This document shows positions 1 to 64,000 of a stretch of 64,000 nt of DNA, in pieces. The position numbers and the translations under genes are program-made. How positions within the stretch are numbered: position 1 is the stretch's first letter; every line of letters begins with the position of its first letter. The stretch is from assembly GCA_951804945.1 (NCBI GenBank), contig OX638154.1, positions 62,186,001 through 62,250,000 on the forward strand, given 5' to 3'. Source of the DNA: Podarcis cretensis. Lineage: Eukaryota. The notes under the pieces were generated by a model, which saw only the letters and a list, made by a program, of their open reading frames with translations, searched no databases and was not told the origin of the DNA.

Positions 1-3000
1 ATGTAGAAACCGCTGCTTCATTTTTTGTTGTGTCAATTTTAGTCAAAATCAGTTGGTACCCAAACTCCTCATTATTGTCAGAGGGAAGGATTGGGATTGA
101 ATCCAAATAACTATGATTGGGTGTAGAAAATGTTTTAGTGTTACTCTTTGAACTTTTGCGTAAGTCAAGATTTCTTATGTACAGTGTCACAGTGTGTCAG
201 GGGTTTGATTACGATATGAGAAACACATTGAATAAGAAGCAAAGAAGGTGAAGCATAGACCATAAAAAGGTCTTGAGGTGAGCTTTCACATTGATAGGCA
301 ATATTAATTCTGTATTTACTATAGAATCTATCGCTGTTTCATTGTGTTACCATCATTAATAAACCTTGCCTATATCCAAGGTCTCTCAAACCTCATTGAA
401 GCCAACGACATTTAAGCAACCCACGTAAATCAAAGAAGGATTGCAGGCCAAGAGTGAAATCCATTATGCTGTGGAATGTCTAAGGTTCCAGTGTTCACTA
501 ACACAGATAATTTTCTTCAGTTCCCCCTTTTCTCTGTGGCTACCTGCACCTTTGAAAATCTCAAGACTAGTGTGGAAGGCAGCATAGGACAGGGCTTCAG
601 GTGGAAATGGATAAAATTACTTCCTTTTATCTTACTGCTGTGTGTCTCAACTGCATCAAACACCGTTTTGCAAGTGGAACAACAGCATTGCATTCTCCCC
701 CTATAGTTTTTATTATTACAGTTGCCCACTCTAGTTATTTGCACATTGTTCATGTGCACCAATGAAATTTTTCTGATGACTTAGCCCTACATAACCAGTC
801 TTTAGAAGACTCTTTGTAACATCAAAGATTATAAAAGTAAATGATTAAAATGATAATCTAATAAAAATGGGTATTTTGAAATGCCATCATATAATTCTGA
901 TCCATAGTGCAAATAAAAGCTTGCATACAGCTGCGTTGTGTTTAAACTAAGGTCTGTAACTTCAACTTTTGATTTTAATTAAACCTGGAGGGTAAGCAAA
1001 TGCTCTTCACATAGTTATGTTCAGCTAAAAGTAAAGTTGGCATGATGGACCCACCCCCATTTTCTGCTTGCTATTACCAGTACTCCAAGATAAATCTTTT
1101 TAATTGCAGTTGTACATAACATGAGGAACTTTTCAAAAACCCTACCATTTTAGGCATTAATAGAGTTGAGGGGTCTGTATTTTCATCAAAGATAAATACA
1201 AAACTCAATGAATATTAGTGATTTTGTAGGTATTCTTAAAATTTTCATTCTGGGAATAATTACCTGATATGTTTATGAAGTATATTAGTTCCTATGATAA
1301 AAGTGGGCTAATGAAGTAAAGGAATTATTTCAAAGTAGTGTGTGTTTGGTGTTATAATCTTCTAACTTTTCAGTAATAATCATCAAGAAGATGGATTGAG
1401 TGAACTAGTGCCACTGACAATAAGCTGAAATGATATTTGGTTATATGTTCCTTTCCTTGGTAGAATCCTGGCCTGATCCAGGGGTTGAAGAATATGGATT
1501 GCATTCCTAGTTCTCCCATCACTTCTGACCTGGTACTATGGTCCTTCCTGCACACTTCATCCACCATATGCTGTAATTTGGATGATCATAGAGTGTATTC
1601 ATCCCTTATTGTGTGACTTTCTAAACAAATAGAGCCTGCTGTGCAGTTCCCTAATGCACTGTGCTCAGGCATCATTCACCAAGTGAGTGCTGAGGTAGGC
1701 TGAAAAGGACCAGTCAGTACAATCCAGTGACAGGTTGCCTAATGGGTGCCGGATGGGGGCATTTAAAGTGCTGCATCATCAGATTTGCCCAGTAGACTCC
1801 CTTTCCCCCATCCCCAAAGCCATTTGTTTCATGCAACTGATACCTTAGCTTTTCTGAATGAAAGTAAACCTAAAAGGCAACAGTTGAGATTTTAAAAAAA
1901 TATTTAATTTGTTATCATTTTGGGTTGAAAAAAGTCACCTAGACTATTTAAAAATATACATATATGTGTAATGTTTACTCTGAAAATAATCAGCATGTCT
2001 TACATGAATATTATGTGACCTGTAGTCCTTTAAAATATAATTGTGGTCATTTAATTATGGTTGAAGAGAGCAGATAGGAGGATATCCTGCAGAACACATT
2101 AGCTATTACTCCAATATGCTAATCTTGTTAACTTTGCTTTCCAGTTCTTAATTTTATTTTATATGCTGTATGTATGTTTGTATATAAAATATTTGGAGAA
2201 TGATGTCAGAGGTCTGCTATGAAATTTGAAGTGAGGGCAATGATGGTTTGTGAGCTATAGCAGCAAGTGAGGGGTCAATGTGTTCAGAGGGGCAGGGACT
2301 CAGGAGGGGGAAGGCTACAAATGTAACAGTTTTTATTATTTGCATATATGTAATGTACAAAAGAGAAGGGGGAGGTGTTGCCAGGCTTTATCAAACTGGT
2401 CAAAATGCAGCCCACATATTCTTTTTAAAATAATATATTTGTGCATACACTCACAATAAATTGTAGAAAGATCACTAGGAGTCAGATCTTGAAAGACTGG
2501 ATTGTCTTGATTAAAGAACAAGTCTTTAAAGACTTTGCATACCCCTACTGGGTGGAAAACAATATACCTTAAAATGGGAAGAAAATTGTTACTCCCAAGT
2601 GCTTTCATGGTCACATAGCTATGATGACTGAGTTTATGCACGAATGGGTAGCACTTGATTATTGCAGAATCAAGTGATGACTTGCATGCGTGAACAATAT
2701 GATATAATAAATATTTATTGCTTGTAGCCATAGGCCATTGCATGCAATACACATAAAAAGCAAATGTCTACAACACAGACATAAAATATGAGTAATTACG
2801 TTACCCACTTCTCATTTAACATGCAGACATGTGTGAACAAGCCAACATAGTTCCCCTCTCATGTAGCATAGGAACCACGGTAGCATAGCACATTCCTGTG
2901 CTGCTGGGGTTACTTGAGAAGCCGTGGGCCATGAGGAAGGAGCACACACTTTGTCCTTCTGACACTAGAACTGTTCCAGTTTCAGATTGAGGGAGGGAAC

Positions 3001-5468
3001 AGTCCACACTTTTAGGGGTGAGCCAACAAGTGGTGTGTTATGGAAGGATTTACATGCATACATACATTTGCTGAACTTATTCTTTCTAGAGGCATATTTG
3101 CCCAGGATTTTCAAGTTTGTGCCTTAGTACGGTATTTGTCAACATTTCGAGGACCCAACTAAGTTTCTAAGTCCATAGTGGTACCAAAACCGTGACCCAC
3201 CTTAGATCAGGTTGATATCTAGTAATGGGTCTCAACTCACCACTTAAAGGCTCAGTGGTTTATGGCTTGTGTGTGTGCGTTCAGATGACCTCATATACAA
3301 ATTATGGGAGTTGTGTTCTTTTTTTGGAAGACATACCGTTAAATGGGCTCCATATTCCTAAACTGAACTGGAATCACTCTTACTGATCGTTATACTATGT
3401 AATTTTTCTGTCTCCCACAAGCATTGCTTATTTTCTCTCATTCACACACTCCATTGTTTGGGTACTGTGCCATCCTGCCTTATCAAAATATTTTTCATTT
3501 TGGCATGTTAGAAAAGTGACAGCTGGGTCAGAGATGCAGACATGAATAGACATAAGGAAGGGCCAGGATCTGTGTGGTGAATAAACGCCTCTCCCAGGAT
3601 CTGCTCCCTTTTGTTTCCTAATCTTCAGCATAAAACTGCCATAACCATGTGCTCTGTCTGAGTGTGACCAGCCCCTTCCCCCAACCCGAGCAAAGACTGA
3701 AGTCTCTTCTTCTAAATAACCTTTTACGTTGCTGGACCTGCACCCTAAGAGTTCCATGCATTAGTCTGCCTTGGATCTCAGTGCTGCTATTTCCCAGTGT
3801 CTAGTTACAGATCTGTCTGTAATACTTATCTGTTCCTTTATTGTCTGTGTTGCTTAGCTCCCCTTAATCTCTGTCAGAATGCAAAAAATCTGTGTGTCCG
3901 GTTTCAGTGTCGCTCACAGTACTTTTAATAACTTTGTGTTCCCTTTGATTTCAGTTATCAGAAACTGCACGGCTGGGTTTTCCTGTATCATGCTCAGTGG
4001 CAGGCTCATAATGGATTGTTCCTCCAAAGAGATGATGCAGTAGCTGAATTTGCCTAGTTCTTCCAAGCCTCTTCTCCCTGAATATCCTTTTTCATTTGTT
4101 TTTGTTTTGTTATTGGCCCTACAACTTCAGGAGATACATTTTGTTCACTTGCTAATGGTTTGGACACACTGGCTCCTTGGTAGTTACAAATCTTGGTAGT
4201 TACAAAATTAACTATATACCAAATAAATCTGCAAGTTATACAAATATTATTTGATTGCTTGATCGACTGTGAAAGCAAACCCCCACACAGTATAAGCAGA
4301 ATAAGGGCTTATGTAGATCTTGTTGCTGATAGAAGGTTAGATACTCTATTCTAATTAAAATAATTTCCAGCAGCATAATATAGAACAGAATAAGGGATGT
4401 TGGTGGTCTGTAGGAAAAGAGCCGTAGATATAAGTAGATATGTGACCTGAGTATGTTTTCCTTCATGGCTGTATGATTCTCATGCCTAGAACACTTTTAC
4501 TCTCAAAATATTAACAGATTTTGTCTTCAATATTTAACAAAACCTTTCTCTGAATTATACCCTTTTATTTTTAAAGCCAAATCTGGAGTTTTGAGGAATC
4601 TGAAAGACAACACCTGATTCTCTGCTGGAAGCTTGCAGCAGTACAATAAGCCATTGTGTCTCAGGATAACAGTGGCCTATTGGTTTAGACTGAGGTTTCA
4701 AGAGTCCATGGAATCTCCAGTTTGAATCAAGCAGGCAGTTTCCCTCCTTTTAAACATATTATGCACGTGCCTCATCCCTGATTGGCATGACCACACAAAA
4801 AGGCCATTTGTAGTTGTTTGCACATGCACATCTAGAACTAGTACTGTGGCATTTTTTCAAGTGTCAACATTGGGCCTGCTACACTGGGGGTGCACACTGA
4901 GTGCACAGCGTCCTGCACTCTGGGGGAGCAGTCGATGGAGCACAGCTGCTGATGGGCTGCATTCCAGATGTTTGCAGTCCCCTGCGTGATTTACTTACAC
5001 TACAGTTTGCCTAATGATGTTGAATTCTCGGGAATGACAGTTACTGTGGTCTCCATTTGTACTCTGGGGCTGTTGTGCATGATCATATGAACTATAAAGG
5101 AGATTATTCCAGAATGCAACACTTGTGGATTATGGTTTATCTCTCTAGATATAGCCAGTAGGGAACCTTTTTGAACCTGAGAGCCATTTAATTTAATGAA
5201 GAGAGGTTGCATGCTAGTAGTGGATTGAGCAGAGGCGCAAAGTGAATGACGCAACATATAAGACTTTCGTACAGAGGCCTACATTCCAGCCATGAAAAAA
5301 CTAATAGGTTTCTACACCCCCACCCCCCTACCTTTCCATCTGCTGCTGCATTATCACACTCCAGCCAGGCAAAACCACCTGAGAAGGGTGCAGAGCAGGG
5401 CTGGTGTGGGTGTGGCCTGGGGAGAAGGGATATAGTCAAAGGATAATGCTAAGGGCTCATGGGGCATA

Positions 5469-5810
5469 CAGTGGTGCCTCGCAAGACGAAAAGAATCCGT
5501 TCCGCGAGTCTCTTCGTATAGCGGTTTTTTCGTCTTGCGAAGCAAGCCATTGACAGCTTAGCGGATTAGCGGATTAGCGGCTTTTAGCAGATCAGCTGAT
5601 AAGCGGCTTATCAGCGGATCAGCTGATAAGCGGCTTAGGGCTTAGGAAAAGGGGGGGGGAGAGAAAAAACCCCGCAGGAACTCGCAAGACATTTTCGTCT
5701 TGCGAAGCAAGCCCATAAGGAAATTCGTTTTGCGAAGCGCCTCCAAAACGGAAAACCCTTTCGTCTAGCGGGTTTTCCGTCTTGCGAGGCGTTCGTCTTG
5801 CGGGGCACTG
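5469..5810. mobile_element. Tc1/mariner-type non-autonomous DNA transposon (MITE), young and CpG-rich
   Basis: TA on both sides (5467-5468, 5811-5812). TIRs CAGTGGTGCCTCGCAAGACGAA ... TTCGTCTTGCGGGGCACTG, the right TIR lacking 3 bp. Repeated subterminal TTCGTCTTGCG motifs. Confidence 0.85.
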
Positions 5811-6316
5811 TATTTGCCTCCTGGACCTGAGGTCCCCAAACTGATGTATAACACTTAGTAGAAAGAATCAACTTGATTTCAACTGTGTCTTAAGTTTGTT
5901 GGTCTTGGTTAGTAAGCTGCAGTTGTCAACCATATTAATGCACTTGACCATATTCCTCAGGATTCAATTTTTTTAAGTCACCCCCTCACCCACATTCACA
6001 TTGTGTATCTGCTAGTAAATTAATTGGTTCCAGGAATGTTAGCATGGTTGTGTGTGTGAGGTCACATAGAACATATATGTCTAAGTATTGTAACAATAGA
6101 AATCAATATTTTGTAACTGTGCTGCTCAGCTCTGAAGATAGGTACCTCTGATGCCATAATTTCACTTTGCAGTGAATATTCTGTGAGAAATGAAAGTAAT
6201 CTGAATCATAGTTATCTGACAGAACTGCTTCCTCCAAGGCACCATGCGTCATCTCAGTTCAACATAGCTCTTTTAAGCCTCATTCCATTGTAAAAACATA
6301 TAATCATGTTTTAATA

Positions 6317-6480
6317 GAAATCTTACTGTACTAAGTTGGACCAAAAGTCCCTTTTACCCTGTAGTGGCTGCATTTTCTGGCAGCTGCTTTTCATGATCAC
6401 TCAGGCAAATACATTTCCCAGCTCGGCTACTGTTTCTTTTACCAGGATACTAGAAATTGAGCTCATGGCAACTATTGAAC
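6317..6480 (-). mobile_element. Highly degenerate tRNA-derived SINE remnant (same family as 17662-17843)
   Basis: Partial similarity (tactaagttggaccaaaagtcc...tggcagctgctttt...ctagaaattgagc) to the minus-strand copy at 61609-61805. Boundaries approximate. Confidence 0.35.
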
Positions 6481-6688
6481 ACATTCAGGTCTATGAATAT
6501 CATTTGGTGCTTTAATAGAATACCTTAAAGAGATTTATTTGGCAGGTATTGTTTTGTATTAATGTTTTACAAATGCATAGCAGAATATCAGCCCTGCTTC
6601 TCCACAATGGGAGAAGCAGTGACCATGGAGGGATTGTATTCTGTGGCCTTGGCAGTGTGTGTGTGATCAAATGATTCCTATTCTGGAG

Positions 6689-6872
6689 CAGAGCTTTCCA
6701 AACTGTGTGTTGTGACACGTTAGTGTGTCACACGAATGCTCCCTGTGCTCCACCTGGGAATGGAAAGGGGTTAGTTGAACCTCCGGTTTGCTAGTAAAAC
6801 TGAATTACTTTGTCACAAAACAATGCATGTCTAAAAAGTGTGTCATCAACATGAAAAGTTTGGAAAGCTCTG
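6689..6872. mobile_element. hAT-type MITE
   Basis: Perfect 16-bp TIR CAGAGCTTTCCAAACT/AGTTTGGAAAGCTCTG. 8-bp TSD TTCTGGAG (6681-6688) / TTCTAGAG (6873-6880) with one mismatch. Confidence 0.85.
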
Positions 6873-8068
6873 TTCTAGAGCCTCAGCACATTTTAGGCTT
6901 CCCAAGGGCACTGATACTGCCTTTCAACCATGGACCATGGCTTGGGTGCTTCAACAATAGGGACTATAACCAGTCTCCTGCAAGACCGTACTTCTCCTTT
7001 CCCCTCCCTGTACCTGGCTGCAGAGCTGAAATAGGTTGTTTTGGTCCCCTACTTCTTTTATCCATTCCTGGTGATGGACATGAGCATGTGGTCTGGGCCT
7101 TTAGCCAGATATGCATTACAGCATTTTTTTTAAAAAAACCAACCCATGTGATACCAAAAGTGATGACTTTAGTTTTGCTTTAGTGACTTTTGTTCAAGTT
7201 CCCAGCTTTGTGGAATTGCATTCTTAACACCTTCTGTCCAGAAGGCTAGCATCTAAGATGTCTGGTGCTCTTGGAAAGATCAGTACTGCAGTGTTGTTGT
7301 TTTTAAAGCTTTTTGCTGTGATAACCTGTTTGTTGGGATGGTATCTTTTCATATTTGTGAAGAAGACAAAGGAAGTACAGTGCAAAGCACTGAACAGTTT
7401 TTAAAAACAGTTGCAAAGCATATAAAAGGTTCTGTGTGTGTGAAAAACAGGACAGCTGTGATGGTCTATTGGGAAAGTATGTACAGATGGTGGTAGGGAG
7501 GAGAATGATGACGGCATGGCTGATAAATGAAATACCAAAGAGAGAGAAAGAGAGAGAATATGCATTATGTTTGTGATCTTTGTAAACAATATATTTTTGG
7601 GGTAGATCAGTAGAATTTTTGGTCTGCCAACCATTTAGCCAGGAAGTAAAACTGTCTGCATATTTTTTTCAGGTCTGGTTTTGTTTACAAGATGAAGATA
7701 GTGTTTAATAAATTGTATGCCTTGTAATTATTAGAGGAAAAAAGTAAACATATGGTTTTCTTCACATTTAGAATGTCATGAGATTGTCATAATGGTGTCC
7801 ATAGTCCTCCAAATAAAACTGTGAATTAGTCACAGTAACATGTGGGATTTTTGTGAAACAGATTTGTTTGTTTTGTATTGCAAATAATGGAAAAGATGAA
7901 TTAAATTTGTATTTGGCTAATAGTGATACTAGAATTTTGAAAAAGAAAGGATTTTTAAAATAATGAAATCTCTAAAATATATATTTTTTGATTATTTAAA
8001 ATATTTTTCTCCCATCTTTCTAGAAATGTACACATGACGATTATATATGAAAATTACATGCATGTGAA

Positions 8069-8071
<3 letters not shown>

Positions 8072-8102
<31 letters not shown>
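8072..8102. repeat. (TA)n microsatellite
   Basis: Directly visible. Confidence 0.95.
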
Positions 8103-8105
<3 letters not shown>

Positions 8106-8809
8106 CTACAATATAAACTATTGTTTGTACCTCATTCAAAATACCACCTCTGGGACTGAGTCAGGATAAAAGGAAAGTTGGCTAATGAAGAAAGAGAGAG
8201 AAAGTTGCATGGGGACACCTGATATTCTGAATCAAAATTCCTTACCCTACCCAGATGCTGTGAAGACTGTATCTACAAGATGGCCAGGTGCTTAATATTG
8301 TCCTGCCCATTCATGGAGATCTTTAAACTTTTCTCTCCTTTAGTTGTAAGTCACTGGCAGGGGTCTATTGTATATTGTGTGGAATAATTGCAGACATCTC
8401 AGAAACCAATAGTAAGTACCACTAGACTTTTCTCAGAAATGGCATAAAGCTTCTGTCCTAATGCCCTTTTGTTGACCTTGCCTGACTCCACAATTTCAAT
8501 TATCAGTTGTCTACATGTGTATTGACAAAGTTCAAAAATGGGTTATATATTGCTAATTAAGATGTTGATTGTCACACAGTCATTCTCCTGATCAGCCAAT
8601 CAATGCATATATTTGTATATTGCTTTTCCATATGAAAAATTCACTCATGGCAGTTCACAGCAAAAGTAAAACCCTATGCCACCTCCAAGGGTTGGGGAAA
8701 ACCCCAGGACAGTATTCTTTGCTTGTGAGTTATGGACTCAAGATCAGGCCTGGATGGTTTCTTGCTTATCCCTTCTAATAATTATTTTGCTTTGCTAGCT
8801 TTTGAAACA

Positions 8810-8865
8810 GAAGGTTGAACTAGATGGCCCCCATGGTCCCTTCTAACTCTACAATTCTACGGTTA
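8810..8865 (+). mobile_element. CR1 LINE (or CR1-tailed SINE) extreme 3' end, degenerate
   Basis: ggttgaactagatggcccccatggtcccttctaactctacaattctacg matches the CR1 3' stem-loop plus (ATTCTATG)n tail pattern. Confidence 0.7.
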
Positions 8866-8906
8866 TAAGTCTTGTGCATTGCAAGCCTTTGAACGTCTGC
8901 TTAGAA

Positions 8907-9036
8907 AAGGGATAGCCAACATGTGCTGTCCATATGTTTTGGCCTACAGCTCCCATCAGCCTCTGCCAGCATGCCAATGAGCAGGAACAATGGGTAATGT
9001 AGTCCATAAATCTGAAGGCACCACCTTGGCCACCTG
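8907..9036. mobile_element. Palindromic hAT-type MITE, degenerate
   Basis: Core ggcctacagctcccatca...tgggtaatgtagtcca. Near-TSD GCTTAGAA/TCTTAGAA. Confidence 0.7.
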
Positions 9037-9874
9037 TCTTAGAAGTAATCACCCATTGATTTCCATGATCAGTTGTGTATAGGATTTAAGCCTCCATTTT
9101 TGTTAGCAAATGCATAGTTAGTCCTATTTTATAATAGCATATTTTCAGCTAGGCAGGAAAAACAGAATTTTCCTCGTAGTCCAAAACAAAATCACTGCAG
9201 ACGGCCTTTCTTCAGTTCTCCTTTTCAGTCCATTACTTGGTGCCTCTGTGCACAGTTGCAGATATGATCAGCAGATGAAAGCATTTTCCTTAATAATAAA
9301 TAGGCTCTAGTTACGCTGCACCTTTCTACAAACAAACATTCTGTCCTACCGCATTATGAGATCCAGTGATGTCATCTTATTTGTCTTCTGTTTCCTCTCT
9401 GTGTTTTGCTTCAGAGTGAGTTGCTCTACAATAGCATATTTTCAGCCCCCTGCCTTACACCTGGAGATTGATTGCTTTTGTTTTAGATTGGAACGCATCC
9501 AGAATTGCATAGCCTTGCCTGCCAACATGGCAGTTCAATATACTAATGCATCAGCTTTAATGTTTTGACTTTCTGATCTCTGGTACTTTGAGTTCAAGTC
9601 AGAGATATGTGCAAGTTCAGAGCAAGATGCTGAGTTTCAGTTATGGAGGGTCTAATTTTCCCGCTAACTTTATGGTTCATATGCAAAAAAGTGCACATAG
9701 GATAAAAAATATTTTCTTAGCCCATGAAAGTTGGGTTTTAAAATATCAGTCTGGTAGGTAGGCTAAACGGGATGAATGATGTAGCTGTTCCACACGTCAC
9801 GGTTTTACTATTCATTCTGCATCAGTCAGCCAGTCCTACTTGTGCAAATGGAAAATGAAACAAGTTCTTAACAG

Positions 9875-9999
9875 CAGGGATGGGGAAACTGGTGTTCCAG
9901 ATCTTGTTAGACTTTATCTTGCATTAGCCTCAGCCAACAGTCAGGAATGATGGGAATTATAGTTCAGCAAAATCTGGAGGGCCACAGGATACCCACGTC
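9875..9999. mobile_element. Palindromic hAT-type MITE, degenerate
   Basis: cagggatggggaaac...gatgggaattatagttcagcaaaatctggagggccacagg; same family as 10478-10614. Confidence 0.7.
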
Positions 10000-10124
10000 T
10001 AAAAGAATAACCTGTCCACTGGAGTGTCATATGAACCTTCATTTATTACAATTTGCCTTTGTCCAGAAGCATAAATTAACACACAAATGTTTATAAGTTT
10101 TCCAAAACTCTTGTCACGATAAAC

Positions 10125-10262
10125 CAAGGATGGGGGATCTGTAGCCCTCCAGATGTTGGACTACAGTTTCCAGCATCCCTGACCATTGGCCATGCTGCTG
10201 CTGCCTGAGGTTGTTGGGAGTTCAAGTCTAGCATTTGTAGGGCCACAGGTTGCCCATTCTTC
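10125..10262. mobile_element. Palindromic hAT-type MITE, degenerate
   Basis: caaggatgggggatctgtagccctccagatgttggactacag...gggccacaggttgcccattc inverted arms. Confidence 0.7.
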
Positions 10263-10477
10263 TAATGAACGTAGGTGCAGTCCACGTATGTTCCCTGAAG
10301 ACAACTATGAAACAATGGGATTGCATGTTTAGATAATACTTCTGTCTGTTTATAAAGTCCTCATTATTTTTATATGCAGTTAAGGTGAAGTGCAACTGTT
10401 ATCTTTTTATGCAGCTGAAAAACATCTATCCTTTTGCATTTTTTAGAACAGTTAAAGTGAGGGAACATCCAATAATA

Positions 10478-10614
10478 CAGGCATGGCCAAACTTGGCCCT
10501 CCAGCTGTTTTGGGACTACAACTCCCATCATCCCTAGCTAACAGGATCAGTGGTCAGGTATGATGGGAATTGTAGTCCCAGAACAGCTGGGGGGGCCAAG
10601 TTTGGCCATGCCTG
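10478..10614. mobile_element. Palindromic hAT-type MITE, young
   Basis: TIR CAGGCATGGCCAAACTTGGCCC extends into ~55-bp near-perfect inverted arms. 8-bp TSD CAATAATA/CAATAAGA. Confidence 0.9.
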
Positions 10615-11366
10615 CAATAAGAGGAAAGTGCATGGCAACTGCTGAAAAACTGTTTATTATTCCAGCACAACAGTTTTCTAAAAGTAAGCTGCAGTTAGAA
10701 AGAGGGGTAGAATAAAACAACCAATAAAATAGTGAGAAAGAATAATTACTCCCTACAAATTTGTTCCAAATATCTGTTACAAAATATTACCAAGGTTGTG
10801 TAGAAGAAGCATTGTGATTTTTTAAACTCAAGCAGGTCTTAGATCATTTATTTTTATTACAGAACAGCCCCATCAATTAATTTTAACTTCAGCAAAGAAA
10901 ATATTCCAGTATTTTTTGTAATTTATTTTGTACTGAATAAGCTTTAACATTGTTTGGTAGACACAAAACTCTTTGGGACATATAATGGTTTATTCAAACA
11001 ATATTCAACAATACTAGTCCATATTAGTTTGTGGCTGATAGCCAAAGTTCTAAAATGCTTCTAGCTAAGGTCTGGTCTATGATACAGTAGAAAGTGATTC
11101 AGCTACAAACTGAAGGTGAGACTTGTTGTTGAATGTTCCCGATATAAACAGTTTTCTGCAGTTAGAAAACTAGCATAGTTGGGAGTGCACTGTGATAGAA
11201 CCCTGCTCCTTTACATACTAATTTGTTGCAGGGAATTTCACACATAAGGAAGCATTAAAAATGGTCTATCTTCTTCAGGTAAAATGATACTATCATATCA
11301 TCTGCTGCATGTGAAAACCACATCTCAAATTATCATACACTGATGCGTAAGAGATAGATTAGATTT

Positions 11367-11698
11367 AGTGGAAGACAGGAGTGCCTGGCGTGCGCTGGTC
11401 CGTGGGGTCACAAAGAGTCGGACACGACTAGAAGAAGAAGAAGAGTTTGGATTTGATATCCCGCCTTTCACTCCCTTTAAGGAGTCTCAAAGCGGCTAAC
11501 ATTCTCCTTTCCCTTCCTCCCCCACAACAAACACTCTGTGAGGTGAGTGGGGCTGAAAGACTTCAAAGAAGTGTGACTGGCCCAAGGTCACCCAGCAGCT
11601 GCATGTGGAGGAGCAGAGACGCGAACCCGGTTCCCCAGATTACGAGACTACCGCTCTTAACCACTACACAACACTAACTAAACGACTAAACAACAACA
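11367..11698 (+). mobile_element. RTE/BovB-type LINE 3' end, split by a SINE (pieces 11367-11430 and 11677-11698)
   Basis: ggaagacaggagtgcctggcgtgc...ggggtcacaaagagtcggacacgacta + aacgactaaacaacaaca is the typical BovB 3' terminus with a (CAA)n tail. Confidence 0.85.
11431..11676 (-). mobile_element. tRNA-derived SINE (Squam3-like) with (TTC)n tail
   Basis: Minus strand begins agtgttgtgtagtggttaagagc (A box), has a B-box-like gggttcgcgtc and a MIR/CORE-like gtgaccttgggccagtcac. Flanked by ACTA duplication. Closely similar to 17844-18080. Confidence 0.85.
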
Positions 11699-11851
11699 TG
11701 CAGGTTTAATTTGTCTCACTGTACTAACTAAGTTTATGTCTTGACCTTCAAAATGTTTCTGAACAAGGGAAGATATCTAGTCCTTTGTAGGTGGGAATAT
11801 GCCTATTAATATTTAGCTGTGTAGCAGAAATGTTTGTATAGAAAACAATTA

Positions 11852-12060
11852 CAGTGGTACCTCGGGTTACAGACGCCTCAGGTTACAGACTCCGCTAACC
11901 CAGAAATAGAACTTCGGGTTAAGAACTTTGCTTCAGGATGAGAACAGAAATTGTGCTCCAGTGGCGTGGAGGCAGCAGGAGGCCTCATTAGCTACAGTGG
12001 TGCTTCAGGTTAAGAACGGACCTCTGGAACAAATTAAGTACTTAACCCGAGGTACCACTG
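11852..12060 (+). mobile_element. Tc1/mariner-type MITE (CAGTGGTACC family), copy 1
   Basis: TA TSD; TIR CAGTGGTACCTCGGGTTA. Strand is relative orientation only. Confidence 0.9.
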
Positions 12061-12589
12061 TAAAGCCTAAGGACTGGTTACGTTCCTTAGCATAGTTGCT
12101 GTCAGTTGTTGATTCCCAGAAACATGCCATATCATGTGTGACTAGCTACTGATGAGTGTATTTTGCATTGTATTGGTTCTCTGACTGGAGAGTAATGTTA
12201 GTATGAATCCTGTTCACTCTGGATCTACCCCAGAAATGAGTCGCTGAGGAGGCTAGTTATGGTGGCAGCTGGGATGTTCTGCAAAATTATCAAGTGCAGT
12301 TTTCTCTTATAAAGGATCTAGTAGAACTTGTCAACATAATTACAAGGTCATCATCCATGGAACTGTGAAACTGGTTCATAAGCTTAATGGGTTTTAGCCT
12401 CACACTCCAACGCCACAGTTATAGAGAGTTTCAAAATAAGCTTCTGAGATGTTAGAATCAGTTGTTAAAGGTAAGAAATGTCATTTTACAATACATTTGT
12501 GAGTCTAGCAGCTCTTGGTATCCTGGCCAGGATTTCTCCGATGAATAAGCCACCTTTCTGAAAAATGGGATCCTTCTGGATTAGATGGA

Positions 12590-13030
12590 CCTATCCTGTT
12601 GGATCAGACCAGAGACCCATCTAGTATTCTATTTTCACACTTGCTAACCACATGCCTATGGGACCCTTTTCCCACTAGTGATCTTCAGCATCTGGTGTTC
12701 AGAGAGATATCTCTCTTCTAATGTTGAAGGTAGTATCCAACCATGATGATTAGTAGTCATTGACTGCCTTATTATCAATGAAGTTGTCTAAACCCCTTTG
12801 AAAGCTGGTGACCATAGATGTATCTGGTGTTAGTGAACTCCACTTTCATTTTGTCTGCCCTCAATTTTCCAGCACTCATATTCATTTAATGTCCCCAGGT
12901 TTTTGTATTAGGGGGGAGGAAATGCTGCTGTCTATCTATTTTTTCATGCTGTTCGTAATTTTATACAGATTCATCTTCTCCTCACTGTTTTTTTCTAAAT
13001 TAAAAAGGACTCAACTGTACTTTTGTTCAT
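12590..13030 (-). mobile_element. Old CR1 LINE 3' fragment
   Basis: Reverse-complement similarity to 61298-61577 (ggatcagaccagagacccatctag ... aagttgtctaaacccctttgaaag). Boundaries approximate. Confidence 0.6.
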
Positions 13031-14056
13031 CCTGTGAAAGAGTGGAAGTGGTTAGTCTTTTAAAAAAGAAAAAGAAAGTGGGGTGTAAAATACCAGAATA
13101 GTGATTACCATGTGTATAATTTGTGGTGTTGTAATCTGAAGGTAACTTTGAATATATGTGGTGCTACTGGAAGGAATTTTTTTCTTTTGTTTTGAATATA
13201 TGGTCTCTGCCATGCGTGTTCTGCTGCAGAAATAATAGCATTGACTGTTGATGGAGGTCTTGCCTTCCAAGGAGCTTAATGGGAGAGTGGAATGAGGTGG
13301 TTTTGGCATGCTACTTATTTGGATAATCAGAAGTTTTATACAAACCAGAAGTGCTGCTTGCATAGTGTACATAGGCTGACATACTGGGAAATGCCTTGTG
13401 AATTCAGATAATGTAAGCATTTTGGGCAATCACATTTTTGACGACGGTTGCATTTCTGCAGTTGAATAGCTGGTGCAAGGAAAAACATGGTGTGGACGTT
13501 ATATGGCTGTTCTCTCTAAACCACAAATTTTTCACCATCTAGTTCACCAAAGATAAAGGCAAGCAATGGTTTTAGACCAAAGGAATGTTAGTGTTAGCTT
13601 TAACTATTGAATAGGCTGCTAAGCAAGGCATTTTGTGGAAGTCTTTCATATGAACCTCAATTGAGGCTGAAGAGAAGAAGAGAAAAGATATTTGGCATTC
13701 AAGTCTCAGAGGAAGAGACATCTTGCAAGAATTGGACAAGTTGGACTGCTCCCTTGAGGCCTTTTCTGCCCTGCCAATGGAGAATTGCTTCACAATTACC
13801 TTATGATGAAATCAGTTATGGAGGGCTGGACTGCTTTATCTGTTAAGGAAGCCTGAAAAAGTGGGCTTCTTCATCTCATAATGTCAAGGGAGCTAATTCC
13901 TTGTCAGATCCAGTCATACACACCATCTCACAGGTGCAGCCAGACAGTTGTTTGATTGTACCTATGTAAAAGTGAGTATAATTTAACTTTTGATTAACTA
14001 CTTTCATACATCAGTGCACACACATAACATACATATAGCATTTTTGAGAGAACCAA

Positions 14057-14134
14057 CTTGGCAGGGGGTTGGACTTGATGGCCCTTGTGGTCTCTTCCAA
14101 CTCTATGATTCTATGATTCTATTCTATGATTCTA
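14057..14134 (+). mobile_element. CR1 LINE extreme 3' end, young
   Basis: cttggcagggggttggacttgatggcccttgtggtctcttccaactc followed by (TATGATTC)n. Nearly identical to 47363-47434. Confidence 0.9.
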
Positions 14135-17100
14135 TATGAAGACTATTAATGTTCACTTCCTCTTCAGGAATGAAACATAGAATTATATATCAAGTATTGA
14201 TCCACAAAAAGGATTTTCATTTTATTCATATTTTAAAAGTGCTTCTAATTGAGGCACTGTGGTAATTGAATCTCAACTTTTTTAGAGCCTAAACTTTTTA
14301 GATTCTAACCACAGTTAGCAATCAAAGTGTTTTCTAAAATTATTTTGTTATGTGATACAATAAATCCCACAAAAGGAAGATGAAACAATATGTCTTAATA
14401 TATATGTTACTCTTAAATATTCTTACAGTGGAATGCAGTTTAAGGACATTCTTTAGTTGAACAAAAAGAGAGAGAGAGAGAGAGGAAGATTTCATTACAT
14501 TCAGCACAGTATGAGATTAAGTCAAAGTAGTTTTGCTAATTAAATTCAATTGCCATCCATTAGACCAATGGAATGAGATGAATCTACTATACAGCTGACA
14601 CAGCACAGGTATGCAATTTGGCTAAATGGCTATTTCTAAACGACAGCACACACATTTCTCTGCTTGTTCCCTTTTTTAAGAGTTAGAATTTCTGCACGCA
14701 CTCTGCCCCTGTTTCTAAAAAAGAAGAAAGAAGAAAAAGGAGCCTGCTGAAGGGCAAAGATATCAGTTTAAATAATCAGTCTCAAAGGACCATATGATAG
14801 CAACGAATCAGCTTGAAAGGGTGTACAAATTTAAGCTTACAAGGTTTGGAGTCAGTGAAAGGGAGACATAGGGTTTCTGGTCCCATTGGCTGTTTCTTTT
14901 TTTTATCATTGATTGATATATGTTTTATTTATTAAAGGGGTCTTAATCAGCCCATAAACTTGTTGGGGCCAGGTTGTTTCTGCTGCATTTACCAACCCAG
15001 TATTATTAGCTGACTGTTTGCATAATACTGAGAGAAATGATTTCAAATTCAGATAGTAGGCTGACGTTCTTGGCTTAACTTGATGTTTAAGGACATGCTA
15101 TATTCCAGGATGAGGAGTTTCTTACTCTGTTGAAATGACAGGAATACCATTCAGGCATTGGCCAAGACAAAATTTTGACAGCCAGCAAGCCTATAATGTT
15201 TCCGAGTGCGCAGATTTACACGTCCTGCCAAGATGAAAATTGGCTAAAACCAAAAAGGATATTGGGGATTGACACTTTAGGAAGAAATAACAGACTAGTA
15301 CTTTGCATTGGTTTAAGAAATGTGATCCCTTGAACTGTTTTACTTCCTGGAATCCTATGAGCTAATGTGTAGTAATCAATCCGATTCCATTGTGAATGCT
15401 AACTGCCTGCAACATAGCACAGCGGAAGAAAAGTCAACAGAGTACTTGCACAATACAGCTGGCTATTCCCTACGTTGAAGCTGGATGCTGTGAAGTCCAA
15501 ATGTGCATGCTTGGCCCCATCTCCTTGGAACGTTTGCGGGATGGAAGACTGAACCACTGCATCTACAAAATATGAATGCAATTGAGAGTTATACTGGATT
15601 TTCATGTTACCTATTTTTAGAACACAGCAAAGACTTCAGGGCAAAACTAGCACAATATAGCTGCTGGTGGGGAAAGCCCTAATGAAAGACATTAATTGAA
15701 GGGTGCCATTATTTTATAGCAGTTTTTCTTCGATGCTTTCCCTTGATGTAATTGTTATGCTGATATTTGTTGTTGTTCAGTCATGAATCTTTTGCATGGT
15801 TATTTGCGGCTCACAGCTTGTGTGTAAACCAAACCACAAGCCCAGACTCAGGAGGTACAGCAAACCAAGGCTTGTGGGTTTGTTGCTCCTGGCATGGAGC
15901 AACCTAGAGCAAGGAGGACTTTTCTGCGTCAGCACACTGCTCATTCACTTTAAATCATAGATAAGCAGTAACTATATACTTTAACTTGAAGTGAGAACCA
16001 GGCCTTTGCTGCTCACTGTTTTCCCCGACCCCTCTTCTCTTTCGGAACACTGTTACAAGTTCAGATGAAAACAAGGAACAATATTATACATGAAATGCAA
16101 CAGCAGAATACAGGGGCTGCAATTCTTTATGGCCCTCAGATTTTGCATCCCATTAAGTACTGACACTATGATTAATTTATCTTAAAGGGTTACTTTTTGT
16201 CAAACAGTGGTGGCGATGGCGGTTGTTAACCCATATTCACTAGTGGTTAAGAGTGTGTACAGCATTTATCAAAACTTTCTGCAGCTTCTTTCATCTCATT
16301 AGCATCTCAATCTCTATTCAGTAGTTGATGTCCGTTACAGCAAGAGTGCTCAGTTCTTGTTTTCAATAAGCTGGTTGTAAAATGTCAGACTGTCACTTGC
16401 AATATAAAAAAGCAAAAATGATGGTATTTGAAAAAAATGTTACACCTCATAAAAACAAATTGTAAAGACATGAAAGTGATCTTGGTATGTTTTACTTTTC
16501 AGGACAGTTTAGCACAGCTGCTTTAAATACCAGTTGTCTGGATTCCCACACTTCCCTACCAATGGAGAGGTTTACACAAGCATAATTTAAGTTACAATTA
16601 CCCTAATTAACATCTTATTTGCATAAATACTTGAAAGCAGAGCAACAAAGAAATGCCTTAGAAGCTGAACCCCAGTGGAGAAATGTGTTTTCACTGTGTT
16701 TTGGAAAATATAGGCCATTATGTTTAAATTTTCAGGCATAATAAAATAAACTGAAGTTCTATGGTTAATATTTTTATTACAATTTGGCCATGCCCCTTTT
16801 TACTTACTAGGTGTTAAATTTGGGAGGGAATCTTGCAGGAATTCAAGACACATAAAACTGTCACACTTTTTTTTAAACTATTCAGAGATGACAGAAGCCT
16901 TCTCGTTGATCAAAAATAGCATTAATTTTCTTTTCTTTTCTTTTTGTATGAGCAAAAATACTGTGGGTGCCAGTCTAGTTCCAATCATATTAAGTGGTTG
17001 GACCATGAGAATCATGTTTGAAATCTTTTCTTTCAAAAAATATTCATAGGAACTGAAGCTCAGTATTTAAAATGATAGTACAATGGAGTTGTTTTCTCTT

Positions 17101-17661
17101 TTCTCAACTCTTAAAGTGAGATGTTTATAGCACTGTAGGCTGGGGCCCACTTTTGATTCTGAAAGTTTTTTCAGACTTCCTGAGGTCATTGCAAATACTG
17201 AATCCCACCTATCATATATCCTTACTCAGAAAAGGCTTTTCCAAAAGCAAAGGATCACAGGATCTGAATTACAGAAATGAAACAGTTTGCTGCTTCTGGG
17301 GCCAAAAACATTAATTTTAAGTGTGACTTTAAATTTATAAAACTTGAAGAATACAATTGGAAGTAGGTGCAGATGAAAAATGTTAATTTTGAACTTCAGT
17401 GGAACCTCCGTCTTGTACATTTATATTTTGTGATTATTTCTTGAGTTAGCTGGTGGTACTTCTGATTTTCCTTATTTTATATTGCTGGTGTATGTTATAT
17501 TATTACTAGGTTTCCATTTAGGTAAATTTTATTGTAATTGTTATGGCCTTTGACTAGCATGAATTTTGTGATTATTGCTCCTGAGATACCTAACTTAAGA
17601 GCAGCAGCTCAATTATAGAAACAATACTTTGACTGCTAATACAAACTGATCACAGGATTTT

Positions 17662-17843
17662 GGGGGAAGTGCTCAGTGGTTGAGTATCTCATTTGCATGC
17701 AGAAGGTCCTAGACTCAATGCCTTCAATTTCTAGGTAGGGCTGGGAATATCTTCTGTCTGAGACTCTGGGGAGCCAGTGCCAGTCTGAGTAAACAATACT
17801 GAGGTGGATTGACCAAGCCATTATGCCAGATTCCTACGTTCCT
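17662..17843 (+). mobile_element. tRNA-derived SINE with CR1-like tail (ttcctatgttcc type)
   Basis: gctcagtggttgagtatctcatttgcatgcagaaggtcc tRNA-like head; homologous to 61609-61805. Confidence 0.75.
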
Positions 17844-18080
17844 AAGAGTTTGGATTTGATATCCCACTTTATCACTACCCTAAGGAGTCTCAAAGCAGCT
17901 AACAATCTCCTTTCCCTTCCTCTCCCACAACAAACACTCTGTTAGGTGAGTGAGGCTGACAGACTTCAAAGAAGTGTGACTAGCCCAAGGTCACCCAGCA
18001 GCTGCATGTGGAGGAGCAGGGAATAGAACCTGGTTCACCAGATTACGAGTCCACTGCTCTTAACCACTACGCCACACTGG
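17844..18080 (-). mobile_element. tRNA-derived SINE (Squam3-like), second copy
   Basis: Minus strand starts ccagtgtggcgtagtggttaagagc; aligns end to end with 11431-11676. Confidence 0.85.
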
Positions 18081-18499
18081 GAGAGAAACAGACCTCTAGT
18101 TTGTAATGAATATACTGCCCAGGATAAAGTTAGAGTTTAATCAAAGGCTCCTGAAATAAGTAAAAGAGTTCCCTGCAGATTCTCACTTACTTCTAAATCA
18201 GGGCATCTTATACTTTTATCAAAATAATACCTTCCCCAAAGGAAGAAGGAAGACAAGGAGAACTCGGTATGGGACTCCCTATACTTAACGTAACAGGCAG
18301 CCTTATCCTGTTGAGATATAGGAACTCTTTAAGTAGTAGCTTGTGCTGCCACATCTAGTGCAGTATTCTGGCAGGCTGGCTAAAAGATTAGTACTCCATT
18401 GCAGTGACTCATAGGATTAAGGTGAAACAAAGGCTCAATTCACACATGCAGACATCTGTTTGAATGGCTGCTTGTGGCACAGCTCCTCATAGGCATTCC

Positions 18500-18843
18500 A
18501 TGTAGTCACCAGAGGCCCTTCTTCAAGTGCCTCCTCCAATAGAGGTCCAGACCAGGGTAGTAATGTGAGAAAGGGCCTTTTCTGCAGTAGCTCCCCATTT
18601 GTGGAATGGTCTCCGTAGGGAGGTTTGCCGGGCGCCTTCATTACATATCTTTAGGCACCAGGCGATAACACTGCTCTGTAACCAGGCCTTTGGCTGATCA
18701 ACATGGGTTTGTGGGAGGGAGGTTATTGGTTTGTTTTTGCTCTTTTTTAATGATGTATTTTGTGTTCTCATTTTGTATTTTTATGTTGTGAACCACCATG
18801 TGATCTTTGGATGAAGGGCGGTATACAAATTAAATAAATAAAA
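18500..18843 (+). mobile_element. L2 LINE 3' fragment
   Basis: From 18571 translates RAFSAVAPHLWNGLRREVCRAPSLHIFRHQAITLLCNQAFG* (L2 ORF2 C-terminus). 3' end tgtgaaccacc...gggcggtatacaaattaaataaata. Confidence 0.8.
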
Positions 18844-19437
18844 TTGATTGATTGTGTGAAGTGGCTTTCCATGCTGTTCAGACATGACAAAGCCTCCAGG
18901 GTTGCAAGAAGGCCTGGTTACTTCACACATATGGCTTACTATATGGACCTGTGTCTATGCAGATGTCTTATAACTAGCCACCAATTTTGGTGGCTGCATG
19001 TGTGAACTGAGCCAAAGCCAACCCCATTCACCCCAAAACACAATGCAGTTGGTAGAATTTAGTATTGGCCTCCCCACGATAGGATGAAGCAGGAAACATC
19101 CTAGGAAAGTGAAATTTTTGACTGACTATTTGGTAAAGTCATACAGTTCTTAATCCTGCAGAGTTAGGATGTAAAGCTGATTCTTTTAGCTTCTGGCCTG
19201 AACAAGATATACACAAAAGATTTGCTGAATTCAGAGTGGATAAAGGAGGAGTCTGTGCTTTGCCTAGCATCTGTTGGTACTTCCTTACAGAGACTTCCTT
19301 ACTATTTGAGACTGCTGATTCTAAAGATGTTCTGGGATGAGATCTGACCATTTAAAAAATCTAATTAATATTAAGCTTCGGTTGCACCTTTTCCTTAAGG
19401 GTTATAAAATCAGTTCACTGAATGGATAGGGTAGCAG

Positions 19438-19438
<1 letters not shown>

Positions 19439-19491
<53 letters not shown>
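19439..19491. repeat. (CT)n microsatellite
   Basis: Directly visible. Confidence 0.95.
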
Positions 19492-19497
<6 letters not shown>

Positions 19498-20302
19498 GTT
19501 AATGAAGTATTGATCCTTTCCGTAACTGATTATAGTGTCTGTGCAACCACTGACCTGGTTAGACTGCTTTTCAAAAAACTTCTTGCCATGTGAACTGGCC
19601 TGAATAACATCTAATCACATTTATTCCACTTCATTTCTGATTAATTCCGTTCAAGGTACCATATCAAGGTAATAAAAATGAATGGATTAAGAATTGGGGC
19701 TTAGTATATTAAAAATCAAAACATAATCACAGGGCTTTTTCAGTGTTTATGTCTAAAGGGAGGTATGTGTTTTTCATCCTATGCAAGTACAAACCCTTTT
19801 TTGGAAGTTGATCTCTTTATGATGGCATTTACTTTTGATAAGCTGTCTGCTAGAGGTGTTTATAGTTACAGACGGTTATGATATTGCTAAATGTTTTAAG
19901 TCCTGTATTATCTTGTTATAACTTGTCATTATTTAACGTAATAAATTTTAGTCTACCTGAAGAAAATTGTGGTGCATTGAAATAATTCAATACCTACCCA
20001 CTCATTGGTCCCAATTTAACATTATTAACTATTGGTTTTCATGTATTGTTCTAAGTAACAATTGCTTGGTGCAGTCTCTGCTTTTAACTCACAATTTAAT
20101 CATACAGTGTGTGAATTTAGTAAACCAAAGATTATAGTGAATTAATAATAGTGAACCAGCTGACCAAAGCTGAACTGCAGTTCTATCACTATAAAACTTA
20201 ATTTAAAACATATAATTGGTGTTATATGTTATGTGTTTACAGGGTATTAGTTTTGATTTTTCTCTTGATTACACATCATTAGTCTGTAGTACCATTCATT
20301 AA

Positions 20303-20392
20303 CAGCATGATCTTGCATATGTCTACTCAGAAGTAAGTCTCATTCAGTTTCAGTGGGTCTTATAGTTAATTGTGCATAGGATTGCAGACTTA
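20303..20392. repeat. Short imperfect palindromic interspersed repeat (ctactcagaagtaagt...cataggattgc type)
   Basis: Loose inverted arms. Related degenerate copies appear near 365-450, 9045-9095 and 53550-53620. Confidence 0.5.
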
Positions 20393-21570
20393 GTGATAGT
20401 CGTTCATTTCAAACATGTAAGATCTGAAATTAAGGAATATTACCGGAAAGGTATATATAATGAAATCAGACTAAATCCCAGTTTTCCATATCTGTACTGT
20501 TTGTACATAGAACTACACTCCATTTAAAGGGGACAGAGTGTTTCCATTAAACTACAAATCCTTAATAGAAGTTTGATCTACACCATTTTCCTATCTTTTT
20601 GAAGCACTGGGTGAAAATACCATATGCATTCTAACCACTGTTGTTACTAATGGGAGTAGAGTACGTAAACGTCTGGTGCTTTTATGTCCAAGAGCTTGTA
20701 GTGCCTAAATGTAATGTATGAGTCTGATGGTCATCAAAGCATCTGCTTCAGAAATGTTCCTTCTTTTGTTCAGATCTCAAACTTACAGCCTGTTAAATCC
20801 CCAATAAAAGAAAATAACTGTCCAGTTTTCTATGTGTTAACTAAAACAAACAAGGACAGAAGATTCTTTGAGCTGTTTCGGCTGGTATATTGATATGCAG
20901 GAACAGGATGCACAATCTCCCTGTGCTTCCTGTTCTTACACAACATTATCATGTCTCAAATATGAACTTTGTTACTTTTATTACCAGGGACATGCAAAAA
21001 CTGTGTGCATGTGAGGAGCTTGCACATCTTCCAGGTTGGGGGGGGGATGAATATTGGGTGTGACATTGTCACAGATGAACAGGAAGTATGGGAAATGTCT
21101 GCATCCTGTCCTGTACAACAAGGTATTATCCAAAGCAACTCACAGCCTGGGGATAAGCAGATCAAAGAGAAAACGAAGAAGACAAGGTATACTGTATTGG
21201 TACTAGAATCGTATGTTATGATGTTACAGTAGTAGGAGATAGATAATCCAGAATAAAAAGGAGAGGCATTGTATAATGGTTCCAAGCAACACGGCTTCAG
21301 ATTCTGCTTCGTCATATATTCAGCTCATAAACTTGTATATGTGCTAGAATGTAGGCAGTATATTGCCCATGATATCCAGGTTCCTGTCCTCTTCATATTT
21401 ACATACCCATTTCCCCTTTAAGCCATTAGAGAAGCTAAAAAGAGAGTAACCTAAACTGATTCTAAATAGTATTCATACTTTCCAGGTTGGTTGCAGCAAC
21501 CAATTGGGAGCTCTTTTGGCCTCACCATGCCCCATCTTGGTAAATGCCCTGCTGCGACTGCCAGGAGGGT

Positions 21571-21593
21571 GCTGCTGCTGCTGCTCCTACCCC

Positions 21594-21629
<36 letters not shown>
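21571..21629. repeat. (CTG)n followed by (CA)n microsatellite
   Basis: Directly visible; explains the poly-L/HT/CV ORFs in the track. Confidence 0.9.
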
Positions 21630-21631
<2 letters not shown>

Positions 21632-21859
21632 ATGGCTCGACACCACCATGCTTGGCACTTTTTTGACAAATGCAAAAGTGCCCACAGTTCTGCGTTACAG
21701 TTATGCAGCAACAAGCAAGGTGTGAAAGAAAGCTGCTGGAAGAAGCTGACAACAGGAAGCAACAAGGAGGAGGTAATTCTTAACAGAATCAAGTGCTTGT
21801 GGTCTTAAGTAAAGTTGATGTCCAGCTGAACTGAAAATAATCTGCATGAAATTAGAGAA

Positions 21860-22031
21860 ATGTTTATTTCTCTATCACATTTGCATCCCAACCTATTTTT
21901 ACCGCTTTCAGGACAGCTTATATGGTCTTATATACTGATCTTCACAAAAACTCAGGAGGGTTATATTTATGGCAGATGTGGAATTTGAACACAATTCTCT
22001 CTGGTAATACCCTATCTACTCTATTATACTG
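21860..22031 (-). mobile_element. Old degenerate MIR/Squam3-like SINE
   Basis: atcttcacaaaaactc...tggcagatgtggaatttgaacac...ctattatactg parallels the layout of 17844-18080. Confidence 0.4.
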
Positions 22032-23454
22032 ACATGCTTAAGAACTCAAACTGTCCAAAATGTTTGCCTTAGTATGCTATTTCTTTTATTCTGACCCAAA
22101 TTTATGAAATTGCATGTGCAAATCAAGTCTTTATTATGGCTAGCATCCTTTCCTAAATGTCCAGACTAGATTTTCTGGGTGGCAGTGCAAAGCATCATTG
22201 CTCTTCCTCTAGGCTTGATAATTAAATATTGGTTAATAGATTTGGGTATCGTTGATCAACAGAACACTACAAGGGAAGCACAGTAAAGTTAAGTGATGCT
22301 CTAAAGTGTTTAGGAGGGTGAAATTTCTGTTTGTCCCTCATTAGAAGCAGCTGTAAAGGAATACAACTTATAATCATTTTGCTCAAATAAATTGTCATTA
22401 TGGTACACTTCTTATTTTTATTTGGCATGAGTAGTCTGACTTTTGTTAATTTAAGCAATTAGCATACCTGAAAAGGCTATTTTTGATATCTAATTATTAG
22501 CAAGGGGTTTTTTGTGTAGAAAAAAAAAGCAAAACCATTCATCCAAAATTATAGACACCAAGTACCAAACTGCAATATCCTGACTCACAGTGCTTTATCA
22601 AAAGCATTGCCAGTTTTCTGCTTTAGACTTGATTGGGCATAAAAATATCCCTGCACAGGGACATTTTTATTACCTCATTTGGTTTTAGAGAACTTTGCTT
22701 GCAAGTGTTTATAGTGGTGTATAATAACTGGAGTTGCAAATATCTCAAGAATGGAGATTAGTTGTAAATATGACATACCTAGTATTCCAAGAAGTGATTC
22801 TCATCATCCACCTATGTAATGTCTCCCACCGCCCAATACTGTATTTGTTGGTTAACTCTCTAAACTGCAAAGCACCCATTTTTGTAATATCCAGTTATCA
22901 GCTTCTTATTTCTGCCTATTGCGTCCCACAGTTCTCTTGACAGAAGTTTTGGCATGACAGAGTGCAGAAGGTCTCCCCATATTTGGACATTATGGCAAGC
23001 TCAGCCACTGGCTCCATTTTCTCCAATAAAATTTCTGGTTATTGCACTGCTGCTGTAATTTCCAAAGCAGACTTGTTCAGCCAAGTTTCACGAGTTAGAT
23101 GTATATCTGAAGATAGGCAAGCCTCTTTCAGACATTTCTGCAGAAGTGCAACAATTGGACGCATGAGATACTTGCATGTGCAAGTGGTTGTGTTTGCTCT
23201 GTTGTTTTAAACTTGAAGTCTTTAGGGCTTGGTGGTCATTGAGAGTATTTCCTTCCTTGAGGATTTTCAACTGCAGTCATGGACTGAATACTACCCCTTA
23301 CAAAAATAATAATAATGCATATATGGAAGACTAGATTTCTGGGATCAGAATTCCAGTCTATTCCCTCCCCTCCTGATACATAGGAAAATGTTTTTTAAGG
23401 GGACCAAATGCAGTGTGCAACTAAGTATTTGTGAGGAAGGGAGAAACAAAGTTA

Positions 23455-23683
23455 CAGTTATACCTCGGGTTACAGACGCTTCAGGTTACAGGCGCTTCAT
23501 GTTACAGACTCCGCTAACCCAGAAATAGTACCTCGGGTTAAGAACTTTGCTTCAGGATGAGAACAGAAATCATGTTCCAGTGGCAGCAGGAGGCCCCATT
23601 AGCTAAAGTGGTGCTTCAGGTCAAGAAGAGGTTAAGAACGGATCTCCGGAACGAATTTAAGTTCTTAACCCGAGGTACCACTG
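23455..23683 (+). mobile_element. Tc1/mariner-type MITE (CAGTGGTACC family), copy 2
   Basis: TA TSD, slightly mutated left TIR, body aligns with copy 1. Confidence 0.9.
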
Positions 23684-23910
23684 TATATTGCTCTCTTCTG
23701 TCAGGGAAACAGAGTGTTAGTAGCGCTGCTTTGATTTCATTTCATTACCACACTATTTTAGTTGTTGTTTTTAAAGTACAGATAACATTGTGTTTGCATA
23801 CACCATGTGTGTGTGGACTGTCTTGTTCTGAGAAGTATCATCGTACAGAGTGCTGTCAGAGATGCCTCCCCATACACACGCACACCAAATTAGTAAGTGG
23901 GAACATTCTG

Positions 23911-24028
23911 TTCCATAGTTTAGTCTTTTCCATAGTTTAGTCTTTTGTCTTTGGTCAATTCATATACTTTCTCATTCTACTAGTTTAGTCTTTTGTCTTT
24001 GGTCAATTCATATACTTTCTCATTCTAC
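23911..24028. repeat. Overlapping perfect tandem duplications (17 bp x2 and 48 bp x2)
   Basis: 23911-23927 equals 23928-23944; 23933-23980 equals 23981-24028. Confidence 0.9.
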
Positions 24029-27000
24029 TTCTAAATAGCCACATGTGCAAAGAATACTCAAGTTACAGAAAAAAATGTCAACCATATGTAACATACAAGA
24101 TTAGTGGTAATAAAATTGAATTAATTGTGGTTTTGGCAGTCAAGACAACATAAGGGCCATATTTTAGAGTTTTAGACAAATCCACATGTATCTCAGAGTT
24201 CGCTATAGATCTGCAGTATGTGGGGCTACTTAAATGCACATCCTGCTTGGTAGTCTGGCCTGTCATTCAAAATGGATGGCAGAAAACTAACATCTCGGAG
24301 GTGATGATAGTGCTATGGATTTTAATTCTAATGCCAGTCATACTGGTTGAGACATGTTCTGATAAATGAAAAATGAAATTTTCAAACATTCTTTACTGCC
24401 TGCTGTGTATCTTGGCAAATAATCATCATAAGGGTTTAGCATAAAAAAATTCCAAGGAGCACTCTGGCATAGGTTTTTAAAATAAGTGTTTCATAATAGC
24501 ATACTGTAAGTACGGACTTATGCCCTTAGACCCAAGAACTGGCTGTTTCCTGTACTTGCGCAATGATAGGGAAAGTTTTGACTTTAAAGGGTGGTGGTGG
24601 TGAGCATTTTCTTTACCAGATATGATTATGGGAAATGTGCGTGCTCGTAGCTTTCAGGATTATGGGTTATTCTCCTGTTTACTTTTTTGAAAAGAAAATG
24701 TTATCCATTTTCTCTAAGGCAAATAAATTGTTTCTAAATCTCTACATATAGATAGCCCAGCTGATAAACAGTTTCATAAATAGAGAATGCTGTCTGCCCA
24801 AAGCCAGCATCAGATATGCAGTGTTAGTCAAACGAAGAAGATGAGAATGAGGAATAGAGAGAAAGAAAAGAAAGGTATCTGTTGGTTTGCTATTAAACTG
24901 AAGTTCCAGATTCTTGCTTGAACATGTCTGAGTTCAAATGAGGCAACTTTCAGTGCTTCACCAAGTGCTTAAATTTAGGTGACGGAAACACTACTTTGCT
25001 AATTTGAGCGGAATGTTTAAAACAAAGTGTTACTGTTTAATCTGGGCACATGACGTGCGAATGAATGTTTGAATGAAATGACATAATTGTTGGTTAGTCT
25101 GTATAATTTAGAGAGGGGGCCTATCTCAGCACAAGTTTCAGTTCATAAGCATTGGGAAGAATTCTCATTTTGGAGGGAGAAATTATTTGCCTTCAAAAAC
25201 AAGAAGTACAGCTTTCTTCTTTTCTCATATTTGTCAGCCTGTAAAAAATAAAGATATATCTCAGACTTGCTTATATCCATGCCTTTCAGCTGAAGAGCAT
25301 TTTTCTTAACCTCTTTCCTCACATTGCGTATGATATTTAATCCATCATGTTAACTTTAAACAATAATACACAAGCTGTTGCTGGCAGTAGCATAAAACTG
25401 ATGGTCCATCTGGAAAGCAAAAACACTAATCAGGGAAATAAGAGAATTAAAACTGTTTAGGGGTATATTTGCATGAATTAAAAGAAAAAGAACCCAGAAT
25501 GGAGAACATTGTATTTAATAGTTTTTTAACAGGCAGTTTATTAATTGTTTTGTGTTCTCGCTGAGAGGAATTCCTAACACAAAATATACTTATTTTCCAG
25601 CTAGCCATTATTCTTAGAAGGTTGCTGTTGTTTTTTAAAAAGTAAAGTAATAATGCTTAAAAACCACAGTCAAGAGAGTTATTTTACCTCGTAGAATACA
25701 TAGTCAAGGATTCTGTGCAAAATGTTGCATTTTGTATTCTTTTTCATGACTCATAGAGGAATAATAGAGACAAGATCCATCAACCAATTTGACTCTAAAG
25801 TTTAAGACAAGTAGTTACAGAGGGCTTTAAATACCAGCTGTAGGATAAGTCAAGTTTCATATTGAATAGTTCTTTTTAACCAATCAAGAGGCTTGACTTT
25901 AGAAAAAGCAGCACAAGAGTACTGCCCTTTAAACAATGAAGGGGCTTTGCATCACGACCCACAATGGTTCATATTATGCCTATGCAGTAGACATCAGAAG
26001 AAAACACAATTATGAGATTAAAATCTTTTAACATATTAATGTTGGGCACAATCCAGCAAAATTTAAGCCTCAAGTCCCATGGATTTAATTTAGAATAATT
26101 GAAGAACATGTATAACTCTGGTATCAATACGACCTAAAAAGTTTCATTTATGGTTGTTAGGACTCTCGCTGATCAAAAGTGAGTGTTCCCATTTTCTGGA
26201 ATAAAATACATCTTCCATTCCTTACGTTGTTTTGCCAGTAGATTTCAGGTTTCTTGTTCAGTACATTTTATGAGAAATTTTTTGCCAATAGTTTATTTTG
26301 AGGGCATGAAGCGGCACTATAATATTTTGCTGATATTTTTTGTATCAACATGTATGGGGCATATATTTGTGTAAACCACCCCTTCCAAAAAATACTACAG
26401 CTACAATTTTAAAATTTATTCTGTTGTTAGGAAAGTTGTTAGCCTTTGATTTTATGAAGACATCAGAAAGCAAATAGGCAAATTATATAAATAAGGAGAT
26501 TTTTAAATAATAATAATAATGAGACTTGCTAAACATCTCTGATGATTGTACTGAAATATATGCTTTTAGCTTTAAATGACTATACATACAGTGCTGTTGA
26601 GATAGTGGAAAATTTTACACTGAGGAATGGCAGTAACCCAAGTTACCTGTAGGATTTGGAGTCATATGGAAACACTTAAGGCGCAGTGGAAAACTTTTTG
26701 AAATACACTGGAATGAACTAGCAGCATTATTCAATAGAAAAAGGAATATGGATTGCACCAGTAAGAAATATTACACACATACACACCCTTTGAGATATAT
26801 ACTTCAAGTCATATGCTGGTATTTATCCAGTTTTTCATTTATATTTTACAAGCAGCCTGCCTATAGAAGTTACACACTTTGAAAGGTATGACTTTTGTGC
26901 TTCCTAAGACTCTAGAAGAGTAGATAATGATAATATAATATAATATAATCCAAAATGTTTATGGTGCTAGATGCCAGAGCATCTGTCCTCTTCACAATAA

Positions 27001-27950
27001 TTAAAACTGACTTATCCATAAACAATAAATAACAGGCTACCCACTCAGGCAGCCAGAAACTCACTGCCACATAAGCTCACTAGCTGCACCCATCTGCCAA
27101 ATAAAATCCTCCTTGCTGCCTTCTATTGTCAAAAAAGGCCTGACTAAATAAGCATGCCCAGGACTGATACGGTCTGATTCTTTTCCGTAGGTCATTCTTC
27201 AGAAGGGAACCTTGGCCAGCTCTTCCTTTTCTGAGGGTAGTCATAAGTCCCTCTGCTTGACACCCATTCTGTGTGTCCCAAAGAACAACAAAAACTCAAT
27301 TCTGTTTTATTAGGATAAACCAACAAGTACCTCTTTTTTCCTTATGTAATTTAATTAAGTTATTTATTACCAACTTTTTGGAACACAGGAGTGTAGGGGG
27401 GTGGCAGCTACCTCTTGAACCCTAGGGAAGAAGTGACTTAATGACTAGAAAATAAAAGAGAATTTGCTTGGGAAAACTGTGGAATTAAAGTTCCAGATGA
27501 AACATGCACCAGTGATGCATAACATTTTTGTTAATTGGGTCTTAACAGGTTTCCCACTCACGCTGCAATCATTTTAGAAATGGGTCACACTAGGCAGCGC
27601 CGGCAGGGTATCCCTGCAGCTTATAGAACATTTGCCTTGCAGTAAAACGGCATCTAAATTTGGGCTCATCTGATTGCGTAGTGAATATGCCTGACTTCAG
27701 GGGAGCTACACCAATTTGTACCCATTTGATGAGCTTGTTGCCTCTTTACAGCTGGAAAACCCAAGCCGCAGCGTACTTGGCCTTACAAGCCCCATTAGTG
27801 TGTGTAGAGTTGGCATCTGTACAGAGCTGCTACTTAAAAAAAGAGAAGGTCTTAAGAACCTGTCTGCATACATCCAAACTATTTAGATAATAAGAACGGT
27901 TTGGATAATTAGACTCGATGAATGAGAGACCTGGGTCCATGACCTCACAG

Positions 27951-27953
27951 AAA

Positions 27954-28000
<47 letters not shown>

Positions 28001-28001
28001 A
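27951..28001. repeat. (AAAT)n microsatellite
   Basis: Directly visible. Confidence 0.95.
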
Positions 28002-31000
28002 TTTGCCCCTTCTGCAATCATTACAGGGTCCATGCCGCTAAGGGGAGAATGTGTAATGCCAATTTCATGTATCAAAGTGAATTCAGATATTCAAGTAGGC
28101 ATCATCTCAGAATACACGTGGAGGATAAATTTGCCCAGATAATGATTTCAGTCTGTGATTACAAGTATATTAAGAGACAACTGTCTTTCCATGTGCAGGG
28201 AAGCATTGGTTTGAAGGCTTTATAGAAAACCCACCAAAACACCTCTTAGGCATTTAGGGATAGTAGAGTTACACAGAGGACCATAGCACTTGCTTGCTCA
28301 AACAGTTGAATCGGCTGACTTGCTACAGCCAGTATGAAAATGTGCAATAGATGCCAATCCCACAGTAGGCATCTTATTTTATTATCCTAATCTTTCCCCA
28401 CTGTGTGTTCTGAGTTTCTGGGGTAAACTCCAAATATAAATTCTGAACTCAAAGGAGTTCAGAAGTTTCTGGCTTTTGCAATCCCTGCCTCTTTCTTACA
28501 TTATTTAAAATGTTTAAAATGTTGTATTAGTTACAACGGTTGATAGGAGTTTGTATGGTTAAGATGCCAAGTCCACATTTCTTATTATTTGAGTGAATGA
28601 AGGACTCTGGTTCTATTACAGGCTTATATTTGTCCCAGTTTACATATGCATCCTATATATTAGCCTATACTCTGCCATAGGAATGATTGAGTAGCCATTT
28701 TTACCTGTTAGACTTCATTCTCTCCAAATGATGTGCCTGGGCTACATTGCTTAAGATTTTAGAGATGGGGTTTGTGTCATAAGATTTAATGCCCTTCTGT
28801 ACACAAAAAAAATCTGACGCTACGATTCTATGATTCTATTTTTCTATGTGCAGGGATGTTTTTTGGTAGATGCAAGAAAGTAAGTCCCCATTACCCACGT
28901 TTATCATTTCAGTTAACACCACACTCTAATCCTGTTGATTTCAGTTGAGTGGCATTGCTTCAGTGCCCAGTAAATTGTCCACTGTTGAGAACTAGCATTT
29001 GGAAGAGAAACTTAAAATAAACGACACTTGCCCTCATGGGGCTGTCTGTCGAGTGGTGGCAGCATATCTGTATACCACCATTAAATCAGCTGTGGGGAGT
29101 CTTGTGATAGTCTAGCATTAGAATCAACTTGTCTGCTAGTGGGGCAACATGGCCATTTGGTAGCCAGAAGCTAGTGAGGAATGCAGCTCACATGTACTAG
29201 GGTGATGGAATTGACCTGTCACCAGAAGGACTTGTGGAGGGTATTGCAAGATTTCCTTTAAGGTTAGTGGGAGATGGTAGAGAGAGCCAAGCTGGGCAAA
29301 CTAGTGGCATTTGGAGGAGCCGTTTAGTTGTAAAAGCAGGAAAAAGACTCCTATAATTTTAATTTAATGAAAGATATGAAAGCATTACAAGGACCGGAAA
29401 ATATTCTTTGTGTTACTAGAGTGTAAGGCAGGGTTCTTGATGGGCCTCAGAGTGATTTGGGATGAAGCCTGGGACCCCAGGAGATAATTGTGGCAAGACA
29501 GCCACCCTAAGCACAACATTAGAAATTAAACAGCACCCCTCTATTCTGGTCCTATTTTCATTTCCGTGGTAATGTTTTGAAGTTAAATTAAGTTGTCATC
29601 TATTTTAGTCCAAGTTACAGTGTCCAACTGTTTTGATTCATTTAAGCAGTGACAATTCACATGAGTCAGAACCAGTTAGGATAGGGTAACATTGTCTAGT
29701 CCCAGTGTGTGGGGAAACGGTAAAACCTTTCTGTTTAACCCAATGCCCAAACTATCCAGTCAAACAATTGTGTTGATGTAGAGGCATCTTGAAAATCTCT
29801 TTATCACCTTTTTAAAAGAAAGAGTGGCTCAAAAGATGGAGGTGTCATTCTCTTACTTTTGTCTGTTTGAGCCGGTCAGGCTGGAGACAAAGTCCTATAA
29901 TAAATTAGATCTTAATCCTTTCCCCTAAAGTAAGATTAGAGCATTAATTGGTATATTAAAAATTCACCCAACTGTGGTAATTCCTCTGTTTTAAAAGTGA
30001 AGCAGCCTGTGTTTCACTAAATCCTACCCTTTTTCTTTCTCTCCAGAAGTATCTTCACTAAGCAAAATTATTCTAATGCTCCAAAAGTTACCATGATGTT
30101 ATCTTGCTAATTAGTGCCGTGGAAAAAAAGATCAATTAATGTTATAATTAAAAACAGTGTGTTTAGAATGGTTGTTTGTGGTGAATGAATGTGACAACTA
30201 CTTTGTTCACTGGTGATGTGTGGTGTTTCTATACAGGCCTTTGCTGTTATTTACATAAAGGTCCTCAAGAGGCACCCTCATTTTCTGTCAAAGTGGCATA
30301 ATGTACATGTGCATGTATGTGTGCACATAAGGAAACAACTGTAGAAAATGTTTGTCTCAGTTGCTTGGAATTATGCTTAATTCAGTGAACAGTTGCTCAG
30401 CATTATGTTATGGTGCACTGTGATGAGAGGCAATGTATTCAGATCAGTTTTGAGGGTGAGACTTTCCCCAAAAATCAAGTAGATATTGGACACTTCATAC
30501 CCCTGTTAAACCCTAGAAAGAAATGGAATTGCCCACACCTATGTCCTATTTGGCACAAATGAACTGAGATGCCTTAGGAAGGGGACACCTAAGGCAGATG
30601 GAGAACCCAGTTGGGCACTTGTTGCACATATGAGTAAGTTAGAACTAGTAAGAGCCCAATGTTGTGACCCTACCCTAGGACCCGTGTTTCAGTTAATGGG
30701 GGAAGAGGTTGGAAGGCTCTTTATGAACTCAACAAACCTCATTGATGACTCCCTCTAGTTTTAGCCAAATAATGAGCCCTGTAAACTTTTAAAAACAGTG
30801 GCCGAGAGGGCCAAAATAAAAGGTAAGGGAAGTGCCCAGGATGTTTGGTATTTCTGACAGTTTCCATTCTTTCTCTGTGTATCTCCCTTGAACTGACTGG
30901 CAGTCATCACATGCAAGGCTGGAACAGCTAGCCAGTGGTTTGTACTGCCATTTTGAAGAACACAGCTGCCTATATTAGCAGTGGTCGAGTCTGCTTCTTA

Positions 31001-31170
31001 AGATGCCTCCACAGTGCTAATAGGTATAGCCAATGGATAAAGAGAAAGATAATGGGGAGCATGGTTAAATCTGAATAACTAAGTCCTGCATATTTTTCAC
31101 AGCTGAACCCTTCACTGGGAACAAATTTTTATTTTGTACTAAGTGTGATTAAGCAGTATGCTAACTGTAT

Positions 31171-31211
31171 AAACAAACAAACAAACAAACAAACAAACAA
31201 ACAAACAAACA
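31171..31211. repeat. (AAAC)n microsatellite
   Basis: Directly visible. Confidence 0.95.
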
Positions 31212-32282
31212 GGAGCTTCCCTGCAGATACTGCTGAGGAACCAAGTGATGCACAGTGTCCTTAGTTAGTAAAAACGTTGTTTTTGCTCAGTTGCTGAGTG
31301 CATATTTGAAACAGCGTAATAGATCACCATTCACTGTTAAAAACTGCAAAGGAGAGCTACACATTTGCAGGAGTTGGAAAAGAACATCCTAAGGTCTGGG
31401 TCAACTTATTTTAAAGCGTTTGAGACTTTTAAGTGGAATATACCCTTGCCTTAGCAGGCTGTATACTGCAACTGCAGCATCCCCCGAAAGGCCAGTATTT
31501 TGGCTCTAAACTCAAAAGTACTTAGTCTAGAGTTGTCCTATTAATCTCGGTGCCATTTTTCTGAGGTAAGTTACTGCAAAATAGCAACCACTATTTTTAA
31601 CTCGTTTATGCTGTCAAAATTCAGACTTTTAAATGTTGTATGGCTGTCGAACCTACTCCATTTATATAAGAGTGATGTTTATTGCAGTGCAGGAGGGCAG
31701 TATGTATTTTTGAAGTTCTGCTTGGCCTTTTTCAGGGATAGAGCAAGCTGTTCTTCATATATCGTATCTTGGGAAAGCTCTGTTACAGTTAAACGTGGAA
31801 CAGTATCTCCATAGGAGCTGTTGCCAAGCAGATACATGGTTTTGGAATGTTCCCAGCAAACTTCCACAGTTGATACTCTAGCGACGAGCTCGCCTTTCTT
31901 TTCCTTTTCCTTTTCCTCAGTTAAAACTCTTCAAATAGCCAAAGGATAGAATTTTGCATTGGCCTGCATCCCTAAATCCCCCTCAGTAACCATAATTCAC
32001 TGTGGGTGATCTGTATTCATTCCACCATGATAACCACAATTAATTTTATATATATTTAAAGCTGACACAGAACTATTTGTGAGAGGTGGTTTCTGTACAA
32101 TTGTAAGGGCACAATTTTGTGAGACACTACACTGAAGCATTAGCTCCTAGGATACCAATTCTCTGGGGCTGACACTCGGACCTAATCTCATACCAAGAAC
32201 TGCAGCAGTCATGTGCATACCTAGCATTGTAGTGCTTTGAATCACATGGGGTATTGAGGAAGGCAATAGCTACAGGATGAAA

Positions 32283-32850
32283 AAGCACTTCTGGGGCTGC
32301 ATTGTGGAGCTGCCATAGTACGCCATGGACCTGTAGCAGAATATTGTCAGTGGCTAACTGGACAGAGCTCCATGTCTTTTCCCTGAGTCTTACAGCTGCA
32401 GCAGCTCAAATGCTGCAGCACCTGAAGGAACCCCATAGGAACAGGCTGCCACTATGTCATGGTCCATCCATGACATCATTCCTCTGCTGCCCATCCCATG
32501 ATACAGTATATTTTACCACAGCCAGAATTAACTATGGTCGGTTGCAGAAGACCTACTGTCCTTCATTTCCCCAGTTTCAGAAGGCTATGAACTTTGGCAA
32601 CAAAGCAGTTCAGATTGGGAGCTTATATCGCAGCTGGAGAATCCACTCTTTCCTTGCTCTAGTGATCTGGGCAGCGCTTCCATGCGCTTCCCACTCCTCT
32701 TGAGTAGCTTCCTGTGCAATTATCCGAGCACTGCCCTGACACTGTCCTTACATTGGAGGGTGAATGTTTGCAGCCGGAAGCCTGCTGTATTTGTGGAGAT
32801 GCCCTGCCCAGTTAAATACTGTGCACTGGGTTCTAAAGCACACAGACAAC
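32283..32850 (+). pseudogene. Possible ancient PIF/Harbinger DDE transposase remnant
   Basis: Collinear degenerate motifs across several frames: KHFW...QNIV..NW; SIHDIIPLL/CPSH..YF....NY..LQ; TLEG...ICGDA.P...WVLK. See the finding for details. Confidence 0.3.
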
Positions 32851-34153
32851 ATCCAAGAATACAGGAGCCACCCCACTGTACACATTCACCCTCCAGTATG
32901 TAGGGTGCAGCTGGGTTGGGCTGAAGGACGGAATTGAGGAACCTGGGCTAACAAATGTATTTTCACGCATCTTCACAGGATCCTAATGGTGTGGGAGAAT
33001 GCAAGTCCAATTAGGACTAGATGAGATATCTAGATTGGTCCAAGTTGAAGCAATGCTATGCTTTAAAGTAGAATATGCTTACCTAATAAATTGCACCTTA
33101 TTTTTACTTTCTGATTGGTGCTTATCCAGAAGAGATAAGGAAAATCAGATCACTACTTGTAGAAAAACAGTGAATTCTATAAAAGGTTTATAAGAACTCT
33201 AGAATATAGCAAAAAGTGGATGGAAGGCTTCCCTACACAATAGAGGGGCTTTTGTCTCAGTTCACTCTTGGCAAGGAGTTCTAAATACTGTTGTTAATTT
33301 CCTATCTTTCACTAGACACAGAGCTAAAACAAGGGAGCAATTTATTATTATTATTTTGTTTAAGCTGTGTTTTTATTTATTTATATATACATATATTTTC
33401 CAAGCCCAGTTCCTAGCAGGATATCCTTGTTTATGCTTCAAGTTCCGGGACTTTTTTTCTTTAAAAAGCTAACCTTAAAAAGCCTTACTCACAATACCTT
33501 CTTTTATTTTTAAAAGCCAGTTTCTATTCATAAACACATGTGAATGTTCTTACTAGTTTTCTTGTTTTAGAGATACTGGTAGTGACATTGGCATTTGCCT
33601 TAGATCGACTTTGTGACATGCACACTGCCATAGAGCATTGGGGGGGGGAGGGGAGAGATCGAATTTAGTTGTCACAAGATTTACACAGGAAAAGGCAAAA
33701 GGAAAACTTTGAAACTATAAGAGACCCAGTTTTTCCCTGTTGAACATTTTTGGATCTTTACAAGATTTAGATGGCTGGCCAGGATTAGATAGTGCTTCCA
33801 GCCCTTCAATGAGGTTTGATATGTAAAGGGTGCTGGATTATTACAGTACATAGCTGTACTGATTTTTATTTCCATTGCCTAATAATGCACATGGAACTGA
33901 TTGAGTCTTTACAATTCAGTGCAGTATTTATTGTACTGGATGCAAGAAGGAAGGTGTCTGCATGTTCACAGAAACTCTAATACGATTCCAACATAGATGT
34001 GACAATCATAGGGCAGTGTTGTGCAACTTGTAATTTCTTGTTTTATGTTGATGGTTTTGTTGACTGATTGCTGTCATTCTTGTAGTTGAACTGATAGTGG
34101 AAAGGCAAGGTAAAAATACAAAAGGTAAATACAGTAAAATTAAGACTTATTCA

Positions 34154-34265
34154 GCTTGGATAGCTCAGTTGGTGAGAGCATGGTTCGATTCCTGCTTATT
34201 CCTGCATTGCAGGAGGCTGGACTAGATTATCATTGGGGTCCCCTCCAGCTCTGTGATTCTATGAT
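34154..34265 (+). mobile_element. Short tRNA-head/CR1-tail SINE (POM-like), internally deleted
   Basis: ggatagctcagttggtgagagcat (A box), ggttcgattcc (B box), then ttcctgcattgcaggaggctggactagat...ctctgtgattctatgat CR1 tail. Confidence 0.75.
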
Positions 34266-37200
34266 CAGGTGAGCAGCTTCCCCGTTGGTCTGGGAACTTG
34301 TATAAAATGTTGTTTTAAACAAGAAAGGATAGGGGGACCTTTTGCATAGGTCTATTCGTATTCTGTCTGTAAAAGCTGGTTGTTCAACATTCACTGCGTT
34401 CTGTTTTTGTCCCCTTCTTGTTTATAATACCTGTTTCATTGCCTTCTGTAAAGGGTGTACCTGAAGGCAGCAAGCAAGCTGATGGAATTTTAGTTAGTTG
34501 GTGGTGTGCTGATCCTGGCTCATCAGTTTTTGACACTAAGGTACAGCTGTTTATTTGGTAGTGTCCAGACTATGGATTCCCCTCCCAGGGAGATTCATAT
34601 GGCCACACATTACAGGTCTTCTGTTGAACTATAAAGGGTTTTGCTATTTTTCTGTACCTTTGTTTTGAATGACTTTTTATGCCTCTGTCTCTTTTACCAT
34701 TTAACTTTTATTGTGGAACTTTTTACTGGGTTATTTTGAGGCATCTTTTTTTAGTTCTATAATCATGTTGCTTTATTATTATGATATTTACCCATTTTAT
34801 TATTTTAAGTCACTTTGAAGGCCTTAGATGGAAATACATCCTGTAAAAGTACATACATACATACAATGACTTCTAATTTAAGGACATCGTCTAATCAGCC
34901 ATTTCTTTCATACATAGACATTCTGTTTTTGGACACATATCATGTGAATACATCAAGTTTTGTTCTTTGCTACAGTTTGTGGTTAACTGTGAGCCTTGGT
35001 TCAGATGACATACTAAGCTAAACCTTGTCTTAGCTCAGCATGGCATAGGAATAAAAACCTGCATGTTCACATCCCAGTAAGCAGTAGTTTGATTTACTGT
35101 GTTGTGTGATTGTGGTCTATAGCTTAGTGAGCTGGAATTGACTATCTAGTTTGAGCAAAGGTGCAGAAATCTAGGCAGCCAATAGATATTGGTGCCTGAA
35201 AAAAATTGATGATGAGTTGCTGCCTAGGTCAGGAATTAGGCTCCTAAGCTTTGCACCCTTGAATATGAGATTATGACTGTAGTTATACCAGAAAAGAAGG
35301 TCTCACTGAAACCAACTGATATGATAAACCACCTAAAAGTTCCATTCAAGTAGACATATTTTAACAATGTAATGGAATAACCTTGCCACCTTGACCTCTC
35401 AGTCTCAACTTCTGGAATTTAAGAATGTGCTCAAATGGTTTCCTGTGCTGGGTTAGACTGTAAGTGACACATATGTTGGCGCTACTACTCCTAGCTTTTA
35501 TCTGAGTTCTTGTTTCCCCTCTATTTTAAAAGGGCTCTTCAAACATTTCAAATGAATGATTTTTAAAAAATGCACATCTTTGATATACTGTTATGCTGCT
35601 ATGTGCTTGATATAGTGTTATGCTATATTAGTTTAGTAGCGGTATAGTCTTGATAACTGCAAAGCCCCCAATCATTGTTTTGCTTATGTGCAAATAATGT
35701 GTTAAAAATATATGGAAATATAACACTAGGATTTTTCATTTCTGTAACTTATCTGCCTGGATATCTCTTGTATGCAACTTATGCTTGCAAGTGAAACACT
35801 AGATAATAATTAAGGATAACTTGAGTGTCCTGCACTTGAAAAGAGGCCTTTCGTTTCGAATGTTACTTCAGGTTTTCATTAATCCTCAATCACCTTTCCA
35901 AAACTGCATGGGGAAAAAGTCGAAAGGGCACTGTAAAATGGTGTGAATACCACCTGCTTGACATTAAATCAGACCAGGAATGTGATATTCACAGTAATCC
36001 GTTTTTATTTAGATTTTTAAATCCCTTCAGATTAACAAGTCAATGATAAGTGCAGGCTGTGAAACTGATTACCACTTGCATACTTCCAGATACAAAATAT
36101 ATCACTTGGTTCTGTGTGCATTGATTATCTTGGTCTGAAGGAACAGAGCACCCCATAATACCCTTTTGAGTTCTAAAAAAGTAACCAGACAGGGAGGAAC
36201 TGGTTTGGTCATTTATTTACCAAAAAGAAAATCTGTATGCCAAAATGAAACATTTCAGCAAACAAAAATTTATCACACATCAGTCGGGATCACATTTCTG
36301 TCCCCCTTTCCCAGATAGCTGAGGCTAAGTTAATTTAAACATGTTGGACTTCTGCTTGACTTGCCATTCTTTTCCTCTCTGATTAGCCTTAAACCCTCAG
36401 AGTTCCATGACCTTAATAAAGCTATTTTTCTTGACAAGTTAAAAACTGCCTTAACAAGCAAAGCTCATCTGGCTGAAACTGAAGCCAAGTTAAGTTGATG
36501 TTTTAGATCCTCATTAAAGTCCACAGCATGAAGCACAAGGTGTGTTGTGTGTGTGTGTGTGCGCGCGCACACACGGACGTGTGAGACAAACTGTGCACTA
36601 TGAAACATATTGGCTTTACATTTAATTAGACAATTTATATGCAACCCAGTAAATACCCTGGGAATGTAATCAACATTAGGGTTAATAAGGAGTGTTTGGA
36701 GGACGAAAACCCTAAATTTTTCACCAAGAAGAAAATTAACACTAAGAGCCAAAAAGGAAAAGCTAACATGAATCTCAGTATTGATTGGGATAGTAATCAT
36801 ATGGTATTCTTACAGAAGTTGGGTGTGTGTGTGGAATTACTATGACCTTCCTCAATTCTGTTTGAGCTTTGCCTATACTCGGTGCAAATAGATTGCTCTG
36901 AAATATGTTGTAAAGGAAAGTTGTAGTTACTGAGTTTTTATTCTCTGTTCAGTCCTTGCCCTCAGTTGATGCTGACTCATGGAGAGTCAGTAAAATTCTG
37001 GCTGCTTTGGACAAGCAAATGGGAGAATGAAAGCAATGAAGGAAAGCCCCTCCGAGTAAATGCTATGACTGGTTTGGCAATATGCTGGGAAATGCAGACA
37101 AAATGTGGTCGTGCAGCCTTCCATTTGGAAGATGTCCCTCAGATTCATTAGCATTGTGTCTGTTACTAGGCTTATCAGCTAAACAGCCAACAGACATAAT

Positions 37201-38080
37201 CTGTGGCTTATATTTTTTCTAATGCTTTTTTTTTTTCCAAGGGGCTGCTGACGGGACATAATCCACTGTTTTTTATTGCATTGCCTCTGGATGTGTTGTA
37301 GCTCAAACAAACAGATAATTCAGGGGCTCCAAACTTCTTTCCTTTAGGGCTAGAGTGGTGGGGTCTTGGCTACCTTCTCACAAACTCCAGGGCTGTTTAA
37401 AGTAAACAAATGATTTGTTCATGTTGGAAGCATCTTATTGCCCAGCCAGAGATACAGCGGCAGAGTAAAATTTGATTTCAAGTCATGATGAATACCCTTG
37501 ATAAGGAGTAAATCAGTACATTATAATTAACTGTATTTCACTGCAGGGCTGTATTTGCTTTGTGGCTTTTACTAATTTCAAGAATAGGGGTGTGTGTGTG
37601 TGTGTTTAGTATTAGCCTACTAAACATACCAGATTCCATATGTCCAGAGTAGAATTGCAAATGTTTTTCTCCTGTCAAGAGTTTCTGTACTTTTAACAGC
37701 TGTATGCCAAATTCAGTAGATCAGGGTATGGTTTGAGAAACACTCAATCTAACCACTTTATTTTTTGCCAGCACAGCCAAATAGGATCCTAATGTACAGA
37801 TTTCATGAAAACAAGGAATATTTGTGGATAGGTTTTCAAGAGTCTTTAAAAGCTGAGTACTGTACTGTGTCACTCAGGACTGTGCCATATGCAACAGTGT
37901 ACTATTTCCATTATGGAAAACCACATGTAGTCTCATTCTGTGTGACACGTACAGCACAGCCTAGAGTAGTTCGTATATACCAGGTTTTCATGTGCAAGTA
38001 AACACTTTGTCATTGGTGATAGATATGGTCTAAATGTGGTTTTTCTACATGGAAGTGATATCCATGTAGAAAATCAATTG

Positions 38081-38195
38081 GTGGTGTTCAGCTAAGTTTT
38101 ACATAGAGTAGACTTAATGAAATTAATGAACATGACTAAGTTGGGTCCATTAATTTCAGTAGGTCTACTTTGTGGAAAACTTAATTGAATACCAC
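38081..38195. repeat. Palindromic MITE-like element with ~50-bp inverted arms
   Basis: Left arm gtggtgttcagctaagttttacatagagtagacttaatgaaattaatgaac; reverse complement of right arm gtggtattcaattaagttttccacaaagtagacctactgaaattaatggac. Confidence 0.75.
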
Positions 38196-38232
38196 TTACC
38201 ATATGTGGAACGGCTCCAATATTATTCTGTTA

Positions 38233-38450
38233 CAGTGGTACCTTGGGTTAAGAACTTAATTCGTTCTGGAGGTCCTTTCTTAACCTGAAACTTCTTAACC
38301 TGAGGTACCACTTTAACTAATGGGGCTTCCTGCTGCGCCATCGCCGTGCAATTTCTGTTCTCATCCTGAAGCAAAGTTCTTAACCCGAGGTACTATTTCT
38401 GGGTTAGCGGAGTCTGTAACCTGAAGCGTCTGTAACCCAAGGTACCACTG
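38233..38450 (-). mobile_element. Tc1/mariner-type MITE (CAGTGGTACC family), copy 3
   Basis: TA TSD; TIR CAGTGGTACCTTGGGTTA; opposite orientation to copies 1 and 2. Confidence 0.9.
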
Positions 38451-40417
38451 TATTCTAGATAGCCCCTTGCCCCCAAATACTCCATTGTGCTCTAAAAGTG
38501 CACATATTGTACATTATGTACAACCACATGTTAGTTTTTGATAAGCTTCCTCTGTAAATACATCTTTAATCCATGAAAATTGTGAGATTGTTCTGGTGAA
38601 ATCAATGAATATAGAAATCATTGCCAATCTACTGCAAATCAAGCAGAGCTCCAATTCCCAATTGTTTAACATTAGCAGCAAAGTGACTCCCATCCCTCCC
38701 TGCATTATACTGTTGAAATGAAGAAAGCAGGAGTTTGCCAGGAATGGGTTTTTATGTGGAAGGACATTGAGCTCCATTTAATTCTGGGCTTTAAAACAAA
38801 TTATTGAGCTCAGAATTCAGAAGTATTAAAGGTCCAACTGGTGCATTTTAGGGTTAAAAAACAAAGTAGATCCTGCAAGTAGATTCCATATGCCTAAAGC
38901 CTGCACTCCTCTGAGCTGAGTCTATGCATATAACCAGAGACGTTTCTTCTTAGGATGTCCAGTGCAGTTATTTTATTACTGCAGAATTTTTCAGTTGGAG
39001 AACAAATTAAATTGGCCAGAGTACTGGAAAGTTGTTTCTTTCCCTACAATTACAGAATGACTGAGCAAGGCCACAGAAATAGCAGACATGGACAAATTGA
39101 CCAATATTGTATGTCAAAGAAATTGAATGCATATTCAGGTTGCTTTAGTTGTAAATGGGCTCCATTTATTATCTATTGGAATAATAATTATGTACATGAA
39201 AAATTGGAAAGAGATTGGGTTTTATTATATTCTGATATGTTTTATTTAATAAGACCAGGGTGGGGGGTGGGGTGGGATGCAGAAGTAGCTATGTGCAAGC
39301 CAAGCCACTCAGCTTTGATTGCTGAGAATTCTGAAGCCTGGGAAAAGGTAGAGGATGCTAGGGAATCATAGGCAAACAGGCAGGGAAAGTGGAGCCTCTG
39401 GGCACCTTTTTCTGCCTGTTGTTTATCTGTGCTTATCTTTCCTTTAGTGGCTAATTGCTCTGCTCCTCCTCCTCACAGCTTCTAGATACAATTAGAAGAC
39501 ACAACAAAGAGAGATATGATAAGCAGGAATAAATATGGAGTGCAGAAAGGTGGCCCACAACTGATTTGCTTGCCTGCGATCCCTTCCTGCTTTCTCTGTG
39601 TGTTATTTTTTTCCTTGTGAAATTTGCAAATAAAAAACTAACAATAATAAATAAGGAAATGGGATGCAGCTTCTGCAACTTGCAGCTTGTGGCTTCTTTC
39701 TTGTGGTTTCAGAGCAGGAAGAGAAGAAGGTTGGGCTTGTTGAAAGAGAACAAGTTTTGCACTTTCTTGAGTAGAATGAGTTTTGGAGCTCCTATCCCCA
39801 CAAAACAAGAGGGCGCCTTCAAGGCACAACTGAAACACAACTTGTCAACATTTGTTGTTTTCTTTAGTAATTGTTCTTAGAGCACCAAAACAAAACACAT
39901 ACTTGCTTATGGTGTTGCATTATGCTTCTGTGCTGTCAGGGTCAGAAATGATGTAATTTATTTCACAAGAAGCCTTCCCACTAAACGCAAGCTCAGAAGT
40001 GCTAAATTTAATTAAAAACTTTTATTTTTCAAACAAACAGTTATTATTCCTTCTTACCTTCTGAACTTTAAGACATCTGAGCTGAATAGGACCTGGATAA
40101 AGCAGGGAGAAACTGTTTCTCCTTTCAACAGATGCCTGTTATTACTTTATCTGAAACAAGGACTCTAACCCCCCCCCCCGATGAACAATGCAAGCAAGCA
40201 AAAAGTAAAATAAAAGTTAAATTGGTAAACTGGGGTTTTGTTTTTAAATTCAAGCAGCTATAAAAAGCCTTGAATTTGTTAAGAATTTGCTGTTTTGCTG
40301 TGGAAGTAATTACAAGTCAATAGCATGTGTCATTGTAAAGTTAGCCACTATATTAGCAGTTTGGGTTTTTTATTGGTTCAGATATGACTAAGCAGGATTA
40401 GTACATGAGAACCTTAT

Positions 40418-41242
40418 TGTCAGAGCTGCCCAAGGTCCCAGCTCACAAAGGACCAACGCCAGTTCTTACTATATACAAAAGTCTTTATTAAGGTTCAGTT
40501 TCCATTTCAAAGCCGCGGCGTGCAGCTCTTCGTCTCAACCCTAGACCGCTGAAGCTCCATCTGAATCTCCTCCCCCTCGACACCAGTTCAAGACCCTAGC
40601 CTTGCTCCACCTCCTCCTCTGCTCCTTTCTCCTCTGGGTCCTTCTGCCCGCTGGGGTGTCGCCCTTTCTGGACTCTTCTGATGCTGATTCCCCGGATTCT
40701 TCCCCCTGTTTCCGGCGTGCTTTAGGACCTGGCTCCCAATCCAACCTCCCTGCTGTCCCGCGCTCCTGTACATTTGAACGTGGCGCGCGCCCAGCCAGCA
40801 ACCTTCCTCCTGACCGTTACACTGCTCCTGTCACTGCTTCCCCCTTCGGGGGGGGGTTGGCTGGGTCTGACTTCCCCTCCGTTTCCTCACTCAGCGATAG
40901 GGGCGTGGTCAGCCCTGCCTCATCTTCTCTCCCCACTGGAGGGGAAGCCGGCCCTGACACATGGAACTCTTCCCCTCCCTGCTACGCCCTGGTGGGGAAG
41001 CTGGTCCCGATCTCCAGCTGCTGCTTTGGGAGTCGCCGCTGGCCCCTTGCTTCTGGTGCGTCCTTCCCAGGACCCCCCTTGCCCTGGCCATCGGTGCCCC
41101 CTTCTGGGAATCTTCCGAATCGCTGGAGAAGCTCATGGAATCTCTCGGCCCACTGTCATACTCCCCTACGCTGCCCTCGGATTGTTCCCCTTCGCTCTCC
41201 GCTTCCTCTCTCCCCTGTGCCTCTGCTCCTGAACCCCTGACA
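40418..41242 (-). mobile_element. Solo LTR, probably Gypsy-type, 825 bp, young
   Basis: Termini TGTCAG...CTGACA. Exact 5-bp TSD CTTAT at 40413-40417 and 41243-41247. Minus-strand AATAAA at 40484-40489, ~65 bp from the end. GC- and CpG-rich relative to flanks. Superfamily is inferred. Confidence 0.88.
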
Positions 41243-41909
41243 CTTATGAAAAATAGAAGTGATAAAAGCAATTTAACTGTCAGTATATTTGTGTTGTGGT
41301 TTTGCTATGTGAAACATAATTGCCTGGCAATGGAAAGGACACTGAGGATGGATTCCCCCTTCCACCCCCACTTATTTCTGTGTCAGTAGCCGTGGAAGAT
41401 TATTTCACTCTTTGGAAGGGATAAATACAACAGATTAAAATTATATTTAAAATTATGCAATGAAAATTTGCAGCTGTGTTCTTCACTGGCACATGTGTGT
41501 GCAAAGGCAGAAGAAACTAAAGATCAAAAATATTATTGAAAGTTCCTTCCCACTTTTGTGGACATTATGGTCACTCATGGTAAAGTCTGTGGTTCAGAGC
41601 TCTTACTCTGAAACTTATTGTGGTTTCAGCCACTGAATCAGCAATTCAGCTGCATCAACTTCAGTCTTGCTGATTTCAGTGTGCATATCAGAATATAAGA
41701 TTGCAGTTTTAGTGAGGAGAAGCCACTGACCCGTATAAACTATGGACATTTTAGGGAGATGAGTAGATAGAAGTACTAAAAGACTATCAGCTGAAATAAA
41801 GCATAAGAATTAGTGCCATGATTTAGATATTCCCACTGATGTCATACACATTTTTCATCTTCCTTCCATTGTATGTGATAACTCTTTGTTTGCTGTGACT
41901 TTGGCTAGT

Positions 41910-42280
41910 GTTATTTGAAGGACTGCCTGCATTCACATGAACCTACCCAGGCCTTAAGATTGACATCAGAGGTCCTGCTCTCTGGTCAGTTACTGGAGAA
42001 GATTGGGTGGATGAGTAACAGGAGCAAGGTCATTTCAGTGGTGCACCCCACCACATTGTTGAATTTTGTTTCCCTGGAGCCCAAGCCCTCTCTCTGTCAA
42101 TTTTTAGATGTGGTATTAATAGGTATTTTGTTCAGCAAGGTCTTTTGAACTCATTATGTGTTGGTTTTGTATTTTAATAATTTTTATCTTGTACTATTTT
42201 TCTGATTTTATTATTTTACAATGCTGTAAATATCTTTGAGCAGTGTTCATCTTAAACATGGGATATGAGCAAACAAACAG
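41910..42280 (+). mobile_element. Old L2 LINE 3' fragment
   Basis: LKDCLHSHEPTQALRLTSEVLL...NRSKVISVVHP resembles the L2 ORF2 C-terminal YLKDRL.P..P.R.LRS...LL...RAFSV.AP pattern; T-rich 3' UTR follows. Confidence 0.65.
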
Positions 42281-45200
42281 GGAATTTCCTCAACAGCATG
42301 ATCTGAAGCCATGGTTGGAAATTAGTTTGGAAGCCTTGGTTTGGACTTGGAAAGCAATCCCTGGTTAGTTCTTACCATAGTTTGAGTGGTTTGAATGTCA
42401 TGGAAAACTATGATTTTTGCAAACTATGGAAGACAGAAGGAAACTGTATGGGTGTGGGCATAGTTTTCACTTCAGCTTAATCTGTTGATACTGGCTGTAG
42501 CAAAATAGGGATCCAATAATATATTTCCAACTCTGGCAGTGAAGATACAATACCTTTAAAATGATATGACCAATATCTTTTTTAAGTGCAATGAGCATGA
42601 AAAGCATATTATTATTATTTTGCATAATTAATTAAAACATTGTTTGTTATAGGTATATTCACCGTTATCCATATATCACTTTAAATAGAGGCTGATGGGG
42701 TTGTTGGAATGGCTCTTAATACTTAGGAGTCCCTAGTGACCACTTTAAGTGACATTTTCTGCCTCTGCTGCTACATCCCTTAGCTACATCCCTGGGGGTG
42801 CCTACTTCAGGTTTTTTTTAGAAGCAAAGCTCTTAAGCAGGCATCTGCTTTAGACAGTTGCTTTCAGTCCTATTGATTTCAACAGAATGCATGCATCAAG
42901 ACAAACCATGTACTTAAGCACTGGAATGGCTTACTCCTTGTGTCCACTGAAACCACAGACTTCTAGATTTCTGTTCTTTGAATGTGGTGTACTATTACCA
43001 TAGTTGTTCCAATATTACTTTGGCGTACCGGTATCTATTTATGTGCAATGTCGGGTACTAATATCAGTCCCCTCTCATTGTGTACTCAAGTGGCAGTAGT
43101 AACACCACACATTTTCACACAACCATTGGGCCTCCTTGTTGAACTGGCTGAGCTTCATTTGCTTTGGGACAAAGAAGAGAGCAGGCCTTCTCCCTCAATA
43201 GCAGAGCTAGATCACTTGCCCCAGAGAGCAGCTGGCAGTCCCTAGGCTTCTGGTTAAAAATTATTGCCCTCATATCTGTAATCCCAATGTACTTGGGTTT
43301 GCTGAACCCTATTAGCATACCTACAGCTCCATATAATCCTTTCTTTCAGTTGCATTCAACGCCTGAGTGTTTAACTGAGCCCCATTGCTTTAAATTAGAC
43401 TCTGTACTGTTCTAAGTACTTGCAGACATCTTGATCTATTCCATTTTGCACAGTGAAGTGTTTTCATTAGCGCAGCATTCATGCATGTGTGATAGTAGCT
43501 AACTGATGTAATTAACCAGCATGTCAAAGGCTATTTATTTCTTGCACATGCAACCATCTTTCTGTGGTAAGGAATCGTTTCTGCTGACACAGTGCGTATG
43601 TAAACATGCTAAACTACAAGCCATTGCCCTTACAGTCTGCACTGTACTCACAAATTACAAACACTGATTTCACTTTAAAAAGGCTAAACTAATGAGAGTT
43701 ACTTTAAATTTCCATGCCACTGTTAACTACACGTGTAGCTGGAAATGCAAAGGCAGGGGTTCAAAACAAAGAAAGATCAAGAGAAATAGCATAGGTCATG
43801 GAGAACAAATCGCCTACTTGATTGTAGGTCAACCAAGTGCAGAATAGTATTGCTGTACTTGTCTGGCCCAAGTGGCTGCTTGCCTGTTGCTTTTAAACCT
43901 CAGTTATGCACTGAGGTTATGCACATGTGTCAATGCTTGCAGGATCAAGATTGCTGATTGCAAATACCTTGGGAGCAAAAGTTTCTGTGCCAAAGTACTA
44001 GAACATTTTGGCCCTAATTTCTTTCAGCATCAAAGGATCAGGCTTCTATAGAAATAAAATATGAAGAAAAATGGCAATGCAAAACAAGGATTTGGTCTTG
44101 GGGGTGGTTCTTCAGGCAGATTCTGCATCGTAAAATATGGTATGTAAATGATTTCTGCTTGGAGGAAGAAGGAACAATAAATAATTCAGGCATCCTATCA
44201 CCAGTTCCCTCACATAGACTTACTTTGGTTTCAGTCCCTTCACAACATAAATTGCTTGCATGCTTTCTTGGTATTTTGGTAAAACCATGAAAACTGTAGA
44301 CTTATTATCTGCTAGCTATAAACATTTCAATGTTTGCACTATGATCCAGGGTCTTGCAGATGTTAAAATTCCCAGATTTTTAATCCAGATCCCACATCTA
44401 TTCAAGTATACAAAGACACAATCTGTATAATCTCACATTTAGTGTGACCTTGTAAAACTCCTTTGCTTTCTTGCTTCGATTTGTTACACTCATTAGCATA
44501 ATTCAGGAAAAAAATCTATGAAGGTTAAAGACATAGCTTTACTGTAAAAATCTACAGTGATGAGAACTTTATATGTTTGGAGTTTACAGTTTTTCTGTTT
44601 AAGTGTTACAATTTGTTCTGTTTAATAAGCACTTCTTTATTCAGCACAACATTTCTGGAATTTTCTGGAATAAGATATGGGATTATACAGAATCAAAGAT
44701 TTGGGGTCTATGGCCCAAAACCATGACGATTATATGGAACTGCCATTTTCCTAGAGGACAACAACAGGAGCAGGCTATTCCCAGAGGCATATGGTTGACC
44801 ACTGTGGGTGAACTATGTGGATTGTGGCATAATTTTAGATTTTACAAATTTAAATAGCTGTCTTTAACATGAAGTGCATTGCCAGTCAGTGATGGAAACT
44901 GAACTTGAAATACAGTGCTTCAGAGTGTCTGCAATATTCAACAAAAACATTCATATTCTTAATATCTTGATGAAATGTAGTAAAAATGGGTTATCAATAG
45001 GTTTTCTTTTCTCCTCTAAAGAGCGTGTGTTCTGGCAGCACTGCTGGCATGTTGATCATGGAAAGCTGTGTCCTATGCTTTGTTTCTCACACAATACACA
45101 CCACTTCATTCTCCAATACAGCTTGCAGATAAGGCCATTGGCACTGCTGTAGCCTGGTCCAGCCACACAATTTGTCTGAATTTTGCGGTACTGTCTAAGC

Positions 45201-46447
45201 AAGTCTTAGTTTACAGGAGGCCACCGCACGGGGTCTCATGAAGCCCAGCAAGCTTCTTCATGTGGTCTGCCTGGCAATGAGATGATTTAATAATTTGTGT
45301 GCCCATTCTAAAGAGGTTTGGCTGCTTACCATCCAGCCTGCCCTCAGGGGTGATTTACTTAACCATATGCTGCCATAGAAGCAGCTGCATTTGATTGCAT
45401 CTACCAAACTCTGAGGTTTATCCGCCACACAGCTGAAGCCTTTCTCTTTTATCTGCCACTTCCCTTGGCTGTATGCCCCTGAAATCATTTGTGTCTAAAA
45501 GGAGGACAGAGAAAACTTTTAGCATGTAGTTGGGTGTTGACAATCTGAAATGATGAATTGATCCTCTGAGAATCCATAGGCAATTTGCTGAAGCAACAGT
45601 AATAAAAATCTTGACATTGCTCATTGCTTTCTTGCTGATACTGTCTGTTGGTGAATCTGTATTGCATGTGCTATAATCAACACTGAAAATTCAAACCATC
45701 TCAGTAGCTCTCAATATGCAATTGACTTGACTACTATTGTGGACTGACTATATAAGCCTATTTTTTTCATTCATGGGTAGTAATTTATTTCTCTTTTTAG
45801 CCTGTCCCATCTCAAAGTCTATGTCTGGATAATAATGCCTTATATATAAAACACAGAATTTACAATATGAAACAAAATCTTGACTGAATAAATATACATG
45901 AGCGTCCACATAGTATAAGAATTTATTATAAATAATTGCCATGTTGAATAAGAGCAATGGTTCATCTAGTTCATTAACGTCTACTTTGATTGGCAACAGC
46001 AAAGAAATCTCAAAGAGGGTTTAGCCATATAGATGGATCTTTTCTGCCACTGACCTTTGGTCCTTTCTCATTATAACTTAGTGCAATAGTGTTTATGTTT
46101 AATAATGAATACATTGTTATTTCTCATAAAATTCTGACAGGATTTCCCCATTATGATATCAATTTGAATTTTGTAGGCTGTATTCCCATGATTTGGTATA
46201 TATACATTACTGTTTGATATATTCTTCAACAGCAATATGAAGGGTTAGGAAAGGAGGTGAATTGTTGTTTGCTAAGATCTAGATCTGTAACCTCTTGACC
46301 TTCTGATCTCTTCTTATCCTGTCCAGATGGAAATTCTCGATGTCAGCTGCCCTATTTGTGGATGTAAGATTGGCACATTTCCTCTTTCTCTTTTCCCTTC
46401 CAGCACCTGAAAAGACTGGTGTCATATGATGATTCTTAATAGTTATA

Positions 46448-46688
46448 CAGTGGTACGTCAGGTTACATACGCTTCAGGTTACATACACTTCAGGTTACAG
46501 ACTCCGCTAACTCAGAAATAGTGCTTCAGGTTAAGAATTTTGCTTCATGATGAGAACAGAAATCGGGCTCCAGCGGCCCGGCGGCAGCAGAAGACCCCAT
46601 TAGCTAAAGTGGTGCTTCAGGTTAAGAACAGTTTCAGGTTAAGTACGACCTCCGGAACGAATTAAGTACTTAACCTGAGGTACCACTG
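46448..46688 (+). mobile_element. Tc1/mariner-type MITE (CAGTGGTACC family), copy 4
   Basis: TA TSD, TIRs present, body aligns with the other copies. Confidence 0.9.
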
Positions 46689-47362
46689 TAATCCAATCTG
46701 TGTATTATACAAAATACTAGACCTTCTGGTTTGGGGTTATTCGGGGGGGGGGGGGTGTTCAGTACAATCTGTCGATTGGCACAGTGATCATCCAGACTTT
46801 TGGCTAAAGGGGGATGCCATTTAATAAATTTTGAATTAGACTGTGGGATACCAACCTTTGCCCCATGGATACATATGGATTTTTGCTGGGGGTGACAGGC
46901 CTTGTGGTCACTTTTCCGCCCCCTCCTCCAAGAAACACACTTCCCTTTTACAAAGGAACTGGAAATCCAGCTGGATCCAGCTGCTGGATCCAGTAAAATC
47001 AATCTGAGGCTTAGAAAGCACAGGGAGATGAAATAGTAAGTGTGAAAGAGTATCATTTTTCCATCTTTTTTCTTCATCTCAGTGTACTTTTCAAGGGAGA
47101 AAAAGGAACCCTTACCATTTCAGGACCAAGCAGGCAGTGAGTGCAGGGGTAGGGGGAGACTCAAAGCTTTCACGGGTGCCATGGGAAGACCTCAAGGGCA
47201 TCATTGCACTCATGGATGTCACAATGGCAATTGCTGAAATAAACTGCACAGGAAATATACCCTATGTGTCAATAATGGGAATTTTGGATTATTGTAGCTC
47301 AGACAATGGGGATACTGTACTGTTAATTATTTAATCATTTAAAATGATACTTCAACATAATG

Positions 47363-47434
47363 TTTCCTGCTTGGCAGGGGGTTGGACTCGATGGCCCTTG
47401 TGGTCTCTTCCAATTCTATGATTCTATGATTCTA
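47363..47434 (+). mobile_element. CR1 LINE extreme 3' end, young
   Basis: ttcctgcttggcagggggttggactcgatggcccttgtggtctcttcc followed by (ATTCTATG)n. Confidence 0.9.
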
Positions 47435-48438
47435 ATAATAGTTAAGATATGAATTAATGACACTTAATATATACCCTAAATTAGGAGAGAACTGTGGCAC
47501 ATACAGTGCTTTTCATATACTCATTGCATTTGAAATAGTCTCCAAAGCTACCTAATTTCTGGCCAGTGTGATACCATATATCTAAAGCATCCCAGACAGA
47601 TGTCTCTCCGACATTTTCTTGAGTGTCTTTGAGAGAGGAAATCCCATAGTTGCTGTAGGCAGGTTTTTTTCTTCATTGATTGACAGTTTTTTATGATTTT
47701 GGAGGACTTTTAAAAGTTATCCTAAAATTTAAAATCATTGCTTCTTGTCCTTTCTTAACACTGAACATGATCTCCCAAATGATGTCTTACCAGTGCTGAG
47801 TAGAAAAATGGTATAATTTCCCATGTGACTGCTAATTCATCCTAAAATGGCACAATTCTTCTATGCTATAGACACAGCTGGTGTCACAGCATCTCTCATC
47901 TCTTCATCTTACTTTTCCACAATTACTACTAGTATCTGCTGTAAAAAATGGGTGGTTAATAATTTCATGGTATAGGCAGTGCTTGCTAGATAACTGTTTG
48001 TGAAGCTTGCAAATAGGAATCAAAGCAATATAGGAATATCAAAGCAATATAGGAATCAATCCTAAAGCAGCACACACACACTGCTAAGTCTCCTTAACCT
48101 TAATGAGAACTGCCAATGTTTATATCTTGTTCAAAACCACATAGACTTTGATAGATCAGGGTTCATCCTCTGCTGATTTTTTATTTATTTTATTTTCCTC
48201 ACCCTCAATTGTAAACACTGTCCCCTAAACCATCAAGTTAAAAGATGCACCCTATTAACCCGGTCATGAATGCTTGAAAAGCTTAACTTGCCTGTTAAAA
48301 ATGTCTACTAGCCCATACCTAATTGTGTAAAACAGCAAGTGGATAGGGGGAGAAATACCCTGCTAGTTTAAATGGACGAGAATGAGTTGCTTCAAAAATT
48401 AGGCAGGATGCAATTTTTCCAGAAAGTGCAGTATCATA

Positions 48439-48621
48439 GGGACGCAGGTGGCGCTGTGGGTTAAAGCCTCAGCTCCTAGGACTTGCCGATCGAAAGGTCG
48501 GCGGTTCGAATCCCTGCGGCGGGGTGCGCTCCCGCTGCTCGGTCCCAGCGCCTGCCAACCTAGCATTTCGAAAGCACCTCCGGGTGCAAGTAGATAAATA
48601 GGGACCGCTTACCAGCGGGAA
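48439..48621 (+). mobile_element. Sauria SINE, 3'-truncated first unit of a head-to-tail dimer
   Basis: gggacgcaggtggcgctgtgggttaaa head and B box ggttcgaatcc; stops at accagcgggaa. Confidence 0.9.
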
Positions 48622-48622
48622 T

Positions 48623-48991
48623 GGGACGCAGGTGGCGCTGTGGGTTAAAGCCTCAACGCCTAGGGCTTGCCGATCGAAAGGTCGGCGGTTCAAATCCCTG
48701 CGGCGGGGTGCGCTCCCGCTGCTCGGTCCCAGCGCCTGCCAACCTAGCAGTTCAAAAGCACCTCCGGGTGCAAGTAGATAAATAGGGACCGCTTACCAGC
48801 GGGAAGGTAAACGGCGTTTCCGTGTGCGGCTCTGGCTCGCCAGAGCAGCGATGTCACGCTGGCCACGTGACCCGGAAGTGTCTCCGGACAGCGCTGGCCC
48901 CTGGCCTCTTAAGTGAGATGGGCGCACAACCCCAGAGTCTGTCAAGACTGGCCCGTACGGGCAGGGGTACCTTTACCTTTACCTTTACCTT
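48623..48991 (+). mobile_element. Sauria SINE, full length
   Basis: tRNA-like head, body, (ACCTTT)n tail; nearly identical to 57851-58216. Confidence 0.95.
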
Positions 48992-49284
48992 ATGCTGGAA
49001 GGGTGACTAGGTTGTTGTTGTTGCTGAAATAAATCCTTATTGACACAATCATAGATGGATAACAATGGTAAGTTATGGTCCAGGTTGAAAAAGCCAACCA
49101 AGTGGAGTTCATCGTATCACTGTATTATGATAGATCTTTTATCTTTCAGTAAAGAGGTCATCAGTGTTGGAGTGGGGAAGAAATGCATTTCAGATCTTTG
49201 TAAAAACACTAATTGAGACTATACTAAATTCAGGTCCTGTGTGTTGGGGTTGTAGCATTTTGGAGGTGCGTCTTAAAGTGTGTA

Positions 49285-49528
49285 CAGTGGTACCTCAGGT
49301 TATGAACTCAATTCGTTCCAGAGGTCCGTTTGTAACAGGAAACCGCTGTCACATGTGGCGTGCTTTTGCTAATGGTGCCTCCTGTTGTTGCTGCTGCGCT
49401 GCCAGTGCGTGACTTCCACTCACATCCCAGGGTAAAGTTCGCAACTCAGAGCATCTACTTCCGGGTTAGCAGAGCTCGTAACCCAAAGCGTTTGCAAGGA
49501 GGATGGTACGTTACACAAGGTTCCACTG
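49285..49528. mobile_element. Tc1/mariner-type MITE, related older subfamily
   Basis: TA-CAGTGGTACCTCAGGTTA ... AAGGTTCCACTG-TA; shares aattcgttcc(a/g)gaggtccg and gggttagc motifs with the CAGTGGTACC family. Confidence 0.8.
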
Positions 49529-51427
49529 TATGTGAAGGTGGCACTTCAGTTCTTTGATGTGTCTGGTCTATTCTGATTCCACAACAATATGACAAAATGA
49601 TAGCAGTTAAATTAAATAATGATGTTTTTAGTGACCCATAAGTGAGCCTCTTTATTTATTCTGGGTGTTTTGGTTTCTATTGAGCACTTGAACTGACAGC
49701 CTTTTAATGGGAAAAAAGTGGATATTTCTTCGGGTGAGGGGTGGGAGGTCTTAATTTCCTGAAGCAGCCCCTTCGTGGACCAACACAAAGCTGTGTTTGC
49801 AGGCAGTCATGGCTCACTGCAAGGGCTATCTAGCTCTGCGTTTGCCCTGGCTTCTCTGAGGGGGTGAACACAGTGTTGAGGGAGGTCTTGGTTTTAGAAG
49901 GTTGGAAGGTTTATTAGTGTTGACAGTGTGTGAACTTGACATCTTTTGTAATAATGAGGTTTTAAAATGTGAATTATTCATGCCTTGCTTTGAATACAGG
50001 CTTATTGTGTTAGTTGGAGCTGTGAAGAGAGGAAAGATATTAATTAAATAAACGTCACTGTTCTAGAAGATCATGTGGGAAATTTTTGTCATGCCTTCAG
50101 TATAATCAAGGAACTAGACACAATACATACTTACTGAAGTTAGTTGTAGTTAGATTCAAAACATATTGATAATTCTGTTCTAGTTTAATGCATATTATCT
50201 GTTAATAGTGATTAAATCTTGAAATCACGGGGGCAGGGGCTGTTTGGGTTGGTTCAAATTCAACAGTTACCAAAAGCAGTATCAGTCTCTCAGACTGTAT
50301 AAATCAACCAATGACCTGATAATTAAGAAAGTTCTAATAACAGGCATAGATGGAATTATATTTATGAATGCTATTAGTGTGTTTGTGTGGGTTATAAAGA
50401 GAATTTTGTGTTGCTGTTTGTATAGAAATTAGATACTGCAATGTGCCTTGACGTTTATAGGATAAATAGCAAAATGGCTGGACAAATGTTAACTTGGCCA
50501 AGCACATATGCAAAATAGATTTAATTTGATGTTTAAGAAGAATTTATATTTTGCAGCTAAGCTGAACTGAGTCACATGTACCAAGTGCTTAGAATCCATA
50601 TTTGGGAAGGAGCCTTCCAAGGACAAGTGATTTTATACAGGAAGCAATGATAGTATTTTACTAGCTAGTGTCCTCCTCTACATTAGCATCAAATAGTTAT
50701 TCTGCCGCAGCACTGATGGTGTTGTTAGGATGAAAGATCCTGACCACATAAGCAATTAAAGACTTCCTAAGCAGTGGTGTGTTTTTTGTTTTGCAGGAAG
50801 TTGCAGTAGAGGCAAACTTTGTTCAGGATAGCTTCCCCCCTGCCTCTTTAAACTTCCTCTGGCCAATTCCACTAAATGCCACAAAAGTTCTCATTTCCTA
50901 TCTAGGTCTGCTGCATTCCTCCTCCAGAGCAGTCACCCTGCAGATTTGTTTGAAGTGACTCTTAGTCTGAGTGTGCACAAAGTTAATGCCATTTGTCTAG
51001 CTTTGACACACGGTTTACTGTGACTTGTGTTGAAGATGGAATTAACACCATTACCAGAGAGGTCTGTGCTACAGAGGTCACTGAAAGTGCAGTGCAGAGA
51101 GTTCTGTACTAAAAATATACAGAACAAAATATTGTTCCTGTTACTTCCAAAGCTCATGATAAGGCTGTTAAAGAGGACACATGAATAATGGCTGTGCAAT
51201 CAGCCACATTCCCTAAACTTGCTCATATCAAGAGGTTGGTTCTATTCTATGATGATGTATATAAATATTAAACCCATTGGGTTGACTGGGGTGGGTCATA
51301 CGCAGCTGATATGATGTTGAATACCTTTTGCTGTGCTTCTGAAGTCCTCTAACAATCAACTGTAACAAAATATAACAGGGGGAGAGGTGGAACCTCTCTA
51401 CCTATCCTGCAGGCAACTGTGCCCTCT

Positions 51428-52091
51428 GGCCTGATGGTGTTGTTGGTGAATGCAGGGTTGGTTCACAATAAAAATTTACTTATCCACAATTTGAGGGAGC
51501 CAAGCTGATGTGCATTACTGAGACCTGGGTGGGTGTGCAGGGCAGAGTCAACCTGTCTGGGCTTTGTTCACCTGAGTACTCAATGCAGCATTAAGCCAGG
51601 CTGGGGCAGGGGGAGTCTTTGTGGTCCATGAAAGTATGATCATGCTCATCAGGACACTTTGTACCTAGTGGTGTGCAAAGCACATTGGAGTGGCCACTGG
51701 TGTACCATCCACATTGCTGTCCAGTGGTTTTGTTCACCAAATTATATGAGGTGGATTTGGGTGTACTGTTGGACAACCCTGTGGAACTTTAACATCCATA
51801 CTGAGACCACATTTGTAGTGCTAGCTCAGGACTTCATGGCTTTCATAGACATCCTCATGGCTGTGTCAGTTTGTTACTGCTTCACCACAAAGGGCAGGGC
51901 ATATACTTGGTCTAATCTTCAAGGTTGGAGACGCAATCTACTAATTCTGTTGCTTCTCTTGGATCTGTCAGCAACTTTTGATATGATTAACCGTGTTATC
52001 CTTCTGGACCACTGTGGACTGCATTTCACTAATTTTTCAGTCTTCCTTATGGGGTTAATTCCAGAGTATAGAATTGGGTGAGTGTGACTCT
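51428..52091 (+). mobile_element. Degenerate L2 LINE ORF2: APE endonuclease segment fused by deletion to an RT segment
   Basis: Fragments GLMVLLVNAGLVHNK, LMCITETWVG, LVYHP and NFNIHTE...AQDFMA match APE motifs (LLNARS, CITETW, VYRPP, GDFNIH). They are followed by LLLLDLSATFDMINRVILL, matching the RT LDLSAAFD motif. Confidence 0.8.
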
Positions 52092-52365
52092 GCCCAGCGG
52101 TGAAGCAAGCCGATCGGGCGCCTGGGGCAGCATGCGTGCCCTGCGCCCAGGGGCGGGGCCAGCCACCTGCAAGGATGCGGCGAGCCAGGGCAGGACGCTC
52201 CGTGGGGCCTCAAAGGAGTCTGCATGCCTCCTCCTACTCAGCTGCCCTACAGCTGAGGGGGAGGCAGCGGGTGGACCATTTGTGGCAGTGCAGAGCCTGT
52301 GGGCACCCAAGCCACTGTGTCACTTCCAGGAGAGATGTGTGGCTCGGGTGCACTGCAGGCCCTGC
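52092..52365. mobile_element. GC-rich DNA-transposon-like fragment inserted in the L2 remnant (one end only)
   Basis: Abrupt switch to CpG-rich sequence starting CAGCGGTGAAGCAAGCCGATCGGGCGCC. No matching TIR or TSD found; right boundary approximate. Confidence 0.5.
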
Positions 52366-55300
52366 GGTGAGTGCCTCCTGGTATCAGATATTGAACCTGT
52401 TATGCTATGGATTAGGGATTCATAATGAGAAGCAGTGTGAAGTATGTGAGGTTAGCACCATCTCTATGTTTGTATATCTTAGCCTAATTGTTGTGCCATT
52501 TGTGTTCAATAACTGCATCGTTATGTATGGCAGGTTGGTAGAGTTTCTAGCTTTAGCCTCTGAGATGGCTTTGGTATGTTTAAGAAATAATTCCAATGTA
52601 CAGAGTTTCACTAAGTATGCTTTTTCCCATCACAGTCAGTTGCAGTTATGGGAATAGCCACATCTTGCAGACTTTCCCTTTTTATGGAGCTCTTTAAAAG
52701 TAGGCACAAGAACCCTCTAAGTGTCTGAACCAGGCAACCCCACAATGTGGTTAGTGGGTGGTAGGCAGGTGGTGAAATTTATTCAGCACAAAACTGAAAT
52801 ATGTTTCCTACATAAAGTGGCAATCTCTTTCTGCATGTTTACTGGATGTAGGTGGGGGGGGGGAGAGAAAGTTGTCCACAAGGAAGCTGGCTGTGGCCTC
52901 ACATTCTCTCTGTACATTTTCCTTGCCTTATGAAAGGAATATTTATATGTACCTCCTGTGCCACAGGAAAAGGGCTAGTGGTAGTTAACTGGACAGTTGG
53001 AACAGATTGCGTCTTGCACAGTCCTAGAGCTGTAATTTTCAGTAATGGGATTTTGAATCTCACAGTAATAAAAGAAAACCTTTTTGCCTAGGTTTGATCA
53101 TTGACAGAATTTCTAGATGTGTTGTTTTTGTGCTGTGTAGATGCGAAGTAAAGCCACCCACTCACGCTCCCATTTTTTCTTTTTCAGCCAGCTACTATAC
53201 AAAGAACGCATTTACTGTAAACCTGGTTTGAATTTTATTCAGGCCATTTAAAAAAAACAAAAGGGAGGAATAGGAGGGTTAGAAAAACTGGGAAGCCTTG
53301 GAATGAGGTATAGGGAGAGGGACTGATATATATGTAACCATTTGAAATCAAGCTTTCATCCCAAACATTCATGCTTGAATTTTGGAGCTGTTGATACCTT
53401 AGAAACAGTAGAGTCCAACAGTAGTAGTTGTTAGACATTATATGATAACATAAAGAAGTGCACCTAATACTTCATTTTCAAGAATAACTGGAGGAAAATG
53501 ACAACCAGAATTTAGCAAATACATTTTAGGTTAAGGAGGTAATTTTAAACCCAATAGCTACAAAGTAATCACCATTGAACACAGTAGGATTTACCTCTGA
53601 GAAAACTTGCACAGGATTATATGCTGCACAGTAATTTTTCTTTGCCTCCTGTTGTCCGTCCCCCCTGATCCATTGAGACTGGATCTTATTTCACTTAAAT
53701 TATGAGTGTTGTGGCTTGGAACATTTTCATAACCTGATGAGCTAGGCTAGGTTACTTAAATTATTTAAAGAGTTAACACGAAGATTGGCTGACACAGGTG
53801 TTTAATACAATACAACCAGATAATATATTTTTATATAAGTCTAATTTGGCAAAGCACAAAATCCGTTGCACACACACTTTGCAATGATGGAAGAGCTGCT
53901 GGGCTGGGTAGACCTCTGTCCTCGGCAACCCAACAGTAATTGAAGATCTTTAAAAATGCATGCATCCTCCGTCTTTCCCATATGGGCTCCTAAGGCAACA
54001 TGACCTTATGTGGCCATTATCTGACCTCTTTTACTCTTGGATTACAGGGTACAAAGCAAATTTATAGTTGTTTATTCTCTCCTCCTATCAGCTATTAGTG
54101 CCTAATCATATGGTCTATTGATCATGTGATTAATCACCTGCCTAAAGACGCAGCAGATCTTGTGGAATGCTGCACTGCACCACACTGAACTTCAACCTTT
54201 TATACAAACTTGAACAGTAAAAACATTAGTCAATGCCGAAGCCTCTGCTTAGTATGCTGCTAGAACACCAGGAGGTAAATCTTGTTGGTTAAGAAAACAC
54301 ACCATACTATCAGTTGTGCCGTTTAAAAAACATATAATCCTCCCATACTTCATTTGCAGATACATACACTTGCCTAGAAGATTATTTTAATGCATCCTAT
54401 AGATGCTAATTGGCGGGGGTGGAGGCAGGGACTGTACTGTGTTATAGTGTCCACTATTTTTACCATAAGGATCTGACAGCATTTCAATAGTAAAACCTTT
54501 ATTTTCAAGGATTTATAATATGCTCGTGACATTTGGCTCTGCCTGAGCTATGAGTCTTTAAGATTCTTTTCTTCTTGTTCCCAACTTGTCGTTTTAAATA
54601 CTGATTGGCCATATTTTATTTGCAAATGTTCATTTGTGCTACAATTTATTTGTTTTACCTTTTCTCTTAAAATCAGCATTATATAAAATTGAGTATAAAA
54701 TAAAACAGGGATTTTTAAATAGTTAAAAAAGGATTGCTATACACAGTTTGTGGGAGCTGTTTCTCACAAAGACCTGTTAAATGGTTTTGTCATGATGGAG
54801 ATGTAATATAGACTAGATCAGAGGCCTTCTATCTTGTTGCAAAACGACCTTTTAAATATTCGTGTATAGAACCAGCTTTCCATCTGTTAACTTGTAGAAA
54901 GGAATATATCACTTTTAATCCTTGTTCATTTTTCATCCTTGTTATTTTCTTGAAATCTCAACTCAGTATGAGTCCTAGGATCATTCCACCTGCTTCCCCT
55001 CCCTCCATCATCTCATACCATCTTATCACTGTGAAGGGAATATGGAACTTGGCATCTCACAATTATTTGATGTTCCTGACCCTTGACTCTGCCCCTGGTT
55101 TGAAAGGCAGACTGGGTTGCAGGGTCAGGGATATTCTACATTGAAATAAATGAAGCACATCCCATTTATTATCTTCTTGTGTGGTGAGAAGGTGAGAGCA
55201 GGAGCCTGAGAGTCTGAAATACTTAATATTCCTTGGAAAGTAAGAAGTGAACTAGTGTCTAGGTACATTTCAAGCTTATACATCTGTCTCGAAATTCAAG

Positions 55301-56540
55301 CAACAAATCACAACGCAAAAATCTTGTAGCAAGGACTATTGCAGTGGACGCTTGTGCAGAAGAAGGCATGGGGACTTCTCTGAGTTGTGCTGTCTACAGA
55401 TGAGGCATTGGGCCATACTCTATATCATGGCTACTGTTCCAAAAAGATTCAGGGTTCATTCTATGAAGATATTCATGCTGTGTAACACACTGTGTGCATG
55501 TGGTGATGGGACTAAGCTCAATGCCACAAGGAAACCCTGTCAGACACCAACTGCTGTGAAATCTCTGCTCCCTTACCAATCTATTTGGTGTTTGCTTAGG
55601 TATGTGAACAACCCCTGCTGACAAAAATGTAATTAAACAAAATAAATGAAAAAGGGGCAAGTAATTTTAAATGGTGTTAGATGGTGTTTATGTATGATGG
55701 AGATGGAGACTACTACTTGTGCTTCTTGTAGGAGAGCTGGTAGGAGAGGATAACTCCTTCACTGTCTCAAAAGGCAAAGCCAATTCAACTTCACTATACC
55801 TTTCTGTGGAAGACTTCCTTCCAAGTACCTGGCTCTGACTTCTAAGAAGGAGCATATTTGTTTCAGTTTTGAAGCTTTGACAATTTAATCTTACTTGTTC
55901 ATTTCCCTTCCGGTTTTTCCAGTTCTACATATTTTTGGTGTCTTGTGTATGGCCTTCTTCTCTGATCTTTTTTGTTGAGAGGTGTAGAACTTTTCCACGG
56001 ATCAGCCACACTGGTCCTACCAGAAGCCTAGACTCCAGCACTTTTGCATCTTTATCCCAAGCAGGTCATTTGCCATTGTGGCAGAGGGGAGAGACCCTGT
56101 TCTCTGTTGCTGCCTCCTTTCCTTTAAAAAAGCAGAGTTACCTGGTGACTCTTTTGGTGGCTGACTGGTAGCTGCCATAGCAGAAACACCAATTTGTTTT
56201 GCCATCCCTGCATGTATTTCAGTTGAAATGAAATAAAGCAGTCAAACAGAATGAACTTGAGACAGACGGAAACAACAGAGCTATATTTCAAATCTATACA
56301 GGCTAATCTATACAGGCCATAACCTGTCCAAAAAAGCTATTGAATGGCTGTGTTTTGGGACACTCACACCTGAGGAGATGGTGCAGCTGTTCTATCATGC
56401 TAAAAAAAGGGTCAGATTTTCAAAGCTCTGGTGGGAGGAAGCTGAAGAGGGAAAATGGGGAAGGACGTGTTTTGTTCATGACTTCATGTAAACATCCTAA
56501 AAAGCAAATAAAAAAAGGAGGACATTTCCTATGACCATGA

Positions 56541-57090
56541 TGTCATGAGCCCCATGGCAAGAAATGTGGAGGGGCGATCCTGGCAGAATTTGTCAGAGGA
56601 AGAGGAGACAGAGATTACTGTGTCTGTTGATGGGGAGAGTCCAAGTAGTATGCTGGGAGACATCCAAGGTGACAGGGCAAATCAAGCGATGCTGCCATTG
56701 CCCTGTCTCAGGAGAGCAAGGTTGCTCCAGCAACTGAGGAAGCACATGAGCACGAGTCAGGCAGTGAACTGGTAAAACAGACTCAGGTCTCATCTCCAAT
56801 AATGCATCCTCTGTTGAGGGCAGACCCAGCTCACTTGTAGGAATTCCTGCTTACTTGTCCAGTCCAATTACTTGGGATGAGAACTGCGCAAAAGACTCTG
56901 CCTGTCCTGGAGGCCTGTCAGGTGTTGAGATAGCATTTTAGCTTAGAACTCTGCTTCTGAACTATTAGACTATGTAACCTGTGTCTTGATCTATGTTTAA
57001 GCTGTGGACTGATTTGTGAAACAAGGCCTTCAGGAATAATTGAGCTGAGAGTGAGTACTGTGTCTGAATGTGGGAGTCAGGACTATGAGA
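56541..57090 (+). mobile_element. Old degenerate solo-LTR-like element
   Basis: Starts TGTCATG, with a purine-rich open frame from base 2 and AATAAT near 57035. Possible end TATGAGA at 57090 (5/7 match to the expected CATGACA). Alternative end is CA at 57175 with a 4-bp ATGA duplication. Confidence 0.5.
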
Positions 57091-57850
57091 AGACCCTGTT
57101 AAGTGAAGGAGCCATCTTTCCCAACAGGGCTAGCACACACTGAAAAGCTGGGTCATGAGCAAGGTCAGCCTTGCAATGAGTAATGTGTTGTAGCTCCCCC
57201 ACCCAGCTGGCAAAATCTACTCAATAGGATGATGTTTTAATTCTTCAGTTCAGATATAAACAGGTCTGAAGATGGAACTCCTGACTGTATACAATGTATT
57301 AATATTCTTTTTAAATTAGTGACAAGTAACCTCTGTTTACCTTGGAGTAAGCATTTATCTAAGAAGCCTTTCCATAATTTTAGTTACATTTAATTATTGC
57401 TTTCCTGACATAAAGAGAACTCACTTCTTTGTAGTATATCATATTCTGCTCTTTAAAAAAAGGTAAATGTAATATGTGGCACTATTATAAAAAGAGCATG
57501 CTTAGAAAACACAGTAGACAGAAATCACAAACGGTGCTCCCATTTATATAAATCTGAATGTGTGGGAGAAGTGTTCATTGTGTCCAGCTTAAAAATCATG
57601 CACCATTATGTCCTTGATATATTAGCAAAGGACACGGAATTGGCTCAAAGAGAAATGCAGCCACTTAAAAGCATTAATTCTCCTGGAACTCACAGAAAAG
57701 CAAAAATAAATTAAATGTGCCACCTTTAAATTTTTGGCTATGTTAAAAGATTATGAGAACTACCTGTTGGACAAATTATGATAAATGATACCAACTGACA
57801 CACTGCAACTTGTCTGAACTCCTTTTGGCTGTAGTCATAAGAGGCAAGTT

Positions 57851-58216
57851 GGGACGCAGGTGGCGCTGTGGGTTAAAGCCTCAGTGCCTAGGGCTTGCCG
57901 ATCGAAAGGTCGGCGGTTCGAATCCCTGCGGCGGGGTGCGCTCCCGCTGCTCGGTCCCCAGCGCCTGCCAACCTAGCAGTTCGAAAGCACCTCCGGGTGC
58001 AAGTAGATAAATAGGGACCGCTTACCAGCGGGAAGGTAAACGGCGTTTCCGTGTGCGGCTCTGGCTCGCCAGATGCAGCTTTGTCACGCTGGCCACGTGA
58101 CCCGGAAGTGTCTCCGGACAGCGCTGGCCCCTGGCCTCTTAAGTGAGATGGGCGCACAACCCCAGAGTCTGTCAAGACTGGCCCGTACGGGCAGGGGTAC
58201 CTTTACCTTTACCTTT
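57851..58216 (+). mobile_element. Sauria SINE, full length, young
   Basis: CpG-intact head and body, (ACCTTT)n tail. Confidence 0.95.
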
Positions 58217-58376
58217 ATTTATCTACTTGCACTTAGGGGTGCTTTCGAACTGCTAGGTGGGCAGGAGCTGGGACCGAAAGACGGGAGCTCACCCCGCCGC
58301 GGGGATTCGAACCGCCGACCATACAATTGGCAAGTCCTAGGCACTGAGGTTTTACCCACAGCGCCACCCGCGTCCC
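58217..58376 (-). mobile_element. Sauria SINE 5' half, different variant, inverted
   Basis: Minus strand gggacgcgggtggcgctgtgggtaaaacctcagtgcctagg...gtgcaagtagataaata, abutting the tail of the plus-strand copy. Confidence 0.9.
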
Positions 58377-58781
58377 TACCTAGGCCAATATGTTGTCGTT
58401 ATTTCATTTATAATAAAAGCAGCTAAGACAGTTTTTAAAGCAGTACAAAACACACATACAAAAAAGAGCTTTAAAAACAGTGGGATAAACACTTAAGGCA
58501 GAGACCTTTTCATCTACCTGGAAAGTTTATGAACTTTGACAACCTAGGTAGCATATTTATATAGAGAAAGTTGTTGGAGACTACTGGTATTAAATTAATG
58601 ACCTTGCTGGTATGAGTGTCTTTCATACAAAATAATCTTCATTTTAAAAAATCCAGAATAATTTCAGAGCTGTGTATCTTTCTGAGATGAAAATGCTCAT
58701 TTTCATCCTTTTGGGTCAAGACTTGGGTTGAGAAGACAGAAATAATTTCTGGAAACCAGCAGTGCTTTGTCTCTTTTATAA

Positions 58782-59463
58782 TGACAATCCATTGCTGGGG
58801 CCCCAGCATATACTTGATCCTTCCCTGGCTTCAGACCAGGCAATTGCATGACCACTCCTCTGCTGGCTCTGGACTCCCCCCCCCCCAAGACTGTCTGCGA
58901 CCTCAGTTTCTCATGGGTAAGAGAGATAAAGAGGTATAGGGTTGAGGTTCAGTGTTTGGGTTTATTGGGATGCTGGGTTTCCTTGGGGCTGGAAAAGTTG
59001 GGCTGCTCTACTGTGACAGCAGGTTCTTCAGGGTCCCCAGTTGTGCCAGGGGTCTCTGTGTCATCTCACAGCACTTCCTGGCTGAGGTTCCCTCTGGAAC
59101 ATGGTTGGGCTGCACCAGGAGTTAGACTTGTACCAGTTCACATCAACCAGAACAGTTCCCATTTCTGCTTTGAGCTAGTGCTTGCCCTCTGCCCTCTGCT
59201 ACTAGGGATATTTCCTAGGGACAGAGGAAATGTATTTGTGAGCATCAGGATGTCAGTCTTTGCCTGTTATATTTTCTCTACGTCTGTGTACCCAGCACAT
59301 CCACAGTTGGGGGGAGAGAGAATTATAACTTGGGTAACAGGAGGCTTTGGAAGAGTTTTCACCTGGCCAGCATAGTTGGTCTCCTCCAAACTGTTATGTA
59401 CCTTAGTCACTTTTCCTCAGGCTTGAAACATATGTAAAAACCATTCATCCCTCATACACTACA
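58782..59463 (-). mobile_element. Possible old LTR-like element
   Basis: GC-richer block; minus strand could read TGTAGT...TGTCA with AATAAA near 58961-58966. No TSD found. Confidence 0.25.
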
Positions 59464-60152
59464 GATGCAAGAGAAGTCATGGGCAAATTAAAGTAGGTTA
59501 GTAAGGTGACTAAAGAAAGATTGATGTGAAAGCTTCTTATACTTTTCATACTGGAAGAATGGGGGTTAAAGAACTATCTACATATCTCTTGGCTTTTGTG
59601 GGTCAGTGGCAAGAGCCAATGTTGTGGGCCCTCCAAATGATTTAAAATATGATCTCAGTTAAAAATTACTTCATAGGTAATAGTTGTTAAATATAATATT
59701 TACCCATCCCACCCCTCAGATACCAGGAGATCACATATTATCTGGTGAGGGGTGGAGGATTATTATTTTAGTATTGATTAGCACACTAAATAACTGACTG
59801 ATAATTCAAGGAGCTGTTCAGGTTCATGCAGAAGGCTATTTCTGGTCCACTGGAATCCGTGGCTTTTCTCGCCTCCTCCCTTTTTGTGGTAAATAGCTGA
59901 TCCCCATAAGAGTTTTTCAATGTTCTGCTGTTTCAATGTTCTGCTGTTTCAAAAGCAGTTTTGCAGCTATTTGAGAAAAACAAGCTAAAGGTCCCACTGA
60001 GCTCAAGACCTGGGCCTAATTCTCAGAATGCAAGTGGGGGTCTCACGTGATTGCAAGCCCTTCCATTATAAATCTACTGCACAAAAAACTTTATGTCAGG
60101 GAGAAAGTTTCTAGCCTAGCCTGGTTCCAGATATACTATTTTTTTAATGTGA

Positions 60153-60153
<1 letters not shown>

Positions 60154-60193
<40 letters not shown>
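60154..60193. repeat. Compound (TA)n(GA)n microsatellite
   Basis: Directly visible. Confidence 0.95.
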
Positions 60194-61159
60194 TTGTACG
60201 GAGGACTCCTGGATTGCAGTCTGAAGTGGTATAGCCTCAACATGTTTACCCCTTCAGTGAGTACTAGACCCTCGTTTCACAGTTATTTGGGCCCTGGCCA
60301 TTGCATTTTGTCTAGCTATCAGTGGAAACAGAATCTGTCGGTTTTGAAGAGCACAGATTAGGAAGGAATGTGCCGTTTGGAAACGTGGCAGCTCTCATAG
60401 TACTGTGTATGGTTTAAATTAAACCTTTTTTTGGAAAGCAGAATAGCTGCAGGCCACATTTTGAGGGAAAGCAACAGCAGAAAAGGGTTGGCTGTGGTTT
60501 TTCCTTTGCTGTATAACAGACCAACTTTCTCTTGTTTTAACACAGAAGCGGGGGAGGGAAAGCTGGACTCCTTCAGACTAACCACACAGCTTCTCTGCTG
60601 ACCACAAAAAGGAAGTTAGGCATGGCAAGGCTTGGATTAATACCCACTGTCTCTTAAACTAACAGGGTGTGAGAACTTTTTATATGGATTTTTTCCCTCC
60701 CTGCCTTCTTGCCAGATTGACGGTGTGGTCAGAGTTTAGACATCTTGAAACAAGTACAAGTTTGCATTACATTGTGTTCCAGGCTTTTCTAAATTGCATC
60801 TTAAATTCGTTTACGCCCACTGCTGAGCTTTTAGCAGGGCAAACCACTAATAGCTTTGTGCTACTTGCTGGAGGGATAGGAAACATAAAAAATATGCCTT
60901 GAACACTCTAGGCAGTTGGCAGATCTTGACGGGCTGATAGACTATAGTTATGCTTAATAAAACAGGCAAAGCCAGCTCTTAATAGAACAGAGCCCTTTAT
61001 TCTATGTGAATAATAAGATTAAGAATTTATTGAATAATTGAATTGACTAGTCATTTGTCCAAATTTCTTTATTCACCGGCTCTTCTAAAAATTGACAGTG
61101 TGTGTGCTTTTATATGTAATTGTGACATCACATATTTCCATGTGTGAGATATTTGATTT

Positions 61160-61296
61160 TATTTATTTTATTGTATTTTTAATATTTTGTTGGAAGCCGC
61201 CCAGAGTGGCTGGGGAAACCCGGCCAGATGGGTGGGGTAAAATAATAATAATAATTAATAATAGTAGTAGTAGTAGTAATAACAACAACAACAACA
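61160..61296 (+). mobile_element. L2-type LINE extreme 3' end with tail expanded into (AAT)n(AGT)n(AAC)n
   Basis: T-rich UTR, then tgttggaagccgcccagagtggctggggaaacccggccagatgggtggggta, then a trinucleotide tail. Confidence 0.7.
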
Positions 61297-61297
61297 G

Positions 61298-61577
61298 AGA
61301 TGGCCAACAACCTAGATGGCTTTAAAAGAAAGATAGACAAATTCATGGAGGTGAGGACTATCAGTGGCTACTAGCTATGATGGCTGTGTTCTGCTTCCAC
61401 AATTGGAGGCAGCAGTGCTTCTGAATATCCATTGCTGGAAGCCACAGTGGGTGGAGAGTGCTGCTTTGTTCAGATGGAGCTTGTGGGTTTCTCACAGGCA
61501 TGTGGCTGGTCAATGTGAGAACAGGATGCTTGGCTTGATGGTACCATTGGCCTGATCCAGCAGACTGTTCTTATGTT
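61298..61577 (+). mobile_element. CR1 LINE 3' end (ORF2 C-terminus plus long 3' UTR)
   Basis: From 61300 translates MANNLDGFKRKIDKFMEVRTISGY* (CR1 DGFKRGLDKFM motif); ends ggcctgatccagcagactgttcttatgtt. Confidence 0.85.
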
Positions 61578-61608
61578 TGCAAGCAAACCATATCCTCCTG
61601 AAGTATAT

Positions 61609-61805
61609 AAGAACATAGTAAGCTGCTGTAGACTGAGTCAGACCATTGGTACATCTGTCTTAGTGCTGTGTGCGCTGAGTGGCAGTGGCTGCCCATAGTT
61701 TCAGACATGGGACTCTCCTAGCCCTACCTAGAGATTCCTGGGGTTGAACCTTGGCCCTTCTGCATGCAAAGCAGATGCTCTAGGACTGAGCTGCAGCCCA
61801 TCCCC
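61609..61805 (-). mobile_element. tRNA-derived SINE with CR1-like tail
   Basis: Minus-strand head gggctgcagctcagtcctagagcatctgctttgcatgcagaaggg...ggttcaacccc; homologous to 17662-17843. Confidence 0.8.
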
Positions 61806-61878
61806 TAATGCTATTTTCTTACATGAAAACAGGCCTATTCCTTTGATGTCTCATATTTTTATTTTTAAGCATTACATG

Positions 61879-62104
61879 TTCTCAAACTTATTCTGTTCCA
61901 GGAGTCCATTTGACTCCTGAAACCATTCGAAAACCAAGGCATGGCTTCCGATTGGCTGCAGGATCTTCCTGCACTTAACCAGAAGCTGCGGAAGCTGTGT
62001 CGGATGTTCGGCTTCTGAAAAATGTTCACAGACTGGAACACTCATTTCCGGGTTTGCGGCGTTTGGGAGCTGATTTGTTTGGGAACCAAGCCGTTCAAGT
62101 ATAC
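61879..62104. mobile_element. Mariner-type MITE internal remnant, termini lost
   Basis: aacttattctgttccaggagtcc and ttccgggtttgcgg motifs resemble the subterminal motifs of the CAGTGGTACC family. Confidence 0.55.
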
Positions 62105-62230
62105 TAATTGATTTTTGCACTCAAGTCCTGTTTTATAATTCTGTGAAACAGTTGTAGATTTGAATCAGCTGATATTTAACCATATGGATCCCAGAACTGA
62201 ATGTACTTGGAGTGGCACATGATCATTATA

Positions 62231-62456
62231 CAGTGGTACCTTGGGTTAAGAACTTAATTCATTCCGGAGGTCCATTCTTAACCTGAAACTGTTCTTAACC
62301 TGAGGTACCACTTTAGCTAATGGGGCCTCCTGCTGCTGCTGTGCCGCCGCCGCACAATTTCTGTTCTCATCCTGAATTAAAGTTCTTAACCCGAGGTACT
62401 ATTTCTGGGTTAGCGGAGTCTGTAACCTGAAGCGTCTGTAACCCAAGGTACCACTG
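62231..62456 (-). mobile_element. Tc1/mariner-type MITE (CAGTGGTACC family), copy 5
   Basis: TA TSD; TIR CAGTGGTACCTTGGGTTA; closest to copy 3. Confidence 0.9.
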
Positions 62457-64000
62457 TAATCATGTAGTTACTCTCATAACCATTGCAAATATTTAGTAAC
62501 ACATATTCTGAAAATATTGAAATATAACAGTTTATAAATTGAAACCACTTGTCCATCTGATTAAATATAGTGCAGTCCTGACCAGGCATGACATGTGCAA
62601 TTTTTGTATATTGTTACAATATTTCTAAAGACATAATGCTTCTTGTGTATCGTAATGATGTAGTCCTATTATATTTGCAGTCAATTAATAATACATAAAT
62701 ATCTCCACCTGTAGAACAGTTTCCTTCTGATAGGGAGGGTTTCCAGATTATCCTTACTTGCTTGCTCTTTGTTCACATGTGCTTTGGTAGCACAGGAAGT
62801 AGAAAGAAATGAGGAAAGCTTTCTCTTAATTTGTTTTTGCTGCCCTGGAAGACCTCCATTGCATCTTGATCTTTTTTCACTGCTGAGGAATTATACAGTA
62901 ACAAATTGAATCCATTGATCACTGTCTTCTTCTCTGAAGTTTCACTTTGTAAGATTCTATACAGTAGTCCATTGACTTTGATAGAATTACCAATAGCAGT
63001 AATCAAGGCAATTAGGATGAGGCCAAATTATTTCCTTTACTGCATGGGTGTATGAGGAAGAAAACATAAAGGAATTATCTTATATCCAGTAACAAGAGAC
63101 TTGTGTGGCCTTTTGTGGTGGGGGTGCGAGAAGAGTGTTGGGTGTTCTAGTCTAAGCAGCTATTACTATGGTAATAATAATGAACTACCAGGTGCTAGGA
63201 TATATAGTCTTTGCCTTATATTCGCTGGAAGAGTTAATCACAAAGTGATTTTCCTCTCAAGATTCACGTGTTAAATTGTTTCCAAATGTTAAAATTTCAA
63301 GGTCCCACGTCATGAAAAATAACAGTGAATTAGCTTTACTTCAGTACACAGGAACTTACTATCTTTCCACATTAGGGAAGGGGGAAGGGTATCCTTTACA
63401 TTACTATTCTAGAAAGCACTCAGAACAATCATGGTACAAAATGGGAAGGATTAAAAACTCCTTTGCTCCTGGTTGTGCAGATTTTGCAGATGCTTAGGCT
63501 ATACTCAGAACTGTAAAGAGGCAAGAAGTCACTTAGCATGAACAGATGTATTTTCTTTAGTAAACTCTTTCAGGCTATTGTTTCCTAGCCATTAAAATAT
63601 GCCATCTTGATACTTGGTTATTCACTATATACCATAAAATATTTATTAAGGTCATAGAACTGTAGTGCAGTAGAAAAACCCACATGTGGAACAATATGCT
63701 TGCTGTTATTTTGGATAAGAACATTTCTGCTGGGTTGCATCACTGTCTGTAAATTTTATTGATTATAATTAAGTTCGTCTGTATTGTCTCTGGGAATGTA
63801 CATAGCTTAAAATCAATATTTCTTATATTCATTAGGAAAACCAGCTTGAAAGGGATTTTAGTAGAAATAAGCAGCAAGGCTGCCACTTTACTTGCATTTA
63901 TAAAGCATTAGGGGCTCACCATCTCTCCTGCTTTTCTGAATGTGTTTTAAACTCATTTCACAAATTTGTCTCCACATTTAGCTGTTTTACTTTTACCCAT

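Follow-up and report, generated by a model that had tools for sequence, protein, structure and literature searches.

The 64-kb stretch of Podarcis cretensis DNA analysed here (64,000 nucleotides, hereafter the window) carries a solo LTR of the Ty3/Gypsy type on the minus strand at 40418..41242. The LTR is 825 bp long, runs from TGTCA to TGACA and is flanked on the same strand by the TSD ATAAG on its 5' side (41243..41247), which is matched by the ATAAG on its 3' side (40413..40417). The same LTR bounds gag-pol elements elsewhere in the genome, and a 5-bp TSD was found at 27 of the 30 close LTR loci that were fetched. A search of the genome with the LTR returned 3235 candidates and the 40 that were scored had 95-100% identity; as judged from these sequences the family is young and high-copy. 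Minus-strand features within the LTR include a relic of the final 232 codons of Pol, which are LTR-coded and form the tail of integrase (40541..41241), a putative promoter overlapping the coding tail and formed by a reverse CCAAT-like word and a TAAAG word (40720..40741), and an AATAAA poly(A) signal (40484..40489). The signal is located about 50 nt past the Pol stop, and the genomic RNA would include the entire tail. The relic itself contains two copies of the peptide SGPASPP (40990..41010 and 40937..40957) and a terminal Arg-rich motif, RRTQRRKEQRRRWSKARVLNWC (40580..40645). On the plus strand there is an antisense open frame of 231 codons (40545..41240), which was judged to be a by-product.

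A sequence-only reading of this DNA had proposed that the solo LTR encodes a protein. Much of what it described is in place, including the minus-strand frame that opens at the second base of the LTR and reads VRGSGAEAQG..., both SGPASPP copies with the codons it listed, and the ORF at 40801-40541 ending in ...DSDGASAV*. The TAA it reported at 40819-40817 is also present, although it falls outside the Pol frame and is met only through a shifted reading. Its explanation of the break by a single base missing from a homopolymer gave way to three short indels, near 40980, 40856 and 40790, when the window copy was compared with uninterrupted copies. Two other loci of the 30 have the break near 40980 as well, which makes a single read error an unlikely cause. 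Two 7-nt homopolymer runs at approximately 264 and 384 of the LTR (window ~40980 and ~40856) attract most frameshifts, which occurred there in 9 and 13 of the 41 copies of the window's subfamily respectively and could be due to replication slippage or assembly error. The window copy would be a non-coding relic of LTR-LTR recombination. Its frame lacks a separate start at the LTR edge, and no protein product is expected from it because no upstream frame feeds it and the copy is also broken.

A Pfam scan of the LTR peptide and of the antisense peptide gave no match, a protein atlas search gave no usable match, and no Pfam match above the cut-off was obtained for the window's 26 other long stop-free frames. 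Contigs from four runs presumed to be RNA covered the stretch in fragments, which has no bearing on transcription. Other interspersed repeats in the window were located at 14057-14140, 47370-47453, 48439-48805 and 57851-58426, including a 184-bp head-to-tail duplication.

In full-length relatives the frame found in U3 is the end of Pol and not an extra gene, because it is continuous with Pol to the stop in the 3' LTR. These elements have one uninterrupted Pol frame encoding protease, RT, RNase H, integrase, a degenerate chromodomain and a 155-residue spacer, after which the PPT is read in frame as GGFEGG and the LTR supplies a further 210-233 codons. A search with the chromodomain region found open frames of up to 1591 codons. 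Twenty loci, picked for long open frames, were fetched from 150 chromodomain-region matches, and six of these twenty were open without a stop to the 3' LTR stop, five over 1563-1591 codons and one over 1433, with Pfam domains in the order PR, RT, RH, IN and SH3. One further copy was open from the integrase core to the LTR stop. At one locus the 5' LTR was followed by gag (Retrotrans_gag and Ty3 capsid in Pfam, with a zinc-knuckle match below cut-off) and then by pol in a different frame. The nearest named proteins were those of Podarcis muralis in UniRef, which have the tail on Pol at 53-56% identity, the Pol-plus-tail protein being already present there as an automatic prediction.

The element has gag followed by PR-RT-RH-IN, TG...CA LTRs, a short TSD and a PPT before the 3' LTR, as in Ty3/Gypsy elements (Metaviridae), and is probably a chromovirus of the sushi-like type, its Pol having been compared pairwise among the lizard families only. 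No env gene is located between integrase and the LTR and Pol itself fills the interval. The chromodomain remnant, about 200 codons upstream of the PPT, matched Pfam Chromo with an E of 0.0078 in the window's family, which is below the cut-off that the sister families pass. Eight of its nine weak matches in a PDB search (E 0.3-1) were chromodomain proteins.

The sequence-only reading had taken the U3 frame for an extra ORF of the nef or sag type and suggested checking whether it starts upstream of the PPT. The frame does come from upstream, although as Pol running on through the PPT rather than as a separate ORF, and the window's family has no ORF separate from pol of the retroviral accessory kind. 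That the U3 peptide is an accessory protein in its own right, made from an RNA that is spliced or starts internally or else cleaved off Pol by the protease, is a very improbable reading. In-frame Met codons do occur inside the tail and proteolytic release is compatible with the sequence, but uninterrupted copies have no stop or change of phase between Pol and tail and the presumed promoter is located near the end of the frame.

The 84 distinct LTRs were divided into six subfamilies with 81-92% mutual identity, and 41 of the 84, across the six subfamilies, were open to the same stop. Among the 30 close copies, 12 were open over 232-234 codons from LTR base 2, as had been predicted for the family, while only 13 of the 41 LTRs of the window's own subfamily were open. 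The dN/dS between the six subfamilies, calculated with one natural copy per subfamily and pooled over 15 non-independent pairs, was 0.31 for the Pol frame, compared to 1.05-1.37 for four other frames, while the antisense frame gave 0.40. A codon model fitted by maximum likelihood gave an omega of 0.41 (LRT against 1 of 49.2, p 2e-12). Private mutations served as a neutral control and comprised 71 synonymous and 155 other changes, or about 0.66 by the same counting, while 5'-3' LTR pairs had 8 synonymous and 22 other changes. Changes between subfamilies were 100 synonymous and 118 non-synonymous compared to the 71 and 155 private changes (Fisher p 0.002, or 0.008 without stops).

Synonymous variation was seen at 49 of 110 invariant degenerate residues, and W, C, LxW and FxGF residues were kept while their codons differed synonymously. 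Typical coding lengths of the subfamilies were 651 and 585 nt, both of them in frame and a multiple of three apart, whereas the lengths after the stop (171, 173 and 174 nt) followed no such rule. The LTR-coded frame is under purifying selection, and the claim that U3 is protein-coding, selected and acidic then basic was borne out for the LTR family of the window. Constraint on the tail was weaker than on RT, integrase and the chromodomain, where omega was mostly 0.04-0.13, and U3 carries DNA-level constraints too.

Base composition offers another explanation of the open frame, which could be a by-product of a purine-rich, T-poor U3 (T is approximately 11% of the region), and a related proposal is that the antisense frame is the functional one. 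Both are already largely refuted and together retain next to no probability. Any of three frames was open by chance in 1-4% of shuffles, but a given frame was open by composition alone in only 0.3-1% of the dinucleotide shuffles (P = 0.003-0.010), and the frame found open in each of the six subfamilies, with a low omega, is specifically that of Pol. The antisense frame, with its 231 open codons and low omega, has its third positions in common with the Pol frame, stays open in 13.5% of synonymous recodings of the latter, and, among the 13 intact copies belonging to subfamilies 4-6, is interrupted in 12 by one or two stops; it was rejected as a functional frame.

The SGPASPP repeat, which had been put forward as evidence of selection, was rejected as a selected feature. 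The GPASPP core of the first copy, or a one-residue variant, was found in all six subfamily representatives, and the second copy in only three of the six. The second copy is inside the 40-codon interval with the weakest constraint, where 34 changes were non-synonymous and 17 synonymous. The repeat argument was incidental, though the coding conclusion drawn from it is correct.

Sister families were found by a Pfam Chromo search of the genome and 18 elements were fetched. In 11 of these Pol reads 100-118 codons into the 3' LTR, and the LTR-coded part is again acidic then basic. The continuous frame from protease to the 3' LTR stop and the purifying selection on it are accompanied by the same layout in sister families. 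Ten pairs from one sister family had a dN/dS of 0.16-0.36, compared to 0.81-2.5 when the frame was shifted. The Pol end of this sister family could be aligned over 27 columns with the Arg-rich LxW terminus of the window's family (hhalign probability 56.8, E 1e-4), Pol being approximately 55% identical between the two. A third family (L142, L155) has gag-pol in one frame, an intact chromodomain and 117 codons in the LTR. It is without the FxGF motif described below, and its Pol end has an RRSARL word, which we take to resemble the nucleosome acidic-patch motif of HMGN. Among the best 150 matches of a representative-protein search, two matched the LTR-coded tail and the great majority only the integrase and chromodomain region; the search was dominated by integrase columns and therefore does not bound the range of the tail.

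At the level of single copies the frame was often lost. Indels were frameshifting in 21 of 29 cases and multiples of three in 8, contrary to the enrichment in multiples of three that had been expected. The phase (register) test on unselected full-length copies was flat (8/7/11 of 26 and 8/5/8 of 21), and many copies were frameshifted in the spacer or the tail. Therefore, either loss of the tail is tolerated per copy or assembly errors in G runs are common.

Such broken copies would also be expected if the tail were translated but mostly a passive extension, with selection keeping only an open frame and the charge pattern, for example through a stop near the poly(A) site that avoids nonsense-mediated decay or through U3 promoter signals. 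The position of the stop ahead of AATAAA, an omega of just 0.3-0.4 and a tail length that varies by family (100, 117 and 232 codons) are in keeping with this, and still we regard it as improbable. Specific residues were kept amid synonymous codon change, the end motif can be aligned between families as far apart as noted above, and in the window's family gag ends far upstream in another frame, such that most ribosomes would leave a long 3' UTR in any case.

A conserved block directly after the chromodomain is upstream of the LTR and hence absent from the window. Its conservation equals that of the chromodomain, with 12-13 of every 20 residues invariant, and in the window's family it consists of a Phe-ended hydrophobic stretch, a linker of eight Ser/Thr-rich residues with no Asp or Glu, FxGF and then an acidic run. 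A conserved F-x-x-[YW]-L-F is located ahead of the linker, and a helix was placed at residues 59-67 in a low-confidence model. The motif occurs once in the window's family, with an imperfect consensus, and twice in a sister family, with acidic linkers. The anatomy recalls the TIM as outlined in the available portions of PMC9987994, PMC10854676 and 10.1101/624023, namely a helix, an acidic phosphorylatable linker of 8-16 residues and an FxGF that is essential for binding of LEDGF and HRP2.

The motif scan was designed with TIMs in mind and was not blind, and the TIM definition was taken from reviews. The pattern F-x8/9-FxGF was confined to the position right after the chromodomain, as neither the 1.27 million six-frame residues of the fetched loci nor the window gave any further match. 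Among 153 proteins it was present in 7, each of them a close relative. FxGF was invariant in 17 of 17 aligned motifs, themselves picked by that pattern. The same scan, run as a control, recovered the FxGF site from 115 of 120 IWS1 proteins and from none of 120 PSIP1 proteins, and a profile built from the retrotransposon motifs alone landed on the IWS1 FxGF site in 115 of 120. This control was moved to database IWS1 proteins, as no host IWS1 motif was found within 20 kb upstream of the TND exon. The genome has LEDGF-domain exons at two loci. The published core D/E-x-E-x-F-x-G-F, as given in the accessible part of PMC8022399, was present at 7 of 12 sister-family loci and absent from the window's family, and the motif profile run against PDB gave chance matches only and no known TIM complex. 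On this sequence evidence, mimicry of a TIM by the motif, with binding to the LEDGF or HRP2 TND/IBD, has slightly better than even chances in the sister family, while in the window's family it is a possibility that falls somewhat short of even.

Taken together, the solo LTR in the window very probably comes from a lizard Ty3/Gypsy element in which Pol continues through the PPT and 232 codons into U3, these codons being the selected end of a predicted-disordered integrase tail of ~390 residues that is likely a chromatin tether acting via short motifs. Disorder of the tail is predicted from composition and from a single-sequence model that was low-confidence throughout (pLDDT 42) and is therefore no proof of disorder. 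By analogy with Ty3/Gypsy biology, Gag-Pol would be made by frameshifting on a full-length RNA that includes U3 and R, and the protease would free integrase with the tail still attached as a long flexible arm. The acidic Ser/Gly stretch would be the flexible part of this arm, the helix-linker-FxGF motif would likely dock on LEDGF/HRP2, probably helped by phosphorylation of the Ser/Thr linker, and the integration complex would likely be tethered to chromatin through such short motifs. The chances are about equal for and against the LTR-coded Arg-rich end being an NLS or a nucleosome/DNA anchor with the acidic Ser/Gly stretch as its flexible arm. A wider proposal, which we put forward tentatively and as rather less than an even prospect, is that in this lizard clade a decaying chromodomain may have been replaced in chromatin targeting by a long, part-LTR-coded integrase tail mimicking the LEDGF/HRP2-binding TIM, with one motif in the window's family and two in the sister family. 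If true, a retrotransposon has arrived at the lentiviral host tether via short-linear-motif mimicry.

The best-scoring LTR matches of the window's subfamily were dispersed along chromosomes, only one of the 40 being less than 1 Mb from an end, and CRM-like centromere targeting was set aside as improbable for this subfamily. Of the best-scoring matches of the internal (chromodomain) region, 58 of 149 were less than 1 Mb from the end of a chromosome, with both ends represented, after one on an unplaced contig was left out. This is an approximately 15-fold excess over the 3.8 expected and suggests that full-length copies were retained or locally amplified at the ends rather than targeted to them. 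At two loci (L044 and L047) the sequence that normally comes after the 5' LTR directly follows the 3' LTR, which suggests tandem LTR-internal-LTR arrays near a chromosome end. An inverted LTR of another subfamily (90% identical) was located 150 bp past a full-length element at L031:7187-8012. Four of 30 LTRs (L011, L013, L027 and L030) had a CATAC insertion site in common within a short repeat, representing either a hot spot or an amplified nested unit, and a similar short repeat occurs several times in the window, for example at 11842-12062 and 46438-46711. Further LTR copies were located within tandem repeats of (ATT)n or GTATC.

Candidate LTR copies with former integrase coding sequence in U3 number in the thousands in this genome, and promoter and protein therefore evolve on the same bases of a vertebrate LTR. 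A literature search, which lay outside Repbase/Dfam annotations and most subscription papers, returned no account of a U3-coded Pol tail or of the FxGF motif in vertebrate Gypsy elements.

HIV nef and MMTV sag are separate genes overlapping U3 of the 3' LTR. The lizard element is like them in having coding sequence over U3 of the 3' LTR, and unlike them in that the sequence is the end of Pol. The premise of the sequence-only reading that Gypsy LTRs are non-coding has a published exception in plant chromoviruses, as Pol reading into the 3' LTR is established for CRM group A and for Beetle and Bingo of Beta vulgaris in the available text of PMC3059260 and PMC3605345. In these elements too the ORF of the polyprotein passes the PPT and ends within the 3' LTR, and a targeting function has been proposed for the C-terminus of integrase. 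The lizard element is like CRM in layout and is not a CRM member, because its host differs and its chromodomain is upstream of the PPT, rather than a CR motif in its place downstream as in the CRM elements of those accounts. The LTR-coded part here is a tail of 232 residues passing from acidic to basic, which sets it apart from the CR motif as described there, and the dispersion of its LTR matches is a further difference.

Vertebrate sushi-type chromoviruses, as far as the accessible part of PMC3601003 describes them, have in common with the lizard element the order PR-RT-RH-IN-chromodomain, a 5' LTR end that fits TGTYANR and an AATAAA near the LTR end. The lizard element differs in its degenerate chromodomain (Pfam E 0.008), a 3' end with one mismatch to CNTNACA and the ~390 residues past the chromodomain. 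The block after the chromodomain is similar to the TIM/IBM of IWS1, MLL1, JPO2, POGZ and JIL-1, as portrayed in the available sections of PMC9987994, PMC8022399, PMC10854676 and 10.1101/624023, with a putative Phe-ended hydrophobic helix, an acidic or Ser/Thr linker of 8-9 residues and FxGF, in tandem in the sister family. Unlike in those proteins, the motif is located on a retrotransposon integrase, the linker of the window's family has no acidic residue before FxGF, and the element is a putative binder.

If the motif works, the arrangement would be like that of lentiviral integrase and LEDGF, in which an H3K36me reader is the chromatin tether of integrase according to the portions available of PMC9987994 and PMC6382798. 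HIV integrase contacts LEDGF via a pre-formed structured surface and not a linear motif, as stated in the available part of PMC6382798, whereas the lizard element would rely on short-linear-motif mimicry. Should FxGF bind LEDGF/HRP2, a non-lentiviral integrase would be placed on this tether via a different structural route, and insertion-site choice by animal chromoviruses, which is poorly known, would be open to a direct test.
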